Notes under the pieces: model-generated
The model's database searches: none
What the model was told of the DNA's origin: nothing
Seen by the model: the letters and a program-made list of their open reading frames with translations, nothing else
Made by a program: the position numbers and the translations under genes
From: an uncultured delta proteobacterium
Lineage (GTDB): Bacteria; Myxococcota_A; Polyangia; Polyangiales; Polyangiaceae
Assembly (NCBI GenBank): GCA_963841435.1
Contig: CAWJCS010000005.1
Coordinates: forward strand, 1,600,001-1,664,000
DNA length: 64,000 bases
Direction: 5' to 3'
Shown: piece by piece, positions 1 to 64,000 of the stretch
How the letters are laid out: the number at the start of each line of letters is the position of its first letter
How positions within the stretch are numbered: position 1 is the stretch's first letter

Positions 1-742
1 ACTCGAGCTCGGTCGGGGAAATCCAGGCCTCCCACGTGAAGTTTTTGGCGGTCGGAATCGAGAACGACGCGTGCGAAGGGATCGTGAGGTACTGCGACGA
101 GCCGTCGAACACGGCGCCGGAGTCGCCGTTCGGCAGGCTGCCCGTCGCCGGCGTGCCACCGCGGTAGCTGCCGTCGTGGCCGTGGCCGCTGAGATCCGCC
201 TCGGTGCCCGAGGTGGCGACCATGGGCCAGTAGCCGACCGGTGCCAGACTGAGCACGAGCGCGTCGTACGAGCCGCTGCTGCCCGACCGGCGCCAGCTGC
301 TGCCCGCCGAGCCGCCGCTGCCCGCGGCGCCACTGCTGCCCGCGGCGCCGGCATCGACGCCCGCCGAGCCACCGCTGCCCGCTTCAGCGCCACCCGAGCC
401 GCCGTTTGCTCCGCCGCTGCCCCCGGCGCCGCTGCCCGCAGCACCTGCCGAGCCGCCGCTGCCGGCGCCGTTGCCCGCGGCGCCGCCCCCGCCCGAGCCG
501 GCGGCGCTCGAGCCGCCCGTCGCACCGGCTGCGCCGCCCGTCGCACCGGCTGCGCCGCCCGTCGCACCGGCTGCGCCGCCCGTGCTCGTCCCGGCAGCCC
601 CACCGCTCGTCGCCGTGCCTCCGCTCCCCGAACCGCCCGTCTTGGTCGGGGGTCCGCTGTCGTCTCCGGAGCCGCAGCCGGCGGTGGTGCCGAGCGCGAA
701 GATCGCGAGAAGTCCTCTCGTCCGGGCCCTTTTCGCGAGCAT
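1..742 (-). CDS. Secreted lipoprotein with long Gly/Ser/Ala/Thr linker (3' end runs off the window)
   Basis: Not in ORF track because it has no stop in the window. ATG at 742 reads MLAKRARTRGLLAIFALGTTAG-C-GSGDDSG (lipobox) followed by GGAAGAT repeats; co-oriented with the two upstream genes. Confidence 0.75.
   Translation of the reverse strand, partial: MLAKRARTRGLLAIFALGTTAGCGSGDDSGPPTKTGGSGSGGTATSGGAAGTSTGGAAGATGGAAGATGGAAGATGGSSAAGSGGGGAAGNGAGSGGSAGAAGSGAGGSGGANGGSGGAEAGSGGSAGVDAGAAGSSGAAGSGGSAGSSWRRSGSSGSYDALVLSLAPVGYWPMVATSGTEADLSGHGHDGSYRGGTPATGSLPNGDSGAVFDGSSQYLTIPSHASFSIPTAKNFTWEAWISPTELE
512..583. repeat. Intragenic 21-bp tandem repeat (GCCGCCCGTCGCACCGGCTGC x3.4) encoding the GGAAGAT linker
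   Basis: Three exact copies plus a partial copy are visible in the sequence. Confidence 0.85.
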
Positions 743-807
743 CACCAAGTGGAGAACCCCAGGCTCGCCGCGACGGCTCACGCCCAGGCCAAGGCCGCGC
801 GGCGCAG

Positions 808-2469
808 CTACGGCATGTAGAAGTAGCGGCCCATCGAAATGGCGTAGCTACCACTCGTGTGGCGCGGCCCCTCGGGACTGTCGCCTTCGGCGTAGCCGAA
901 CTCGTCGGCGAAGCCCTCGGGTCCCGTGGCCTCGTCCACGGTTTGCGCGTCGCCGTGGGTCTCGACGCGCCACGTGACGTCGTCGCCGGGGCGCAGCGCG
1001 AAGCCGTTCTTGAACGTCGGCATCGTGACTTGCTTGCGCGTCGTCACGATGTAGACGCCCTCGTACCAGTTGTTGCTGATGGCAAACCAGACGTACGTCT
1101 TCGCGCTCCCGCTCCAACTGAAGGTGCTGTTCGCGCCGAGCGTCACGCCGTTGGCCGGCGCCGATTGCGTGGGCGGGGTGGGGATGTCGAGGTCGGCGCT
1201 GGTCTGCCCGCTCGTGAGACCGTCAACGTGTGCGACGGCGGCGGAGCCGAAGTACGCCGTGCCCTCCTGGGCAGCCACCGTGATGGTCGCCATCGGCAAG
1301 CTCGGCACCGTGTAGGCGTAATCCGTGAGCAGGCTCGAGCCGTAGTGCTCCACGACACGGATGTCGGCGCCCGTCGAGAAGCGCACCCAGACTCCGTTGG
1401 TGCGGTCGTCGGTCGTGGTGCTCGTGACGGTGCCGCCGACCGAGAAGGATGCGACCGTGTTCGGCGTGAAATCGAGCGTCACGCTTGCCGTGCCGCTGCC
1501 GTCGGTGAGCGCCACGGGCGCTGCCAAAGCGGAGTACGCCGTGTATTGGGTGGGAAGGCTGTTCGTCTCGAGCCAGGCGAGCGCGTGACCGCTCATGGTG
1601 ATGGTGCCCGGCCCGTACCAGGAATGCGACGTTTGGACCGCGCCCCCTTCGCGGCTCCAATTGCTGTACTCGCCGCCCAGCGCGCCCACGATCACCTCGT
1701 TGGAGGCGCCGCTCGCGTTCGTCGGCGTGTATTGGAGGTTGCCGTCGCGGAGGGTGAGGCCTTCGTACACCTCCAGCGTGGGATCACGGCGTGTGAGGCC
1801 CTCGTACACCCAGCCGTATTGCGGGCCGTCGTTGCCGTAGCGCCGGAAGGTGACGACGAGCTCGGCGTCATAGGTGTCCGGCACGTCGGCCATCGTGAAG
1901 TCGCCGTTGGTGTCGGTGTCGGCGTACTGGTCGCCAATCGTCACCGTGACGTTCGGGATCGGCTGCAGCCAGTGGTTGACGACGCGGCCGTGCACGGTGC
2001 CGTCCGTGCCGCCCGAGCCGGCGGTACCGGAGGACCCGCTCGAGCCGCTGGACCCACTCGAGCCGCTCGCCCCACCGGCGCCACTATTGCCACCGCCGCC
2101 GCTCGTGCCTCCCGTCATGTCCTGACCCGCTTCGCCGCCCTCGCCGCCTCCGCCCGTCGAGCCGCCGGTCGTGCCCGCGCTCCCGCCGCTCGAGCCGCCC
2201 TTGCCGCCCGCCGCTCCGCTTCCGCCCGTTGCGCCCGAGCTGCCGCCGACACCGCTTCCGCTCGAGCCGCCCTTGCCACCCGCCGCTCCGCTTCCGCCCT
2301 GGCCACCGGTCCCCGCCCCGGTCTCGGGATCCGGGTGTAGCTCCTCGACACCGAGCAGCGACGTGCAGGCGACGGCGACGGCCGCAACGGGGAGAATTGC
2401 GCGCGGCACGAGCCAGCGCACCCAGCGCCCGGTCGATGCCCCATCCCCCTTCGACTTGTTCGACGTCAT
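808..2469 (-). CDS. Lipoprotein: Gly/Ser linker + carboxypeptidase-regulatory-like domain + beta-rich C-terminus
   Basis: Lipobox AVAVAC; Gly-rich tract; VHGRVVNHWLQPIPNVTVTIG...TDTNGDF is typical of CarboxypepD_reg-like domains. Confidence 0.75.
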   Translation of the reverse strand: MTSNKSKGDGASTGRWVRWLVPRAILPVAAVAVACTSLLGVEELHPDPETGAGTGGQGGSGAAGGKGGSSGSGVGGSSGATGGSGAAGGKGGSSGGSAGTTGGSTGGGGEGGEAGQDMTGGTSGGGGNSGAGGASGSSGSSGSSGSSGTAGSGGTDGTVHGRVVNHWLQPIPNVTVTIGDQYADTDTNGDFTMADVPDTYDAELVVTFRRYGNDGPQYGWVYEGLTRRDPTLEVYEGLTLRDGNLQYTPTNASGASNEVIVGALGGEYSNWSREGGAVQTSHSWYGPGTITMSGHALAWLETNSLPTQYTAYSALAAPVALTDGSGTASVTLDFTPNTVASFSVGGTVTSTTTDDRTNGVWVRFSTGADIRVVEHYGSSLLTDYAYTVPSLPMATITVAAQEGTAYFGSAAVAHVDGLTSGQTSADLDIPTPPTQSAPANGVTLGANSTFSWSGSAKTYVWFAISNNWYEGVYIVTTRKQVTMPTFKNGFALRPGDDVTWRVETHGDAQTVDEATGPEGFADEFGYAEGDSPEGPRHTSGSYAISMGRYFYMP

Positions 2470-2471
2470 TT

Positions 2472-3443
2472 TTAGAAGCTCCCGTTCAAGCTAACGCTGC
2501 TCGGACCGATCCCCACCGCGACCGACTCCTTCTTCGACGAGCCGGCCGTGAAGTAAAGGACGGCGCCGCCCGCGAGCCCGACGCCGCCGACGATGAAGCC
2601 GATCGTCGAAATGGTGGCCTGGCTCTTCGCGTCCTTCTGCAAGCTCGTGCCCTCGTCGCCGCAGTCGTACGGATACGAGCGGCAATGCGACTTGGCGTCG
2701 GACCACGTCGAAGAGGCTTTGAGGCCGAAAAAGCTGCCGAGACCGATCCCGACGACGCCGATCCCACCGGCGACGATACCGAGCACGCGCTGCGTCGAGC
2801 CGCTGTCGCTCGTCGTCGCGGGCGTGGTCTCGCCGCCTGCGGCCGGGGGCGCCGGCGTCGAGCCGGAGGCGTCGGTCAGCACGGGGATCTCGACGGCCTT
2901 CGTCGACGAGCCCTCTCCGATCTCCACGCTGAGGCTCCACGGCTCCTTGCCGGGGGCGCTCACTTCGATCACGTGCTTGCCGGGATCGACCGGAATGGCG
3001 ACCGCGAGCTCTGCAGCGCTGACGACCTCGCCGTCGCGAGTGATGGTCATGTCGGAAGCATCGCCCGCGCCGGGCTTCAGGTTGATGGCAAGCTTGGAGA
3101 TCTTCGGCTCGAGCTCGCGGCTCTTCTGCTCGGCCAGGTCCTCGCGCTCCTTCGCGCCTGCCTGGCGCGCGAGCGAGACGATCTCGCGGTACTGCGCCCA
3201 GGCGCTCGCGGTGCGCCCGAGCCGCTCGTAACACTCGGCGATGTTGAGCAGCGTTCCGAGCCCCGGGTCGAGGTTTTGGCTCGCCTTGAGCTTGGCGACC
3301 GCCTCGTCGTAGCGACCCGAGGACATCAGGCTCCGGCCCTCGTTGAAAAGTGCCTCCGCCGCCGCCTTGTTGGACTCCGAAGCCAACGAGACGGCCGGAG
3401 CGCTGCACACACCCATCGCCAACACCAACGCGAGCCACCGCAT
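2472..3443 (-). CDS. TPR + PEGA-like domain secreted/membrane protein
   Basis: Signal peptide; TPR helices (AEALFNEGR...LLNIAECYERLGRTASAW); PEGA-like IPVDPGKHVIEVSAPG; two C-terminal hydrophobic segments. Confidence 0.8.
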   Translation of the reverse strand: MRWLALVLAMGVCSAPAVSLASESNKAAAEALFNEGRSLMSSGRYDEAVAKLKASQNLDPGLGTLLNIAECYERLGRTASAWAQYREIVSLARQAGAKEREDLAEQKSRELEPKISKLAINLKPGAGDASDMTITRDGEVVSAAELAVAIPVDPGKHVIEVSAPGKEPWSLSVEIGEGSSTKAVEIPVLTDASGSTPAPPAAGGETTPATTSDSGSTQRVLGIVAGGIGVVGIGLGSFFGLKASSTWSDAKSHCRSYPYDCGDEGTSLQKDAKSQATISTIGFIVGGVGLAGGAVLYFTAGSSKKESVAVGIGPSSVSLNGSF

Positions 3444-3626
3444 CCGTCAACCGGTACCGCGCCCGCCGCCCGGCGACAACCGGTCGCTCGGCGGACCTCG
3501 ACAATCGCGGCCTTGTCCGCGTGCGTGCGCCGGGTGCCCCGGGTTCGAACGCGCAGCCGGGGCACCACGGGCCCCGCGGACGCGCTCGCGCCCAGGTCGG
3601 CGAACCGCGCTAGTCTCCCGCGCGCC

Positions 3627-4601
3627 GTGACACCCGCGATCTACTGTCGAGCGCTCGTCAAACGCTATGGGGCGGTGGCCGCGGTCGATGGCATCGACCT
3701 CTCCGTCGCCCCCGGTGAATGCTTCGGTCTGCTCGGCCCGAACGGCGCCGGCAAGACGACCACGGTGGAAATGCTGGAGGGCCTCACGCCCAAGGACGCG
3801 GGCGTCGTCGAGCTATTCGGCATCTCGTGGCGAAGCGGGCGCGACCGCGAGATCCGCCAGCGTCTCGGTGTGCAGCTTCAGGACACACAGCTCGCGGATA
3901 AGCTTCGCGTGGAGGAAGTGTTCACGCTGTTTCGCTCGTTCTATCCGCGCGGGCGGCACCCCGACGAGCTCGTCGAGCTCATGGAGCTCGGCCCCGACCG
4001 CAAGAAGTACTATTCGTCGCTGTCGGGTGGCCTCAAGCAACGCGTTGCGCTCGGCTGCGCGCTCGCGGGGGATCCGGAGCTCCTGTTCCTCGACGAGCCG
4101 ACGACGGGGCTCGATCCACGGGCCAGAAAGCTGCTCTGGGGCGTCGTGGACCGCTTTCGGGCAGCGGGTGGCACCGTGCTCATCACGACGCACTACATGG
4201 AAGAGGCCACGGCGCTCTGCGACCGCGTGGCGATCATGGATCACGGCAAGATCATTGCGCTCGGCACGCCGCGCGCGCTCGTCGATGGTCTCGGTCTCGT
4301 GCAATTCGTCGAGTTCGAATCCGCCCGCGCGCTCGACGAGGCCGCGCTCTGCGACCGCGCCGCCGTGCAGCACGTCGAAAGGCGGGGGGATCGCTTTCGG
4401 CTGCAGCTCGACCGCAGCGTCGCGGCCATGACCCGCGTGCTCGACGAGCTCGAGCGCCAAAAGGTCCAACCGATCGGGTTGAGCGCGCACCAGGCGACCC
4501 TCGACGACGTGTTCCTCGCGCTCACGGGCCGTGCTCTCACGACCGAGCAGGCCCAGGGTGCAAAGGACGTTGCGGTTGCGGCCGCCTCGGGGGCGGCGTG
4601 A
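3627..4601 (+). CDS. ABC transporter ATP-binding protein (ABC-2 export type)
   Basis: Walker A GPNGAGKTT, LSGG signature, Walker B LLFLDEPTTG; GTG start at 3627. Confidence 0.95.
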   Translation: MTPAIYCRALVKRYGAVAAVDGIDLSVAPGECFGLLGPNGAGKTTTVEMLEGLTPKDAGVVELFGISWRSGRDREIRQRLGVQLQDTQLADKLRVEEVFTLFRSFYPRGRHPDELVELMELGPDRKKYYSSLSGGLKQRVALGCALAGDPELLFLDEPTTGLDPRARKLLWGVVDRFRAAGGTVLITTHYMEEATALCDRVAIMDHGKIIALGTPRALVDGLGLVQFVEFESARALDEAALCDRAAVQHVERRGDRFRLQLDRSVAAMTRVLDELERQKVQPIGLSAHQATLDDVFLALTGRALTTEQAQGAKDVAVAAASGAA

Positions 4602-5644
4602 GCGAGCCGGCGTTTGCTCCGAATCCGCTCGTCGAGCTCACGAAGGTGCGGCTCAGGGAGTTCGTGCGCGAAAAGGGCGTCCTGTTCTGGGTGTTCGCCT
4701 TCCCGCTACTCATGGCCATCGGGCTCGGTGTGGCTTTTCGCGAAAAACCCATAGAGCCGCCGCGCGTCGGCGTCGTCGTCGAAGAAGACGGGCCCGAGGT
4801 CCGCGCGCTGCTCGCGAGCCCCGAGATCCGCGCCGAACGCATGGGTCGCGCCGAGGCGGCCCGCGCGCTGGGCCGCACCAAGATCGATCTGATCGTCGCC
4901 TGGGAGCAGGGTCGTCCCGTGCTTCGCTACGATCCGGCGGCCGACCGAGCGCCACTCGCCCGCGCCCTCACCACCGACGCGCTCGAGCGCCATGCCGGGC
5001 GCAAGGATCGACTGAACGTCGCCGCGCACCCCGTGACACGTCCCGGGACGCGCTACATCGACTTTCTGATTCCCGGTCTGATCGGCATGAACATCATGGG
5101 CACGAGCATGTGGGGGGTGGGCTACAATCTCGTCATCGCGCGCAAGCGGCGCCTGCTCCGCCGCTACGCCGTGACGCCCATGCGTCACGCCCATTTCTTG
5201 CTGTCGTACTTCATCTCGCGCAGCATCTTCCTCGTGGTCGAGCTCGGCGTGCTGGTCACCTTCGGCTGGCTCGCCTTCGGCACGGAGGTGCGCGGCCACC
5301 TCCTGTCGGTGCCGATCGTCGCGCTCTTCGGGGCGTCGGCGTTCGCCGCCGTCAGCCTGATCATCGGCGCGCGCGTCGATACCACCGAAGCCGCGAACGG
5401 CTGGATGAACTTCGTGCAACTGCCGATGTGGGTGCTCTCCGGCGCGTTCTTCTCCTACGAGCGCTTTCCAGCGTTCCTCCAGGAGCCGATCCGCTTGCTG
5501 CCGCTGACCGCGCTCTGTGAGGCCCTGCGCACCGTCTACGCGGGCGAGGGGTCGATCCTCACGCTGGCCGAACCCCTCGGGGTGCTCACGCTGTGGAGCG
5601 TCGTGGGCTACGCCGTCGCCGCGCGCACTTTCCGCTGGCAGTAG
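4598..5644 (+). CDS. ABC-2 type permease
   Basis: GTGA overlap with the ATPase; YIDFLIPGLIGMNIM and LSGAFFS motifs; about 6 TM segments. Confidence 0.93.
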   Translation: MSEPAFAPNPLVELTKVRLREFVREKGVLFWVFAFPLLMAIGLGVAFREKPIEPPRVGVVVEEDGPEVRALLASPEIRAERMGRAEAARALGRTKIDLIVAWEQGRPVLRYDPAADRAPLARALTTDALERHAGRKDRLNVAAHPVTRPGTRYIDFLIPGLIGMNIMGTSMWGVGYNLVIARKRRLLRRYAVTPMRHAHFLLSYFISRSIFLVVELGVLVTFGWLAFGTEVRGHLLSVPIVALFGASAFAAVSLIIGARVDTTEAANGWMNFVQLPMWVLSGAFFSYERFPAFLQEPIRLLPLTALCEALRTVYAGEGSILTLAEPLGVLTLWSVVGYAVAARTFRWQ

Positions 5645-5645
5645 C

Positions 5646-6815
5646 GTGAACCGCAACGTCGTCTTGCTCGCGGGGCTGCAGGCGCTCTTGCTCGCCAACA
5701 ACGCCACCGCGATCGCACTCAACGCGCTCGCGGGCCGCGCACTGTCGCCCGACAAGTCGCTTGCGACCTTGCCCGTGACCAGTTGGGTGCTCGGCTCGGC
5801 CGTGTCGACGTTCTGGGCGTCGGGCTTGATGCGCCGCATCGGGCGGCGTGCGGGCTTCACGGTGGGCTCGTGGTTCGGGGTCGCAGGTACGGCGCTTTGC
5901 TCGCTTGCCGTGTACCGCGGCGCCTTCTGGCCGTTCGTCGCCGGGACGGCCGTGCTCGGCGTCTACAACGCGTTCGGCCAGTACCACCGCTTCGCCGCCG
6001 CCGACGCCGTCGACGCCCCTTTCCGCGCCCGCGCCATCTCGCACGTGCTCGCCGGGGGCCTTTTGGGCGGGGTGGCCGGACCCGCGCTCAGCCGCGTGAC
6101 GATCCACGCCTTCGCGACGCCATATCTCGGCTCGTACCTGTCTTTGTTCGGCTTTCTCGGTCTCGCTCTCGCCGGCCAGCGCTTGCTCGATCTGCCATCC
6201 GAGCCGCCCGCGTCCCGCGGCGAGGCCGCGCGATCACTCGGTCGTATCGCCACCGAGCCTGCCTTCATGGTGGCGGTGTTGAGCGCCGCCTTCGGCTACG
6301 GCGTGATGAACCTGCTCATGACCGCGACGCCGCTCGCCATGGGCGTCTGCGGCCATCCTTACGACGCAGCGGCGATGGTCATCGCGTCCCACGTCGTGGG
6401 CATGTACGCGCCGTCCTTCTTCACGGGTGATCTCATCCGCCGTTTCGGCGCCATCCCCGTGATGTCGGTCGGCGCCGCGCTCAACATGGCATGCGTCTTC
6501 ATCGCGCTCGCGGGGGTGCGCGTTTCGAACTTCTGGTGGGCGCTCGTCCTGCTCGGCGTCGGCTGGAACCTCCTCTACGTCGGCGCGACGACCCTGCTCA
6601 CGGGCGTCTACCGCCCCGCGGAGAAGGCCAAAGCGCAGGGGCTGAACGATGCCATCATCTTCGCGACGATGGCCGTGTCGTCCTTCTCCTCGGGCGTCAT
6701 TTTCCAGGCGAGCGGCTGGTCGGCGCTGAACCGCGTCGCGGTCCCGTTCGTGCTCGCGATCGCTGCGGCTCTGTGGCTGTTCTCGCGCTTTGCGCGCGCG
6801 CTCGCGCGGGGCTGA
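5646..6815 (+). CDS. MFS transporter
   Basis: About 12 TM segments; motif A-like GLMRRIGRR and GDLIRRFG; GTG at 5646 directly after the permease stop. Confidence 0.9.
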   Translation: MNRNVVLLAGLQALLLANNATAIALNALAGRALSPDKSLATLPVTSWVLGSAVSTFWASGLMRRIGRRAGFTVGSWFGVAGTALCSLAVYRGAFWPFVAGTAVLGVYNAFGQYHRFAAADAVDAPFRARAISHVLAGGLLGGVAGPALSRVTIHAFATPYLGSYLSLFGFLGLALAGQRLLDLPSEPPASRGEAARSLGRIATEPAFMVAVLSAAFGYGVMNLLMTATPLAMGVCGHPYDAAAMVIASHVVGMYAPSFFTGDLIRRFGAIPVMSVGAALNMACVFIALAGVRVSNFWWALVLLGVGWNLLYVGATTLLTGVYRPAEKAKAQGLNDAIIFATMAVSSFSSGVIFQASGWSALNRVAVPFVLAIAAALWLFSRFARALARG

Positions 6816-6917
6816 AACGACCGAAAGAGGAGGCCTCGCGGCCGGTCGCGACGCCCGTTGGCTCCGGCCGCTTGTGCTTCCGTGCGCCGCCTGCTACGAG
6901 AGCGCCGTTCGCGCTAC

Positions 6918-7000
6918 GGGTCCGCCAACAGCGCAGCTTGAACTCCGCCAGGCCCGGAAGGGAGCAACGGTAGAGAAAAGCGGGTGTGGCGGGCCCACCA
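6918..7000 (+). ncRNA. ffs: Signal recognition particle 4.5S RNA
   Basis: Domain IV motif CCAGGCCCGGAAGGGAGCAAC with GGAA tetraloop; closing stem GGGTCCGCC/GGCGGGCCC; intergenic location. Confidence 0.92.
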
Positions 7001-7050
7001 ATTTCGCGTGACCGTGCGGCGTCTCGTCGCTGCCTTCGCGGAACACGGCA

Positions 7051-7731
7051 CTACGTGCCGAACATCTCGATCACGGCGCCGTTGTGCGAAGCCGGCGCGT
7101 CGAGCGCGAAGTAGACGAGCGTGCGGGCAACGTCGTCCGCCGTCATGCGCGGCGGGAAGCCGCTACCCTCGAGCATGCGCGTCGCCGTCGAGCCGGGCAG
7201 CACGGCGACCACGCTCACGCCGCTTTCCGTGAGCTCGGCGGCGAGGCTCTTGGTGAAGCCGACGAGCGCCCACTTCGACGCGCAGTAGGCCGCGAGGCCG
7301 GCCGTCCCTTGCGTCGAGGAAATGCTGCCCACGTTGACGATGCGGCCGTGTCCGGCGCGGCGCATCGCGGTCACGAGCTCACGGCAGAGCACGAACGGTG
7401 CGCGCAGGTTCACGGCGAGCGTCTCGTCCCACACGTCGTTCTGGGTGGCCTCGACGGCAAGCCGCGGCGCGACGCCCGCGTTGTTGACGAGCACGCTCGG
7501 TGAAAGCGCGGCAACCTCGCGCGCGACGCGCTCGGTGGCGTCCGCGTTTTTGAGATCGCACGCCAGAAGGGAGACCTCGGGTGCGCCTTCGGCGCGGCAG
7601 AGCGCGCCCGTCTCCTCGTGCTCGGCCGAAGGCCGCCCCACGAGCGCGAGCGACAGGCCGCGCCGTGCGAGCCCGAGCGCCGTGGCGCGACCGATGCCAC
7701 GGCTCGCTCCGGTGACGACGCCGAGCGTCAC
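7051..7731 (-). CDS. SDR family oxidoreductase
   Basis: TGASRGIG, NNAG and YCASK motifs; GTG start overlaps the folE stop (GTGA). Confidence 0.92.
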   Translation of the reverse strand: MTLGVVTGASRGIGRATALGLARRGLSLALVGRPSAEHEETGALCRAEGAPEVSLLACDLKNADATERVAREVAALSPSVLVNNAGVAPRLAVEATQNDVWDETLAVNLRAPFVLCRELVTAMRRAGHGRIVNVGSISSTQGTAGLAAYCASKWALVGFTKSLAAELTESGVSVVAVLPGSTATRMLEGSGFPPRMTADDVARTLVYFALDAPASHNGAVIEMFGT

Positions 7732-8297
7732 GCCCCCGTTCCCGCGGTGCGCCCGAGCGCGAGTAGCACCTCGGTGTCGCCGAGCTCGCCCTTGCGAGCG
7801 ATCACCGTGGCCCGCGCGCGCGTTTGGCACGCGCCGCGCGCGCTCAAGCAGCCGTGGGCGAGCGTCAGCTCGACGTAGGCCCCGCGCGCGCCGGCGCGCT
7901 CCATCAAGGCGCGCACCGTGTCCTCTGCGATCGTTTCCTCGAGCGCCAGGCGTCGTGCACAGGCGTCGACGAGCCGCGCGATCGTGCCGAGGCCGAGCAG
8001 GCGGGCGCCGGGCCGGTACACGACTGCGGCCGTGCCGACACCGGGCATCAGGTGATGCGGGCAGACCGTCGCCACGTCGATTCCCGTGAGCGCGACGATC
8101 GCCGCGCCAGGCGACGCCGGGCTCGAGCCCTCGGCGATCAGCTGGTCGAGATCGACGGCGTAGCCGCGCAGGAGCTCCTCGCCGAAGGCCGAAACCACGC
8201 GCGTCGGGGTCTCGCGAAGCTCGGGGTCCTTCGCGGGGTCGTGACCGAGCGCGCGCAAGAACTCGGCGATCGCCGCTTCGGCGCGAGCGCGATCCAT
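7728..8297 (-). CDS. folE: GTP cyclohydrolase I
   Basis: ELRETPTRV, CPHHLMP (canonical CEHH), GLGTIARLVD and HGCLSARG motifs. Confidence 0.88.
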   Translation of the reverse strand: MDRARAEAAIAEFLRALGHDPAKDPELRETPTRVVSAFGEELLRGYAVDLDQLIAEGSSPASPGAAIVALTGIDVATVCPHHLMPGVGTAAVVYRPGARLLGLGTIARLVDACARRLALEETIAEDTVRALMERAGARGAYVELTLAHGCLSARGACQTRARATVIARKGELGDTEVLLALGRTAGTGA

Positions 8298-8755
8298 CAG
8301 TTCAAGAGGGCGCGGCGAACGTCCGGGGTGAGCGCGCGCCGGCCTGCGTACCCGGCGTCGAGGTCGTGATAGTAGCCGACGCTTTCTTCCCCGTAGCGCC
8401 AGCACAGCCACACGGAGCGCCCGTCGATGCGCCCGTAGAAGTCCACTAGCCCGATCTGCGGATCCTTGACGATGCCGCCGAGCGACTTAACTCGTTCCCA
8501 GCCGGCCTCGTAGCGCCGCACGCGGTCGCGCAGATCGCCCTTCACGCGGGCAACCTCGCTCGAATCGTCCTCGTGCTTTGCGAGTGTGCGCGGCGGGCGG
8601 CCGCTCAGCTGGGTGAGCCGTGCGAGCCCTTGCTCGATCTCGCTCTGCTCGCGCAGCTGCTGTGCGACCAGCACAGAAAGCGACGGAATCAGCGCGTTGA
8701 TCTCCGCAACCGTGAACAGTCGCGGACCGGGCTCCGCGCGCCGCTCTGTCGTCAT
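8297..8755 (-). CDS. DUF2203-family protein
   Basis: LFTVAE N-terminus; VKDPQIGLVDF...LCWRYGE...YYH...GYAGRR pattern. Confidence 0.85.
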   Translation of the reverse strand: MTTERRAEPGPRLFTVAEINALIPSLSVLVAQQLREQSEIEQGLARLTQLSGRPPRTLAKHEDDSSEVARVKGDLRDRVRRYEAGWERVKSLGGIVKDPQIGLVDFYGRIDGRSVWLCWRYGEESVGYYHDLDAGYAGRRALTPDVRRALLN

Positions 8756-8825
8756 CGAGGCTCAAGCTTAGGAAGCGGAACGGGGTCGGTCAAGGCGACC
8801 CCCGGACAGGTCGTGGCCGGCGGGT

Positions 8826-9684
8826 TCAGCGGCTAGGCCACAGCAGAATGCCGAGCTTCGTGAGAAAAAAGTCCGCAATGAGAATGGCTATCGAAATGGT
8901 AACGACGGAACGCGTCGTGCTGTGGCCGACGCCGGCCGTCCCGCCCCTCGTCGTCAGGCCGAAATGGCAGCCGACGAGCGCGATGATGGCACCGAAAACT
9001 GGCGTCTTGATGAGACCCGCCAGGAACGTCCGGCATGGTCACCACGGAGAGCGCCGAGCGATAAAAGAACGCCGCCGGCACCTGGAACTCGAGGTCGGTG
9101 ACGATCATGGCGCCCGTGAAACCGAGCACGAGCGCAAAGCCGCCGAGGATGGGCATGACGATGACGGAAGCCACGAGCCGCGGCCACACGAGCTTCTTCA
9201 GCGGGTCGGCACCGAGCGCGCGCACGGCGTCGATCTGCTCCGTGACGTTCATGGCGCCGACCTCGGCCGCCATGCCCGAGCCGATGCGACCGCCGACGAT
9301 GATGGCCGTGAGCGACGGCGCGAGCTCGCGGGCGAACGAGAGCGCGACCACGCGGCCCGTGTACTCCATCCCGCCGAATTTTCGCAGCCCGAACGCGAAC
9401 TGGACGGCCATCACCATGCCGATGAAGACGCTCGTCACCACGACGATGCCCACGGACGCCACGCCGAGCGACTCGAGCTGGTGCACGATCTCGCGCCACT
9501 CGAACGGCCGCCGGAAGCCGGCGCGCACGGCACCGTAGAACATGCTGCTCACGCGTCCGAGGTGCTCGAGGAAGCGCACGGCTTGGTCGCCCACTCGCGC
9601 CACGAGCCCGCGCGGTGGCGGCGGCGGCCAGATGCTCGGCCGAAGGCTCTGCCGTGCACTTTCGGGAGGCGCTTCCGAGGTCAT
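8826..9684 (-). CDS. mlaE: MlaE family ABC permease (apparent +1 frameshift at ~9027)
   Basis: RELAP, GRIGSGMAAEVGAMNVTEQIDA and ALGADP motifs. The canonical C-terminus (GLIKTPVFG...GGTAGVGHSTTRSVV) continues in another frame after one extra G, ending at TGA 8826. Confidence 0.88.
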
Positions 9685-10181
9685 CCGAGGGTCTCGAAGC
9701 CGCGTACGAAGCGTTCGAAGTCGTCGCGCCGCGCGCCGGCCGGGCTCACGTGCACGAAGTCGTAGACGCAGCCGTCCTTTTTCAGCACGAACACCAGGTA
9801 GCGGAGCGGTACGCCGTCGAGCGACGCCTCGATCTCCGTGAAGAGCGCCGCCCGGCCATCGAGCGTCACAGGCTCCTGCGCGACGAGCCGCCGGTCGGTA
9901 AACTGCAGGAACAGGTGATGCGTCAGCGCTGTGAGCGGCACGTCGTCGCCGTCGAGCCCGCAGCGCCCGGCGAGCTCGATCGTCGCTGTGGCCGCGTCGT
10001 CACGGAACGCGACGAGCGAGCCATCGACGGAGATCTGACGCCAGCTCGCCGGTACCGGGCCCACGCGGAAGGCCATGTCGTCGCCTCGGTAAACGCGCCC
10101 GTCGAATCCACTCGATGCACACGCGACCACGAGGCCGAGCGACAGCGCGACGGCTCGACAAAGCGACGACCGGAGGCCCAT
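9681..10181 (-). CDS. Hypothetical lipoprotein (possibly PsbP/DcrB-like fold)
   Basis: Lipobox LVVAC; ATGA overlap with mlaE. The fold is a guess from the EPVTLDGRAA...VLKKDGCVY pattern. Confidence 0.7.
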   Translation of the reverse strand: MGLRSSLCRAVALSLGLVVACASSGFDGRVYRGDDMAFRVGPVPASWRQISVDGSLVAFRDDAATATIELAGRCGLDGDDVPLTALTHHLFLQFTDRRLVAQEPVTLDGRAALFTEIEASLDGVPLRYLVFVLKKDGCVYDFVHVSPAGARRDDFERFVRGFETLG

Positions 10182-10219
10182 CGCGGGCGACGTTAGCATT
10201 GTTGAGCTAGGGTGCGCTC

Positions 10220-10963
10220 ATGCTGCCGATCGGCGACCGGAACCCGACGCGGACCGTGCCGTTCGTCAACTACGCCCTCCTGACCGCGAACGTGCTCGTC
10301 TTCGTTGTTCAGTACGTGCTCACGCTGGGCGGCGGTGAGGCCTGGCTCACGCCCGGCTACGGCCTGGTGGCGACGCGGGTGATCGGCGATCCCACCGGGG
10401 AGGCCTTCACCATCCTCACGAGCCTCTTCATGCACGGCGGGCTGTTGCACCTCGCCGGGAACATGCTGTTTCTGTACATCTTCGGCGACAACGTCGAGGA
10501 CGCGCTCGGCCACGGGCGCTACGGCCTTTTCTACTTGTTGTCGGGCGTCGGTGCGGCGTTCGCGCAGATCGCGACCGATACGAGCAGCACCATCCCCATG
10601 GTCGGTGCCTCGGGCGCGATCGCCGGGGTGCTCGGCGCGTACCTCGTGCTTTACCCGAGCGCGCCGGTCACGGTGCTCATCCCGCCGCCGCTGGGATTCT
10701 TTCTCGGGTTCTTCATGGTGCTGCCCGCGTGGGCCGTGACTGGCCTTTGGTTCGTGTACAACCTGCTGAGCGGTCTCGGGTCGCTCGGGGACGCCACCAC
10801 GGGCGGCGTCGCCTTCTTTGCCCACATCGGCGGCTTCTTGACGGGGCTCCTCCTCGTCCGGCCCTTGCGGGCTGGCCGCGTCCTGCTCGAGCCCGATCGT
10901 TTCCGGGGGTGGCGTCCGCCGCCCCGCGAGCCCCCGCGACCCGGGTTCGAGCGCTGGGGCTGA
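10220..10963 (+). CDS. Rhomboid family intramembrane serine protease
   Basis: HGGLLHLAGNM, GASGA and AHIGG motifs. Confidence 0.95.
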   Translation: MLPIGDRNPTRTVPFVNYALLTANVLVFVVQYVLTLGGGEAWLTPGYGLVATRVIGDPTGEAFTILTSLFMHGGLLHLAGNMLFLYIFGDNVEDALGHGRYGLFYLLSGVGAAFAQIATDTSSTIPMVGASGAIAGVLGAYLVLYPSAPVTVLIPPPLGFFLGFFMVLPAWAVTGLWFVYNLLSGLGSLGDATTGGVAFFAHIGGFLTGLLLVRPLRAGRVLLEPDRFRGWRPPPREPPRPGFERWG

Positions 10964-10985
10964 CGGCGGGTTAGACTGGGCAGCG

Positions 10986-11384
10986 ATGAAGGTCATCGAC
11001 TCGGAGTTCGTCGATCGCGGGGCCGCCGGAATGACCGGCGACAACGTGCGGAGCGTCGTGGACAACGCGGATGCCATCCGCGCGCGCTTTTCACGGGGCG
11101 GACCACTCGGGCGGCTGATCGAGGACGGCGAGCTTCTGCTCGCGCTCGTCCGCGACTACTGGACGGGCCGCTACCGCCGTGCGCCACTCTGGGCGATCGG
11201 CGCCTCGGTGTTCGCGCTGCTCTACGTGCTCGCGCCGCTCGACCTCGTGCCCGACGCGATCCCGCTCATCGGCGTCGTGGACGACGCGGCCGTCGTCTCC
11301 GTGTGCCTGGCGCTCCTGCACCAGGAGCTCGCCCGCTACGCGAGCTTTCGGGCGGCCGCCGAAAAAAAGTCAGACGCGAGCTGA
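10986..11384 (+). CDS. YkvA/DUF1232 family protein
   Basis: YVLAPLDLVPDAIPLIGVVDD motif. Confidence 0.9.
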   Translation: MKVIDSEFVDRGAAGMTGDNVRSVVDNADAIRARFSRGGPLGRLIEDGELLLALVRDYWTGRYRRAPLWAIGASVFALLYVLAPLDLVPDAIPLIGVVDDAAVVSVCLALLHQELARYASFRAAAEKKSDAS

Positions 11385-11472
11385 GCCGGTTGCGCATTCC
11401 GGCTCGTCCGGTCGCGCCCGGCCGCGATCTGCCGTGCCACGCTGTCGCCGAGTGGTACTAACATCCCGGCCG

Positions 11473-13014
<1,542 letters not shown>

Positions 13015-13038
13015 CCGCGCCCCGAGAAAGGCGCCCGA

Positions 13039-13776
13039 CTACACGCCGATGAAGAGCCGGTGGGCGAAGTTGCGCTCGAGCTTGGCGCGCAGCACCTTGT
13101 CGGCCGCCGTTTCGATGTCGTATTCGATACGCTTGAATTCGAAGCGCTTCTTGTCGCTGTCGTAAAGCGTGTAGCTCGCGCGATTGTCGTAGTCGCGCGG
13201 CTGGCCCACGGAGCCGACGCTCACGATGTACTTCTTGTTCGGCTGCAACTCGAAATCGATGGGAGGCAGCTCCTCCACGCTATTTGGTGTCAGCGCGAAA
13301 ACTTTGCACAGGTGGGAGTGCCCGATCAGCGTGATGTGTCCCAGGTCGTCGTACATGGGCAGGCACTCGCGGGCCTGCTCGGGCGCGAAGATGTACTCGA
13401 ACTCTTCGAGGCGAACCGGCGAGCCGTGGCAGAGCTGCACGCCGATGTCTGGGAGCTTGAGCTGGTACGGTAGCTCCTTGAGCCAGCTCATGTTCTCGGT
13501 CGACAGGAGCTGCGCGTGCAAGTCGAGCGCGTGACGCGCCGCCTCGTAGTAGTACGAGTAGTCCATCCTGCCGGCGACGGCGGCGTCGTGGTTGCCGAGG
13601 ATCGTCGCGACGACGAGGTCACGCACGAGGTCGGAGCACTCGTTGGGGGAGCCGCCGTAGCCTACGGTGTCGCCCAGACAGTAGTACTGATCGATGCTCT
13701 CGCTCTTGAAAGCCTCCACGACAGCGCCGAGCGCTTCGTAATTGGCGTGGATGTCACTCAGGATCCCGAGGCGCAT
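13039..13776 (-). CDS. Metallophosphoesterase (calcineurin-like)
   Basis: SDIHAN, GD, GNHD, HGSP, GHSH and GSVGQPRD motifs. Confidence 0.95.
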   Translation of the reverse strand: MRLGILSDIHANYEALGAVVEAFKSESIDQYYCLGDTVGYGGSPNECSDLVRDLVVATILGNHDAAVAGRMDYSYYYEAARHALDLHAQLLSTENMSWLKELPYQLKLPDIGVQLCHGSPVRLEEFEYIFAPEQARECLPMYDDLGHITLIGHSHLCKVFALTPNSVEELPPIDFELQPNKKYIVSVGSVGQPRDYDNRASYTLYDSDKKRFEFKRIEYDIETAADKVLRAKLERNFAHRLFIGV

Positions 13777-13851
13777 GGGAGGGAGAGAAGCGGCAGCGTA
13801 TCACGAAAGCTCCACGAAACCGCCCGCCGCGATGACGAGGTCCGCGCTATC

Positions 13852-14448
13852 ATGGAAAGGCACGTGTCCGCCCCGCCCGACCCCATCCCCGAGTACGCAG
13901 CCGCCTGCCTGGAATACGTGCGGCGGGCTCTCGACTTCAGCTTGGATTTCACCCCGGAAACCCTGGCCGTCCTCGACCATTACGTGGCCACCGTCCGGCC
14001 GACCCTCGCCGAGCGACCGGAGCTGGCTGCTCTCGTGGGACGAGCCACCGGGGCCTATTTCGGCGAGGTCGTGCGTGGGGTGATTCCCGGGTTTTGGCGT
14101 GTCCCGTCCGCCAGCGTGCATGATTTCCAGCTGTGCTCGCGCGTGGCCTTCCTGTGGGTGAACCCCATTGGCGTGGCCTACGACGCCCTGTTCGCGGGTA
14201 CCGAGCACGACGGGCCGCGCTCGATGCTGCGCTGCGCGCCCGAGGACCGCGAGTTTTTGGAGCGGCGGCTCGCCACCTTGCCGCCCGTCCCCGAGGACCA
14301 ATACTACCTTTTCACGACACGCTTCGAGGTGCTCGAGGTCGCCAACGAGGCCCTGCGCGCCCGCCTCGAAGAGCAAGGCTACGGCGAAAGCGAGCTCGGC
14401 GAAGACGACTACGCCACGATGGACGGCCCGTCGCGCTTCGACGCCTGA
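13852..14448 (+). CDS. Hypothetical protein
   Basis: Protein-like composition (LDFTPETL, GAYFGEVVR); divergent from the phosphoesterase; start is 13852 or 13864. Confidence 0.75.
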   Translation: MERHVSAPPDPIPEYAAACLEYVRRALDFSLDFTPETLAVLDHYVATVRPTLAERPELAALVGRATGAYFGEVVRGVIPGFWRVPSASVHDFQLCSRVAFLWVNPIGVAYDALFAGTEHDGPRSMLRCAPEDREFLERRLATLPPVPEDQYYLFTTRFEVLEVANEALRARLEEQGYGESELGEDDYATMDGPSRFDA

Positions 14449-14503
14449 GACGACCTCGCGGGCTCGGAAGGAGCGGCTCGCGCTCGTCCCGCGCGACTCG
14501 AGC

Positions 14504-15871
14504 CTAACGACCGGCCCCCGCCGGCGCGTCGACCGCTTCACTCGCCACGATCACGCGCGAAGGCGCGCTGACGGTGAGCGCGGGACCGATCTCGTCGCCG
14601 AGGAACGAACGGGCGAAGATCGCGTAGGTTCCGGGCAGAAGGTCGAGCGCAATGCCCTCGGCACCCGGGAAGAGCCGCACGACGGGGACGCCGTCGACCA
14701 GGACGTAGCGCACGATGTCGCCGGCGTTGACGAGCAGGAGCCCGTCCTTCACGCCGTCGGTGTTGGCATTCGGCTTTGCCGCAGGGCGGCTGCGGAACGT
14801 GCGCGTTTGCGCCGCCGTGAAAAGCAACGGCGACGGCTGGCGAGGCAGCTCGCCGATGCGGTGTTCCGCCGTCGTGGGCGGTACGCGTAGTGCATACAGA
14901 TCGAGCGCGACGCTTCGCTCGAGCGACGACACCTCGAACACGACTCGCGCGCCGCCCGCCCACGCGAAGTCGGCGCGCACGGGGACGAGCTCGGGGGCGC
15001 ACGCTGGGCTGTCCGGGTGCGCGCCCACGAGCTCGACGAGCGTTCGGCAGAGCAAGATGCCGCCCGTCCCCGCGCCCGCGACGCGCGCCTGCTCGAGCTC
15101 CAGCCGGCCGAGCGGGGTCGCCAGTGCGACGCGCGTGCTCTGGAAGCCGAGCACGCGACCGGCACCGAGCGGGGTTTGCCTGACGTGCGCGAGCGGCGTC
15201 GTGTCGGCGCGGTGCTCGTTGAGCACGGCGCGCAGCGCCCCCGGCTGCACGACGACGTAGCGGCCGTGGTCGGGCCACACGAGAACGTGCCCGAACGACT
15301 CGATGCGCGAGCGAAGCTCGGTCCCTTCGGGCAAGAGGAAGCGCGTCGAGCTCAGCCGAATGAGGGCGCGGCCGGTCGCAGCAAGCTCGATCGCCAGGTC
15401 GAAGGTCACGGCGGCCCGCGCGCGCTCGACGGCGTCCTGGTTCGTCTCGGGTGGGCGCGGTGGGGCCGGCAGGTCCGGCCAGCGAAAGCGAGCTCGGAGC
15501 GTGAGGCCCGTCGGGTCGCGCGGATCCGTGCTCTCGCCGCCGACGGCGTGGTCTTCGCGGAGCGTTTCGGGGAGGCCGGCCTCGGCGTCCGTTCCCGCGT
15601 CGCTCGGGGGCATGGCGTCGGTTGCGGGCTCTACGTCCCCCGGCCGCAGGGGGGCGGCGGCGAGCGGCGCGGGCAGGATGCTGGCGTTGGGGCTCGGCTC
15701 GTTCGGGCCGGCGTCGGGTAGCGCCGGGCGGTTCTGGCAGGCTAAAAAGAGCGACGCGACGCCGAGCGAAAGAACGAGCTTACCGGCGTGGCGGTGGAAC
15801 GGCGTGGCCCGGGACCGTCGGTCACCCCGAACGCTGGTCGCCCCTAGATCCATCGAGGTCACGCCGAACAA
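14504..15871 (-). CDS. Hypothetical lipoprotein
   Basis: Hydrophobic segment ending LFLAC; co-oriented downstream of pyrD; start uncertain. Confidence 0.7.
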   Translation of the reverse strand: MFGVTSMDLGATSVRGDRRSRATPFHRHAGKLVLSLGVASLFLACQNRPALPDAGPNEPSPNASILPAPLAAAPLRPGDVEPATDAMPPSDAGTDAEAGLPETLREDHAVGGESTDPRDPTGLTLRARFRWPDLPAPPRPPETNQDAVERARAAVTFDLAIELAATGRALIRLSSTRFLLPEGTELRSRIESFGHVLVWPDHGRYVVVQPGALRAVLNEHRADTTPLAHVRQTPLGAGRVLGFQSTRVALATPLGRLELEQARVAGAGTGGILLCRTLVELVGAHPDSPACAPELVPVRADFAWAGGARVVFEVSSLERSVALDLYALRVPPTTAEHRIGELPRQPSPLLFTAAQTRTFRSRPAAKPNANTDGVKDGLLLVNAGDIVRYVLVDGVPVVRLFPGAEGIALDLLPGTYAIFARSFLGDEIGPALTVSAPSRVIVASEAVDAPAGAGR

Positions 15872-15900
15872 GTGAGGTCCTCGTTCGATGGCTCGCTCCG

Positions 15901-16806
15901 CTAGCGCGCGGCGCCGACGAGCGACGCGGCGTCCTGGCCCTTTTTTTCACAGTACGCGCGGAGCCCGTCGAGCACGTGCATGGCCGCGCAGGGGTCGGCG
16001 AAGCTCGCGGTACCCACCTGCACGGCGCTCGCGCCCGCGAGCAGGAACTCGAGCGCGTCTCGCGTCGTTCCGATGCCGCCGATGGCGATCACGGGGATCG
16101 ACACCGCGCCCGCGATTTCCCACACGATGCGCAGCGCGATGGGGCGCAGCGCCGGACCGCTGAAGCCGCCCGTGCGGTTGGCGAGGCGCAGGCGGCGCTG
16201 CTCCGTGTCGAGCGACATGCCGCGGATGGTGTTGATGGCGGTGATGGCGTCCGCGCCCGCGTCCTCGCAGGCCTTGGCAACGGCGACGATATCGCCCGCC
16301 TCGGGGCTCATCTTCACCCAGACGGGCCGCTTCGTCGCGGCGCGTACCGCGCGCGTCACCTCGGCGCACAGGCGCGGGTCGCGGCCGAACTCGATGCCGC
16401 CGTGCGTGACGTTCGGGCAGGACACGTTGAGCTCGATGGCGGCGATGCCCGCCTCGCGCTCGAGGCGGTCCGTGATGGCGACGAAGTCGGCGACGCTGCT
16501 CGCGAAGATGTTCGCGCACACGGTGACGCCGCGCTCGCGCAAGATCGGGAGCTTGTCGGTGCAGAACGCTTCGACGCCGACGTTCGCGAGCCCGATGGCG
16601 TTGAGCATGCCGGCGGGCGTTTCACAGATACGCTCGGGCGGGTTGCCCGCGCGGGGGTGGAGGCTGAGGCCCTTGGTGCAGATGCCGCCGAGCAGCGCCA
16701 CGTCGAAGAAATCGTCGTATTCGAGGCCGTAGCCGAAGCAGCCCGATGCCGTCAGCACCGGGTTTTTCAGCTCGAGCGAGCCGATGCGGACGGCGAGCGA
16801 GGTCAC
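15901..16806 (-). CDS. pyrD: Dihydroorotate dehydrogenase (class 1B catalytic subunit)
   Basis: LKNPVLTASG, NAIGLAN, ELNVSCPN, KMSP and INT motifs; coupled to pyrK. Confidence 0.96.
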   Translation of the reverse strand: MTSLAVRIGSLELKNPVLTASGCFGYGLEYDDFFDVALLGGICTKGLSLHPRAGNPPERICETPAGMLNAIGLANVGVEAFCTDKLPILRERGVTVCANIFASSVADFVAITDRLEREAGIAAIELNVSCPNVTHGGIEFGRDPRLCAEVTRAVRAATKRPVWVKMSPEAGDIVAVAKACEDAGADAITAINTIRGMSLDTEQRRLRLANRTGGFSGPALRPIALRIVWEIAGAVSIPVIAIGGIGTTRDALEFLLAGASAVQVGTASFADPCAAMHVLDGLRAYCEKKGQDAASLVGAAR

Positions 16807-17639
16807 GACGGGGGCCTCCCGGAACCGAGCTTTCGGGGCGCGTGATCGCTCCGCGACCAGTTGACGCGCCGCGCGTCGAGGCAGGGCCCCTCCGTGCACG
16901 CGTACAGGTAGCCGCCGTCGGTGGTCGCCACCGGGCAACCCAGGCACACGCCGTAACCGCACGCCATCGGCGTTTCGAGCGACGCTTCGCAGGGCACGTC
17001 ACGCGCCGCGCAGAGCGCCGCGACGCTCGCCATCATCCGATCCGGCCCGCAGGTGAACACTTCCGTGCCCGCGGCGAGCAGCTCCGGCAACACGTCGGTG
17101 ACGCGACCGCGCGTGCCTCGCGAGCCGTCTTCCGTCGTGACGTAGAGCTCGGCGAGCTCGCTGAGCTCGTCGTCGAGCGGCAGATCGCGGGCGCTCCGCC
17201 CGCCGTAGATCGCGAGGGGCTTCACCGTGCTGCCGGACGCCGCAATCGAGCGCGCGAGGAACAACAGGGGCGAAAGTCCCACGCCCCCCGCGACGAGGAT
17301 CTGCCGCCGGCCGCTGGTGGGCGCGCGCCAGGGCAGGCCGAGCGGCCCGAGCAGCGTGAAGGGCTCGCCTGGCTCGGCGCGCCCCATGCGCAGGGTTCCT
17401 TCGCCGAGCACCTTGATGAGGACGGAAGGTGTCGTGCCTGCGGTGAGGTAGCTCATGGGCCGCGGCAGCAGCGGCGCCTCGCCCCATTCCGCGCCCCGCA
17501 CCATCACGAACTGGCCGGGCAGCCCGGGGCTCCCCTCCGGGTCGTCGAAAGTGAGCACGTGGTAGAGGCCGCCGATGCTCTCGCGCCGCAAGAGCGGCAT
17601 CGTGGCGAGCCGCCGCTTGGGCAGCTGAGGAGGGCTCAC
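16803..17639 (-). CDS. pyrK: Dihydroorotate dehydrogenase electron transfer subunit
   Basis: PGQF, RPMS, GPLG, AGGVG, CGP and MACGYGVCLGC [2Fe-2S] motifs. Confidence 0.93.
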   Translation of the reverse strand: MSPPQLPKRRLATMPLLRRESIGGLYHVLTFDDPEGSPGLPGQFVMVRGAEWGEAPLLPRPMSYLTAGTTPSVLIKVLGEGTLRMGRAEPGEPFTLLGPLGLPWRAPTSGRRQILVAGGVGLSPLLFLARSIAASGSTVKPLAIYGGRSARDLPLDDELSELAELYVTTEDGSRGTRGRVTDVLPELLAAGTEVFTCGPDRMMASVAALCAARDVPCEASLETPMACGYGVCLGCPVATTDGGYLYACTEGPCLDARRVNWSRSDHAPRKLGSGRPPS

Positions 17640-17812
17640 GAGGGGCCCCCGTCGGGGCACGAGTCCGTCATGGGAACGCCGCGCATGAGAGTCGCACGCT
17701 TCCCTTATCCGAATCGCGGCCCTGGCGCACGCGCGCGCTTCGCCCAGGCGCGAAATGGCGCTCGGGACGCTCGCGCGGGCGACGTTTCCGGTCGGAGTGC
17801 AAAGTCCGAGGC

Positions 17813-18256
17813 TCAGTCCGCGGTCCCGCCGAGCTCGAGGCGCATCTCAATCGCGTCTTCTCCGTCGCTCGCGTAGTAGCCGCGCCGCACCCCGTGCTCG
17901 ACGAAGCCTGCGCTCCGGTACAGGGCGAGCGCGGCCTGGTTCGACGCGCGGACCTCGAGCAACAAGACGCGCGCGGCGCCCGCCCGCGCATCGTCGATGA
18001 CGGCGCCGAGTAGGAGCCGCCCGATGCCGCGGCGCCGCTCGCGCGCCGTCACCGCGAGGTCAAGGAGATGCACCTCGTCAGCAGCGCGCCAGGTGAGCGC
18101 GATGCCGAGCAGCGGCGCGTCACGCGCCTCGCGTGCCACGAAGAGGCGTGCCCACGCGCGCTCGAGCTCGGTGCAGGGGTCGAAGCCGGACCCCGAGATC
18201 GCCGCGAGCGCGGCGGCGTGGCCGCAATCTCCGCGGTCGAGGAGCGTGACCTGCAT
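17813..18256 (-). CDS. rimI: RimI-like GNAT N-acetyltransferase
   Basis: RRRGIG, LEVRASNQAALALY...GF...RRGYY...GEDA motifs. Confidence 0.8.
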   Translation of the reverse strand: MQVTLLDRGDCGHAAALAAISGSGFDPCTELERAWARLFVAREARDAPLLGIALTWRAADEVHLLDLAVTARERRRGIGRLLLGAVIDDARAGAARVLLLEVRASNQAALALYRSAGFVEHGVRRGYYASDGEDAIEMRLELGGTAD

Positions 18257-18484
18257 CGAGCTCGCCGCGAAGCATAGCTTCCCGCGCCCAGGCTCGCCTC
18301 AAGCGCCGAGCGCGGCCCCGAGCGGCGCGACCGGAAGTCTGGTCGTGGCGCCTCGATCGCTCCAAAAATACCGGGCCAAACGCAATTCGGACCGGATCCC
18401 GGACAGTTACCGAGCGCGCGTCGCAGACGGCCACGGGGGGGGTGCGGACGCGACGGCGAGCGACGCTAAGATGGGAGCGAAACC

Positions 18485-19537
18485 ATGTCGCTACGGTCCT
18501 CGCTCGTTCTTCTCGGCCTCACGGTCGGCCTCGCGCTCTCGATGTCTCGCGCGACGCTGGCCAATCCCACGCCCCGTCCGGTCGCGCCGCGCGCGACCCC
18601 TGCCTCCACGCAGCAGAGCTTCGTGCCGTGCGGGCTCACCGGGCACACGAGCCTCGTGCTCGACACGCCCATCGTCGACGAGAGCGGGCGGCGCATCGCT
18701 CGCTTCAGCGGCGGCGAGACGACGCTGACCATCAGTGGGTTCTCTCTCGGTGGCGCCGAGCGCGCGCGAGTCGAGACCGGCAACGGTCGCGGCGCCTTTC
18801 GGGTTCGTGGTTTCGTCAACACGAAGAGCTTGCCGCTCGTGACGGCCGACGAGATCCCCGTCTCGCCCGGACATCTTTGGATCGGGAAGGATCGCGAGGT
18901 GACGGTCGTCGGTGCAACGGCCGACAAGCTCAAGATCGAGCGTGTCGCGTCGTCGCCGCTGCGGCAGAAGCAGAGCGCCTGGGCGCCGTGCCGGAGCCTG
19001 AAAGTGACGGCAGGGACGCCAAAAGGCTGGTCGCCGGCCGGCTTCGCACGTGGCTACGTGCTCAAGCAGGACTCCGTCGAGCTGTTCGACGGCCCGGGCG
19101 GCAGAACGGTCGGTGCGCTGTACCGCGCTCCCGAGGCCACGAGCGGCGTGCTCCTGTTCAGCACCGAGCAGTCGAGCGCCTGGGTCCACGTCGAGTACCA
19201 CGCCGACCTCGTCGTCAACGCGTGGGCTCACGCCGCTGATCTCGTGCCGCTTCCGCCGGGCGAGACGATGGACCAACTTGCCCCCCCGACGCCCCGGCCC
19301 GGCACGCCTCGGCTGTCGCTGCCCGCGAACCCGCGCATCGTGCGCACGACGCACGAAGTCCCGCTGCGGGTGGCCGCGAGGGACGCCGCCGAGCCCATCG
19401 GCATCATCGAGACGGGGACCAACACCTACGTGCTCGACGTGATGGCGGGTTGGGTCAGCGTGATGCCCGAGGCGCTCGACGTCGTGCCCGTCAACGGCGG
19501 CCGATTCTGGGTCAAGAAGAGCGAGCTTGGTATCTAG
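18485..19537 (+). CDS. Hypothetical secreted protein (possibly tandem SH3-like beta domains)
   Basis: Signal peptide; repeated short beta segments such as WVHVEY, GWVSV and FWVKKSEL. Confidence 0.7.
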
Positions 19538-19620
19538 CGCGAGCGGCGCGCCGCGTCGGCGCGACCACCCGGCCCGGCCAGCTTGTCGCGCACCGGGACC
19601 CCCGTGCTAGCGTCCGACCC

Positions 19621-20610
19621 GTGCCGAGCGTGTCCAAAGCCACCCTGGAGGCGGCCCTTTCCCGGCCGCTTGCCGCGACTGATTTTCCCTTCGGCAAAAA
19701 ATACGAAGGGAAAGTGCGCGACAACTACACGCTCGCCGACGGGCGGCGCGTGCTCGTCACGACCGACCGCGTGAGCGCTTTCGATCACGTGCTCGGCACG
19801 CTGCCGCTCAAAGGGCAGGTGCTGAACTTCGTCGCCGCCTGGTGGTTCGAGCACACGCGCCACATCGCGCAGAACCACGTCCTCGGCGTGCCCGATCCGA
19901 ACGTGCTCGTCGCCAGGGAATGCACGCCGCTGCCCGTGGAAATGGTGGTACGCGCGTACCTCACGGGGACTACTTCGACGAGCATCTGGGTGCACTACGA
20001 GCGCGGCGCACGCACCTTCTGTGGGCACGCGCTGCCCGATGGTCTCGTGAAGCACGCGCGCCTGCCGGAGCCCCTGCTCACGCCGAGCACCAAGGCGCCG
20101 CACGGCGACCACGACGTATCGGCCTCGCGCGAGGAAATCCTCGCCACGACGGGTATGCCCGCGAGCGAATTCGATCGCGCCGGTGCCATCGCGATGGCGC
20201 TGTTCGCCGAGGGACAGCGGATCTGCGCCGAGCGCGGCCTGATCCTCGTCGATACGAAGTACGAGCTCGGCAAGACGCCCGACGGCGAGATCGTCGTCAT
20301 CGACGAGATCCACACGCCCGACTCGTCACGTTTCTGGTATCGCGAGAGCTACGAAGAACGACTCGCCGCGGGTCGGGATCCGGAGAGCTTCGACAAGGAG
20401 TACGTGAGGCGCTGGCTCGTCGATCAGGGCTTTCGCGGCGACGGCCCCATCCCGGTGATCCCCGACGAGGTGAAGGTCGAGGCGGTGTGGCGCTACATCG
20501 AAGCCGTCGAGCGGATCACGGGCGAGGCCTTCGTGCCGAACCTCGAGGAGCCGCAGGCCCGGCTGCGCAAGAACCTCGCCGATCTGTTCGCGCTGGGTCC
20601 GTCCGCCTGA
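19621..20610 (+). CDS. purC: Phosphoribosylaminoimidazolesuccinocarboxamide (SAICAR) synthase
   Basis: [28 protein letters not shown] and [12 protein letters not shown] motifs. Confidence 0.96.
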
Positions 20611-20677
20611 GGGCAGCCGGATTTTCGCCGGCGGCGCGAGCGCGCGGCGCCTCGCCGCGCGGTGCTAGAATCAGACG

Positions 20678-21856
20678 ATGACGAATCTGTTCATCGTCGG
20701 GGCCGCTCGCACGGCGATCGGGGCCTTTCAGGGCGCGCTTTCCGCGTTGCCGGCGCCGAAGCTCGGCGCCGCCGTCGTCAGGGAAGCCCTCTCGCGCGCG
20801 AAGGTTTCGCCCGAGCTCGTGGGTGAGGTGTTCATGGGGAACGTGCTCTCGGCGGGGCTCGGGCAGGCGCCGGGCAGGCAGGCGTCCATCTACGGCGGCG
20901 TGCCGAACACCGTGCCCGTGACCACCATCAACAAGGTCTGCGGCTCGGGCCTTCAAGCGGCCATTCTCGCCGCCAAGAGCCTGCTCGCGGGCGACGCGGC
21001 GATTGCCGTTGCTGGCGGGATGGAGTCCATGTCGAACGTTCCGTACTACCTGCCCGGCGCTCGGGGAGGGTACCGGGTCGGTGACGCCAGGGTCGTCAAC
21101 GGGATGCTCCTCGACGGCCTCTGGGACCCGTACAACGAGTACCCCATGGGCAAGGCAGGCGAGCTCTGCGCGCGTGAGTACGAGCTCACGCGCGAGGCGC
21201 AGGACGAGTTCGCGAAGGCGAGCTACCGGCGCGCGCGCGAGGCGATCGCAAGCGGCGCGTTTCGCCGGGAAATCGTGCCCGTGGCGGTGCCGCAGCGCCG
21301 GGGGGACCCCGTGCTCGTCGACACCGACGAAGAGCCCGGCCGCGGCGACCTCGAGAAGCTTGGAAAGCTCAAGCCCGCGTTCGACCCTGCGGGCACCATC
21401 ACGGCGGGCAACGCCTCCAGCATCGATGACGGCGCCGCCGCCGTGGTCATCGCGACCGAGGCAGCCGTGAAAGAGCAAAAGCTCGAGCCGCTCGCGCGTA
21501 TCGTCGGCTGGGGCGCAGCGGCGCAAGCGCCGGAGTGGTTCACGACGGCGCCCGCCAAGGCCATCGACCAGACGCTCGGGCGCCTCGGCCTCGCGCCGCA
21601 GGACATCGACCTTTGGGAGATCAACGAAGCCTTTTCGTGTGTGACCATGGCATGCACGAGGCTCGCGAAGATCGATCCCGATGCCGTGAACGTCCGCGGT
21701 GGCGCCGTGGCGCTCGGCCACCCGATCGGGGCTTCGGGCGCGCGCGTGCTCGTGACGCTGCTGCACACGCTCGAGGATCTCGGGCGGCGCCGCGGGCTTG
21801 CCACATTGTGCATCGGCGGCGGCGAGGCCGTGGCGATGGTCGTCGAGCGGAGCTGA
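20678..21856 (+). CDS. Acetyl-CoA C-acetyltransferase (thiolase)
   Basis: NKVCGSG, NEAF, GHPIGASG and CIGGG motifs. Confidence 0.96.
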   Translation: MTNLFIVGAARTAIGAFQGALSALPAPKLGAAVVREALSRAKVSPELVGEVFMGNVLSAGLGQAPGRQASIYGGVPNTVPVTTINKVCGSGLQAAILAAKSLLAGDAAIAVAGGMESMSNVPYYLPGARGGYRVGDARVVNGMLLDGLWDPYNEYPMGKAGELCAREYELTREAQDEFAKASYRRAREAIASGAFRREIVPVAVPQRRGDPVLVDTDEEPGRGDLEKLGKLKPAFDPAGTITAGNASSIDDGAAAVVIATEAAVKEQKLEPLARIVGWGAAAQAPEWFTTAPAKAIDQTLGRLGLAPQDIDLWEINEAFSCVTMACTRLAKIDPDAVNVRGGAVALGHPIGASGARVLVTLLHTLEDLGRRRGLATLCIGGGEAVAMVVERS

Positions 21857-21941
21857 TGGGTCACCGGGGCGCGCTCGTGCACGCGCGCTCGGGCTCCGCC
21901 GGACTTGACAGACGGCCACGCACCGCGACGAGAGATCGAAC

Positions 21942-22178
21942 ATGACGAACGTCGGCGCGCCGCGCTTCAATCCCGACTTCGAGCGGGCGTTCGTCGCCAT
22001 CCGCTACTTTCTCGGGGCGCGTGGTGAAGAGCTCGGCAGGCCGCTCGGCGAGCCGGCGCCCGAGGCCGCTGCGACGCTACGGCGCATCGGCGGTGCCGAT
22101 CGGCAGCGTCGCGCGGAGGCGCTCGCCGTGGAGGTGGGGCGCGTCGTGCGTGCGCTCGAGCTCGGGTGCTACCGATGA
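21942..22178 (+). CDS. Small hypothetical helical protein (sits in the SctK position)
   Basis: 78 aa; ATGA-coupled to the FliH/SctL-like gene; TTGACA at 21905 upstream. Confidence 0.6.
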   Translation: MTNVGAPRFNPDFERAFVAIRYFLGARGEELGRPLGEPAPEAAATLRRIGGADRQRRAEALAVEVGRVVRALELGCYR

Positions 22179-22831
22179 AGCTCGGCTTCGGTCGCGTGGT
22201 GGCCGCGCAGGATGCCGACGAGGTCGTCACGCCGGCGCGCGGCGCGGTCCGTACCGGGCCGCGCCTCGGCCGCGTCGTGCCGGCGGAGGCCGTCGCGGCC
22301 GCCGATCAGGCGCGCGGCGTCGTCGAGCGTGCGGAGGCCGAAGCATCGAAGCTGCTCGAAACGGCACGGGCGGACGCGCAGTCACTCCGTCTTCGCGCGG
22401 TCGAGGAAGCCCGCGCCGAGGCGGTCGCAGCCCTCGCCGCTCGCGAGCTCGCTTTTGCGGCCCGCGAGCGTGAAATCGACGCGCGCCAGCTCGATCGCCT
22501 GGTCAACCTCGCGCGGCTGCTCGCCGAACGCCTGCTCGGCGAGACGCTTGCCGTCAACCCGGCGCGTGTCGTTTCGCTCGCACGCCAGGCGCTCACGGAG
22601 GCGCAGGGCGCGCGGCGCGTCAACATCGCCGCGCATCCCGATGACGTCCCCGTGCTCGAGGCGGCGCTCGGCGGCAACGGTCTCGGCCCCGCGGCGCGCG
22701 TCGTCGCCGACGCGACCCGGGCGCGCGGCAGCCTGCGCTTCGACACGGACATCGGCACGCTCGACGCGGCGCTCGCGCCGCAACTCGAGCGCCTGGCAAA
22801 GAAGCTGCGCGCCGCGCTCGCTCATGACTGA
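22175..22831 (+). CDS. FliH/SctL (HrpE/YscL) family stator protein
   Basis: Ala-rich coiled N-terminus, then LARLLAERLLG, VNIAAHPDD and RGSLRFDTDIGTLDAALAPQLERL, the FliH C-terminal pattern. Confidence 0.78.
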   Translation: MKLGFGRVVAAQDADEVVTPARGAVRTGPRLGRVVPAEAVAAADQARGVVERAEAEASKLLETARADAQSLRLRAVEEARAEAVAALAARELAFAAREREIDARQLDRLVNLARLLAERLLGETLAVNPARVVSLARQALTEAQGARRVNIAAHPDDVPVLEAALGGNGLGPAARVVADATRARGSLRFDTDIGTLDAALAPQLERLAKKLRAALAHD

Positions 22832-23747
22832 CCCCTCTGCTTCGGGCGCGGCCTCGAGCGCACCGCCGGACGCCCTCATGCGCGTCACGTGGAAGAGCGC
22901 GCGCAACAACCTGCTCTTGTTCGTCGCCACGGCGCTCAGCGTGTTCGTGACGCAGGGCCCCGCGTTCACGGTGGCGCTGCTCGCCATCCTGCTCGCGCAC
23001 GAATTCGGCCACTATTTTGCCGCGCGCTACCATCGCGTGCCGGCGTCGTTGCCTTATTTCATCCCTCTGCCGATCATCAGCTTCTTCGGCACGCTGGGGG
23101 CCGTGATCGTCATGCCCGCGCGCATTCGCTCGCGCAACGCGCTCGTCAACATCGGGGCGTCGGGGCCGCTCGCGGGACTCGTCGTGGCGATCCCCGTGCT
23201 GCTCTTTGGTCTCGCGCACTCGACGGTTGGGCCGAGCGTCCCCCCGTACCTCCAGGAGGGCCAGAGCCTCATCTACCTCGTCGCCAAGCGGCTCGTGCTC
23301 GGCCCCATGCCCGAGGGCTACGACGTGCAGCTCGGCGGAGTCGCGGCGGCGGGGTGGGCAGGCCTCTTCCTCACGATGATCAACCTCATCCCGTACGGGC
23401 AGCTCGACGGCGGCCACATCGCCTACGCGATCTTCGGCGACCGGCAGCACGTCTTCGCGCGCTGGATGCGCCGCGCCTTACCGTTTCTTTTCCTCTACAA
23501 CCTCGCCGTCTGGCTCGTGCCGATGCTGCGCGGGACGGCGCCGCTCGACATTGCCCTCGCGGTAGAAAACTCCCTATTTTGGCTCGTGTGGTACGGCGTG
23601 CTGGGCCTTTTGGCGCGCTTTTCGGGGCGTGATCATCCGCCTTGCGAGCCGAGTGAGCTCACGCCCGCGCGTCGCGCCATCGGCTGGCTTTCGCTCGCCC
23701 TCTTCGTCGGCCTCTTCATGCCGTTTCCGTTCGCTCAAGTGCCCTGA
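22824..23747 (+). CDS. Site-2 protease (peptidase M50)
   Basis: HEFGH, GP and NLIPYGQLDGGH motifs; multiple TM segments. Confidence 0.93.
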   Translation: MTDPSASGAASSAPPDALMRVTWKSARNNLLLFVATALSVFVTQGPAFTVALLAILLAHEFGHYFAARYHRVPASLPYFIPLPIISFFGTLGAVIVMPARIRSRNALVNIGASGPLAGLVVAIPVLLFGLAHSTVGPSVPPYLQEGQSLIYLVAKRLVLGPMPEGYDVQLGGVAAAGWAGLFLTMINLIPYGQLDGGHIAYAIFGDRQHVFARWMRRALPFLFLYNLAVWLVPMLRGTAPLDIALAVENSLFWLVWYGVLGLLARFSGRDHPPCEPSELTPARRAIGWLSLALFVGLFMPFPFAQVP

Positions 23748-23837
23748 AACGCGGTGTGGAATTTTCCACGCACCCGCCTGGGGTGAAACGTTGACGGGTT
23801 CCGCTGCGCGACGGCTACAGAGTCGAGAGAGGTCTTC

Positions 23838-24995
23838 ATGGAAAGCCGACGACGAACGACGGGGCAGGCATTGTTGGTGCTTTCGCTCGGGCTCGGCCTC
23901 GGTTGCCAGAGCGCGGTCGATGGGGATGACGCCGGCGCGAGCGGCTCGGGCGGAACGGGGCAGGGTGGCAGCGGTGGCTCGAGCGGGACGGCGTCAGGCG
24001 GAACGTCCGGCAGCGCGAGCGGTACGGGGGGCAGCGCCGCAGGCACCAGCGGCACGGCTGGACAGGGCATCGGTGGCACGGCGGGAAGTAGCACTGGGGG
24101 TGCTGCAGGGAGCGCCGCCGGTGACGCAGGCAGTGGCGGCCCCGCGGGAGGCGGCGCCGGCGGGGACGGCGCGACGGGCGGCTCGAGCGGCAGCGCTGGC
24201 GCCTCCGGCGGAACGTCGGGCGCTGCGGGCGCTCCCATGACGACCTCCGGCTGCGGCACCGCGACCTTCCCGGAGAGTGGCAACTACACGATGACGGTCG
24301 ACGGCACCGAGCGCGAGTACATCATCAAGCTGCCGGATGCGTACGACCCCGCCACGCCGTACCGGCTCGTGTTCGCGTTCCACGGCCGCACCGGCACCGC
24401 GCAGCAGATCGCAACGGGCTTCGGCGGCGGCTACTACGGCATCGAGCAGCGCCTCGGTGACGACACCATCTTCGTCGCACCGCAAGGCCTCGGCACGGAC
24501 ACCGACCCCGCCGACACGGGCTGGCCGAACACGAACGGTCAGGACATTGCCTTCGTGCGCGCCATGGTCAACGACCTCGAGTCGAGCTTCTGTATCGACT
24601 CCACACGCATCTTCTCCACGGGCATGAGCTACGGCGGCATCATGTCGGATACGATTGCCTGTCAGATGTCCGACGTTTTTCGCGGTATCGGGGCCATCGC
24701 CGGCGCCATGTTCGGTCGCGCCAACTGCTCCGGCCCGCCGATCGCCGTGTGGATGGCGCACGGCACCGCCGACGATCAGGTGATGTTCTCGCAGGGCGAG
24801 GCCGCTCGCGACGCTTTCCTCGGCGTGAACCACTGCGACACGGCGGCGGAGCCCGTCGCCGTCGATCCCGAGGGTTGCGTTTCGTACCAGGGCTGCGACA
24901 CGGGCTACCCGGTCGTCTTTTGCACGCACGACGGCGGGCACATCATCCCGAGCTATTCCGGCCAGGCCATCAGCGACTTCTTCGCGCAGTTCTGA
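23838..24995 (+). CDS. Lipoprotein: Gly/Ser linker + secreted alpha/beta-hydrolase (feruloyl-esterase/PHB-depolymerase-like)
   Basis: Lipobox LGLGC; FHG, nucleophile elbow GMSYGG, HGTADD and GGH catalytic segments. Confidence 0.85.
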   Translation: MESRRRTTGQALLVLSLGLGLGCQSAVDGDDAGASGSGGTGQGGSGGSSGTASGGTSGSASGTGGSAAGTSGTAGQGIGGTAGSSTGGAAGSAAGDAGSGGPAGGGAGGDGATGGSSGSAGASGGTSGAAGAPMTTSGCGTATFPESGNYTMTVDGTEREYIIKLPDAYDPATPYRLVFAFHGRTGTAQQIATGFGGGYYGIEQRLGDDTIFVAPQGLGTDTDPADTGWPNTNGQDIAFVRAMVNDLESSFCIDSTRIFSTGMSYGGIMSDTIACQMSDVFRGIGAIAGAMFGRANCSGPPIAVWMAHGTADDQVMFSQGEAARDAFLGVNHCDTAAEPVAVDPEGCVSYQGCDTGYPVVFCTHDGGHIIPSYSGQAISDFFAQF

Positions 24996-25014
24996 GCGCG
25001 AAAGGGCGCCCCCC

Positions 25015-25108
25015 GCGCGTCGTGCTCCAGCGCGTGTCGTGCCCCGGCGCGCGTCGTGCCCCAGCGCGCGTCGTGCCCCAGCGCGCGTCGTGCCCCCAGT
25101 GCGTGTCG
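25015..25108. repeat. Intergenic 17-bp tandem repeat (GCGCGTCGTGCCCCAGC, ~5.5 degenerate copies)
   Basis: Units start at 25015, 25032, 25049, 25066, 25083 and 25101 (partial), between convergent genes. Confidence 0.9.
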
Positions 25109-25142
25109 CCGTGCGTTGCCGGCCCCTGCGCGTCGCCGTGAG

Positions 25143-25643
25143 TCAGGCTTCCGGCGTGCTGTACTTCTTGCGCAGTGCCTCGCACACGACGTCGGGCGTG
25201 TAGCGGCTCACGTCGCCCCCGAAACGAGCGATTTCGCGCACGAGTGACGCCGAGATGAAGCCGTAGTTCGTGCGCGTCGGCAGGAACACGGTGTCGATGC
25301 CCGGCGCGAGATCGGCGTTCGCGTGGGCGATCTGCAGCTCGTACTCGAAATCCGAGCCCACGCGCAGGCCACGCACCACGACGCGTACGCCGAGCTTCTT
25401 GCCGTAATCGACGAGCAGCCCGCTGAAGCTCTCGACGGTCACGTTGGGGAACGGCTTGCAGATTTCCTTGAGCAGCGCGAGCCGCTCCTCGACGGCGAAG
25501 AGCGGCGAGCGCGCGGGATTCGTACCGACGGCGACGATCACCCGCGGGAAGAGCCGCGCGGCACGCTCGACCAGGTCGAGGTGGCCGTAGGTGGGCGGGT
25601 CGAAGCTGCCGGCGTAAAGGGCAATGTCGACCCCCTCGCTCAT
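25143..25643 (-). CDS. coaD: Pantetheine-phosphate adenylyltransferase
   Basis: YAGSFDPPTYGH, RGLR...DFEYE and ISASLVRE motifs. Confidence 0.97.
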   Translation of the reverse strand: MSEGVDIALYAGSFDPPTYGHLDLVERAARLFPRVIVAVGTNPARSPLFAVEERLALLKEICKPFPNVTVESFSGLLVDYGKKLGVRVVVRGLRVGSDFEYELQIAHANADLAPGIDTVFLPTRTNYGFISASLVREIARFGGDVSRYTPDVVCEALRKKYSTPEA

Positions 25644-27043
25644 GGCTTCTTGTTCGCGCCACCAATCGGGGGCGCGGTGGGCTTGGGGGTGGTCTTCTTG
25701 GGCGGAGCCTTGGCAGGCGCCTCGTCCGCCTCGTCCGCCTCGTCGTCGGGTGCCGTGTCCGGCGCCGCGCTGTCAGCGAAGCCCTCGAGAGGGGGCGCCG
25801 GCTCGAGCGCCTCGCGAGGTAGATCCTCGAGCCACATCGAGCGCCCGCCGTCGAACAACGTGACGCGGAAGGTCGCGAGCAGGCCTGACCCGAGCAGACC
25901 GTCGATGTCCACGCCGAGCCCCTCCTCGCGCTCCTTGATGGCGCCGTCGCCCTCGAGCCCCGGCACGTGCGGTAGGTCGAACGCGCCGAGCCGCAAGAGC
26001 GGAACGACGCCCTGTCGCATCGAGCCGCCGTTAGGCAGCGCGCGGAGCGATGACGGCGGTACGCCGGCTTTGGTCCACGCCGCGCCCTCGAGCGCCACCG
26101 GGTAGGCGAGGGTCGTATCGACGAGCAGCGAGCAGGTCGGCGCCGATTCACCCGAGCCGAGCGCGCCCCGTACGAGCATGCCGCCGCCGCGTGCGTAGTT
26201 GAGCCTGAGCGTCGTGGCCGCGGGCGGTGGCGGTGGGTCGAAGCTTCGGACGACGAACTGGCCCCCCGCAAAGTCGATGGTCGGACGCAGATGCCTCAGC
26301 AGATTCACGCCGATGAGGATCTTGATCGGAGCGTTCATCTGCTTGGACAGCCCCGAAAAATCCTTCGCGAGGACGGGGACGTCGCGCACTTCGACGCGCT
26401 CGCCGAAGCGCAGCGAGGCCCAGGTGGGCTCGGTGCCGTTCGCGGCGTCGATCACGGCTTCGGCGGTTCCGGTCGCGATCATCCCGAGGCCGGGGCTGCC
26501 ATCCACCTCGAGCGGCACGATCATCGACGCCGTGCCCGTCCGCGGCATGTCCATCACGGCCAGGAGCCCCCCCGACATTTCGAACGGGTGCCGGCCGGTG
26601 CCTCGCCGCGCAAGCTTCGCAATCTCGACCGCCCAGACGTCGTGCACCTCGGGGTCTCTGAGCAGCGCCTCGAGCTCGTCGGCCGTGCGGTCGACGTCGC
26701 CCTTGTACCAGTAGGCCCGGCCTCGGATGCCGCGCGCGTCCGCGGACTGCATGCCCTTCAAGACCTCGAGCGCCCGGTCGTAGTCGAGGCGCGCGAGCGC
26801 GACCCGGCCGGCCAGGAGACGGATCTCTTCGCGACCGGGTGCGACGCGCAGCGCGTTCTCGACGGCGAGCTCCGCGTCATCGAGGTCCCCGCTCCGGAAG
26901 CTCGCGGTCCCGCGGTCGAACCAGCGCTTTGCGACGGGCGGGAATTGTGGGTGGCTTTCCTGCGACGCGCAGGCAAACAGCAGCCCGGCGAGGGGCACGA
27001 GGCCGCACAGCGAGCGCAGCGAGAGGAGTCGGGTTCGAGGCAC
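25640..27043 (-). CDS. TPR lipoprotein with two retropepsin-like (aspartyl protease) lobes
   Basis: Lipobox LFAC; TPR repeats; IATGT...ILIG and VDTT...IDGLLG lobes; coupled to coaD. Confidence 0.7.
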   Translation of the reverse strand: MPRTRLLSLRSLCGLVPLAGLLFACASQESHPQFPPVAKRWFDRGTASFRSGDLDDAELAVENALRVAPGREEIRLLAGRVALARLDYDRALEVLKGMQSADARGIRGRAYWYKGDVDRTADELEALLRDPEVHDVWAVEIAKLARRGTGRHPFEMSGGLLAVMDMPRTGTASMIVPLEVDGSPGLGMIATGTAEAVIDAANGTEPTWASLRFGERVEVRDVPVLAKDFSGLSKQMNAPIKILIGVNLLRHLRPTIDFAGGQFVVRSFDPPPPPAATTLRLNYARGGGMLVRGALGSGESAPTCSLLVDTTLAYPVALEGAAWTKAGVPPSSLRALPNGGSMRQGVVPLLRLGAFDLPHVPGLEGDGAIKEREEGLGVDIDGLLGSGLLATFRVTLFDGGRSMWLEDLPREALEPAPPLEGFADSAAPDTAPDDEADEADEAPAKAPPKKTTPKPTAPPIGGANKKP

Positions 27044-27182
27044 GGGGCGGCGGGGAGATAGCTCACAACCCGGCCGACGCCAAACGCGGGGTGGTCCGCG
27101 CGGTGCGCCCGGACCCCCGTAGCACCCGCTCGGACGCCCGCCGGGGGGGCTCCCAAGCTTCCAGAAGTGCTAGCCTGTTTGG

Positions 27183-27791
27183 GTGCACGAGGACTCGCTG
27201 ACGGCTCTTCCGCGTGAGCGCGACGTGCTGAGCTTGCCGGTGTTGCTTCTGAATCGGCACTTCGCGCCCGTGACCGTCGCCACGGCACGCCGCGCGTTCA
27301 TTTTGCTCTACGGGGGCGCCGCCCGCGCGCTCGACGACGACGGCGACGACTACGATTTCGACACCTGGTTCAAGCTGCCCTTGCGACGCACCGACGATCC
27401 GCTGCCCGTCGTCGGTGGCGCCGTGCGCGTGCCGCGCGTGTTGCACCTCTTGCGCTACGATCGTGCGCCGCGTTTCAGCGTCCGGCTCACGCGCAAGAAC
27501 CTGATGATCCGCGACCAGTACCAGTGCCAGTACTGCGGTCGGCGCCCGAATCAGCGGGAGTTGAATCTCGATCACGTCGTCCCACGTTCGCGCGGCGGGC
27601 AGGACTCGTGGGAAAACCTGGTCGTGTCGTGCCGACTCTGCAACCTGAAGAAGGGCCGCCGCACGCCCATCGAAGCGGGCATGAACCTCCTCCGAGCGCC
27701 CTTCCCGCCACGCTGGTCAACGGCCACGCAGATCCTGCTCGTCACGCGCCGCCCCTACGAGGAGTGGCAGCCCTTCCTCAAAGCCGGCTGA
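27183..27791 (+). CDS. HNH endonuclease
   Basis: RDQYQCQYCG, DHVVPRSRGG, WENLVVSCRLCNLKKG motifs. Confidence 0.93.
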   Translation: MHEDSLTALPRERDVLSLPVLLLNRHFAPVTVATARRAFILLYGGAARALDDDGDDYDFDTWFKLPLRRTDDPLPVVGGAVRVPRVLHLLRYDRAPRFSVRLTRKNLMIRDQYQCQYCGRRPNQRELNLDHVVPRSRGGQDSWENLVVSCRLCNLKKGRRTPIEAGMNLLRAPFPPRWSTATQILLVTRRPYEEWQPFLKAG

Positions 27792-27848
27792 TTTTCCGCG
27801 CCATCTGCCCGCTGCCCGGAGCGGCCGGGTGGTACTAGGATGCGGGGC

Positions 27849-28391
27849 ATGACGCGCTCCCCCGTGCTCGGACTCTCGACCCTCGTCCTGTTCGTCGTCG
27901 GCTGCGGCGGCTCCCAGCCCGAGCCTGAGGCACCTGCCGCGCCGCCCGAGGCTGCCGCTGCCGCCTCCCCAACCGCCGGCGATGCGGCGAAACCTCCCTC
28001 CGAAGGCGGCTGGGAGGGCGAGGCCGAGGCGACGGCGCCAGGCGACGCGCCCCGCGCGAGCGCTGCTGAGCCGCCCGCGGCCCCGGGTGTGAAAGAAACG
28101 CGCACGATGGAGGTCATCGCCAAGATCGTGAAGGACCGCCGCCAGCCCGTGCGCGACTGCTACGACAAGGCGCGCAAGGATCTGCCGTCCCTCCAGGGCG
28201 ACATGGTGATCCACTTCGACCTCACACCCGAAGGCAAGGTGAAGAACATCGAGCTCAACCAGCCGCGCTCGACGCTCAAGGCCGCGGCGGTCGTCGATTG
28301 CGCCATCAAGGTCATCCAGGGGCTCGACTTTCCACCCTCGTCTCGCGGCATGGAGACGCAGGTGAACTACCCGTACAATTTCACGCCGTGA
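27849..28391 (+). CDS. Lipoprotein with AgmX/PglI (TonB-C-like) C-terminal domain
   Basis: Lipobox VVGC; Pro/Ala linker; VRDCY...LQG...F...G...DC...FP...YPYNF pattern. Confidence 0.82.
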   Translation: MTRSPVLGLSTLVLFVVGCGGSQPEPEAPAAPPEAAAAASPTAGDAAKPPSEGGWEGEAEATAPGDAPRASAAEPPAAPGVKETRTMEVIAKIVKDRRQPVRDCYDKARKDLPSLQGDMVIHFDLTPEGKVKNIELNQPRSTLKAAAVVDCAIKVIQGLDFPPSSRGMETQVNYPYNFTP

Positions 28392-30011
28392 CGACGGGGC
28401 GCCACACCCTGCGCCCGGAGCCAAGGCACCGGTCCCAGCCCTCGCCGGGCGGTGTGGACGACGCGTACGCCGGCCTGCTCAGCGGCACGCGGCGGCTGCA
28501 CCTCGAGCAGCGCTTCGAGCGCGAGGCGTGGCTCGCGGCGCTCACGCTCGAGGACAAGGACGATCTCTTGTTCGAGCTCGAGGTGCTGCTCAAGGCAACG
28601 GCCTGCTACTCGAACCCGCGCAACCACCCCGGCCCGCCCCGCCGCACCGCCATCGTGGGGCACGATTTCCGGCCCGCGCTGCAGGTCTTTCGCGACGGGC
28701 TCGAGCGGGCGATCGCCCTCGCCCGGCAGCTGCTCGGTCCGCTCGATCGCGCCTTCGTCTTCCATCGCTACCTCGAGACCGTGTTGCCCGAGGACAGCGC
28801 GCGCGCCCGGCTGCTCGTCGAAGGCGCGCACCAGAACGTCGCCCGCGAACAGCCTGATCACGCTGCGCCACGGCCTCACGGCGGCGAACGAGGTGGTCGA
28901 CGGCGTGCTGCGCGTCCAGCGCGTGCCGTTCCGGCTCTTTCACGCGCTGCTCTCCACGGTCTACCGCGAGGTCGATCGCAGCGCGTTCTTCAATCCCCTG
29001 AACGCGCTCGAGTTTCGCCCCGAGTTCGACCGCATCAAGTCGGCCCAGGTGCTGGATCTGATCCGCAGCATGCCGGGCGTCGAGGCGCACCGCCTCGTCG
29101 CGCTCACGTTCTTGTCGCTCTTTCGCATGCTGCGCTACCTCTCGCTGCTCGAGCACATCGGGGCCGAGGGTGCGCAGCGCCGACAGCACGTCGGTAGCGC
29201 ATACCTGGTGCTCAGCGTGCTTCGCTCCGACGCGCGTGCGCTCAGCGACCACCTGCGGCAGCGCGCCGCGGCGCTGCTCGCCGACGGCTTCGAGCGCGAC
29301 CTCATGCTCGTCCCCGCGAGCTCCGTGCGCGAGCGAGCGTCGACGCTGCGCGCGGCGGGACACCACCTCATCGGCATCAAGAGCGCGCTCGAAGGCATCT
29401 CCGGGAGTCTCCGCCTCGAGCTCCGCCGGGCGTTCCAGCACGATCTCCCCGAGCCGGGCGTCAAGAATGCGCCCGCTTTCCGGCGCTCGTTGGTCGGCAC
29501 CATCGAGAACCTGCGCCCCGCGCTGCAGAACTCGATTCTTTTCCTCGGCAAGGCGCTCGGCGTGAGCCTCGAGCACGGTGGCGTCTTCGACGACCAAGCC
29601 GCGCGCCGGCAGACGAGCGAGCGACTGCGCCGCGACGTGTGGATGTTCGCCCAGATCGTCCGAGCGTTTTTTTCCAAAGCGCAGCACTCGCCGACCGAGG
29701 ACGGCTGGGCGCCGGTGCAGGGCTTCCAGTACGTGCGGGAGTTCCTCGCGTACTTTCGCGCCATGGGCTATCCGCTCCTGCGCTCGGCGGACTACCCACG
29801 CATCGACCTCTTCATGGCCGCCATGACGCGGCTCGAGGACACCGACCTCGTCGACCCAGCTCGGCTCGAGGACGCCATCGACGAATGCGTCGCCTTCCAC
29901 GGCTTTCTCACGCGCCTGTTCGACGACATCTCGAAGCGCGACGAGCTTTCGGGCGTCGCCTTCGATCGCCGCGCCGCAGCCGGCGCGCTCAAGCTCTATC
30001 TCGGCGACTGA
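28388..30011 (+). CDS. Large alpha-helical hypothetical protein (apparent +1 frameshift at ~28835)
   Basis: GTGA-coupled to the upstream gene. The protein-like frame runs to GAHQ and continues as TSPANSLITLRHG in the next frame; removing one A gives 541 codons. Confidence 0.75.
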
Positions 30012-30402
30012 GCGCTGCAACCGCGGGCGCTGCCGTCGGCGGGCTCGAGTCCGGGGGCGCGACCGAGCAATCCAACGTCGATGCACCGCGGAAGGATGCT
30101 TGCGCATCCGTCACTTCGCCGCGGGCGCCGCTTCTCTCATCGCTCGATGGGGAGCGATGGCAACGGACGCCCCTCGGGGTTTCATGCCGAGCACGCGGGA
30201 TGGGTACTCATTCGCACCCACCCGCGTGCTCGGCTCCGAGGCTGGGCCCTTGCCCGGGACCTCGTTGGCCCGGGGCGGTGATCGACTAGGTCGACCACTG
30301 CCCCTGTCGGCGCTCGCAATTGGCCTAGCGAGCTTCGCCTTGGCGAGGCTCGCCAGATTGGGAAGCCAGCGAACTCAAAGCACGAGCGCGCCAGGCTTCC
30401 CC
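30012..30402 (-). ncRNA. Candidate large structured RNA or 3' UTR of unknown family
   Basis: At least six hairpins tile the region, including a 14-bp perfect stem (30186-30199/30221-30234) and a GCAA GNRA-capped stem on the minus strand; no credible ORF. Confidence 0.55.
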
Positions 30403-30407
30403 ATCAC

Positions 30408-30524
30408 TCACTTGGCCTTCTTGCGGCGCTTCGCCCGACGCTTGCCCTTCTTCTTGGCAACCTTGGGGGCCTTCTTTGCAGCAGCCTTACGTGCAGTCTT
30501 TGAACGGGTCTTCTTTGCAGCCAT
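30408..30524 (-). CDS. 38-aa Lys/Arg/Ala-rich histone-H1/protamine-like small basic protein
   Basis: MAAKKTRSKTARKAAAKKAPKVAKKKGKRRAKRRKKAK; GGAGG 9 nt upstream; GCT/GCA/CGT/GTT codons unusual for this window and typical of highly expressed genes; too short for the ORF track. Confidence 0.85.
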   Translation of the reverse strand: MAAKKTRSKTARKAAAKKAPKVAKKKGKRRAKRRKKAK

Positions 30525-30587
30525 TTCTCGATGCCTCCCTTTGTTGGGGCCGGCTCTTAACCGAAACCCCTAGGGTATGTTGCAAGA

Positions 30588-30628
30588 CGTATATTGCCAC
30601 GTATGGGTGTCTGTCAACGAAAAAAATT
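30588..30628 (-). promoter_or_regulatory. Sigma70-type promoter for the small basic protein
   Basis: TTGACA (30617-30612), 18-nt spacer, TATACG (30593-30588); upstream T-tract resembling an UP element. Confidence 0.6.
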
Positions 30629-30853
30629 CAGCGGTCGTATGGACGGCGCCTAAGCAGGCCGCATGAACCATGCAACAATTGCGTGGTGCGCACCCGTTTA
30701 GTTCCGGTCACCCGGCCGCGCGAGTTTTCTGGCTGCCCTGTACGAGGAGAGAAAAAGCTCGCTTGCTCGGGCACTTGACGCGTCACGTCGGATTGTCTCT
30801 AAGGGGCTCGAGGCAATCAAAGCCTCCACGAAAAAACTGAGGACTTGCCCCCC

Positions 30854-31669
30854 ATGCTCGACGCTCGCTCACTTCGTTGGATCTGCACCTTGCTCGCGTT
30901 GACGCTCAGCGCGTGCGGCTACTCCCAGGAAGAATGGGACCAGAAGGTGCGTGAGAACGCCGGCCTGCGTGACCAGCTCACGACCCAGCGCCAGGCACAC
31001 AAGAAGTGCGAGGCGGACTACGCCACCGCGCTCTCGCAAATCGACGAGCTCAAGCGCCAGCTCACCGAGCGCGGCGTCAACCTCGAGAACATGAGCGCGA
31101 GCCTCGCCGAGCAGAAGAAGGCGCTCGACGAGTACGCGCGCCGCACCGCTCAGCTCGACGCCATCCGCAAGCGCTTCGAGCTGCTGCAGCAGAAGCTCCA
31201 GAAGCTCACGCAGCTCGGTCTCCAGGTCGAGGTCCGCAACAACCGCATGCTGATCCGCCTTCCGGGCGACGTGCTCTTCGACTCCGGTTCCGACCGGTTG
31301 AAGAAGGAAGGCGAGAGCATCCTGCTGCAGGTTGCCGAGGTGGTCCGCACCGACGCCGACCTCTCGAAGCGCAACTTTCAGGTCGCGGGCCACACGGACG
31401 CCAAGCCGCTCAGTGGCGGTGGGTTCCGCGACAACTGGGGCCTTTCGGCCATGCGCGCGCGCTCCGTGCTCGTGCTGCTCACGACGCCCGTCGACAAGAA
31501 GGGCGGCGGGCTCGACCCCAAGAACTGGAGCGCCGCCGGCTACGCCGACACCGACCCCGTGGCGACCAACGACACGGACGACGGCCGCCAGAAGAATCGC
31601 CGGGTCGAGCTCGTCGTTCAGCCGAACGTCGAGGAAATGCTCAACCTGAAGAGCCTCGCAACGAAGTGA
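30854..31669 (+). CDS. OmpA/MotB-domain coiled-coil lipoprotein
   Basis: Lipobox LSAC; coiled coil; VLFDSGS, GHTD, NWGLSAMRA and NRRVE motifs. Confidence 0.92.
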   Translation: MLDARSLRWICTLLALTLSACGYSQEEWDQKVRENAGLRDQLTTQRQAHKKCEADYATALSQIDELKRQLTERGVNLENMSASLAEQKKALDEYARRTAQLDAIRKRFELLQQKLQKLTQLGLQVEVRNNRMLIRLPGDVLFDSGSDRLKKEGESILLQVAEVVRTDADLSKRNFQVAGHTDAKPLSGGGFRDNWGLSAMRARSVLVLLTTPVDKKGGGLDPKNWSAAGYADTDPVATNDTDDGRQKNRRVELVVQPNVEEMLNLKSLATK

Positions 31670-31676
31670 GCGGCTC

Positions 31677-32609
31677 GTGAGCGGCCACGCCGCCTCGCGG
31701 ATTGCCACGCTCGACATCGGAACCAATACAGTCCTCCTGCTCGTCGCCGAGCGCGGGCCCTCTGGGCTCGCGCCGGTGCTCGAGCGGGCGACCATCACAC
31801 GCCTCGGGGAAGGCGTGGACCGGTCGCGCGAGCTCGCGCCCGCGGCGCGGGAGCGGACGCTGCGCTGCCTGCGCGAGTACGCGGTCGAGCTCGAGCGCTT
31901 GGGCGTCGGGCGCGTCGCCGCCGTGGGCACGAGCGCGCTGCGCGACGCGCGGGGTGGTGACGAGTTCTGCGAACAGGTCCGCGCCGTGCTCGGCGTGGCG
32001 CCCACCGTGATCGCGGGGCGGCGCGAGGCCGAGCTCACGTTCCACGGCGCGCTCTCCGGGCTCGCCGTGACCGGCGACGTGGTCGTGTTCGATGTGGGCG
32101 GTGGCAGCACGGAGATCGTCCGAGGCCCCGCGGGCGGCGCCGTGGCGAGCGCAGTGAGCCTCGACGTGGGGAGCGTGCGGCTCTTCGAGCGCCACCTCGG
32201 AAACGACCCAGCGACGCCCGAAGAGCTCGAGCTCGTGCGTGCCGACGTGGCACGCGCGCTCGTCGACATCGACGTGCCGGGCGACCGCGCGACGCTGGTC
32301 GGTGTGGCGGGCACCGTGACGTCGCTCGCGGCGATCGCTCTCGAGCTCTCCGACTACGATCCCGCGCGCGTGCACGGTCACGTTCTCGAAGCGAGCGATG
32401 TGCACGCGCTCGCCGAGCGGCTCGCGCGCATGACGCTCGCGGAGCGTCACGCGCTACCTGGCCTCGATCCGCGGCGCGCCGACGTGATCGTCGCCGGCGC
32501 GCTGATTGTCGAAGGCGTGCTCGACGCTATTCGCAGCGAACGGCTCGTCGTCTCCGACCGTGGCGTGCGCTGGGGTCTTGCCGAAGAGCTCGCCAAAAGC
32601 AGCCCCTGA
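31677..32609 (+). CDS. ppx: Ppx/GppA family phosphatase
   Basis: DIGTNT, TRLGEG, TSALRDA, DVGGGSTE and GVRWG motifs. Confidence 0.92.
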   Translation: MSGHAASRIATLDIGTNTVLLLVAERGPSGLAPVLERATITRLGEGVDRSRELAPAARERTLRCLREYAVELERLGVGRVAAVGTSALRDARGGDEFCEQVRAVLGVAPTVIAGRREAELTFHGALSGLAVTGDVVVFDVGGGSTEIVRGPAGGAVASAVSLDVGSVRLFERHLGNDPATPEELELVRADVARALVDIDVPGDRATLVGVAGTVTSLAAIALELSDYDPARVHGHVLEASDVHALAERLARMTLAERHALPGLDPRRADVIVAGALIVEGVLDAIRSERLVVSDRGVRWGLAEELAKSSP

Positions 32610-32678
32610 ACGCGCGCGCCGTGCCTGGAACCGGTTGCACCGAGGGCGCCGCCGAGTCAGACTAATAGATGCAAAGAG

Positions 32679-32707
32679 TTGACAGAGTCGTCACCGGTGG
32701 GTAGAGT
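32679..32707 (+). promoter_or_regulatory. Sigma70 promoter of cdnL
   Basis: TTGACA-N17-TAGAGT. Confidence 0.8.
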
Positions 32708-32713
32708 GCCGCC

Positions 32714-32968
32714 CCTGGCGAATTCTGATCAGCGCTTGGGTGTGCGCTGGCATCGGCGCCCCACGGGGCCCGAAACCCACGCGATACACCCGAGAGACAC
32801 CGGAGGCGCCAGTTAAGGAATGGAATCACAGGCCCGACCGTTCATGTCCCGCGCCCGCGGGTGAGAGAACGGGAGAGCCTGCTTAACACTTCAGCGCTTG
32901 GTTTCCGGTCAACCCGGCCACCCCTCGCGGGGCGCCTCGGGCACCAGGTTTAGTCACAAGGAGACGTC
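32714..32968 (+). promoter_or_regulatory. Long structured 5' leader of cdnL
   Basis: About 255 nt between the promoter and the AAGGAG RBS, containing two long nested stem-loops. Confidence 0.6.
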
Positions 32969-33475
32969 ATGCAGTCCAGCCAGGAAGTGGAGTTCAAGGT
33001 CGGCGATAAGGCGGTCTACCCTGCCCAGGGCGTGGCGGAAGTGGTCAGCATCGAAGAGAAGGACATCGCTGGTCAGCGCCAGCGCTTCTACGTGCTGCGC
33101 ATTCTCGACACGGACCGCAAGATCATGGTGCCGGTCTCGAACGCAAACGCGGTGGGCTTGCGTCAAGTGATCAGCGAGCAGGAGATCCGCGAGATCTTCG
33201 ACATCTTGAAGGAGCGTACGATCGGCTTCGACACGCAGACGTGGAATCGCCGGTATCGCGGCTTCATGGACAAGATCAAGACCGGGTCGATTTACGACGT
33301 CGCCGAGGTGCTGCGTGACCTCTATCGCCTCAAGGCGAACAAGCAGCTCTCGTTCGGTGAGCGCCGCATGCTCGACACGGCACGCTCACTCATCGTCAAA
33401 GAGATCGCGATCGCTCGTCACCAGACCGAAGAGATGGTGAAAAGCGAGATCGAGTCGATCTTCTTCGCGAACTGA
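32969..33475 (+). CDS. carD: CarD family RNA polymerase-binding protein (CdnL type)
   Basis: FKVGDKAVYPAQGV, IMVP, WNRRYR and LSFGERRML motifs; no HMGA domain; strong RBS. Confidence 0.95.
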   Translation: MQSSQEVEFKVGDKAVYPAQGVAEVVSIEEKDIAGQRQRFYVLRILDTDRKIMVPVSNANAVGLRQVISEQEIREIFDILKERTIGFDTQTWNRRYRGFMDKIKTGSIYDVAEVLRDLYRLKANKQLSFGERRMLDTARSLIVKEIAIARHQTEEMVKSEIESIFFAN

Positions 33476-33497
33476 TTCGGCTTTCGCAAACAGCGCG

Positions 33498-33535
33498 CGG
33501 CGCGTGGCTTTCGGGTCACGCGCCGTTCGTGTTTT
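33498..33535 (+). terminator. Probable intrinsic terminator after cdnL
   Basis: CGGCGCGTGGC-TTTCGG-GTCACGCGCCG stem followed by TTCGTGTTTT. Confidence 0.6.
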
Positions 33536-33566
33536 GTGGGCCTGCGGGTGAGCGGTGTCGCGCGGC

Positions 33567-34079
33567 TCAGCGCTCCACGGCGTGCGGCGGCGGGTGGGCC
33601 TCGGTCTCCTGAGCGTCCTCGCGCCGCTGGATCGGCGAAAGCGGTGGGATCACGAGCGCCACGCGCCAATGCCCGTCCTCGCGCACGCACTTCACTTCGT
33701 GGTGCTGTCCGGGTGCCTCGCCGACGACGGTCACGATCGCCCAGTCGCCATCGATGCGTGCGCTATAGCGCTTCGGCGCGAAGGCGAGCGAGAAGTGGGT
33801 GGGCGCGATCATCGACTGCGGTGCCACCTCCCGCCCCGCGACCGCGCTCGCGCGCTTTGCACGCTCGACGAGCGCACGCTGTGCCTCGCTCCACATGAGC
33901 TCGAACGCGTCGCGCCCCGCCTTGGGATCGCCGTGCACGCGCTGCATGCGCGCGATGAACTCCTCGACGATGGCGTCCGGCCCGGCGTCGACGACGTCCG
34001 CCTGACAGCCCACGCCGGCGAGCGCGAGGAGCGGCACTACGCACAGCGCGGCGGCGACACGCCTGCGTCCGCCCGTCAT
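33567..34079 (-). CDS. Hypothetical lipoprotein (NTF2/DUF4878-like)
   Basis: Lipobox GVGC; ARIDGDWAIVTV...VREDGHWRV pattern. Confidence 0.75.
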   Translation of the reverse strand: MTGGRRRVAAALCVVPLLALAGVGCQADVVDAGPDAIVEEFIARMQRVHGDPKAGRDAFELMWSEAQRALVERAKRASAVAGREVAPQSMIAPTHFSLAFAPKRYSARIDGDWAIVTVVGEAPGQHHEVKCVREDGHWRVALVIPPLSPIQRREDAQETEAHPPPHAVER

Positions 34080-34390
34080 GCGGCCTCGCTCGTGGTGATG
34101 CCCATGGCGCGGCGCACGTCGCCGAGCGTCACTTCCGCGAGCGTTCGCGCGTGGGCGGCGCCCTCGTTCCGCACGTCGAGCACGCGGCGAGGCTCGCGCC
34201 GGTGCGCCGCGCCGCGCTCCTGAACGGGCCCGAGCTCCGCCACCATGACGTCCCACAGGCACATCTTGCCGTCGCGGCACCCGAGCGCGCCGCGCCGGCA
34301 GTCGCGCTCGATCTCGCTGCAGGTCGCCTCGCTGTCGAGCGCGCGGTGCATCGTGAACACGTTGCAGCTCTCCGGCCGTCCTTTGTCGAT
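34076..34390 (-). pseudogene. trpS: 3' remnant of tryptophan--tRNA ligase (anticodon-binding region only)
   Basis: GRPESCNVFTMH...IERDCRRGALGCRDGK...ELGPVQER...EGAAHARTLAEVTLGDVRRAMG matches the TrpRS C-terminus; no HIGH or KMSKS domain upstream. Confidence 0.72.
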
Positions 34391-34510
34391 AGCCACGCCC
34401 CCGATGCCTAGCACTACTTCGTGCGACTTTCGCGGCCGTCGCCGGCCCGCTCCGTGCCCGCTCGTCGTGAAGGGACAGCCGCTCCCGCCGGAGCCACACG
34501 GGCCCTCGGC

Positions 34511-35785
34511 TCAGGGCAGCGCGATGCGGGCGATGCTGGCGAGCGAAGAGGACGACTCGAATAGCGACAAGAACAACGTCTTGTTCGACACCGCGAGGGC
34601 GTGGATGGTGTACCCCGGGGGCAGGCACGCGGCGCGCGAGAGTTGGCCCGCGCCTCGGGGCCCGGTGAGCACGACCTTTCCGACGCCGCCCTTGCCGGGC
34701 TCGAGCTGCCCGTTACCCGCGAACACGACGCGATCGCCGTAGGTAAGCCCCGTGCCGAAGGTGCCCACCGTCGCCGCGTAGATGCGCTCGAGGCCGCCGC
34801 CGCCACCGGCCGGCACGCGGTAGACCCCGGGCTTCTGCAAATCCTCGTTTTCGTAACCCGTGACGAACACCGTGGCACCGTCGGTAAGCAGCACGACGTG
34901 GGAGATCATCTGCATGATGCGCCCGAGGTCCACGGGGTTTCCGCCGCCGAGGGGCACCGACATCAAATGGTGCTCGCCGCTCGGCTCCGGGAGGAAGGGG
35001 CTCTTCTTCTTGTTCGCGGCATGCTCGGCGAGCTGCGCGGCGCTCGGCGGGGCGGTGTGCATGAAGACGACGCGATCACCGGCTCGCCGGACATCGTCGA
35101 TGTCGCCCTCGATCTCGAGCAAGGTCTTCGCCTCGCCGCCGGCGAGCGGCACCGAGCGCACCTCGGCGTGCGCTGCGGCGGACTTTCCCTTCGCGCTGAC
35201 CTCCGCCCAGTAAAACGCGCTGCCGTCGAAGTCGGCAAAGGTCGCGCGCGGCGCCCGCGAGCGCTTGCCGATCGACTGGAGGATACGGGTCGCGGCGTCG
35301 CGCCCGCCGCCGCGCTTCGCAGCCGTCAGGTCGATGAACGTTTGAAAGGCGCCCCCCGCCTTCGGCATCTGCATGAAAATGGGCTCGCCGGATGATTGCG
35401 TGAGGAGCCGATCGCCCGAGGCAAAGAGCACGAGCCTGCCGCTCAGCGTCATGCCGGGGATTTTACCGAGGGTCGTGGCCTTGCCGTCGGCGAGCGACAC
35501 GCGACGAAGTTCGCTCATCGTGCCGGCGTAGAGCGCGTCGCCGTCGACGACCAGCGCGCGGAAGAGGTCGCTCCCGCCGATACGCGCCGGCGGCACGAGA
35601 TAGTCGAGGGTCGTGAGACAGCCGTCGGACCCAACGGGCGCGAGTGTCGGTGTTGCGACCGCGGCGGAGCTCGACGCGCTCGCGGCAGGCTCGGGTGGCG
35701 ACTCCTTGGGGTGGCGGCATCCGAGCGCCGTGCACCACGCCAACGCCAGCACCGCCGCCCGAAAAAACCAGCGCCTCCGTTGCAT
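34511..35785 (-). CDS. Secreted lipoprotein, probable beta-propeller
   Basis: Lipobox ALGC; repeated blades such as LVVDGDALY, FDGSAFYWAE, SVPLAGG and RVPAGGG. Confidence 0.75.
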   Translation of the reverse strand: MQRRRWFFRAAVLALAWCTALGCRHPKESPPEPAASASSSAAVATPTLAPVGSDGCLTTLDYLVPPARIGGSDLFRALVVDGDALYAGTMSELRRVSLADGKATTLGKIPGMTLSGRLVLFASGDRLLTQSSGEPIFMQMPKAGGAFQTFIDLTAAKRGGGRDAATRILQSIGKRSRAPRATFADFDGSAFYWAEVSAKGKSAAAHAEVRSVPLAGGEAKTLLEIEGDIDDVRRAGDRVVFMHTAPPSAAQLAEHAANKKKSPFLPEPSGEHHLMSVPLGGGNPVDLGRIMQMISHVVLLTDGATVFVTGYENEDLQKPGVYRVPAGGGGGLERIYAATVGTFGTGLTYGDRVVFAGNGQLEPGKGGVGKVVLTGPRGAGQLSRAACLPPGYTIHALAVSNKTLFLSLFESSSSLASIARIALP

Positions 35786-35808
35786 GGCCGGCATCCTAGC
35801 GAGGCCGC

Positions 35809-36360
35809 TCAGCGGGTCAAAGTCGAGACCTGGGGCGCCCGTAGAATCAGCGCGCGGCGCAGGACGTTCAGCGTGATGAACGGGAGCCCCCCGCCGAGCC
35901 TGAGGTCGTGCCGGAAGACGAAGGACCAGACGACGGCCGCCACCGTGACGGCGAAGAGGATCGCAGACGCGCGCGTGAGAAAGCTCGGGTCCGCGCCCCG
36001 GCAGCCGATGTATCCCTGGGGCGACAGAAAGAACGCGAGGATGGCGACCGCGAGCACGGCGACGAAGAGTGCGAAGGCCTGCACGTCGGCAAGCCATGCG
36101 GCCAGGGACGCGAGCGGGAGGGTGAAAGCGAGCGCACCCGCGACGAGCCACAGTCCGGTGCCGACGAGGATGGGGTTCAAGACATAGCGGCGCACGAGCA
36201 CGAACGCGCTCGCCGCTGCAAACAGCACGGCCCCTCCCACGAACCCGCCGCGTGCCTGCTCGAGGTCCACCGACCCCTTGACGATGAACGGCAGGGCCAG
36301 GCTCACGATGGGGACGAGCTGCAAGAGCTCCACCCAGACGGGGTTTCGGTTTGCGGCCAC
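35809..36360 (-). CDS. Hypothetical membrane protein
   Basis: Five to six hydrophobic segments; GTG start 6 nt after TATGCT. Confidence 0.7.
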   Translation of the reverse strand: MAANRNPVWVELLQLVPIVSLALPFIVKGSVDLEQARGGFVGGAVLFAAASAFVLVRRYVLNPILVGTGLWLVAGALAFTLPLASLAAWLADVQAFALFVAVLAVAILAFFLSPQGYIGCRGADPSFLTRASAILFAVTVAAVVWSFVFRHDLRLGGGLPFITLNVLRRALILRAPQVSTLTR

Positions 36361-36441
36361 GGGCGGAGCATACCGGGCCACTCGCTCGCCCGGAAACTTG
36401 GCCGCTGCCGAGGCCGCCTCGGTACGATCACGTCTCAGCCC

Positions 36442-37488
36442 ATGCTCCGCGCCGGTTCCACCCCCCGCCTGGTCTGGTCCGGTCGTCCCACGCCCGCCGA
36501 GGCACCACCCGCCGAGCCCGCGCCCGCCGAGCTCGAAATCACGCGGGATGGCGAGCCCGATCTCCGGCTCATCCACGGGGACAACCTCGGGGCGCTCCGG
36601 GCGCTCGCCGAGACGGGCGAGCAGGTCGCGCTCGTCTACCTCGACCCACCGTTTTTCACCGGGCGCGAGCACACGCTCGTCGAGCGCTCCTCCACGCTCA
36701 GGGGCACGGCCCGGAGGCGCCGCGTGGCGTTCGACGACCGCTGGGCGAGTCTCGATGCCTACCTCGGGGCCCTCATGGAGCGCGTGACGCTCGCCCGCGA
36801 GCTGCTCCGGCCCGACGGCTGCCTCGTCCTGCACGTCGATCCGCGCACGAGCCACTACTCCAAGGTCCTATGCGACGAGATTTTCGGCGCCGATTGCTTC
36901 GCGAGCGAGATCGTGTGGCGCTACCGGCGCTGGCCGTCGAAGACCAAGAATTTCCAGCGTATGCACGACGTGCTGCTCCGCTACGTGCGCGACGCGCGCA
37001 CCGTGCCCCGCTTTCGCCAGCTCTACGAGCCGCTCGCCCCGTCGACGCTCGCCACGTGGGGTGACAAGAAGCAGCGTGCCGTCGTCGATGCGAGCGGGCG
37101 CCGGTTGCGCTCGAGCACGACGCACGATGCGACGCCGGGCACGCCGCTCGGCGACGTTTGGGAGATCGGCATCGTCGCGCCCGTCGCCAAGGAGCGCACC
37201 GGGTACCCGACGCAGAAGCCCGAAGCGCTGCTCGCGCGGCTCGTCGAGGCGTGCACGGAGCCGGGCGACACGGTTCTCGACCCCTACGTCGGCAGCGGCA
37301 CGACGGTGGCCGCGTGCGTGCGCCTCGGGCGGCGTGCCATCGGCATCGACGTGAACCGCCGGGCCGTCACCATCGCCAGGCGACGCCTGGAGGCGCTGGG
37401 CCGGCGCCCCCGCATCGAGCGCGTCATCCACGTGGACGGCGCCTCGCCCGGGACGAGCGAGGCCGAACGCCTCACGCGCGTGGGATAG
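36442..37488 (+). CDS. Orphan N6-A/N4-C DNA methyltransferase (beta class)
   Basis: Motif IV YLDPPF precedes YPTQKP and motif I DPYVGSGTT. Confidence 0.92.
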   Translation: MLRAGSTPRLVWSGRPTPAEAPPAEPAPAELEITRDGEPDLRLIHGDNLGALRALAETGEQVALVYLDPPFFTGREHTLVERSSTLRGTARRRRVAFDDRWASLDAYLGALMERVTLARELLRPDGCLVLHVDPRTSHYSKVLCDEIFGADCFASEIVWRYRRWPSKTKNFQRMHDVLLRYVRDARTVPRFRQLYEPLAPSTLATWGDKKQRAVVDASGRRLRSSTTHDATPGTPLGDVWEIGIVAPVAKERTGYPTQKPEALLARLVEACTEPGDTVLDPYVGSGTTVAACVRLGRRAIGIDVNRRAVTIARRRLEALGRRPRIERVIHVDGASPGTSEAERLTRVG

Positions 37489-37552
37489 CCCGCCCGCCGC
37501 GAAAGAGCCCCCCGATTGCGCTCGCGCGCGGCCGGCACTAAACCCCCGGGCC

Positions 37553-38557
37553 ATGCTGTCGAAGCGTACCGCACCGGTCCTTTTGGCTCTCCTGAGCCTG
37601 GCGGCGACTGCGCTCGCGGCCGACGACTCACCCGTCGTGGTGACCGTTGGCTCGAGCAGCATGACGACGGTCGACGTGACACGACGGCTCGCCGCGCTCT
37701 CGAGCTATCAGGTTTCGCGCTATGGCTCGAAGCCCGAAGAGATCAAGAAGCGCTTCGTCGAGGAGGTGCTCGTGCCGGAGATGCTCTTTGGCGAAGAAGG
37801 TGCGCGGCGCAAGCTCGACCAGACGCCCGCCATGCGCGACAAGCTGCGCGACTCGCTGCGCGATGCGATCGATCGCAGCCTCAAAGCGGAGATGGCGGAG
37901 AAGAGCCCCGTCACGGCCGACGACATCAAAAAGTACTTCGAGGACAACAAGAGCCGCTACGAAACGCCGAAGCGCATCCGCGTTTGGCGCATCCAGGTCG
38001 CCGATGAAGCCGCCGCCAAGGAGCTCATCGCGCAGGCCAAGGGCACGGGCGGGCCGAAGGCCTGGTCCGACTACGCCCGCGAAAAGTCCCTCGACAAGGC
38101 CACGGCGATGCGAAACGGCGATCTTGGCTTCGTTCGCGCCGACGGCACGACCGACGTGCCGCGCGTCATCGTCAACAAGGGTGTGTTCGCGGCCGTCGAC
38201 AAGGTGGGCGACGGGGCGCTCGTTCCGGAGCCGCTCCACGAGGGCGATCGCTGGTCGGTGCTCTGGCGACGAGGCAGCGTCGAGGCAACGAAGCGCACGC
38301 TCGAGGACGAGGAAGCGTCCATCCGGCAGATCCTCGAGCGGCGGCGGCTCGACACGATGCGCCAGGAGCTGCTCGCGAGCCTGCGAAAGGACAAGCTCAA
38401 GGAGCTGCACCCGGAGCTGCTCTCGAACATCGACGCCTCGGCGTTCGGGCCGCCGCGCCGCGACCCACGGTTGCTCGGGCGTGACCGCGACCGCCCGCTC
38501 AGGCGCCCCCGCCGCGAAGACGGGCCGAAGATCCCGCCGCCCGCGAGCAGCGACTGA
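37553..38557 (+). CDS. Periplasmic parvulin/PpiC-type peptidyl-prolyl isomerase
   Basis: Signal peptide; AREKSLD...NGDLGF parvulin motif. Confidence 0.85.
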   Translation: MLSKRTAPVLLALLSLAATALAADDSPVVVTVGSSSMTTVDVTRRLAALSSYQVSRYGSKPEEIKKRFVEEVLVPEMLFGEEGARRKLDQTPAMRDKLRDSLRDAIDRSLKAEMAEKSPVTADDIKKYFEDNKSRYETPKRIRVWRIQVADEAAAKELIAQAKGTGGPKAWSDYAREKSLDKATAMRNGDLGFVRADGTTDVPRVIVNKGVFAAVDKVGDGALVPEPLHEGDRWSVLWRRGSVEATKRTLEDEEASIRQILERRRLDTMRQELLASLRKDKLKELHPELLSNIDASAFGPPRRDPRLLGRDRDRPLRRPRREDGPKIPPPASSD

Positions 38558-38972
38558 TCAGGGCACGTCCGGCAAAACCCAGCCGAACTGCTTGAGAACG
38601 GCGCGGAACGTGCGCTCTTCGTCGAGCGCACGCTGGTAAAAGACGTTGAAGCGATCGGCTTCGCCTCGCGTCGCGGCCTCGGCGGCCTGGGCGTGGTTCT
38701 CGAGCACGAGCAAGAGGTGCGGGTGCGCTTGCACGACCTCCTTCGGCACGGTCATGGACGAGGCCGTTTCGAGACGCGCTTCGGCGAGCTTCTGCACGAC
38801 GCGCGCGAGCTCCCGGTCGGCGATGCGGGCCCTGAGATACGCCATCTCCCGGGTCGCTCCCGAGAATCAGCAGCGCGGCACGGCTCAGGTACGTTCCGGC
38901 CCATGCCGAGCCGGAGATCAGCGCGGCGAAAAGCCCCGCGAGCAGCGCCCGACGAGCGACGAGCGTGCTCAT
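38558..38972 (-). CDS. Hypothetical secreted protein (apparent +1 frameshift at ~38860)
   Basis: Signal peptide in the frame starting at 38972; helical remainder ATREMAYLRAR...LPDVP in the next frame; 138 codons once one base is removed; ATGA-coupled to rnc. Confidence 0.7.
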
Positions 38973-39712
38973 GCCCGCGCATCTCCCGGCGCGTCCGCCG
39001 CGGGCCCGCCGGTGCTCGGAGGTTCGGCGCCGACCAGGGCTCCCAGCGCCACGGCCGCTGCCGCCTGCTCGGCCGCGCGCTTCGAGCGCCCTTCGCCCTC
39101 GCCCGTGATCCCGCCGGCATCCACGCGCACCCGAAACCAGCGCGCGTGCGCGGGTCCGGTCGTGCCCAAAAGCTCGTAGCTCGGCGCAGGTCGCCCGAGC
39201 GCCTGCACGCGCTCCTGCAGCTCACTCTTCGCGTCGCGCGTCAACTGGCCACGAATCGCTTCGAGTCCGTGCTCGACGACCGCCTGGCTCACGCGCCGCG
39301 CCGCGTCCAACCCCTGCTCGAGGTAGGTTGCCGCGATCAGCGCTTCCACGGTGTCGGCCAGCACGTTGGTGCTCTCACCCAGGCCCGCGCTCGCGGCGCC
39401 GCGTCCGAGCTTCACGAGGGCCGGCAGCCCCGCGCTGCGCGCCCAGTCGGCCAGGGCCTCGGCGTTGACGAGCTGGGCGCGGAGTCGAGTCAGGGTGCCC
39501 TCGTCGGCGTCCGGGAACGACCGATAGATGACCTCGCTCGCACACAACCCGAGCACGGCATCCCCCAGAAACTCGAGGCGCTGGTTGTCGGCAACCCCGC
39601 GCCGCTCGTTGGCGTGGCTCGGGTGCGTGAGCGCCTGCTCGAGCGCTGACGATTCGGGCGCGAGACCGGTCAGCGAGAGGAGCGGCGCGAGCGCGGAGGA
39701 GACCTCGCTCAT
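38969..39712 (-). CDS. rnc: Ribonuclease III
   Basis: ALTHPS, NQRLEFLGDAVL and dsRBD DAKSELQE...GRSKRAAEQAAA motifs. Confidence 0.97.
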   Translation of the reverse strand: MSEVSSALAPLLSLTGLAPESSALEQALTHPSHANERRGVADNQRLEFLGDAVLGLCASEVIYRSFPDADEGTLTRLRAQLVNAEALADWARSAGLPALVKLGRGAASAGLGESTNVLADTVEALIAATYLEQGLDAARRVSQAVVEHGLEAIRGQLTRDAKSELQERVQALGRPAPSYELLGTTGPAHARWFRVRVDAGGITGEGEGRSKRAAEQAAAAVALGALVGAEPPSTGGPAADAPGDARA

Positions 39713-39996
39713 GGCATGCCGTAGGGCGCGAGCGTAGCACGTTCACGACGCCGTCATCCTCTCGGCAAGGGGCGAACCGTGGCGTCGAAACCGCTCGTGA
39801 GCAGAACCGAACAGAGGAAAAATGCGGATTGCGACAGGTTGCGTCGGGGGGTCATGGCGGCCCAGGAACTGGGTGGGGCTCGGTTTCAGCGCGTGTGCCA
39901 TCTTCGGTTGCAGCGTTGCCGTCCGGTGCGACCCGAGCGCGGGCGGGCGCTCCCGCGCTGCGTGAGGGCGCCCTCGATCGGGGCTATGATCGACGG

Positions 39997-40632
39997 ATGG
40001 CCGGGCTCGTTGCCTGCCCGTTTTGCCGCACCATGTACGAGCGCTCGGAGGCGCAGCTTTGCGCCGTCTGCGGCATGAAGCTCGTGCCGTTCGCGCGCCT
40101 GCCGCCCTCGGCCGACGCGCTCGCCGAGGAACCCCCGCTCGTGCCCGCGCTGCCCGAGGACGAGCTGCTTTCGTACGGCTACCTGGGACGCGGCCGGGGC
40201 GCCCTGCTCGCGCTCTCGGTGGCCGGCATTGCGCTGTTTTTCTCACCCTGGGTCGCGATCGAAATCCCGGAGAGCGTCGTGCGCACCGGGTTCGACCTCG
40301 CGCGAGGTCGCGCGGGGTGGCTCTGGGGCGGCGTCACCGGCTGGTTCATTCTCCTGCCGCTCGTGTTCACGCGGCGGACCATTTACAAGCTGCGCGGCGT
40401 CCGCCCCATCGCCGTGGCCTTCAGCGCCATGACGCTCGGCGAGGTGCTCGTGCTTTTGTCCCTGCCGCCCCCCGTGCGGCGAGTACCGCTCGAGCTGCAT
40501 TTCACCTGGGGTATTTATGCTTCCGGTCTCGTGAGCTTCGCCGGCCTCATTTGCTCGCTGTGGCTCGGAGGGCGCCTGCCCCCGCTGCCGCAAAGCATGA
40601 CTCGGTCGAGCACCGATGAAACTCTGCACTAG
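39997..40632 (+). CDS. Membrane protein with N-terminal Zn-ribbon
   Basis: CPFC...CAVCG followed by 4 TM segments. Confidence 0.75.
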   Translation: MAGLVACPFCRTMYERSEAQLCAVCGMKLVPFARLPPSADALAEEPPLVPALPEDELLSYGYLGRGRGALLALSVAGIALFFSPWVAIEIPESVVRTGFDLARGRAGWLWGGVTGWFILLPLVFTRRTIYKLRGVRPIAVAFSAMTLGEVLVLLSLPPPVRRVPLELHFTWGIYASGLVSFAGLICSLWLGGRLPPLPQSMTRSSTDETLH

Positions 40633-40684
40633 TGTGAGTCGGCCGATTCTCGCAAATCTTGCTATGGCGTGGTAGCTCTGGTCC

Positions 40685-41530
40685 ATGGAGAGGGCCCGAC
40701 GACAATCGGACCACGCGCTGCGTCGTGGACCCTCGCCCGTGCCGCCAGAGCCGGACGAAGGGGCCCTCGAGCTTTCGGACGTCCCCGCGGCGGTCGTCTG
40801 CGCGTTCTGCGGCCAGCCCGATTGCGCCGGTTGCCTACCGGTCGATGAGCCCACGAATGCCTCGGGCGTCATCGCCATTCTGCCGTGGGAGCGCGCCGGC
40901 GTCGGGTGGCCGTCCCGGCTGTGGTCCACCGCGCGGCTCATGACGCTGTCGCACCGCGACGTGTGCTCCGCGCTGCCCGAGGGTGACCTGGTGGCCGCGT
41001 TCAGGTTCGCCGTGCTCGCCGAGATCATCGCCGCTTCGGGCCTTGCGCTCTGCCTCGCTGCACTCGGTTTTCTCGCTCCCGACATCGTGCGCGCCGTGCT
41101 CGCCGACCCCGAGCTCAGGGCCACGGCTTTCAGGGCGTTCGCCCTGGGCTTGCCCTCCGTGGCCGCCGTGATGGTGGTGCTTCACGCCGTGCACGGGCTC
41201 GTCCTCGATCGCGCGGCGCGCGCGGCGGGCTCTTCGAGGCGGGGTCGGGGCCTGCGCTTCGGCCTGTACGCGTGCGGGTGGGATCTGGTGACCCTGCCGC
41301 TCGGGCTGCTCCTTTTGCTGGTTTCCGACGGCGCTGATGCGGCGCGGCGCGCGGCGGGCCTGGCCGTTTCGGTGCCGAACCGCGCCGCGCGCGCCTACCT
41401 CGGCGGCGTGCACGGGCTCGACCCCGAGCGCACGGCGAGTGCCGCCCGCACGGCCAACCTGTGGACCGGCGTCGCCGGGCTCGGCCTGCTCGCGGCGGCC
41501 GCGATCGCGGTGGTTCTCTCGTTCCGCTGA
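40685..41530 (+). CDS. Hypothetical membrane protein with Cys4 motif
   Basis: CAFCGQPDCAGC, LPWER and several TM segments. Confidence 0.72.
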   Translation: MERARRQSDHALRRGPSPVPPEPDEGALELSDVPAAVVCAFCGQPDCAGCLPVDEPTNASGVIAILPWERAGVGWPSRLWSTARLMTLSHRDVCSALPEGDLVAAFRFAVLAEIIAASGLALCLAALGFLAPDIVRAVLADPELRATAFRAFALGLPSVAAVMVVLHAVHGLVLDRAARAAGSSRRGRGLRFGLYACGWDLVTLPLGLLLLLVSDGADAARRAAGLAVSVPNRAARAYLGGVHGLDPERTASAARTANLWTGVAGLGLLAAAAIAVVLSFR

Positions 41531-41540
41531 GCCGCCGGCT

Positions 41541-42689
41541 TCAGAACATCGCGCCGAGCTCGAGCACGAACGCGTATTGCTTGGACTCGCCCGTGAGCGT
41601 GGCCTTGTCCTCCGCGTTCGGCTGCGCGCTCGAGGGGGGCATCATGTCCATCATGAGCTGGCCACCCACCATCACCATCTCGTAACGGTAATTCACGCCG
41701 CCGATGAGCCGGTGGCGGCGGAGGCGCACCGGGTCGAACACGGTGTTGTTGTTGAAGTCGAACGGTTGCCCACCGTTGCACACGGGCCCGCCGTCGTACA
41801 CGAGGTCGCCCTGGCCGTTCATGCCGCTCGTCTTGTTCACGTCAGGATTGCCGGGGACGGCATTGCCGGAATAGTTGCAGGCCTGGATGGCGTCGGTGCC
41901 GGGCGTCAGATCGATGAGCCCCGAGTCACCGAAGATGAAAAGGTACTGGTAGCCGACCCACGGCGTGATGACCGACGAGCTCGCGATGGGAAACGGCTTC
42001 GAGATCTGGGCGTCGAGGCCCATCACCGTGAGCTGGAACTGGGATGTGCCCGTGATGGTGCGGACCCCCGCGCCGACCGCGATGTCCGGCAGGATGCCCG
42101 GGATGCCCGTGCGGAAGCCCTCGAGCAGTGAAATCCGCGTGTCGGCGCCACCCGTGACGATGCTCGTGAGGGGCATGAAACCGACGGCGGCCGTGAGCTC
42201 GAGCCCGAAGCCGAAGCTTTTGCGAAACTTCAGCGAATAGACCTGGAGCAGACCCGGCGGATTCGTGTTCACGCTCGACGCTTCGTTCGTGATCGGATTG
42301 CGCGTGCCCTGCGTGCCCTCGCGCCAGTAGTAGCGCTCGTCGCTGATGGAGGAGTACGCGGCCTCGATGGAGAGGTGGAAGCCGCCGAAGCCCGTCGTGC
42401 GCGCCGAGTGCATCGCCGTCGGCGCGAGCGCGAAGCCGTATTGGCTGATGAGCTTGGTGAACGCGGCGTCGTCGGGCGAGCAGGGGGTCGTGCGACCGTC
42501 GATGATGCCGGGTGGCGTGGGCGTGTACTCGCCGAAGGTGCCGGGGCTCGCGGCGCCGGCCCCGCCGTGGCAGCGCGGATCCGTGACTAGCCGCTCGAGC
42601 GCTGGGTCGAGCGGGTCAGCATGGGCGTCTACGCCCGCCCCGAGGACGACGACGCCCAGTACGAAGGCTGTGGCGAGGCGGGCGATCAT
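41541..42689 (-). CDS. Probable outer-membrane beta-barrel protein
   Basis: Signal peptide; alternating beta strands; C-terminal beta-signal YAFVLELGAMF; start is 42689 or 42707. Confidence 0.72.
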   Translation of the reverse strand: MIARLATAFVLGVVVLGAGVDAHADPLDPALERLVTDPRCHGGAGAASPGTFGEYTPTPPGIIDGRTTPCSPDDAAFTKLISQYGFALAPTAMHSARTTGFGGFHLSIEAAYSSISDERYYWREGTQGTRNPITNEASSVNTNPPGLLQVYSLKFRKSFGFGLELTAAVGFMPLTSIVTGGADTRISLLEGFRTGIPGILPDIAVGAGVRTITGTSQFQLTVMGLDAQISKPFPIASSSVITPWVGYQYLFIFGDSGLIDLTPGTDAIQACNYSGNAVPGNPDVNKTSGMNGQGDLVYDGGPVCNGGQPFDFNNNTVFDPVRLRRHRLIGGVNYRYEMVMVGGQLMMDMMPPSSAQPNAEDKATLTGESKQYAFVLELGAMF

Positions 42690-42836
42690 CGAGCGCGGCT
42701 CCGGCACCGAGCGGCGAGGCTACTAACCGGCCGGGATCCGCGTCAAGCGCGCGGAAAGCAACGCCGTCCCCGGAGCCCCGGGACGGCGCGGACCTCGGCG
42801 GTGCTACGCTCGGGCTCCCGCGAGGCAGCGAGAGCG

Positions 42837-43259
42837 ATGACGGGCATCGATCGTGGCGCGTTCCTCAAGCTCGGCCTGGGGCTCACGGCCGCCCTCGCGG
42901 GATGTGGCTCGGGCGACGACGCCTCCTCGCCCGGCGGGGGCCGGGGTGGCGCCGGTGGCAGCGGCGGGGCCGGGGCGGGCGGCGGCGGCAGCGGGGTGAC
43001 GGCTTGCACCACCGACGCCGCGCTCACCCAGACCAGCAACAACACGCACGATCATCTGCCGCTCACCCGTCCCATCACGGCGGCGGACCTCAACATGAAC
43101 CTGCCCACCGAGTACGCGCTGCCGAACGAGTCGGGGCACATCCACACGCTGACCTTCACCGCGCAAGACTTCGCGGCGCTACGGGCCGGGACGACGATCT
43201 CGAAGACCTCGAGCGTGGACCAGGGTCACTCCCACGCGTACGACATCCGCTGCGTGTAG
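42837..43259 (+). CDS. Small Tat-like lipoprotein with three HxH motifs
   Basis: IDRGAFLK, lipobox LAGC, Gly linker, THDH/GHIH/GHSH and a terminal Cys. Confidence 0.75.
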   Translation: MTGIDRGAFLKLGLGLTAALAGCGSGDDASSPGGGRGGAGGSGGAGAGGGGSGVTACTTDAALTQTSNNTHDHLPLTRPITAADLNMNLPTEYALPNESGHIHTLTFTAQDFAALRAGTTISKTSSVDQGHSHAYDIRCV

Positions 43260-43835
43260 ATGCCGCCCGTCGCCGAGCACCACGAGCGCCTCAGAGCGCC
43301 GGCCCCCACGCGGCCGTTCCACGTCGTGCTCGTCGAGCCCGAGATCCCGCCGAACACGGGCAACGTGGCCCGGCTCTGCGCGGGCACCGGCTCCACGCTG
43401 CACCTCGTCGGCAAGCTCGGCTTCCGCATCGACGAGCACGCCGTGCGCCGCGCGGGACTCGACTACTGGCACCTCGTCGACGTTCGAACGCACGAGACAC
43501 TCGCCGCCGCGGAGCGCGTCATCGAGCAAGCAGCGCGAAGCACCGCGGCGGCGCCCCCGCGCGCCGAACCCGCCGCCCCGCCGCGTTTGTGGCTCTTCAG
43601 CGGCCGTGCGTCGAAGAGCTACCTCGACGTGCCCTTTGCGCCCGGCGATGCGTTCGTCTTCGGCAAGGAGAGTGTCGGCTTGCCCGACGCGCTGCTCGAG
43701 GAGCGTGCAGAAGCCGTGCTCGGGATTCCGCTGCTCGGTCCGGTGCGCTCACACAACCTCGCAAACTCGGTGTCGATCGTCGTCTACGAAGCGTTGCGGC
43801 AGACCGGGCAGCTCGTGAGAGCGCGGCTCGAGTAG
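43260..43835 (+). CDS. trmL: tRNA (cytidine/uridine-34-2'-O)-methyltransferase
   Basis: PEIPPNTGN, RRAGLDYW, FGKESVGLP and RSHNLAN motifs. Confidence 0.94.
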   Translation: MPPVAEHHERLRAPAPTRPFHVVLVEPEIPPNTGNVARLCAGTGSTLHLVGKLGFRIDEHAVRRAGLDYWHLVDVRTHETLAAAERVIEQAARSTAAAPPRAEPAAPPRLWLFSGRASKSYLDVPFAPGDAFVFGKESVGLPDALLEERAEAVLGIPLLGPVRSHNLANSVSIVVYEALRQTGQLVRARLE

Positions 43836-43900
43836 GCAGCGTGGACCGAGGCCGCGCGCCCGCTGGCGGGGCGTCGTACGGGCCGAGCGCCGTCGGGCAT

Positions 43901-45715
43901 TCAGCGAACGGTGACGGTTGGGACGGCCGCCCGAAAATCGGCGTGGACGCTGCGCTGCGCGCCGGCCGCTAGCGTCACCTGGCTCGTGACGGGCGACCCG
44001 TACGTCTCGCTCCGGAAGCTCACGCGGTAGGTCCCCGGCACGAGCGGCAGCGCGCGCAACGGTGTGGGGCTCGTCTGCGTGAAGCCGCCGCCCTCCACGC
44101 TGACGATCGCGGGTGGGTCCGCCGTGATCTTGAGCGTGGCGCTCCGGACCTCCGCGGGCGCGACGGTCGTGGTCGCGCTCGGCGTGGGTCGCTCGGGCAA
44201 GGGGGCCGAGGGCCCCGAGCCCTGCTGAAGGCCCGACTTTTCCGGGTTCCGACCGGTCGGGGCGGGCTCCGGAGTCGCCTCGGGGGCGGCGGGCTCGGCA
44301 GCGGGCAGGGGGTGGTCCGAGGCCGCGGGGGAGTCAGGGGCCGTCGCCGGCGCCGTGGCGCCCTGTGGGGGCACGCCGCTCGCGGGGGGGGGCGTTGCGC
44401 GCCTGGCGAGCGTCGCACCGAGCACCGCCGCGGCGACGACGCCGAGGCCGAGCGGCACCGGACCGACGCGGAAGCGCCGTCCGCCCCGCGGGGCTACCGA
44501 CCGGGCGCCGGGAGCCGCGGACGGCGGACGGCTCGAGAGGCGGCGCGTGTGGTCGCCGGCGCGCTCGCCGCCCGTCGCGATGTCGTTGGAGGTCGAGCGG
44601 ACCCGGGCGCCGCTCCCGAGGGTCGGCGAGCTGCTCGGCGCGGAAGGCGAGCTACTCGGCGTGGACCCGGGCGGAACGCTGCTGAGCCTGCGTGTCCACT
44701 CGACCATCTCGTCGCGCGCGGCAAACGTCCTCGTGGCGGTGGTCGAGCCGGTCGGCGTCACGAGCGGCGGTGTGGAGTCGCGAACCGACGCGGCCTCGAC
44801 GCCGTCGCCGTCGGGCACCGGGCTTGCGCGCGGGCGCAGTCGGTCCCTGACGCGGCGCACCCTCGCGCCGAGCCGCCGCGCGATTTCTCCGCTGTCGGCG
44901 CTGCGCGCGAAATCACGCAGGCCTCGACCGAGCTCTTCGGCGCCTGCGGGTCGCCGGGCGACGTCGAGCGCGACCGAGCGGGAAATGAGCTCGTCGAGCG
45001 GCGCGAGCCCGGGCACGCTTTCGCCGAGCGCCGGGGGAGGCACGGTGAGAGCCTTGGCGCTCGCTTCGGCCGTGCCGCGGCGAAACGGTGCGAGGCCCGT
45101 CCAGGTCTCGATGAGCAGCGCCGCCACCGCGAACACGTCCGCGGCCGGCGTGAGGGGCTCACCGCGCAGCTGCTCGGGCGGCATGTGCCCCGGCGATCCG
45201 AACACCTCTCGGGTGCGCCCCGTGCCGGGATCGGCGGGCGCCGCGATGCCGAAGTCGATGAGCCTGACGGCGCCCTCGTCGTCGAGCAGCACGTTGCGGG
45301 GTGTTACGTCGCGGTGGACGATGCCGGCGCGCCGGTGCGCGTAGTCGAGCGCGCGGCACACCTCCGCGCCGACGACGGCTCCCTCCTCCGGGTCGAGCGG
45401 CCCCGTGTGCGACAGCACCTCCGAGAGCGTAACGCCCGGGCAGTGCTCCATCGCGATGTAATAGATGCCCTGCTCGACGCCGAGCTCGTAGACGGGCACG
45501 ATATTGGGATGGTTGAGCTCGACGGCCGTCTTCGCTTCCTCGACGAAGCGGCGCACGAAGGCCGCGTCGACGGCGAGCTCCGGGCGGATCTGCTTGACGA
45601 CGAGACGCTTTTCGAAACCGACGGCCCCGCGTAGCGTGGCGAGATACACGCGCGCCATGCCACCCGCCGCGATCTCGCGTTCGAGCACGTACTTCCCGAA
45701 GATCTGCGGGAACAT
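43901..45715 (-). CDS. Membrane Ser/Thr protein kinase
   Basis: GGMARVY, VVK, HRDVTPRN and DFG motifs; TM segment; PEGA-like C-terminus. Confidence 0.93.
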   Translation of the reverse strand: MFPQIFGKYVLEREIAAGGMARVYLATLRGAVGFEKRLVVKQIRPELAVDAAFVRRFVEEAKTAVELNHPNIVPVYELGVEQGIYYIAMEHCPGVTLSEVLSHTGPLDPEEGAVVGAEVCRALDYAHRRAGIVHRDVTPRNVLLDDEGAVRLIDFGIAAPADPGTGRTREVFGSPGHMPPEQLRGEPLTPAADVFAVAALLIETWTGLAPFRRGTAEASAKALTVPPPALGESVPGLAPLDELISRSVALDVARRPAGAEELGRGLRDFARSADSGEIARRLGARVRRVRDRLRPRASPVPDGDGVEAASVRDSTPPLVTPTGSTTATRTFAARDEMVEWTRRLSSVPPGSTPSSSPSAPSSSPTLGSGARVRSTSNDIATGGERAGDHTRRLSSRPPSAAPGARSVAPRGGRRFRVGPVPLGLGVVAAAVLGATLARRATPPPASGVPPQGATAPATAPDSPAASDHPLPAAEPAAPEATPEPAPTGRNPEKSGLQQGSGPSAPLPERPTPSATTTVAPAEVRSATLKITADPPAIVSVEGGGFTQTSPTPLRALPLVPGTYRVSFRSETYGSPVTSQVTLAAGAQRSVHADFRAAVPTVTVR

Positions 45716-45726
45716 CGCGGTTCACC

Positions 45727-47687
45727 ATGGTAGCGCGTTCCTCGCCCTGTCGCTTTTTATCGGATGTGGGGAAAGGGACGCACGGGTCACGACCGTCGGC
45801 GTGGCGGCACACCAGCTTCCGGGCTGTCCGCTGCCGAACGAAGGCGCGGACTTCACGCTCGAGCTCACGGCGCTCGGGGCGTTCCGCGCGAGCCAAAAGG
45901 ACATGAGCACCGTCGCGCTCGACCGCGACGGCGAGGCGCTCGAGTTCTCGCCCGAAACGCTCGGCGTCGAGGCCGCCGCCGACGATGGAGCAAGCCGTTT
46001 TATCGGCTATACAGAGCGCCGCACGTCTCGCGGCATCGACGTTTCTCTCTGGCCGGAGCGCCGCTCGTGCCCGCTCTTCGCATCCGACGACGACGACTAC
46101 CCCGGTGACGGTGGCGGACAGGCCCTCGCCTGGGCGCGCGAGCTCGGCGTCGCGATGATCGCCGGAGAAGACGCGGACGACGGCCGCGCCCAGAACGCGC
46201 TGACTTTCGAGCTCGATACGGGGGCGGTGCATCTGCACCCAGGCCCGCTGTCGACGGCGCATGCGACGCTCACGCCCTTCGCCGACGGCTTCTTGCTCGC
46301 GGGTGGCGAGGACCCCCACACGGGCAACGACGCCCGCGACCGGGTGCGCTCGCGGAGCGCCTTCGTCTTCCATGTGGACGCGCGTGAGTTCGACGCGTCG
46401 CCGATCCGGCTCTTGTGGGACCGGACCCGCCATGCGGCGCTCCGGCTCGCGAATGGGGCCACGCTGCTCGTCGGGGGCGTCACGAGCGCCGGCCTCGTGC
46501 GCGACCTCGAAGCCGTTTTCCCGGGCAGCGACATGTCGAGCTTCGTCGGGCTCGCCGCGCTCGACCTCGGGCGAGTCGACCCGGTCGCCCTGGCCCTCGA
46601 CGACGGCCGCATCGTCGTCGCAGGCGGGCGCTCCGAGCTCGACGAGCCGGTCAGCGAGGTCGAGTGGCTGTCGTCGGATGCCTCGCAGCACCTCGCGCGC
46701 GTCGCGTTGCCGGCCAGGCCGGACCGGGCGTTCGTGGCCACGCCGGGCGGCGGCGTGCTCAGCGTCGCCGGGTGCGCGAGCGAAGGGACGTGCACGAGCG
46801 GCGAGGCCAGCTGGATCGCGAGCGACTACGTCGTGAGCCAGGTCGAGCTCGAGCCGAGCACCAGCTGTCCGATTGGCGAGCACCCGCTGCTCGTCGCCGG
46901 TGCCGACGAAGCGCCGCTGCTCGCCTTCGTCTACCGCGACCTGCATGCCTGCACCTGGCGGTTCGAGCCGTGGCCCGGCGACGACGCCGAGCCCGCGCCG
47001 GGCGACGATCCGGGCCCGGAGGCCCACCCGCGCTTCGTGCCGGATTCGCTCACGCTCGATCCGTTGCCCGACCCCCGTGTGCGTCCACTCGCGCTCGGTC
47101 CTTCCGCGCTTTTCTGGGTTGCCGGGCGCACGGCGGGGCAGCGTGTCGGCGCGCTGCGGCTCGCGAGCCGCGGAGCGCTGTCGCGCGAAATCTCGCCGTT
47201 GCTCGGAGCGGACGCGAGCTCGGGTCGCTTCCACCCCGCTCACCTCCTGCCCGATCGCCCCCTCGATCCGGCGCTGCCCCACGCGTTCGATCGCGATCCC
47301 GTCGGAGGCGGCGGCGGTCTGTCGCTGTTCGCGCGCGACGCCGGGGTCACGTTCTGGGTCTCGAACACACTCTACGACGACATGACGTTGACCCTGGAGC
47401 TCGCATCAATCACCCCTGGGGGGGATGATCCACGGGCCGCACCGCCGCTCGTTCTGCTCGACGACACGGCGCTCGGCGGTCTCGGCTGCCCCTGGCCGCT
47501 GCCCGATGGCAACGACGACCCTCTGCCGCTCGCCACCGTGAGCGTCGTGCGTCGTGGCACGAAAGTCACGCTCGCGAATGCGGGAAAGCACCTCGAGTGC
47601 AGCGTGGGGCCAGGCCCCCTGCGACTCGGCGTGCGGCGAGGCGGAGGGGACGCGACGCTCGTCGCGCTCGACGTTGACCGCGATTGA
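45727..47687 (+). CDS. Secreted kelch/beta-propeller lipoprotein (start codon unresolved)
   Basis: Kelch-like blades (FLLAGG, RTRHAALRLANGATLLVGG, LDDGRIVVAGG); lipobox-like LFIGC. The nearest ATG (45727) is out of frame, which suggests an indel. Confidence 0.65.
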
Positions 47688-47736
47688 CGGTGCTGCGTGG
47701 GTCGCAGATCGCCGCCATGCCCGCGCGCCTCGTCTC

Positions 47737-49434
47737 TCAGCGCTTGAACAGGCGACCGAGCAGGCCGCCCTTTTCTGATGTGGAATCCTGCTTGGGGCGG
47801 CCCGGCTCGCTCGACCGCCCGACGGGGGGGTCGCTCTTCGCGCGACCACCGGTGCGCTGCATGTCGTAGAGGCGGATCTCGCGCTGTGCGTCGACGTTGC
47901 GCGGATCCTGATCGACGATGTACCGGAAGTCCTCGAGCGCGCGCCGCGCGCGGCCGAGGCGCTTGAGCAGCTGTCCGCGGAACCAACGCACGCGCAAGTT
48001 CGCCTGCTCGAGACGGGCCGCGCGGTCGAGCTCCTTGAGCAGGTGTTCGACGTCCGCATTCGGCTTGTTCGACTCGAGCCACGCTACCATGGCGATGTGA
48101 TCGGCTTGATCGGGCGCGTCGGTGAGGGCGGCGCGCGCGGCCTCCTCGGCCCCCGCGAGGTTGTTGCGCTTGAGCAGCACCTGCGCCTTCTGGAAGTTGG
48201 TGGCGGCGCGCACGATCTTCTGGACCTCTTCCTGCTCCTCGGCGGCGCCCTCACCGTGGCTCAGCAGCTCGTCGTATTGCCGGCGCCGCTCTGGGTCGGC
48301 GAGCACCTGATGCGCCTCGCTCATCCGCGCGAAGATCTTGGTCGCGAGCTCGCGCACGTCGGCGTACTCGGGGCCGAGCCTGTCGGGATGCCAGCGCTTG
48401 GCGAGCTGGAAATACGCCGCCGCGATCGAGGGGGGAGCGGCCTCGGGTGGGACGCCGAGAAGGTCGTAGTACGAGGCCTGGGTCGCCTCTGCGCGGGCCC
48501 GGAGGTCGCGCCGGAAGTCGTTGTCCACGGGCGCGGCGGGCTCGAGAGCTTGCGGCGGGTCCGCCGACGCGCCGCCCGGCGCGAGCACGGCTGCGCTGCG
48601 TCCGCCCGTGGCGCGCGGATCGGCGGCAAAAGGGCGTGCGCCCGTGGTGCGTGCGTCCGGGAGCGCGCTCGGTCGTTGCTCGGCGCCCACGGGCCGGGCG
48701 CCGCTTCCGATATCGAAGTAGCGAAGCGCGACGAACAGGTAGACGAGCTGTTCGGCGCGCCCCGAATCGACGAGGTCTCTCGCGACGAGCTCGGCGAGGG
48801 CCTGAGGCTTGGCGGCGAGCACCTCGACGAAAGCCCGCTCGTCAGCGTCGAAATCGAAGCCGGACAGCGGCGCATCGGCCTGGAAGTGAAGAGGCGTCGA
48901 ACCGAGCTTGGCGAGCATCTCTGCGATGCGATCCGCGGGCGGTGAGCACTTGAGCGCGCGCCACGCGAGCGCGAGCGGCGAGCACGGCGCCTCGGGGCCG
49001 CCGGCGTTCGCGAGGAACGTCGCGCCGTCGTAATAGCCATAGCGGGTGTCGCCGGGGAGCATCGCGAGGGACTCGACACGACGCGCGACCTGCTCCTCGA
49101 GCAGCTCGCCGAGCTGCTCGGGCGTCACCGCGCCCCACTCGAGGAGCACTTCGCCGAGGCGGCGCCCACCGTGACGCGCAAGCTCGATGGCAGGTCCGAG
49201 CCGCTCGCTCGTGAGGAGCCCTCGCTCGATGGTGAGCTCCCCGAGCGGCGCGACCGGGGTGGCCGTGCGCGCGGCGGTGGGCGCCCCCCGCAGCAGCTGC
49301 ACGGCGTGCTTCTCGCGCGTCGCCTGCTCGAGCACCAAAGACCCCGTCAGGTGCCGGTCGAGGGCATACACCAAGAGGTGGGCGAAGGGCGTTGAGGCGA
49401 GCGTTCCGCTGGCAGTGGGCGCTGTTTGGCTCAT
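47737..49434 (-). CDS. DUF4388-like + DnaJ (J-domain) + TPR protein
   Basis: SGTLASTPFAHLL...LTGSL N-terminus; YYDLLGV...WHPD J-domain; C-terminal TPR repeats. Confidence 0.88.
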   Translation of the reverse strand: MSQTAPTASGTLASTPFAHLLVYALDRHLTGSLVLEQATREKHAVQLLRGAPTAARTATPVAPLGELTIERGLLTSERLGPAIELARHGGRRLGEVLLEWGAVTPEQLGELLEEQVARRVESLAMLPGDTRYGYYDGATFLANAGGPEAPCSPLALAWRALKCSPPADRIAEMLAKLGSTPLHFQADAPLSGFDFDADERAFVEVLAAKPQALAELVARDLVDSGRAEQLVYLFVALRYFDIGSGARPVGAEQRPSALPDARTTGARPFAADPRATGGRSAAVLAPGGASADPPQALEPAAPVDNDFRRDLRARAEATQASYYDLLGVPPEAAPPSIAAAYFQLAKRWHPDRLGPEYADVRELATKIFARMSEAHQVLADPERRRQYDELLSHGEGAAEEQEEVQKIVRAATNFQKAQVLLKRNNLAGAEEAARAALTDAPDQADHIAMVAWLESNKPNADVEHLLKELDRAARLEQANLRVRWFRGQLLKRLGRARRALEDFRYIVDQDPRNVDAQREIRLYDMQRTGGRAKSDPPVGRSSEPGRPKQDSTSEKGGLLGRLFKR

Positions 49435-49506
49435 GAGGCCCCCGGGGCCTGACTCGACGGGAAGCGGAGCTTGGCTCGGACGGGCAGGATTGGCTAGCCT
49501 TTTTGC

Positions 49507-50883
49507 ATGCCGCGCGCGAACGTGCTCGTCGTCGACGACGAGCCGTCGATTCTGGGAACACTGAAAAAGGCGCTCAGCCTGGAGGGTTACTCGGTCGACG
49601 TGGCGGGAGGCGTCCGTGTCGCCGAGGAGCGGCTTGCAAAAAAGGACTACGATCTCGTGTTGCTCGATCTCGGGCTGCCCGACGGCGACGGGCTCGAGCT
49701 GCTCGAGCGCCTCACCGGGCGCGGCACCGAGGCTCAGGTGATCATGATGAGCGGCCACGGCACCATCGACGTCGCCGTGCGCGCCGTGCGTCTGGGTGCC
49801 CTCGACTTTCTGGAAAAGCCGCTCTCGACGGATCACCTGCTCGTGATGCTCGAGAACGCGCTCAGGCTGAAGCGCATCGAGCGGGAGGCCGCCGAGCTGC
49901 ACGCGGAGGCCGGCCACTTCGACGAGCTCTTGGGCTCGAGCCCGGCGATGGTCGAGCTGCGCGACAAGGTGCTGCGCGCCGCACGCTCGAGCGCGAGTGT
50001 GCTCATCACGGGCGAGCGCGGTACCGGCAAGGAGCTCGTGGCGCGGGCGCTGCACCGCGCCTCGTCGCGCGCCAAGGCAACCCTGGAACGGCTCAATTGC
50101 GCTGCCGTTCCCGCCGAGCTCATCGAAAGCGAGCTGTTCGGCCACGAGGCGGGCGCATTCACGGGCGCCACCAAGCAGCGCGCCGGCAAGTTCGAGCGCG
50201 CCGACGGAGGCACGCTCTTCCTGGACGAGGTGGGCGACATGGCGCCCGGCATGCAGGCGAAGCTGCTGCGCGTGCTCGAGGAGCGCGAGATCGAGCGCGT
50301 TGGCGGCAGCGAAACGTTGAAGATCGACGTGCGCGTCGTCGCCGCCACCAACCGTGACCTCCGCGAGGCGATCCAGAGCGGCGCCTTCCGCGCCGACCTG
50401 TTCGATCGGCTCAACGTCCTGCCGCTCGAGCTGCCGCCGCTGCGCGCGCGGCGCGGCGACGTGCCCGAGCTCGTGCAGCATTTCCTCGACATCGCGCGGC
50501 GCACCAACGCGCGCCCGGGGCTCACGCTCGACGACGAGGCGATCGCCGCGCTCGCGAGCCACCCCTTTCCCGGCAACGTGCGCGAGCTCAGAAACCTCGT
50601 CGAACGTTTCGTGATCCTGAGCCCCGACGACCGCGTCGGGCGGGCCTTGGTCGAGCGCGCGCTGGGGCTCGCCTTGCCGCGTGTCGACGCCGGTTTGTAC
50701 CGTGACGGGGTCCCCTTCAGGGTGCTCTCCGAAGACGCCGAGCGCACCATCTTGCGCGAGGCCCTCGAAGCCCACGGCGGCCAGATGGCGGCGACGGCCC
50801 GCGCCCTCGGCCTCGAGCGCAGCCACCTCTACAAGAAGACGCGCGCGCTCGGTCTTCGCGGCGAAAAAGACGGCGACGAGTAG
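49507..50883 (+). CDS. Sigma54-dependent response regulator (NtrC family)
   Basis: Receiver domain (VVDDE, LLD, KP), GERGTGKE, GAFTGA, FPGNVREL and Fis-type HTH. Confidence 0.97.
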   Translation: MPRANVLVVDDEPSILGTLKKALSLEGYSVDVAGGVRVAEERLAKKDYDLVLLDLGLPDGDGLELLERLTGRGTEAQVIMMSGHGTIDVAVRAVRLGALDFLEKPLSTDHLLVMLENALRLKRIEREAAELHAEAGHFDELLGSSPAMVELRDKVLRAARSSASVLITGERGTGKELVARALHRASSRAKATLERLNCAAVPAELIESELFGHEAGAFTGATKQRAGKFERADGGTLFLDEVGDMAPGMQAKLLRVLEEREIERVGGSETLKIDVRVVAATNRDLREAIQSGAFRADLFDRLNVLPLELPPLRARRGDVPELVQHFLDIARRTNARPGLTLDDEAIAALASHPFPGNVRELRNLVERFVILSPDDRVGRALVERALGLALPRVDAGLYRDGVPFRVLSEDAERTILREALEAHGGQMAATARALGLERSHLYKKTRALGLRGEKDGDE

Positions 50884-50931
50884 CCGCGCGCCCGCGTGCG
50901 GCGTTTCTTCAGAGCACCGGTGCGCGCGCCG

Positions 50932-53730
50932 TCATCCCGCTGGCCTTTTCGCGACCGGAACCCTGCCGCCGAGTGCCTCGAGCTCTTCCTTCGCGTGCTC
51001 GAGCTCGGCCGGTTCCGCCTCGCAGAGGAGCGCGCTCTCGAGCTCGAAGCGCGCGCGCCGCTTGTCGCCCGTGTGTGCGAGCGCCTCCGCGAAAGCGCGG
51101 TGCGTCTCGAAGCCCGTGATGTCCGCGTAGATGGCGCCCTCGCCGACCTCGACCGCCTGCTTGTACTCGCCGCGCGCCACGAGACGCCGCAAAAGCTCGC
51201 TAAAAACCAGCGGATCGTGCTCGGAAAGCAGCGCGAGCTTCTTCAGCAGCGCGAGTGAGCCGTCGGCGTCGCCCTGCTGCTCCGAGAGGCGCAAGAGCGC
51301 ATAGAGGGGCTCGGTCTGCGTGGGATCGAGCACCTCGGCGGCGCGCAGCGCGGCGAGCCGCGTCGGGGCGTCGTGCGTCGCTTCCGCAGCTTCGGCGAGC
51401 AGCATCTCCACGGCGAAGCCGTCCTGACCGTCGGCGAGCATGGAGCGCAAGAGCTTCACCGTCTCGCGCGGCTTGTTGCCCGCGAGCGCAACCCGTGCGG
51501 CGAGGTAGCGAGCGTCGGCATTCTTCGGGTCGAGCGTGCGGGCGCGCGACAGTACCGCCCCGGCCTCGTCGGTGCGACTCGCGCGAAACAGCGCGAGCGC
51601 GAGACGGGTGAGCTCGGCGGCGTTCTTGGGGTCGGCGCTCGCCCGCGCGCGCGCCGCATCCAGGCTCCCCACGCGCGAGAGCGGCACGTACTGCGAAGCG
51701 TAGCGAGCAAGATCGTGCTCCATTTCGGCTCGAAAATGCGCATCCTCCGCCGCCGGCTCGACGTGTAGCGCCTGCTCGAAGACCTCGCGTGTCGCCTTCC
51801 CTTCGCCCCACAGGCGCAGCATCGTCGCGAGCCGCTTCATGCCGTAGCGCTCACCGAGCATGGAGACGAGCCGGCTCGACGCGTAGTACGCCGTCGCGAC
51901 GTCGCTCAGCTGCTCCGCGCGCGTGAAGGCGCGGTTCATCGCCTCGATCGCCGGTACGCGTCCCGCGCGTCTGAGCTCGAAGAGCTCGGGCCCCTGTTCG
52001 CGCGTCCACTCGGGGCGCGCAATCGCCGTCTCGTATTCCGCGAGGCCTTCGGTGAACCAGCGTGGCACGCGGTTCCTCGAGAGCTGGATGTGGAACACGT
52101 GCGAGAGCTCGTGCCAGAGCGTCATGCCCAGGTTGAACTTCTCCTTCTGCGGGCTCATCGAGGCGAGCGTGTGGCCGAAGCAGACGCCCTGGATCGCGGT
52201 CTCGGGCAGACCGCTCGTGCGGATCGCGAAGTGTTCCCGATCCGCGTAGAGCTCGACACCGACCGGGATTTTCGGGGTGAAACCGTAGTGGTCCACGAAG
52301 GTCGAAAAGGCGCGCTCGAGCAGCGCGGGCACGTAGCGCTCGAGCAGCGCGCGGTCGGCCTTTTGATACCGCAGCGTGAAGCGCGTCCCCCGCACCGTCA
52401 CGTATTGCTTGGGGATGACCTTCTCGAAGAGCTCGAGCGTGTTGTAGACGCGAGCGTTGTACGGGTCGAGCGCGAAGGCGCGGCTCAACGCGGCCGTGCC
52501 TTCTTGATCGCGACCGGCGCGGATCAGGTTGATGCCGAGCCCGGCGAGCGCGGTCGCGTCGTTCGGATCGAGCGCCACCGCTTCGCGCATGAGCTCGACG
52601 ATGTCGTCGTAGCGGTGCTCCCAATCGGCAAAGTCTCCCACGATGGCGTAGAAGCGCGACCGCTCCGGGTTCTTGGCGAAGACGGCGCGCTTGTCGGCGA
52701 GGAACGCCGCGTCGTCGGAGCCGACGAAGTGAATCGCCGCGCGCAGGCTCATGAGATCGAGATCACCGGGCCGCGCGGCGAGGCCCTGCGCGACGCGCTC
52801 CTCCGCGAGCGACAAATCGACGTCGCGCAGCGCGACGCCGGCGAGCACGAAATGAGCCCGCGCGAGACGCGGGTTCTGCGCGAGTGCCGCACGGGCGAGC
52901 CGCTCCGCCTCGACGAAGTCGAGCGCCTGGGCGAGGCGCACCTCGGCGAGCATGACGAGCGCATCGGGATGCTGGGGCGCGCGCTCGAGGAGCTTCGAGA
53001 GAACTTCCTCGGCGTGCCCAGGGTCGTACTTCTCGAGGAACAGCTCCGCGCGGTACAGCAAGAGCTGGTCGTCGCGCACGCCGGTCTCCTCGGCCTCGGC
53101 GAACGCCTCGTTGGCGTCGCGCGGCGACCGCAAGAGGTAGGCTGCCCTGCCGACGAGCGCGAGCGCGTGGCTGTCACGCTCGCCGATGCGCCCTTCGTTG
53201 TAGTCCTCGATCACGGCGCGAAGCGGTGCCTCCGCGTCGGCTCGCCGCCCGAGCTCGATGCGCACCTCGCCGAGCAGAAGGCGCGCCTCGCGCGCCGCGG
53301 GTTGGTCCGCGACGCGCCCTAGGCTCGCCTCGGCATCCGTGAGGCGCCCCGCGCGGATCAGCGCCCGCGCCTCGATGACCTCGCGCCTCAGCGGGTCAGC
53401 GGACGCCGGGAGGCGCCCGAGCTCGCCGAGCGCCTCGTCGTAGCGACCGGTCAAAACCAGCGTTTCCGCGAGGCCGAAGCGCGCCTCCGCCGCGCGCGCT
53501 CTCCCGAGCTCGGCGCGGAAAGCGTGCTCGGCGCCCGCGTAGTCGCTCGCGGCGAGCAGGCGCCCGCCACGGGTGACGGCGTCCTCCGGTGCGGCGGGAG
53601 CGGTGGGGTGCGTCGCGTTCGTGCTGGCGCCGGCCTTCGCGTTCGCGGGCGCTTTGGCAGTGCCACGGGCGCCACCGCACGCGCTCGCGACGAGCACACA
53701 GAAAAGCGCCGAACGGCCGAGTGACGTCAC
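50932..53730 (-). CDS. TPR lipoprotein with gluzincin (peptidase MA-like) domain
   Basis: Lipobox ASAC; many TPR repeats; HELSH...PRWFTEGLAEY. Confidence 0.88.
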   Translation of the reverse strand: MTSLGRSALFCVLVASACGGARGTAKAPANAKAGASTNATHPTAPAAPEDAVTRGGRLLAASDYAGAEHAFRAELGRARAAEARFGLAETLVLTGRYDEALGELGRLPASADPLRREVIEARALIRAGRLTDAEASLGRVADQPAAREARLLLGEVRIELGRRADAEAPLRAVIEDYNEGRIGERDSHALALVGRAAYLLRSPRDANEAFAEAEETGVRDDQLLLYRAELFLEKYDPGHAEEVLSKLLERAPQHPDALVMLAEVRLAQALDFVEAERLARAALAQNPRLARAHFVLAGVALRDVDLSLAEERVAQGLAARPGDLDLMSLRAAIHFVGSDDAAFLADKRAVFAKNPERSRFYAIVGDFADWEHRYDDIVELMREAVALDPNDATALAGLGINLIRAGRDQEGTAALSRAFALDPYNARVYNTLELFEKVIPKQYVTVRGTRFTLRYQKADRALLERYVPALLERAFSTFVDHYGFTPKIPVGVELYADREHFAIRTSGLPETAIQGVCFGHTLASMSPQKEKFNLGMTLWHELSHVFHIQLSRNRVPRWFTEGLAEYETAIARPEWTREQGPELFELRRAGRVPAIEAMNRAFTRAEQLSDVATAYYASSRLVSMLGERYGMKRLATMLRLWGEGKATREVFEQALHVEPAAEDAHFRAEMEHDLARYASQYVPLSRVGSLDAARARASADPKNAAELTRLALALFRASRTDEAGAVLSRARTLDPKNADARYLAARVALAGNKPRETVKLLRSMLADGQDGFAVEMLLAEAAEATHDAPTRLAALRAAEVLDPTQTEPLYALLRLSEQQGDADGSLALLKKLALLSEHDPLVFSELLRRLVARGEYKQAVEVGEGAIYADITGFETHRAFAEALAHTGDKRRARFELESALLCEAEPAELEHAKEELEALGGRVPVAKRPAG

Positions 53731-53740
53731 GATCACGAGT

Positions 53741-54532
53741 CTACCAGTCGAGGCGCACGCGTGCTCCCGGTCCCGCCCCGAGGCGCGTGGCCGCTCGAGC
53801 GTCGCGAGCGACGACCTCGAGCTGCCCGAAGGAGCCCACGAGAGCGCCGCATTCGCCCTCGGCGAGCTCGGCGTAGGTGCCGACGAGTCGGATCTCCCGC
53901 TCGAGCAGCCGGATCCTGGCCCCCGCGATGGCCGTGAGCGCCGGCCCTTCGAGGTTGGTCACGAGATTGCCGAAGTGATCGACCAGCACGACCTCGCCCT
54001 CCGCGCTGCCGCCGCCGCCGCTCTCGGCGCTGACGCGTGGCTCGGGCAGGAGGTTCGTCGCGAGCGGCTCGACGACGATGCCGACTGCCTCGAAGGCGAG
54101 GCGCCCCGCCGCGAGCTCCCCGGCCACGGGCGCGAATAGGTCGCGACCGTGGAAGGTGCGCGCCGGCACCTCGAGGCCGAGCGCCGACGGCTCGACCGCG
54201 CGCGCTTCGAAGGAGCCTGCCGTCTTGCGGACGCGCTCGAGCAGGCCGTTGTCGGGCGCCACGAAGAGCTGCCCGTCCGCGCGCGCGACGAGCGCGCGCC
54301 GCTCGCTGCCGACCCCGGGGTCGACGACGGCGAGGTGCACGGTGCCCGCCGCAAACCACGGATAGGCGAGCCCCAGCCAGAACGCCCCGTCGCACACGCG
54401 CTGCGGGGCGATCTCGTGCGTGAGGTCGACGAGCCTGGCCTCGGGATGACGCGCGAGGAGCACGCCTTTCATCACCCCCACGAACGGCTCGCGCGTCCCG
54501 AAGTCGGTGAGGAGCGTGACGATGCCGCTCAT
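53741..54532 (-). CDS. SAM hydroxide adenosyltransferase (DUF62; chlorinase/fluorinase family)
   Basis: TLLTDFG, VVDPGVGSER, PDNG, TFHGRDLFAP and VDHFGN motifs. Confidence 0.94.
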   Translation of the reverse strand: MSGIVTLLTDFGTREPFVGVMKGVLLARHPEARLVDLTHEIAPQRVCDGAFWLGLAYPWFAAGTVHLAVVDPGVGSERRALVARADGQLFVAPDNGLLERVRKTAGSFEARAVEPSALGLEVPARTFHGRDLFAPVAGELAAGRLAFEAVGIVVEPLATNLLPEPRVSAESGGGGSAEGEVVLVDHFGNLVTNLEGPALTAIAGARIRLLEREIRLVGTYAELAEGECGALVGSFGQLEVVARDARAATRLGAGPGARVRLDW

Positions 54533-54855
54533 GGTGCCCCTTTCGCGCCCTCGGGCTCGCTCGACGGTCGCCAGCGCGCGACCCGACGCGGCCACCCCGA
54601 GCCCGCGCGGTGGCGCTGCCAAGCGCCGCGCAGCGTCGTCAGCACGAGCCGCTCGAGCCATGCAGGCGCCGGCAGGGTGCTCGGCTCACTCCGGAGCTCC
54701 ACGCGCCCGTCCGCATCCGCCACGGAAGCGCGGCCGCTCCACACGTGACCGTCGGCACTGAGCTCGAGGGCGTAGTCGGCGCCTTCGTTGCTCCGCCCGA
54801 GCAGGCGCGCGACGAGCCGGCCCCCCGTCGTCTCGCTGCTCGGGTCGTCGCTCAT
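54529..54855 (-). CDS. Hypothetical protein
   Basis: ATGA-coupled to the DUF62 gene; WPRRVARWR C-terminal motif. Confidence 0.65.
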   Translation of the reverse strand: MSDDPSSETTGGRLVARLLGRSNEGADYALELSADGHVWSGRASVADADGRVELRSEPSTLPAPAWLERLVLTTLRGAWQRHRAGSGWPRRVARWRPSSEPEGAKGAP

Positions 54856-54898
54856 GCTGGCTCGCGTAGCACCCCAAGGCCTGACCCCAAACACCGCG

Positions 54899-54915
54899 AA
54901 TTGGTTGAACCAATT
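54899..54915. promoter_or_regulatory. Perfect dyad operator AATTGGT-TGA-ACCAATT (FadR/PdhR-type GntR box-like)
   Basis: 17-bp inverted repeat in an AT-rich divergent intergenic region. Confidence 0.65.
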
Positions 54916-55005
54916 GTGGGCACGGCGTTACGCGGAGTGCGAATGACGCTGCGCGTTATATCCACAGTCTGGAAAATTCCCTGTGTCAATTCGGTTAGTT
55001 ACCTC

Positions 55006-55021
55006 TGGCATGGACCTGGCT
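55006..55021 (+). promoter_or_regulatory. Sigma54 (-24/-12) promoter
   Basis: TGGCATGGACCTGGCT has GG-N10-GC spacing, about 30 nt upstream of the ATG at 55050. Confidence 0.65.
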
Positions 55022-55049
55022 ATGTCACAATCGAAAGAAGGTGCACTCC

Positions 55050-56189
55050 ATGCCCGGACTCGACTGGCTCGGCTGGCTCCCGATTGCGGTCTCCAGCCTG
55101 TGGATCGTCGGTGGCCTGCTGTCCGTCATCGCGGTCACGCGGCGGCGAGGCACCCTGATGGCGAGTCCGGCACCCGTGAGCGTGCTGAAGCCGCTCTGTG
55201 GGTGCGACGCCGATCTCGAGGAGAACCTCGTGACGTTCTTCACGCAGGATCACCCCGACTTCGAGCTCGTGTTCGGCGTGACCGATCCGGACGATCCCGC
55301 GGTCGTGGTCGTCCGCACACTGATGGACCGCTACCCTTTGGTCCAGGCGCGCCTCGTCGTGCACCGAGGCTCGCGCGCGCTAAACCCAAAGGTCGACAAC
55401 CTGCTCGGCATGCTGCCCAGCGCTCGCCACGACCTGATCCTCGTGAGCGACAGCAACGTGCGCGCACCACGCCACTACGTGCGCGAGGTCGCGACCCTGC
55501 ACGAGCGCGAGGGAGCGGGCCTCGTGACGAACCTGTTCGCGGGCGAAGGTGAGGACACGCTCGGCGCCGCGCTCGAGAACGTTCAGCTCTCCGGCTTCGT
55601 CGCGGCGGGCGTCGCGTTGCCCACCCTCGTCGGCGACCCCATTCTGGTCGGCAAATCGGCGCTATTTTCGCGCCGCGCCCTCGAGGATCTCGGCGGTCTC
55701 GCCCGCTTCGCCGACGTGCTCGCCGAAGACTTCGTGATGGGCAAGACCTTCGCACACGCCGGTCAGAAGCTCGTCGTAGCACCGAGCGTGCTCGCGAACG
55801 TGACGCGCACCATGAGCGTCCGGCAGATGCTCGCGCGGCAGCTGCGCTGGACCATGTTTCGCTTCCGCCTGCGCCCCGCCATCGCGGCGCTCGAGCCGCT
55901 CACGAGCCCGCTTGCCCTCGTCCCCTTCGCGTGGCTCGTGCTGGGGCCGTGGTCGCTCGCCTGGGCGGCCGCGCTCATCGCGCTGCGCGACGTGGGCGGC
56001 TGGCTCGCGCTGCGCGGCATCCGGAGGGCGCACCTGCCGCTCCTGCTCGGCCCGCTGCGCGAGCTCCTCGTGCTCGGGGTTTGGGCCGTAGCGCCTTTCA
56101 AGCGGCACGTTTCCTGGCGCGGCAAGCGCTTCCTGCTCGGGGCCGGAACCCTGCTTTACCTCGATCGAGCGCGCTTCAACCGCGCATGA
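55050..56189 (+). CDS. Ceramide glucosyltransferase/HpnI-like glycosyltransferase (GT21-like)
   Basis: VSVLKPLCG, NPKV, SDSNV, LAEDF and RQLRW motifs; N- and C-terminal TM segments. Confidence 0.88.
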   Translation: MPGLDWLGWLPIAVSSLWIVGGLLSVIAVTRRRGTLMASPAPVSVLKPLCGCDADLEENLVTFFTQDHPDFELVFGVTDPDDPAVVVVRTLMDRYPLVQARLVVHRGSRALNPKVDNLLGMLPSARHDLILVSDSNVRAPRHYVREVATLHEREGAGLVTNLFAGEGEDTLGAALENVQLSGFVAAGVALPTLVGDPILVGKSALFSRRALEDLGGLARFADVLAEDFVMGKTFAHAGQKLVVAPSVLANVTRTMSVRQMLARQLRWTMFRFRLRPAIAALEPLTSPLALVPFAWLVLGPWSLAWAAALIALRDVGGWLALRGIRRAHLPLLLGPLRELLVLGVWAVAPFKRHVSWRGKRFLLGAGTLLYLDRARFNRA

Positions 56190-56938
56190 GCCGGTCGAGC
56201 TCGACACCGGCGCCCGCGAGCACGCGCTCTTCGAGCGCGATCGAGATCGGCGACGCCCTTGAGCGCGAGGTCGATCATGCTGTCGAGCTCCGGTCGCGGC
56301 AGTGCCTCGCCCTCGGCCGTGCCCTGGAGCTCGACGATGCCGCCGCGCCCCGTGGCGACGACGTTGAGATCGACGCGCGCCACGCTGTCCTCGGCGTAGC
56401 AGAGATCCAGCGCGAGCTCGCCGTCAACGTGACCGACGCTCACGGCCGCCACGCGGTCGCGAAGCGGAGGCTTTTCGAGCTTGCCGGCGCGCCGGAGCTT
56501 GTCGAGCGCGAGCGCGAGCGCAATGAAGCCCGCCGTGATCGACGCGGTGCGCGTCCCGCCGTCGGCTTCGAGAACGTCGCAATCGATGACGACACTGCGT
56601 TCGCCGAGCTTTTCGAGATCGAGCGCGGCGCGGAGAGCGCGGCCGACCAGGCGCTGGATCTCACGCGAGCGACCCCCGAGCGGCCGTTCGCGCCCGTCGC
56701 GCGACTCCCGCCGCTTCGGGTTCGAGCGTGGGTGCATTTGGTATTCGGCGGTCACCCAGCCCTTGCCGCGCCCCGCCATGAACTCGGGCACCGACTCATC
56801 CACCGACGCGGTCGCAAGGACGAGCGTTCCGCCAGCACGGTAAAGCGCTGAGCCCTCGGAAAGCTTGTGGAAACCGGGCGTGACCTCGACCGGCCGGAGC
56901 TCGTCGAGAGGCCGGCCCCCGCGTCGTGTACTTTTCAT
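56176..56938 (-). CDS. rph: Ribonuclease PH (apparent +1 frameshift near the 3' end, ~56242)
   Basis: GWVTAEY, RSREIQRLVGRALR and CDVLEADGGTRTASIT motifs. Removing one G restores the tail LIALEERVL...LMRG*. Confidence 0.95.
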
Positions 56939-57082
56939 CGGGGTTCTTCTAACATGAGAAGGTTGGGGGAAAGTATCTCGGCTCCCGAGTACGATGGCAT
57001 GAAAATGGTCGTGTCCGTGTCCCCACTGACTGGCAAACCCCGCGATCCCGCAGCATGCTAATCGACTGGCGGATAGAGGCTG

Positions 57083-58549
57083 ATGCTTAGCACCGGCGAA
57101 ATCATCGACGGCAAGTACCGTATCGTGCGCCTGCTCGGGGAAGGCGGCATGGGCGCGGTCTACGAGGGCGAGAACACGCGCATTCATCGGCGTGTCGCGA
57201 TCAAGGTGCTCCACTCGGGTGTGGCCGAGCAGGGCGAGGCCGTGGCGCGTTTCGAGCGCGAGGCCCAGGCAGCAGGCCGCATCGGTTCCGAGCACATCGT
57301 CGAGGTGCTGGATCTGGGCACCCTTGCCGGTGGCGATCGTTACCTCGTGATGGAGTACCTCGATGGCGAGGGTCTCGGCACTCGCATCAAGGACCGCGGG
57401 CGGCTCACCCCCGCCGAGCTCTGTCCGATTGCGCATCAGCTGATGGAGGGGCTCGCGGCCGCGCACGGCGCCGGCATCATCCACCGCGACCTCAAACCGG
57501 ATAACGTGTTTCTGCTCCCGAATCGCAGCGGCCAGCAGGATTTCGTGAAGCTGCTCGACTTCGGCATCTCGAAGTTCAACCAGCTGAGCGGTGACAGCGG
57601 ATTCAGCATGACGCGCACGGGCGCCGTCATGGGAACGCCCTATTACATGGCGCCCGAGCAGGCGAAGGGCTCGCGCGAGATGGACCACCGCGTGGACCTC
57701 TACGCTGCGGGAGTGATCCTCTACGAAGCGCTCACCGGGCAGGTGCCCTTCAACGCCGATACGTTCAACGAGCTGCTGTTCAAGATCGTCCTCGAAGAGC
57801 CTCGCCCGCTCGAGCAGGTCGACGCTTCGATCGACTCGGGCTTTGCGGCGATCGTCACGAAAGCGATGGCGCGCGATCCCGCCCATCGCTTCCAGACGGC
57901 CAAGGAGTTCCAGGAAACGCTCGGACAGTGGGGTGCCGGTCATGGGCACGAGCTCGCGAATCGGTTGCGCGTCGCTCCCGCGGCGGGGACGGGCCTCCGC
58001 TCGTCGTCGATGAGCCGCACGCCTGCACAGGGGCTCGGCACCGGAACGCTGGGCACGGGAACGCCCGGCACCTGGGCGCAGACCGGGCCGAACCTCGACG
58101 CCGGCCTCGACACCATCCCGAAGAAGAGCAACATGGGTCTCTTCATCGGCGTCGCCCTCGCGGGCCTCGTGATCGGTGGGGGCGGTATCGCCGTCATGAA
58201 GATGCGCGGGGACGCCGAGGCCGAAAAGAAGCTCGCCGAGGCCGCAGCCGCCGACAAGGCGGCTCAGGAAGCCGCTGCCCAGGCGCAGGCCGCCAAGGTC
58301 GAAGAAGAGCGCGCGCGCGCTGCAGCGGCCGAGCAGGAGGCCGCGAAGGTCAAGGTCGAGGCCAATCAGGCGAAGGCCGAGGCCGCGAAGGCCAAGGCCG
58401 TGGCTTCGAAGCTTGCCGCGAGCGCGAGCGCAGCCGCCGCGAAGCCTCCCCCGGTGGTCGTGCGCCACGTCGCGGCGCGCCCCGCACCCGAGCCGCCCAA
58501 GCCGGCCTCGACGACTGGCTCCGGCCGCAGAATCCGCACGTCGCTGTGA
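57083..58549 (+). CDS. Membrane Ser/Thr protein kinase
   Basis: GEGGMGAVY, VAIK, HRDLKPDN, DFG and GTPYYMAPE motifs; TM segment; Ala/Lys-rich (TolA-like) tail. Confidence 0.96.
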   Translation: MLSTGEIIDGKYRIVRLLGEGGMGAVYEGENTRIHRRVAIKVLHSGVAEQGEAVARFEREAQAAGRIGSEHIVEVLDLGTLAGGDRYLVMEYLDGEGLGTRIKDRGRLTPAELCPIAHQLMEGLAAAHGAGIIHRDLKPDNVFLLPNRSGQQDFVKLLDFGISKFNQLSGDSGFSMTRTGAVMGTPYYMAPEQAKGSREMDHRVDLYAAGVILYEALTGQVPFNADTFNELLFKIVLEEPRPLEQVDASIDSGFAAIVTKAMARDPAHRFQTAKEFQETLGQWGAGHGHELANRLRVAPAAGTGLRSSSMSRTPAQGLGTGTLGTGTPGTWAQTGPNLDAGLDTIPKKSNMGLFIGVALAGLVIGGGGIAVMKMRGDAEAEKKLAEAAAADKAAQEAAAQAQAAKVEEERARAAAAEQEAAKVKVEANQAKAEAAKAKAVASKLAASASAAAAKPPPVVVRHVAARPAPEPPKPASTTGSGRRIRTSL

Positions 58550-59259
58550 CAGGCGCCGCGCCGCGCGACGTGCCGACGCTCGCGGTCTCCGAGATCTTCG
58601 CGAGCATCCAGGGTGAAGGCCCGAGCGCGGGCGAGCCCTGCGTCTTTTTGCGCCTGGCGGGCTGCAACCTGCGCTGTCGCTTCTGCGACACGCCGTACAC
58701 GTGGGACTACAAGCGCTACCGCGTCGAGGACGAGGTCACGGCGCTCACGCTCGACGATGTGCTCGGGCGCCTCGTGGCGAGCGGCCAGTGCCGACTCGTG
58801 ATCACCGGAGGCGAGCCGCTCTTGCAGCAGCGAACGCTCGCCGCGCTCCTTTCGCGGCTGCCCGGGGCCTTTTACGTGGAGATCGAGACGAACGGCACCG
58901 TCCTTCCCGACGCGGCGCTCGTCGAGCGCGTCAATCAGTGGAACGTGTCGCCCAAGCTCTCGAACGCGGGCGACGACGAGCGCGCGCGCCTCGATCCCAC
59001 CGTGCTCGCCGCCTTCCTCGCCACCGAGCGCGCTTACCTCAAGCTCGTCGTCGGCAGCGGCGCCGACCTCATCGAGGCCGAGGCGCTCAGGGTGGGAGCG
59101 GGGTGGCCTGCAAGCCGCACGCTGCTCATGCCCGAGGCCGCCACTCGCGCGGAGCTCGCACGCCGCGCGGGCTTCGTCCGGGAGGAGGCCCTGCGCCGCG
59201 GCGTCGGCTACTCGCCGCGGTTGCACGTCGAGCGCTGGGACGGCGCCCGCGGACGCTGA
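58546..59259 (+). CDS. queE: 7-carboxy-7-deazaguanine synthase (radical SAM)
   Basis: EIFASIQGEG, CNLRCRFCDT, TGGEP, IETNG, SPK and PRLH motifs. Confidence 0.92.
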   Translation: MTGAAPRDVPTLAVSEIFASIQGEGPSAGEPCVFLRLAGCNLRCRFCDTPYTWDYKRYRVEDEVTALTLDDVLGRLVASGQCRLVITGGEPLLQQRTLAALLSRLPGAFYVEIETNGTVLPDAALVERVNQWNVSPKLSNAGDDERARLDPTVLAAFLATERAYLKLVVGSGADLIEAEALRVGAGWPASRTLLMPEAATRAELARRAGFVREEALRRGVGYSPRLHVERWDGARGR

Positions 59260-59285
59260 GGCGCGACGCGGACGCCGGGCGCGGG

Positions 59286-60422
59286 TCAGTCGTCGCTGCC
59301 CTTGCGTCGCACGGCCTCGCGTGCGGCGCGCGAGCGCGCACGGAACGCTCGCTTTTGCTCGCTCCGGAGTCGCGCGTCCACCCGCGCGCGCTGGTGCCGG
59401 AGCTCGCCCTCGAGCTTGCGTGCGCTCTCGAGCCGGGAAGCGGGCAAAGCGCCCGATTCCACGGCCGTTCGGACCGCGCACCCGGGCTCGCCGCGGTGCC
59501 CACAGTCGCGAAAGCGGCAGCGCGCCGCGAACGCGTCGATGTCCGAAAACCCGGCGTCCTCGTGCTCGTTGTCCGCGTCTCCGAAGAGCGCGAGCTCGCG
59601 CATGCCCGGCGTGTCGATCAGGAGCCCGCCGCCGGGCAACGCCACGAGCTCGCGCTCGGTCGTCGTGTGGCGACCGCGTGCGTCGGCCTCGCGCACGTCG
59701 GCGGTGTGCCGAGCATCGCGCCCGAGCAGCCGGTTGACGAGCGTCGACTTGCCGACTCCGGACGAGCCGAGCAGCACCGCGGTCGCACCGGGCTCCACGC
59801 GGCGGCGCAAGGGCTCGAGACCGTGCCCGGCGAGCGCGCTCACGAGCGCGACCTCGACGCCGGCGAGCGCTTCGGACACGAGCGCGGCCGCCTGCTCGGG
59901 GTCGCTCGCCAGGTCCGCCTTGTTGATCACGATCACCGCGGGAATTCGGCTCTCTCGTGCGAGCGTCACGTACCTTTCGAGGCGCCTCGTGTTGAGGCTG
60001 CGGCGCTGCACGTGCTCGCCCGCGCCATCGGGCGCGAGGGCCGACACCACGAAGCACACGTCAACGTTGGCGGCGAGCACCTGCCCGCGCGACGTTCCGT
60101 CAACACGCTGTCGCCGGAGCACACTTTTTCGCTCGAGCAAACCGACGACACGCGAGACGGGGTCGGCCGGCTCGACGAGCACCCAGTCGCCGACGGCCGG
60201 GCGATCGTCCGTCGTGAGCTCGTGCTCGAGCCGGCCGCTCAGCTTCGCGCGCCGGACATCGCCGTCGCCGAGCACGCCGTACTCGCCACGGCGCTCGCAC
60301 ACGATGCGCAGTGGACAGGCGAGGGACGCGCCCGAGCCCTCCTCGCGCGCGCGCGCTTCCTGCAGGAAAACTGGCGAAAAGCCGAGCTCGACGAGCCCGG
60401 GAGAAACCCGAAATGAAGACAT
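59286..60422 (-). CDS. rsgA: Ribosome small subunit-dependent GTPase A
   Basis: VGDWV, NKAD, GSSGVGKST, GRHTT, DTPG and CRFRDCGHRGEPGC motifs. Confidence 0.96.
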   Translation of the reverse strand: MSSFRVSPGLVELGFSPVFLQEARAREEGSGASLACPLRIVCERRGEYGVLGDGDVRRAKLSGRLEHELTTDDRPAVGDWVLVEPADPVSRVVGLLERKSVLRRQRVDGTSRGQVLAANVDVCFVVSALAPDGAGEHVQRRSLNTRRLERYVTLARESRIPAVIVINKADLASDPEQAAALVSEALAGVEVALVSALAGHGLEPLRRRVEPGATAVLLGSSGVGKSTLVNRLLGRDARHTADVREADARGRHTTTERELVALPGGGLLIDTPGMRELALFGDADNEHEDAGFSDIDAFAARCRFRDCGHRGEPGCAVRTAVESGALPASRLESARKLEGELRHQRARVDARLRSEQKRAFRARSRAAREAVRRKGSDD

Positions 60423-60524
60423 GATGAACCCCGAGAGCGGTGGAGGAGCGCGCCGACGGCGCGCTCCTGTCGCAGCAACGCGGTCGCGCGCTGCCTGGTG
60501 CGGCCCGGCACCTTGCCGGGCGGG

Positions 60525-60569
60525 CTAGCTCTGTCCGCAGAAGGAGCGGACGACTTCGACTTGGGTCAT
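60525..60569 (-). CDS. Putative leader peptide MTQVEVVRSFCGQS upstream of rsgA
   Basis: Strong RBS AGAAAGGAG 6 nt before the ATG; 14 codons then TAG; embedded in hairpins. Confidence 0.6.
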   Translation of the reverse strand: MTQVEVVRSFCGQS

Positions 60570-60700
60570 GAAGGGCTCCTTTCTGCGGTGGGGTGGTCTC
60601 GACCTTCGAGACACCAAGGACAAATGACATGCCCCCGAAAGGGCGTCAACGCGTCCGTCCCTCGAAGGAGTGCACGACTCGGCGCGGCGCGATCGTCATC

Positions 60701-61704
60701 ATGACCGTGAGCACGCTTGACGTGGATTGCGTCCGACGGGGGCCGCTTGCCCGAAGCTCGGGTGCGCGTTCGAGCTCGGCGCTCGGGCTCGCGCTGCTTT
60801 TCGCCTCCCTCGCAACGGCCTGCTCGGCCGCGACCACCCAGCCCCTGGGGGCGGGCGGGGCCGCGGGGCTGGAAGGCTTGGCTTCCGGGTCCGGCGGTCT
60901 GCTCCAGGGGGGTTCGAGCGGGTCCCTGGGTGGTGCCGGCGCGGCGGGTGGGGGCAGCGGCGGGAGCGGCGCGAGCGGTGGGCTCGGAGGCGGCGCAGCC
61001 GGGAGCGGGACGAACGCCGGGGGCACGGGGGGCGCAGCGGCGGCAGGTGGGGATGCCGGGGCGAGCGGCGCCGGTGGGCTTTCCGGAGCGGGGGGCATCG
61101 CGGCGGGTGGTGCGTCTGGGCTCGGAGGATCGACGGGTGGCGCGGGTGCGGCCGGAGCTTTTGCCGCCGGCGCCGGGGGGAGCTCGGCCGGGACCGCCGG
61201 CACGTCGGGTGCGGGTGGTGGCGCCGCTGCGAGCGGTGCGGGCAGCGCTGGCAAGAGCGGCAGTGCGGGTGCGAGCGGCGCCTCGGGCTGCAACCTGCCG
61301 GTCACGGTGAGCTTCCAGACGGACGTGCAGCCGTTTCTCGTCACGAGCTGCGGCGGCGGTGGGGGCTGCCATGTGATCGACGGCCAGTCAACAACGTCCA
61401 ACGGTGGATACAACCACGCGTACGATTGGATCACGGCCGGATCGCACACCTCGTCGTGCCCCAACAGCCCACTTCGCTTCGAGATCGTGCTCGAACGTCG
61501 TCGAACGCGGCGAACCCTGCGAGCTGCTCCAAGTCTCGGAAGATGCCGCCACCGGACGCGACGGGCGGCGACCTCCGGACGCCGCTCACGGCGTGCGAAG
61601 TGGCGACGCTTCAGGCCTGGCTCGACGAGCCGCTCGTCACCCAGACGCACCGGGCGGACGACACCTCACCGACGACGCCTTACCCGATGCCGCCGTTCAA
61701 CTGA
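60701..61704 (+). CDS. Lipoprotein: Gly/Ser linker + planctomycete-cytochrome-c-like domain (frameshifted at ~61495-61503)
   Basis: Lipobox LATAC; VSFQTDVQPFL..SCGGGGGCH; KMPP...LTACEVATLQAWL continues in a shifted frame. Confidence 0.68.
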
Positions 61705-61782
61705 AAGCGCCGCCCGCCGGTCCGGGTGCGCGCGCTGGCGGCGGTCGTCCTTGTCGGGGATAACCGCCGCCGTAGCGGCTCG

Positions 61783-64000
61783 TTACGGCGGGATATCGCC
61801 CCACACCGTGAGGGCCGCGCGTGTTTCCGGATCGAGCTCGACGGGCGCCTGCTCGGTGGTGCCGAGCTCCTTCGGGACCTTGCCGGCTTCGCCCGCAAGC
61901 GTGGCAAGCCAGACGGTACGGGCGGCGATGCTGCGATCGGCGAAGACATCGACCGCGCAGGCGGGATCGACGTCGAGCGCGCAGAGGTGCGGGGTCTCGC
62001 CGAGCATACCGCGCAAGAGCCAGGGGCCCTGGCGCGTGGCGTAGCGGCCGAACAGGGTCGCATGCTGGGCGTGCCCCTCGACGATGCCGCCGCCCCTCGC
62101 GCGCAGCGCGAGATCGACGCCGGGCAGCGGGGGTGGGAGCACGAGATCGAGCGCGCGGGCAATGGTCGCGGCAACGTCGACGGCCGTGACCGGCTCCTGG
62201 ATCTCCTTGCCGGCGAGCTCCCCGAACGGCAGCTTCACGATGAGCGGCACGCTCAAGCGCTCCTCGTCGAGCGGGGGCGACGGATCGAACGGCAGCGCCG
62301 GCGGTGCCCCCGGGCTCACGTCGCCCATGACGACGATGAGCGCGCCATCCCAGGCGTTTTCCTTCTTGAGCACCTGGATGAGCTGCGTGAGACCCGCGTC
62401 CTGTTTGGCGAGCGCCGCTTCGGTCAGCGCCGAGAGCCGCGTCCAGTCATCGTCGCCCAGCTTGTGGCGGGAGCGCCCCTGCCTCGCCCGGAGGGCTCCG
62501 AGGATGATGCCGCCGCGCCGGGGCTCGACCGCTCCGTTGTATTCCGTCGGGCGAAGCTGTGCGGCTTCCTCGCGTGAGATGTCCCAGGGCGGGTGGCCGC
62601 CGCGCGCATGGATCACGACGAGGTGCTCGGCGCTCGGGCGTTCTTCGAGGTCGTGCGAGAGCCACGCCGCGGCGCGCGTGAACGGCTCGCTCGCCGCGAT
62701 GTCCTTCACGGGCGACAGCGCCTCGAACGTGTCGAAGCCGGCGTTGAATCCGAACGGCGCGAAGCTCGTCGGCACACTCGTGAACATGGCCGCGCTGCCG
62801 GCAGCTTCCTCGAGCAGGCGCGGCAGCGTGCGGAGCCCCGCGGGCACGCGTTGCAGCGGCGCCTGGACGCCGTGCGCGCGCGGCAAGAGCCCCGTGAGCA
62901 GCGTCGTGAGCACCCCAGACGCCACCGTGGTCGGCGCTCGATAGCGGCTGAACGTCGTGCCGCCCCGGACGAGGCCTGCGAGCGCCGTCATCCCGCCCGT
63001 CGGCCCCCAGGGCGGCACGTCGGCCTGGTCGATCGACGAGAGGACCACGAGAACGACGACGCGGGCCGTCGGAAGCGCCGCCTCCTTGGCGTCGGCGCGC
63101 ACGATCTCGGGGTCGCCGAACGCGATGCGTCCGCCGCGCGTCGCCTCGGGTGCCCTGAGCTCGAGCGCGACGGGCTCGCCCGCAAAGCGACCGAGGTCGA
63201 TGTCGGCCATGGTCCAGGCGTTCGAATCGCTGCCCGCGACTTTGTGCGTCGCGAGCACCTCGAGCTCGCCGCCTTCGCGTCGTGCCGCAAGCTCGGCGGA
63301 GCCGTGCCCCGAGCCCCAGAACCCGAGCGCCACGCGAAGGTGCGCGCCCGCCGCCGGGCGCAGGAAGCACCGCACCGTCGACGGCGCGCGCAGCACGAGG
63401 GCTCGCCGCGGCACGCCACCGAGCGCGACGTCGGCCACGATGTCGAGCAGCGTGGGGGCGGCGAAGCTCGCGTCCTCGCGGTGGTCGCTGGGGCTCGCGA
63501 GGCGCAGCCAGTCGAGCTCGGCGAGCGGGTTCTGCGAGGCGCGTGGCCCGCCCGTGAAACGCAGCCGAACGCGGTGCAGGCCCGGCTCGACCGCTGCGTT
63601 CAGCTCGGGCAGAGCGAAGCTTTTCGGCTCGCCTTCCGGCAGGCGGGCCACGCCGAGTCGCCGGCCGTCGAGGACCGCCTGCACGCGCTTGGCCGTGCCT
63701 GCGCGACCCCGCAGCGTGATGCGTGCGGCATCGAGGCGCTCGTCGAGCCAAAGGTCGTAGTCGAGGTCGCGCGTGCGTGCTTCGAGGTAAGTGGCGCCGT
63801 CACGCTCGACGACCTCGTCGCTCGTCGGCGCGGTGAGTCGAAATCCGGTCCACGGCAGGGGCGCGTCGCCGCCGAGATCGAGCAGTCGGCCGTGATGCTC
63901 GATCTCGCAGCCCGAGAGCCGTTCGATGAGCTCGATCCGGTCGCTCTTTCGCACGGCGCCGAGGGCCGCGGCGGCCGGGCGCGCGGGCGGCGTGGCAGCG
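61783..64000 (-). CDS. Sulfatase-fold (alkaline phosphatase superfamily) protein, 5' end outside the window
   Basis: Frame is open to the window edge; LLTG...HGV, GFNAGFD, HPPW, VPLIVK and VDVAATI sulfatase-like segments. Confidence 0.8.
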   Translation of the reverse strand, partial: AATPPARPAAAALGAVRKSDRIELIERLSGCEIEHHGRLLDLGGDAPLPWTGFRLTAPTSDEVVERDGATYLEARTRDLDYDLWLDERLDAARITLRGRAGTAKRVQAVLDGRRLGVARLPEGEPKSFALPELNAAVEPGLHRVRLRFTGGPRASQNPLAELDWLRLASPSDHREDASFAAPTLLDIVADVALGGVPRRALVLRAPSTVRCFLRPAAGAHLRVALGFWGSGHGSAELAARREGGELEVLATHKVAGSDSNAWTMADIDLGRFAGEPVALELRAPEATRGGRIAFGDPEIVRADAKEAALPTARVVVLVVLSSIDQADVPPWGPTGGMTALAGLVRGGTTFSRYRAPTTVASGVLTTLLTGLLPRAHGVQAPLQRVPAGLRTLPRLLEEAAGSAAMFTSVPTSFAPFGFNAGFDTFEALSPVKDIAASEPFTRAAAWLSHDLEERPSAEHLVVIHARGGHPPWDISREEAAQLRPTEYNGAVEPRRGGIILGALRARQGRSRHKLGDDDWTRLSALTEAALAKQDAGLTQLIQVLKKENAWDGALIVVMGDVSPGAPPALPFDPSPPLDEERLSVPLIVKLPFGELAGKEIQEPVTAVDVAATIARALDLVLPPPLPGVDLALRARGGGIVEGHAQHATLFGRYATRQGPWLLRGMLGETPHLCALDVDPACAVDVFADRSIAARTVWLATLAGEAGKVPKELGTTEQAPVELDPETRAALTVWGDIPP

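Follow-up and report, generated by a model that had tools for sequence, protein, structure and literature searches.

Stem-loops at the 3′ ends of bacterial mRNAs can act as stabilizers, as is the case for the REP elements of E. coli operons and for the "positive retroregulator" of Bacillus thuringiensis cry. Structured RNA and small proteins also meet in the dual-function RNAs, such as RNAIII/hld and SgrS/SgrT, which encode a small protein. On the protein side, H1 and HMG proteins favor distorted or four-way-junction DNA. For the bacterial H1-like proteins, one report describes direct binding of specific RNAs (mRNAs) by the disordered KPAA-repeat region of Pseudomonas PhaF (PMC12818456), and another describes length variation of chlamydial Hc2 through repeat number (PMC2848022).

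The locus described here combines a minimal protein of H1-like composition with a long run of RNA hairpins. It lies in a 64,000-nucleotide stretch of DNA (the window) from an uncultured member of the Polyangiaceae (GenBank assembly GCA_963841435.1, contig CAWJCS010000005.1), whose genome measures 7.8 Mb at 68.8% GC. A first-pass annotation, made from the letters of the window, had proposed an unannotated unit comprising a promoter, a 38-aa histone-like peptide and a structured RNA of ~370 to 390 nt, and had offered it as a candidate for a new ribonucleoprotein or nucleoid system.

A conserved gene for a small basic protein

The small gene occupies positions 30408 to 30524 on the minus strand, with its TGA at 30410 to 30408, and lies between two larger genes. 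Upstream and divergent is a gene for an OmpA/MotB-like protein (30845 to 31669, plus strand; Pfam OmpA, 1.7e-15). Downstream and convergent is its syntenic partner, a gene for a 519-aa protein (28452 to 30011, plus strand; the longest ORF was taken), for which HMM searches matched no known family and tblastn of genome contigs found 339 relatives. This arrangement, with the OmpA/MotB-like gene divergent upstream and the 519-aa gene convergent downstream, is constant both in the genus and in the wider set of Polyangiaceae loci that have the ORF. Within the genus the OmpA/MotB-like neighbor is found in 19 of the 20 loci, the exception (L017) being a truncated locus. The distance from the stop codon to the convergent gene is variable: 246 to 980 nt within the genus and 140 to ~2,200 nt in the wider Polyangiaceae set.

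Read along the minus strand, the promoter-like core (30572 to 30629) consists of a run of seven T residues (30626 to 30620), TTGACA (30617 to 30612), an 18-nt spacer and TATACG (30593 to 30588), downstream of which is a conserved, presumed initial transcribed stretch, GTCTTGCAACATACCCT. The whole block of ~58 nt, which runs from the T-run until shortly after the −10 element, is nearly invariant across the 20 genus loci, and its core, GTGGCAATATACGTC, persists in Sorangium loci. A consensus promoter scanner called no site here, since the final T of the −10 hexamer is missing, and called none inside the downstream gap either; it is the conservation of the block that points to a promoter. The 5′ leader shows no significant structure on folding against shuffles (z −1.1). 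Its variable part (30525 to 30571, minus strand) contains the ribosome-binding site GGGAGG (30539 to 30534, 9 nt before the ATG at 30524), which is conserved in the genus alignment.

The ORF encodes MAAKKTRSKTARKAAAKKAPKVAKKKGKRRAKRRKKAK, a peptide of 38 residues that include 15 Lys and 6 Arg but neither Asp nor Glu. BLASTN of 30000 to 30640 gave matches in 21 of the 24 other genomes of the genus, and all 20 distinct genus loci have an orthologous ORF of 31 to 51 aa. These ORFs begin with MAAKKTR(S/T)K(S/T)A(R/K)KPAAKKAPKVAKK, and their consensus peptide, MAAKKTRTKSARKPAAKKAPKVAKK, contains KPAA at a place where the peptide of the window has KAAA. Beyond the genus, we fetched loci via the 519-aa protein and kept the best 80 from Polyangiaceae. 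A Lys-rich ORF of 31 to 127 aa stands at the same place in 57 of these, and several of the 23 loci without one are cut by contig ends. In Sorangium, behind the same promoter core, the form is ~125 aa long and Lys/Ala/Pro-rich, starts with MAAKKTAKKPAKK and has an acidic SDESE tail at its end. Repeat number accounts for the length variation among orthologues, with runs of KKKAS or KKKVA. DNA of the promoter and the N terminus is present in 163 of the 301 family genomes searched (G000 included, as well as one match in the unpublished genome G316), spread over 42 of 89 genera.

Within the first 25 codons of 40 distinct sequences, 9, 5 and 23 of the 25 columns vary at codon positions 1, 2 and 3, respectively, and differences to the consensus codon are synonymous in 184 cases and non-synonymous in 65. 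This excess of third-position and synonymous change therefore argues that the peptide is under purifying selection. The small ORF is, to judge from its conservation, a real and widespread gene, and a mostly unannotated one. Indeed, a protein search with a 46-aa orthologue returned two database proteins only, and the 127-aa Sorangium form matched no protein at E ≤ 0.001 among 8,000 scored candidates. Exact look-up of four sequences (the range for L065 being a guess) found none of them in the protein collection, and the PDB sequence search gave no entry at E up to 10.

The 38-aa peptide matched neither a Pfam nor an NCBIfam family. A weak match to a named family came from the 127-aa Sorangium orthologue, which scored 16.3 bits (E 0.0089) with NF038053 (hist_H1_lk_Burk, "histone H1-like DNA-binding protein"), a model with a cutoff of 80. 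In composition the orthologues have what characterizes H1-like proteins, being rich in Lys, Ala and Pro with repeats of the KPAA/AKKA type, and the 38-aa peptide is free of Asp and Glu. A small basic ribosomal protein of the bS22, Thx or bL36 type was rejected as a candidate, with no Pfam or NCBIfam match and no PDB sequence in its favor; that reading is also disfavored by orthologues that reach 127 aa with repeats and an acidic tail. We infer that the small protein is a new, minimal member of the loose H1-like, Lys/Ala-rich kind, with a conserved N terminus of its own and predicted nucleic-acid binding. Its conserved promoter and N terminus (25 residues) mark a separate Polyangiaceae lineage. 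In the literature as far as its text was accessible, we found no account of a stand-alone H1-like protein in myxobacteria, and one may still be in print.

The histone-like character that the first-pass annotation gave the peptide is borne out by this composition. The proposal of a new nucleoid system is not, for the unit is the short form of a family-wide Polyangiaceae gene for an H1-like protein. The other parts of the early description, namely the promoter-like site, the ribosome-binding site, the Lys/Arg-rich ORF of 38 aa and a run of hairpins starting 6 nt past the stop codon, are all present in the sequence.

Folding of the downstream gap

Between the stop codon and the convergent gene, the minus strand has short ORFs only (28 to 45 aa) and those on the plus strand are unconserved, and a coding gene inside the gap was rejected. 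A retron or CRISPR reading of the gap was rejected as well.

The minus strand of 30000 to 30410 folds to −244.6 kcal/mol, against −191.4 ± 7.1 kcal/mol for 100 dinucleotide shuffles (z −7.5), and no shuffle folded as well. After adjustment for GC content, 663 sampled intergenic gaps of 250 to 600 nt from the same genome include none with so stable a fold per nucleotide; this baseline (663 of 816 gaps, plus strand only) includes missed genes, because the crude home-made gene caller behind it covers 77 to 80% of the genome. The early view of the gap as highly structured thus holds both against shuffles and against the sampled gaps of the genome.

Nine hairpins span 30401 to 30034, the first of them beginning at 30401. 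One of them, H5, divides the gap into a stretch of ~222 nt on the side of the small gene (30407 to 30186) and one of ~175 nt on the side of the convergent gene (30185 to 30012). In the first stretch, H1 (30360 to 30401, minus strand; −26.7 kcal/mol) follows the stop codon by 6 nt. It has no counterpart in the alignment of the closest relatives and is an extra hairpin in the lineage of the window. H2 (30325 to 30356, minus strand; −22.6 kcal/mol) is followed by GGCCAATTG. The base of its stem (GGCGAGC...GCTCGCT) and the motif CCAATTG recur in the loci L003, L004 and L024 of close relatives with a different upper stem, a homology that was read by eye and that MAFFT did not align. H3 (30304 to 30272, −24.0 kcal/mol), H4a (30271 to 30257) and H4b (30255 to 30244), also on the minus strand, complete the series up to H5, and BLASTN found no sequence conservation of these three in relatives. 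In an alignment of the window's own subclade the terminal hairpin is shared, and one proximal hairpin is common to the relatives only; it is this proximal hairpin that, by eye, has the stem base of H2 and the same trailing GGCCAATTG.

On the far side of H5 stand H6 (30172 to 30123), H7 (30122 to 30083) and H8 (30077 to 30034), with a strand that we leave unassigned. The loop of H7 is GCAA if read on the minus strand. The two strands of this distal region are nearly equal in stability (−81.2 kcal/mol plus, −83.9 kcal/mol minus), and in relatives the sense strand of the 519-aa gene is the more stable one in 11 of 29 cases. The ~175 nt from 30185 to 30012 may be transcribed as read-through from the small gene, as the 3′ end of the convergent one, or in both ways.

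A conserved terminal hairpin behind hairpins that turn over

In every relative the BLASTN match ends at the stop codon (query positions 10 to 234 of 641, that is, 30631 to 30407 of the window). More sensitive BLASTN recovered H5 as the sole recurring piece of the gap. H5 (30186 to 30234, minus strand) is a terminator-like hairpin of −45.8 kcal/mol with 21 pairs and one bulge, and the base of its stem is CCGAGCACGCG/CGCGTGCTCGG. All 19 untruncated genus loci have a counterpart, and 35 distinct loci have one overall, after four doubtful picks of 39 were dropped (L038, L040, L061 and L090). Across the 35 rows of the alignment 91.5% of cells are in standard pairs, and 12 of the 16 pairs show changes on both sides; these come from related genomes and the statistics ignore kinship, as do the strand counts given below. 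None of 500 column shuffles reached the observed values, and sliding the partner by 1 to 3 columns lowered pairing to 31 to 49%. The 9 to 11 bp at the base of the stem are also conserved in sequence across genera.

A T-rich tail (at least five T in the 15 nt after the stem, e.g., GTTTTGT) accompanies H5 in 14 of the 35 loci, always on the peptide-sense side. In the window there is one T in the next 15 nt, so that a U-tract is lacking here, as it is in 21 of the 35 loci, and a consensus scan called no terminator-like site at the position of H5. Its anatomy appears to be that of an intrinsic terminator whose U-tract several lineages have lost, that of the window included.

The segment from the stop codon to the end of H5 measures 145 to 277 nt in the 19 genus loci and folds with z scores of −4.5 to −13.4 (30 shuffles each). 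More widely, 38 of 57 loci have z ≤ −4 over the 220 nt that follow the stop codon, and the median z is −5.7 for forms of at most 55 aa (n = 35) and −3.4 for longer forms (n = 22). Six of the seven Sorangium-type loci, with their ~125-aa ORFs, are near z 0 past the stop, the seventh (L090) being at −2.3, so that the gene family can do without the structured tail. We also considered a trade-off, in which loss of ORF length is made up by a longer 3′ UTR, and rejected it, since protein length and stop-to-terminator distance are positively correlated (Spearman 0.41, n = 35). One subclade, with 11 distinct sequences, has three directly abutting helices (~165 nt) with conserved bases and covarying upper stems. 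Here 10 of the 49 predicted pairs are compensatory, as in the series GUGAGC/GCUCAC, GUGGGC/GCCCAC, GUGAAC/GUUCAC. The hairpins between the stop codon and the terminator-like hairpin turn over between lineages with their pairing kept.

The single conserved RNA of ~370 to 390 nt that had been proposed does not survive these comparisons: BLASTN conservation stops with the ORF, the gap ranges from 246 to 980 nt, and H5 is the one conserved part.

The tail might be the RNA partner of the peptide, serving feedback on its own synthesis or a stored ribonucleoprotein. There is more structure than a terminator needs, and the cross-genus conservation of the H5 stem base, equally needless for a terminator, hints at specific recognition. 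Moreover, the genus consensus contains KPAA, and it is the KPAA region of PhaF that is reported to bind specific RNAs (PMC12818456). However, the inner hairpins are replaced between close relatives, which is not expected of a specific binding platform, long-form orthologues are without the structured tail, and the peptide of the window itself has KAAA rather than KPAA. We regard a partner role as quite unlikely. Still less do we expect its strongest form, in which the hairpin stack would be a dedicated partner and the peptide would recognize the conserved base of H5 and the neighboring helices of its own mRNA. If that form were true, the locus would hold a feedback loop that keeps a dangerous polycation at a set level, or a ribonucleoprotein with co-transcribed parts, and KPAA-type RNA binding as in PhaF would extend to a stand-alone protein of 38 aa.

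Strand, copy number and RNA families

From the stop codon to the end of H5, folding favors the sense over the antisense strand in 18 of the 19 genus loci, by a mean of 10.2 kcal/mol, and G-U pairs number 114 on the sense and 74 on the antisense strand of these loci. Counted over 35 distinct 3′ UTRs, UUCG tetraloops with a closing stem of at least four pairs number 11 in sense and none in antisense, and GNRA loops 11 in sense and 3 in antisense. The structure is, by these signatures, an RNA on the strand of the peptide.

Strand asymmetry of this kind (18 of 19 loci, 11 to 0 for UUCG and 114 to 74 for G-U) is unexpected for palindromes that act as DNA, for example as cruciforms bound by the H1-like protein, a role that would suit the preference of H1 and HMG proteins for distorted or four-way-junction DNA. 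The quick gain and loss of hairpins between relatives would fit such a role, or alternatively neutral palindrome-generating insertions in a tolerant gap, but the compensatory changes maintain pairing, which speaks against neutrality. Action as DNA or neutral insertion is in our estimate very unlikely.

The locus is unique in its genome. BLASTN of 30000 to 30640 against the own genome found the locus itself and its own palindrome and nothing else, and the exact H5 arm pair occurs once. When one mismatch was allowed in each arm, the arm patterns matched hundreds of places by chance, and they are uninformative in a genome of 69% GC. A search for perfect hairpins of 12 bp, with 3 to 12 nt allowed in the loop, listed 91 in the genome, but these loop limits made it miss the locus. 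For the terminal hairpin we also used a covariance model (R1), with the window's sequence in its seed alignment. In the window its score is 47.5 bits on the minus strand, against 32.6 bits for the plus strand at that position, and the best score elsewhere in the 7.8-Mb genome is 25 bits (E 0.01). BLASTN, the arm pair and R1 concur on a single copy, and a dispersed REP- or MITE-like repeat, the presence of which had been named beforehand as refuting the proposal, was rejected. R1 matched at E ≤ 0.01 in 27 of the 31 genomes of the genus (G000 included), and in every genus genome where the small gene was located the top match fell on the contig of that gene.

The first-pass annotation had been unable to match the RNA to RNase P RNA, tmRNA, 6S RNA or a group I/II intron, and the covariance models of Rfam agree. 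At gathering scores Rfam 15 gave nothing at the locus and nothing at the loci of nine relatives. At E up to 10 it gave sub-threshold matches of the miRNA type only, the best being mir-1549 at 26.2 bits against a gathering score of 91. The sole match in the window at gathering score is an SRP RNA, at 6915 to 7002.

A separate or processed noncoding RNA that acts in trans, either a 3′-UTR-derived sRNA or one half of a dual-function RNA, could have these properties: a strongly folded sense strand with tetraloops specific to RNA, the conserved architecture of three abutting helices (~165 nt) in one subclade, and no match to a known family. Conserved single-stranded stretches for target pairing are, however, absent across subclades, hairpins vary in number and identity from lineage to lineage, no promoter-like site was called by the scan within the gap, and the structure is always linked to the small gene. 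We consider a trans-acting RNA unlikely.

A putative stabilizer and terminator

It is reasonably likely, in our judgment, that the unit is a monocistronic mRNA for a very small, abundant H1-like protein, with a structured 3′ UTR as its stabilizer and terminator. The conserved promoter, of the sigma-70 type with an upstream T-run, would drive a transcript starting near 30583. A leader of ~60 nt with a strong ribosome-binding site would precede the 38-codon ORF, and the co-transcribed 3′ UTR of ~222 nt (30407 to 30186), almost wholly composed of stem-loops, would end at about 30186. Most likely H5 would mark where the mRNA ends, whether transcription terminates there or 3′ trimming comes to a halt at it, a role suggested by the U-rich tail that orthologous hairpins carry in more distant relatives. 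The stacked hairpins may shield a short, heavily used mRNA from 3′-to-5′ exonucleases, and may also keep a strong promoter from antisense reading into the convergent 519-aa gene.

Several observations sit poorly with a stabilizer and terminator. Five consecutive hairpins in the most structured gap sampled exceed what termination or protection usually needs, H5 in the window is without a U-tract, the base of its stem is conserved in sequence, and the long forms of Sorangium do without a structured tail. Even so, of the three options first put forward, a "stabilising/regulatory 3′ element" fits best, and a processed noncoding RNA is less favored. The evidence favors an ordinary kind of function, in which the mRNA is ended and stabilized by unusually elaborate means, over a new kind of ribonucleoprotein.

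The small gene itself is an addition to Polyangiaceae genomes, conserved and largely unannotated (two database proteins against DNA in 163 of 301 genomes), and its product is probably one of the family's major basic nucleic-acid-binding proteins. Its orthologues form a clean natural series, in which one gene encodes anything between 31 and 127 aa while its promoter is almost frozen. Little is known of mRNA 3′ ends in this phylum, and the 3′ UTR offers a candidate cis-acting structure that shows covariation and RNA signatures specific to one strand; it would be of use in annotating myxobacterial genomes and in engineering expression in these bacteria.

Comparison with known systems

The protein resembles AlgP and the C-terminal KPAA repeats of PhaF from Pseudomonas, and Hc1 and Hc2 from Chlamydia, in an extreme Lys/Ala/Arg composition and, for the 38-aa peptide, the absence of acidic residues. 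The KPAA/AKKA-type motif of the genus consensus is common to bacterial H1-like proteins, and the variation of orthologue length through repeat number, from 31 to 127 aa, is as for Hc2. In contrast to AlgP, PhaF, Hc1, Hc2 and the NF038053 proteins, the Polyangiaceae protein is stand-alone, far shorter at 38 aa, and below every HMM cutoff.

Like RNAIII/hld and SgrS/SgrT, the presumed transcript would place a short ORF on a highly structured RNA. It differs from them in that we found no conserved single-stranded seed and in that the structure lies wholly 3′ of the ORF. With intrinsic terminators, H5 shares a GC-rich stem-loop downstream of the stop codon, on the strand of the gene, and in 14 of the 35 orthologous loci a U-rich tail. 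Unlike them, it has a much longer stem of 21 pairs, lacks a U-tract in the window, is preceded by four or five hairpins, and keeps the sequence of its stem base across genera. The nearest functional parallels may be the REP elements and the cry retroregulator: in each case very stable stem-loops stand at the 3′ end of what is presumably a highly expressed mRNA, where they are proposed to block 3′-to-5′ exonucleases. The Polyangiaceae element departs from the REP family in being single-copy and in being built as a stack of several different hairpins.

Genomic neighborhood of the small H1-like gene

The gene convergent with the small H1-like gene (38-aa Lys/Arg-rich ORF, 30408-30524, minus strand) lies at 28452-30011 on the plus strand and encodes a 519-aa protein with no family match in Pfam or NCBIfam. 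A tblastn search of genome_contigs found 339 relatives, Sorangium among them at ~60% identity. The 519-aa protein is conserved in Polyangiaceae, and its gene always adjoins the small H1-like gene. On the other side, between the small H1-like gene and the divergent OmpA-like gene, most loci of the genus share a second conserved block, ACTAAAC..GTGCGC....GCAA....TGCA (30671-30702, minus strand), ~55-85 nt upstream of the -35 element. This block may be an operator or the promoter of the OmpA-like gene. At a distance of two genes, the window also carries a Ppx/GppA-family phosphatase gene (31677-32609, plus strand). AlgP, an H1-like protein of Pseudomonas, is reported to associate with polyphosphate granules (PMC9239181). 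Taken with the phosphatase gene, this association would be only a lead, and one that concerns the arrangement in the window.

The SRP RNA, other structured gaps and a possible paralogue

An ordinary feature of the window is the bacterial small SRP RNA (6915-7002, plus strand, 51.4 bits). Among crude intergenic gaps, the hairpin-rich gap 3' of the small H1-like gene has a GC-adjusted residual of -0.133 kcal/mol/nt; the next most structured gaps, outside the window in the same genome (G000), are C2:983030-983289 (-0.111 kcal/mol/nt) and C3:754847-755359 (-0.092 kcal/mol/nt), which may hold further structured RNAs. Also outside the window is a second very basic small ORF of 35 aa, MAAKKKKAPAKKRRKAKAKAAPMPAPVKKAKRKKK (G000:C6:1015327-1015434, plus strand), with TTGAC and an AGGA-type RBS upstream and a strong GC hairpin immediately 3' of the stop codon. 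This ORF and the small H1-like gene may be paralogues.

Repeat expansion of the orthologues

Orthologues of the small H1-like gene share its promoter and vary in length between 31 and 127 aa. Growth is via short tandem repeats in the orthologous ORFs at loci L093, L059, L069, L064 and L065, with about ten KKKAS units at L093 and KKKVA/KKKAT units at L059. In their length polymorphism the orthologues resemble the H1-like protein Hc2 of Chlamydia, which is reported to vary in the same respect (PMC2848022).

Follow-up and report, generated by a model that had tools for sequence, protein, structure and literature searches.

A probable structured 3'UTR with a conserved hairpin behind a small lysine-rich gene of an uncultured delta proteobacterium

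The region behind a small ORF on the minus strand of the window (the whole stretch of 64,000 nucleotides that was analysed) is most likely the structured 3'UTR of a small Lys-rich mRNA, with a conserved hairpin, designated P4, that is absent from Rfam. The original prediction had described this region as an independent ncRNA on the minus strand. A strongly structured RNA element on this strand was confirmed by the folding z-scores and the asymmetry of the G-U pairs, but its independence was not: only 9 nt lie between the stop codon of the ORF and the first stem, no promoter site was found there, and RNA contigs of relatives run from the ORF into the tail. The features of the locus are, in the direction of the minus strand:

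30574..30625, minus: promoter-like block with a T-rich stretch upstream, TTGACA at 30612-30617 and a TATACG-like second hexamer at 30588-30593
30525..30573, minus: 5'UTR with a hairpin at 30546-30570 and the strong ribosome-binding site GGGAGG at 30534-30539
30408..30524, minus: small unannotated ORF of 38 aa, coding 30411-30524, stop codon 30408-30410
30360..30401, minus: hairpin H1, the first of the 3'UTR, starting 9 nt past the stop codon
30325..30356, minus: hairpin H2, with one pair that is G-U on the minus strand only
30317..30325, minus: linker GGCCAAUUG, containing the palindrome CAAUUG
30272..30304, minus: hairpin H3, seen in the fold
30237..30264, minus: helix P3, abutting P4, CGAGGU (30264 to 30259) with GCCUCG (30242 to 30237) and an inner GGGC/GCCC hairpin
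30186..30234, minus: long conserved hairpin P4, basal arms CCGAGCACGCGG/CCGCGUGCUCGG
30170..30185, minus: tail of the window past P4, GCAUGAAAC then CCCCGAGGGG
30057..30169, strand open: distal hairpins, 30138-30159 and 30094-30109, the latter inside 30086-30124

Structure and conservation of the tail

The stretch 30012-30410 lies between a convergent gene for a 519-aa protein on the plus strand (28452-30011, stop codon 30009-30011) and the small ORF on the minus strand. For its minus strand an MFE of -237.7 kcal/mol was calculated, compared to -186.3 +/- 6.1 kcal/mol for 100 dinucleotide shuffles (z -8.42), and for its plus strand a z of -6.29 resulted, likewise against dinucleotide shuffles. 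When 1596 stretches of 240 nt from both strands of the window were folded and the folding energies corrected for GC, the six most negative values were all located at 30001-30480, and the strongest structure outlier of the 64-kb window was 30161-30400 on the minus strand with -5.36 SD. The predicted folding beyond shuffled sequence holds true for 30172-30410 on the minus strand, with a z of -9.59 and 0 of 200 shuffles as good, but not for the distal part at 30012-30171, which showed a z of -1.96 on the minus strand (9 of 200 shuffles as good) and of -0.61 on the plus strand (50 of 200).

All stems that had been listed were found at their positions by reading the sequence, and the inverted repeats I1, I3, I4, I9 and I10 in 30012-30410 match them. 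The claim that the hairpin 30325-30356 comprises one G-U pair on the minus strand only was also correct. As had been stated, the tail is no repeat array: it comprises only two direct repeats, each in two copies, of 13 nt and 10 nt, and is single-copy in the genome. A dispersed repeat of the REP or MITE type was considered and rejected, with a blastn search of 30012-30410 against the 7.78-Mb genome returning the region itself and fragments of 15-53 nt.

The distal stems, CATCGCTC/GAGCGATG, GGATGC/GCATCC and the CCGCGG pair, all lie within 30012-30171, where the hairpins occupy the space between P4 and the stop codon of the 519-aa gene. They are real inverted repeats, not clearly beyond chance for the GC content, and blastn found them conserved in 0 of 24 same-genus genomes. 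The segment 30057-30171 is probably outside any conserved element.

The central element of the tail is P4, which shows 14 perfect basal pairs in the window and then extends inward. A P4 alignment was built from 31 sequences of seven genera (19 of the genus type and 12 from six other genera) over a helix of 20 pairs. In this alignment, 85.6% of the cells were paired, compared to 33-49% when the 3' partner was slid by 1-3 columns. Double changes occurred at 15 of the 20 pairs, and none of 500 shuffles attained any of the observed measures; since related genomes are not independent, these shuffle statistics overstate the support, while the slid controls are clear. The cells comprised 45 G-U compared to 17 A-C combinations, and 27 compared to 4 in the 16 basal pairs. 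This excess of G-U over A-C indicates that the selected structure is an RNA on the strand of the ORF. A P4 covariance model scored 53.9 bits on the minus strand of the window and 35.5 bits on the plus strand.

The two halves of P4 differ in their mode of evolution. The identity amounts to 0.90 (0.87 between genera) in the basal 10 bp and to 0.49 in the upper stem, compared to 0.73 (0.68 between genera) at the synonymous third codon positions of the corresponding genes. Since the identity of the lower stem exceeds that of synonymous positions, the sequence itself is constrained there, and not the pairing alone. The upper stem evolves by compensation, whereas the lower stem is held in sequence.

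P4 is closely connected to the small gene. The pattern of its arms occurs once in its own genome, where only one other distinct locus reached E < 0.001 with the covariance model, by chance and within a coding sequence. As a side observation, a control pattern with the P4 arms backwards gave one match per strand of this genome, compared to about 0.05 estimated by chance. Among 150 family genomes, the nine best non-self covariance-model matches (E <= 2.3e-10) are all located downstream of the small ORF and on its strand. This result, together with the single copy in the genome, ties P4 to the small gene. The weaker matches in the family, with E above 1e-8, comprise 14 loci for which the pattern found no ORF; six of these were inspected and four look like coding sequence. 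The remaining two of the six are L220 and L216 (locus numbers of relatives begin with L). In L220, a variant Lys-rich ORF lies at a distance of about 540 nt from the weak P4 match. In L216 (about 1501-1567, minus), an intergenic P4-like hairpin of a 16-Mb family genome (E 1.6e-8) shows the same lower stem with a UUCG-type loop and no Lys-rich ORF within 1.5 kb.

A scan of genome contigs with the P4-arm pattern returned at least 120 loci, and among the matches listed the ORF was present only in L041. Of 12 myxobacterial matches inspected, L041 is the homologue, and 11 look intra-coding as judged from their flanks without a check of the frame. The corresponding scan of metagenomes gave 19 loci, of which 10 carry the ORF, one is a truncated homologue and eight are unrelated; none of the 19 is closer to the window than L010 and L011.

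The prediction that the pairings are conserved in homologues was borne out by covariation for P4, for the abutting P3 and for the base of the hairpin 30325-30356, but not for the hairpins at 30057-30171. A helix was found 0-5 nt before P4 in 29 of 29 sequences examined (in three of them with an overlap of 1 nt with the first base of P4). The arms of P3 covary within the genus, with CCAAGG/CCUUGG and CCGACG/CGUCGG in relatives and CGAGG/CCUCG in the window; a further variant, CCGAGC/GCUCGG, was read by eye. The proposed enclosing helix 30172-77/30236-41 is present in the window, but it competes with the pairing of 30259-30264 with 30237-30242, which is kept in relatives by compensatory changes. 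Since both helices use the same CCUCGG, the comparative data favour 30259-30264/30237-30242. The suggested long-range pair 30072-77/30263-68 was not retained, as it would use the 5' arm of P3 and a distal segment that is not conserved.

The hairpins further upstream were compared with those of the closest clade (the six sequences L010, L011, L182, L185, L193 and L194). The base of H2, CUGGCGA/UCGCUAG in the window, corresponds to CCGGCGA/UCGCUGG there, i.e. to one compensatory change from U-A to C-G, and this counterpart is the first hairpin of the clade's tails. H1 is lineage-specific in sequence and absent from the clade. H3 is lineage-specific as well, and the clade holds a different hairpin at the same position. 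Relatives nevertheless often carry a hairpin right behind the stop codon, their first hairpin overlapping or abutting this codon. The linker GGCCAAUUG is common to the closest clade and L017, and a related linker, GGCCAAUCGG, occurs in L013, L186, L188 and L192.

The tail linkers measure 0-5 nt, and the conserved stretches upstream of the terminal hairpin are mostly helix arms. The segments from stop codon to P4 of 39 homologous tails from several genera, including 10 metagenome contigs, were compared with 30 shuffles each. All 39 were more structured than their shuffles, with z from -2.2 to -8.5 and a median of -4.5. Altogether, the upstream hairpins show a fast turnover of sequence while their structuredness is retained.

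With 30012-30560 as blastn query against 40 related genomes, 24 of them of the same genus, 19 of the 24 same-genus genomes were matched, and only in the ORF and the 5' region (query positions from 396 on). No direct sequence homology to the hairpin region was found by blastn in the 40 genomes; outside the ORF region there were seven short GC-rich matches of 27-52 nt at query positions 2-138, on unrelated contigs of five genomes. Behind the small ORF, every relative with enough sequence nonetheless showed a tail rich in hairpins, with a length between about 100 and more than 300 nt, and whole hairpins were gained and lost among these tails. Nearly all of them end in a long hairpin with the lower stem of P4. 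In the family, the P4 type was found in 12 of 24 loci with the ORF, which together with the genus set comprises seven genera; the other 12 loci showed different hairpins, often followed by a U-tract, or a contig edge.

Two observations concern individual tails. The lengths of ORF and tail are apparently inverse: the 3' ends are short behind orthologues of 113-125 aa (L234, L235 and L241, with genome sizes of about 12-13 Mb), and behind ORFs of 38-72 aa (window, L151-L178) the tails measure between 100 and more than 300 nt. The tail of the same-genus locus L173 contains long G runs, at a place where the near-identical metagenome contig L197 is ordinary; these runs are probably an artefact of assembly or read quality.

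With Rfam 15, no family reached its gathering threshold in the tail, and the only match in the whole window was a bacterial small SRP RNA at 6915-7002 on the plus strand, with 51.4 bits (gathering score 40). When 29900-30700 was scanned permissively, nine matches resulted, the best of them to a miRNA model with 26.2 of 91 bits, and 17 homologous loci gave no Rfam match.

The small gene and its neighbourhood

The 38-aa product of the ORF consists of Lys and Arg to nearly half of its residues, with the N-terminus MAAKKTRSK and the C-terminus RRKKAK. Of 20 genus loci examined, 19 have an intact ORF, and a GGAGG-type site lies 6-9 nt 5' of the ATG in 19 of 19 genus loci. With the promoter block and the ORF start as query, matches were obtained in 80 of 200 family genomes, corresponding to 33 of 89 genera, and 24 of 28 family loci fetched in this way contained the ORF in intact form. 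An alignment of 15 protein sequences showed 19 invariant columns.

The promoter-like block is the best-conserved part of the locus, with 81-92% identity in many genera (blastn, query positions 1-52). Its TTGACA hexamer is a perfect match, and the putative transcription start of the small gene would be at about 30580. The sequence suggests a promoter role of 30574-30625 for the small gene, although a strict sigma-70 consensus scan of 29900-30750 returned no site, the promoter-like block included. It was further noticed that the roughly 50 nt of the block (T-run, TTGACA, GGTGGCAATATACGTC) are more conserved across genera than the ORF behind them (L150-L179, L236-L241). Promoters do not usually reach an identity of 81-92%, which hints at an extra bound factor.

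No Pfam or NCBIfam match was found for the 38-aa protein, and a PDB profile search with it gave no matches. A pattern search based on the protein alignment returned 289 matches, none of which was confirmed by tblastn, probably because the small protein is of low complexity; a homologue search with a 62-aa orthologue as query gave one match. In genera with large genomes, the same promoter block precedes orthologues of 95-125 aa, which start with MAAKKT and contain Lys/Ala repeats. These longer orthologues scored 23.2 bits against the histone H1-like family PF07382 (HC2), far under the curated cut-off of 40, and 28.9 bits against the histone H1-like family NF038053 (hist_H1_lk_Burk), far under the cut-off of 80. 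What these families and the products of the small gene have in common is a Lys/Ala-rich, basic composition of low complexity. Since the likeness is compositional, the small protein was not assigned as a member. Reports of 'histone H1-like' proteins from myxobacteria appear to concern CarD-type proteins and not the small Lys-rich gene. The small protein is conserved in soil myxobacteria.

The convergent 519-aa protein belongs to no Pfam or NCBIfam family. The LYLGD-type C-terminal end of its gene faces the small gene in the window as well as in L014-L016, L026, L027, L155, L163, L168, L171, L174, L178, L239 and L240; the gene is absent at L010-L013 and L018. The occurrence in many loci of several genera indicates that the pairing of both genes is conserved. 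Since the tail is kept with or without the convergent gene downstream, it appears tied to the small gene's own transcript.

Upstream of the promoter of the small gene, an OmpA-family protein with a coiled N-terminal part (30845-31669, plus) and a Ppx/GppA phosphatase (31677-32609, plus) are encoded, and a TonB_C-like ORF lies at 27840-28391. Several ORFs of 41-216 aa were noted in the region. Those of 45-216 aa at 30081-30281, 30100-30573 and 29639-30289 on the plus strand and at 30182-30319 on the minus strand overlap the tail or are antisense to the small gene; the 5' part of 29639-30289 overlaps the 519-aa gene. With 29639-30289 excepted, these ORFs are probably spurious, since the tail region has no blastn match in relatives.

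Transcription and termination

Metatranscriptome contigs from four runs, mapped to the window at 80% likeness, cover the ORF (30402-30543) and originate from relatives. In three studies the contigs continue for 64-255 nt past the stop codon with a sequence unlike the window, and the letters past the stop form the first-hairpin types of the genus relatives, in which the loop is UUCG or UCGG. In one contig with a length of 422 nt, the ORF is preceded by 48 nt and followed by about 200 nt. The window's own tail was covered in none of the four runs. Hence ORF and tail are present on one RNA contig in relatives, while starts, ends and levels are beyond the reach of these contigs. For the organism of the window, we infer co-transcription of ORF and tail from their position.

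Transcripts of relatives of the small gene appear in soil metatranscriptome contigs. Shares of 0.05-0.06 in public runs were considered as an indication of the habitat, and this reading was rejected, as the shares represent conserved parts of relatives and are no habitat evidence. Two short RNA pieces of X24 at 30267-30347, with lengths of 36-38 nt and 6-7 mismatches, are likewise not expression evidence.

The statement that the stems form no terminator cluster holds for the window, where a terminator scan of 29900-30750 found no hairpin-plus-U terminators, but not for its relatives. The GC-rich stem-loop of an intrinsic terminator is present in the form of P4, and no U-rich tract lies within a few nt of it in the window, in which P4 is followed by GCAUGAAAC. 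In L151, L152, L157, L165, L168, L020, L022, L027 and L237, a U-tract directly follows P4. Some of these loci belong to other genera (e.g. L151, L152, L157, L165 and L237), and P4 looks like a terminator there. All six sequences of the closest clade contain a separate GC hairpin with a U-tract 30-60 nt past P4. At the matching place in the window, a shortened hairpin, CCCCGAGGGG, is followed by CGUCCGUUGCC, and the tail at 30170-30179 is U-poor. As judged by eye, 30170-30185 probably represents what is left, after decay, of the hairpin-plus-U terminator found in the closest clade.

Interpretation of the structured tail

With moderate confidence, we favour a cis-acting 3'UTR that shields the mRNA from 3' exonucleases and contributes to ending transcription, P4 being its key element. 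The mRNA, monocistronic and about 400 nt long, would start from the promoter-like block near 30580-30617 and encode the 38-aa lysine-rich, histone-H1-like basic protein (30411-30524). The minus strand of 30172-30408 would then form a long, almost fully base-paired 3'UTR, in which GC-rich hairpins follow one another as a chain with linkers of a few nt and P4 comes last. These hairpins, P4 above all, may block 3'-to-5' exonucleases and may help to stop RNA polymerase, so that a strong promoter would yield a stable and insulated transcript. A protein, e.g. a double-strand-specific RNase or the encoded polycation, could possibly recognise the sequence-conserved lower stem of P4.

Two observations qualify this role. 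Since P4 is absent in 12 of 24 loci with the ORF, and the longer orthologues have short, simple 3' ends, the long tail is not essential to the gene. Moreover, the identity of the P4 lower stem (0.90, compared to 0.73 for synonymous positions) goes beyond what pure exonuclease blocking or termination needs. This conservation and the retention of P4 before a separate terminator keep a recognition role open.

Such 3' stabilisers and retroregulators are known from the 3' positive retroregulator of Bacillus thuringiensis cry, the REP stem-loops after malE, and lambda sib with RNase III. Like these systems, the tail comprises GC-rich hairpins past the stop codon and a long near-perfect duplex near the 3' end, the placement on the same transcript being deduced here. 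It differs from them in that four to six different hairpins extend over about 230 nt behind an ORF of 117 nt, and from the REP family in that it is single-copy and not dispersed. Like an intrinsic terminator, P4 is a long hairpin, rich in GC, that lies where a transcription unit ends, and U-less 'I-shaped' hairpins have been proposed as intrinsic terminators for GC-rich bacteria. Unlike intrinsic terminators, P4 of the window is followed by GCAUGAAAC, and its lower-stem sequence is conserved across genera, which is unusual for terminators.

A tentative alternative, to which we assign a rather low probability, is that the tail is a functional RNA domain, i.e. a processed stable RNA derived from the 3'UTR, an RNA partner, or an autoregulatory site at the lower stem of P4. 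As part of the same reading, and just as tentatively, the binder would be the encoded polycation or an RNase III that retroregulates the upstream ORF. This is consistent with the high identity of the basal 10 bp of P4 (0.90, or 0.87 between genera) compared to synonymous positions (0.73, or 0.68) and the upper stem (0.49), and with the structuredness kept in all 39 homologous tails. P4 is furthermore a near-perfect duplex of about 20 bp, a size class that RNase III cuts. The separate terminator behind P4 in all six sequences of the closest clade points in the same direction, since P4 would then be kept in the clade of the window for something other than termination. The tail however contains almost no conserved single-stranded sequence that could serve as a seed, as its hairpins abut and its linkers are short. 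The P4 type is also missing in 12 of 24 family loci with the ORF. Pairing of the tail with the SD sequence, as in icaR, was tested with RNAduplex and 100 shuffles each and was not found (median z 0.15, with 1 of 29 below -2).

Small RNAs derived from 3'UTRs are known from enterobacteria and others (PMC12746102, PMC11399405). The tail resembles them in its terminal hairpin at the 3' end of the mRNA, which is better conserved than the rest of the tail, and differs from them in that no conserved single-stranded seed is evident; in the corresponding seed test, the terminal hairpin was conserved and the linker GGCCAAUUG was conserved in part of the genus only. Literature listings and abstracts contained no report of 3'UTR-derived sRNAs for myxobacteria, nor one of the small protein or the tail RNA.

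A more far-reaching idea, which we regard as improbable, is that the protein works as a functional pair with the folded tail of its own mRNA, in which the lower stem of P4 would be recognised by the polycation or RNase III and would set the mRNA level or nucleate an RNA-protein particle or condensate. If true, a single short transcript of myxobacteria would carry a self-contained module of the type 'protein plus cognate RNA'.

It also seems unlikely that only P4 or the hairpin following it is functional, namely as terminator, and that the remaining hairpins (H1, H3 and 30057-30171) arose neutrally in a GC-rich intergenic region, for instance as insertions or decayed palindromes, and are under no selection. 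The missing counterparts of H1 and H3 in the closest clade, the distal part lying within chance, the variation of the tail length between about 100 and more than 300 nt together with the gain and loss of whole hairpins, and the genera with a short terminator alone would all agree with such a limited role. It does not account for the segments upstream of P4, which beat their shuffles in 39 of 39 homologues from several genera, for the segment of the window being the most extreme of 1596, or for the compensatory changes in P3 and the base of H2.

An independent ncRNA gene with its own promoter on the minus strand, as originally proposed, is very improbable: strong structure, the G-U evidence for the minus strand and the missing Rfam match would fit it equally well, but H1 starts 9 nt past the stop codon, which leaves no room for a promoter of its own, the consensus scan found no promoter-like sites, the first hairpin of relatives overlaps or abuts the stop codon, their RNA contigs are unbroken from the ORF into the tail, and the best family matches of P4 (9 of 9) lie downstream of the small ORF.

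Altogether, the tail belongs to a kind already known, i.e. stabilising or terminating hairpins at the 3' end, and is marked by its unusually long and plastic structure, the conserved motif and the unannotated gene. Long, conserved and highly structured 3'UTRs have rarely been documented in bacteria and hardly in myxobacteria. The locus adds an unannotated gene for a small basic protein as well as a hairpin motif outside Rfam that is supported by covariation. For annotators, the structured region is neither empty nor protein-coding, and a gene caller might annotate spurious ORFs there. The lineages with long, short or replaced tails provide a natural series for the effect of 3' structure on the fate of an mRNA in GC-rich bacteria, in which terminators often lack clear U-tracts.
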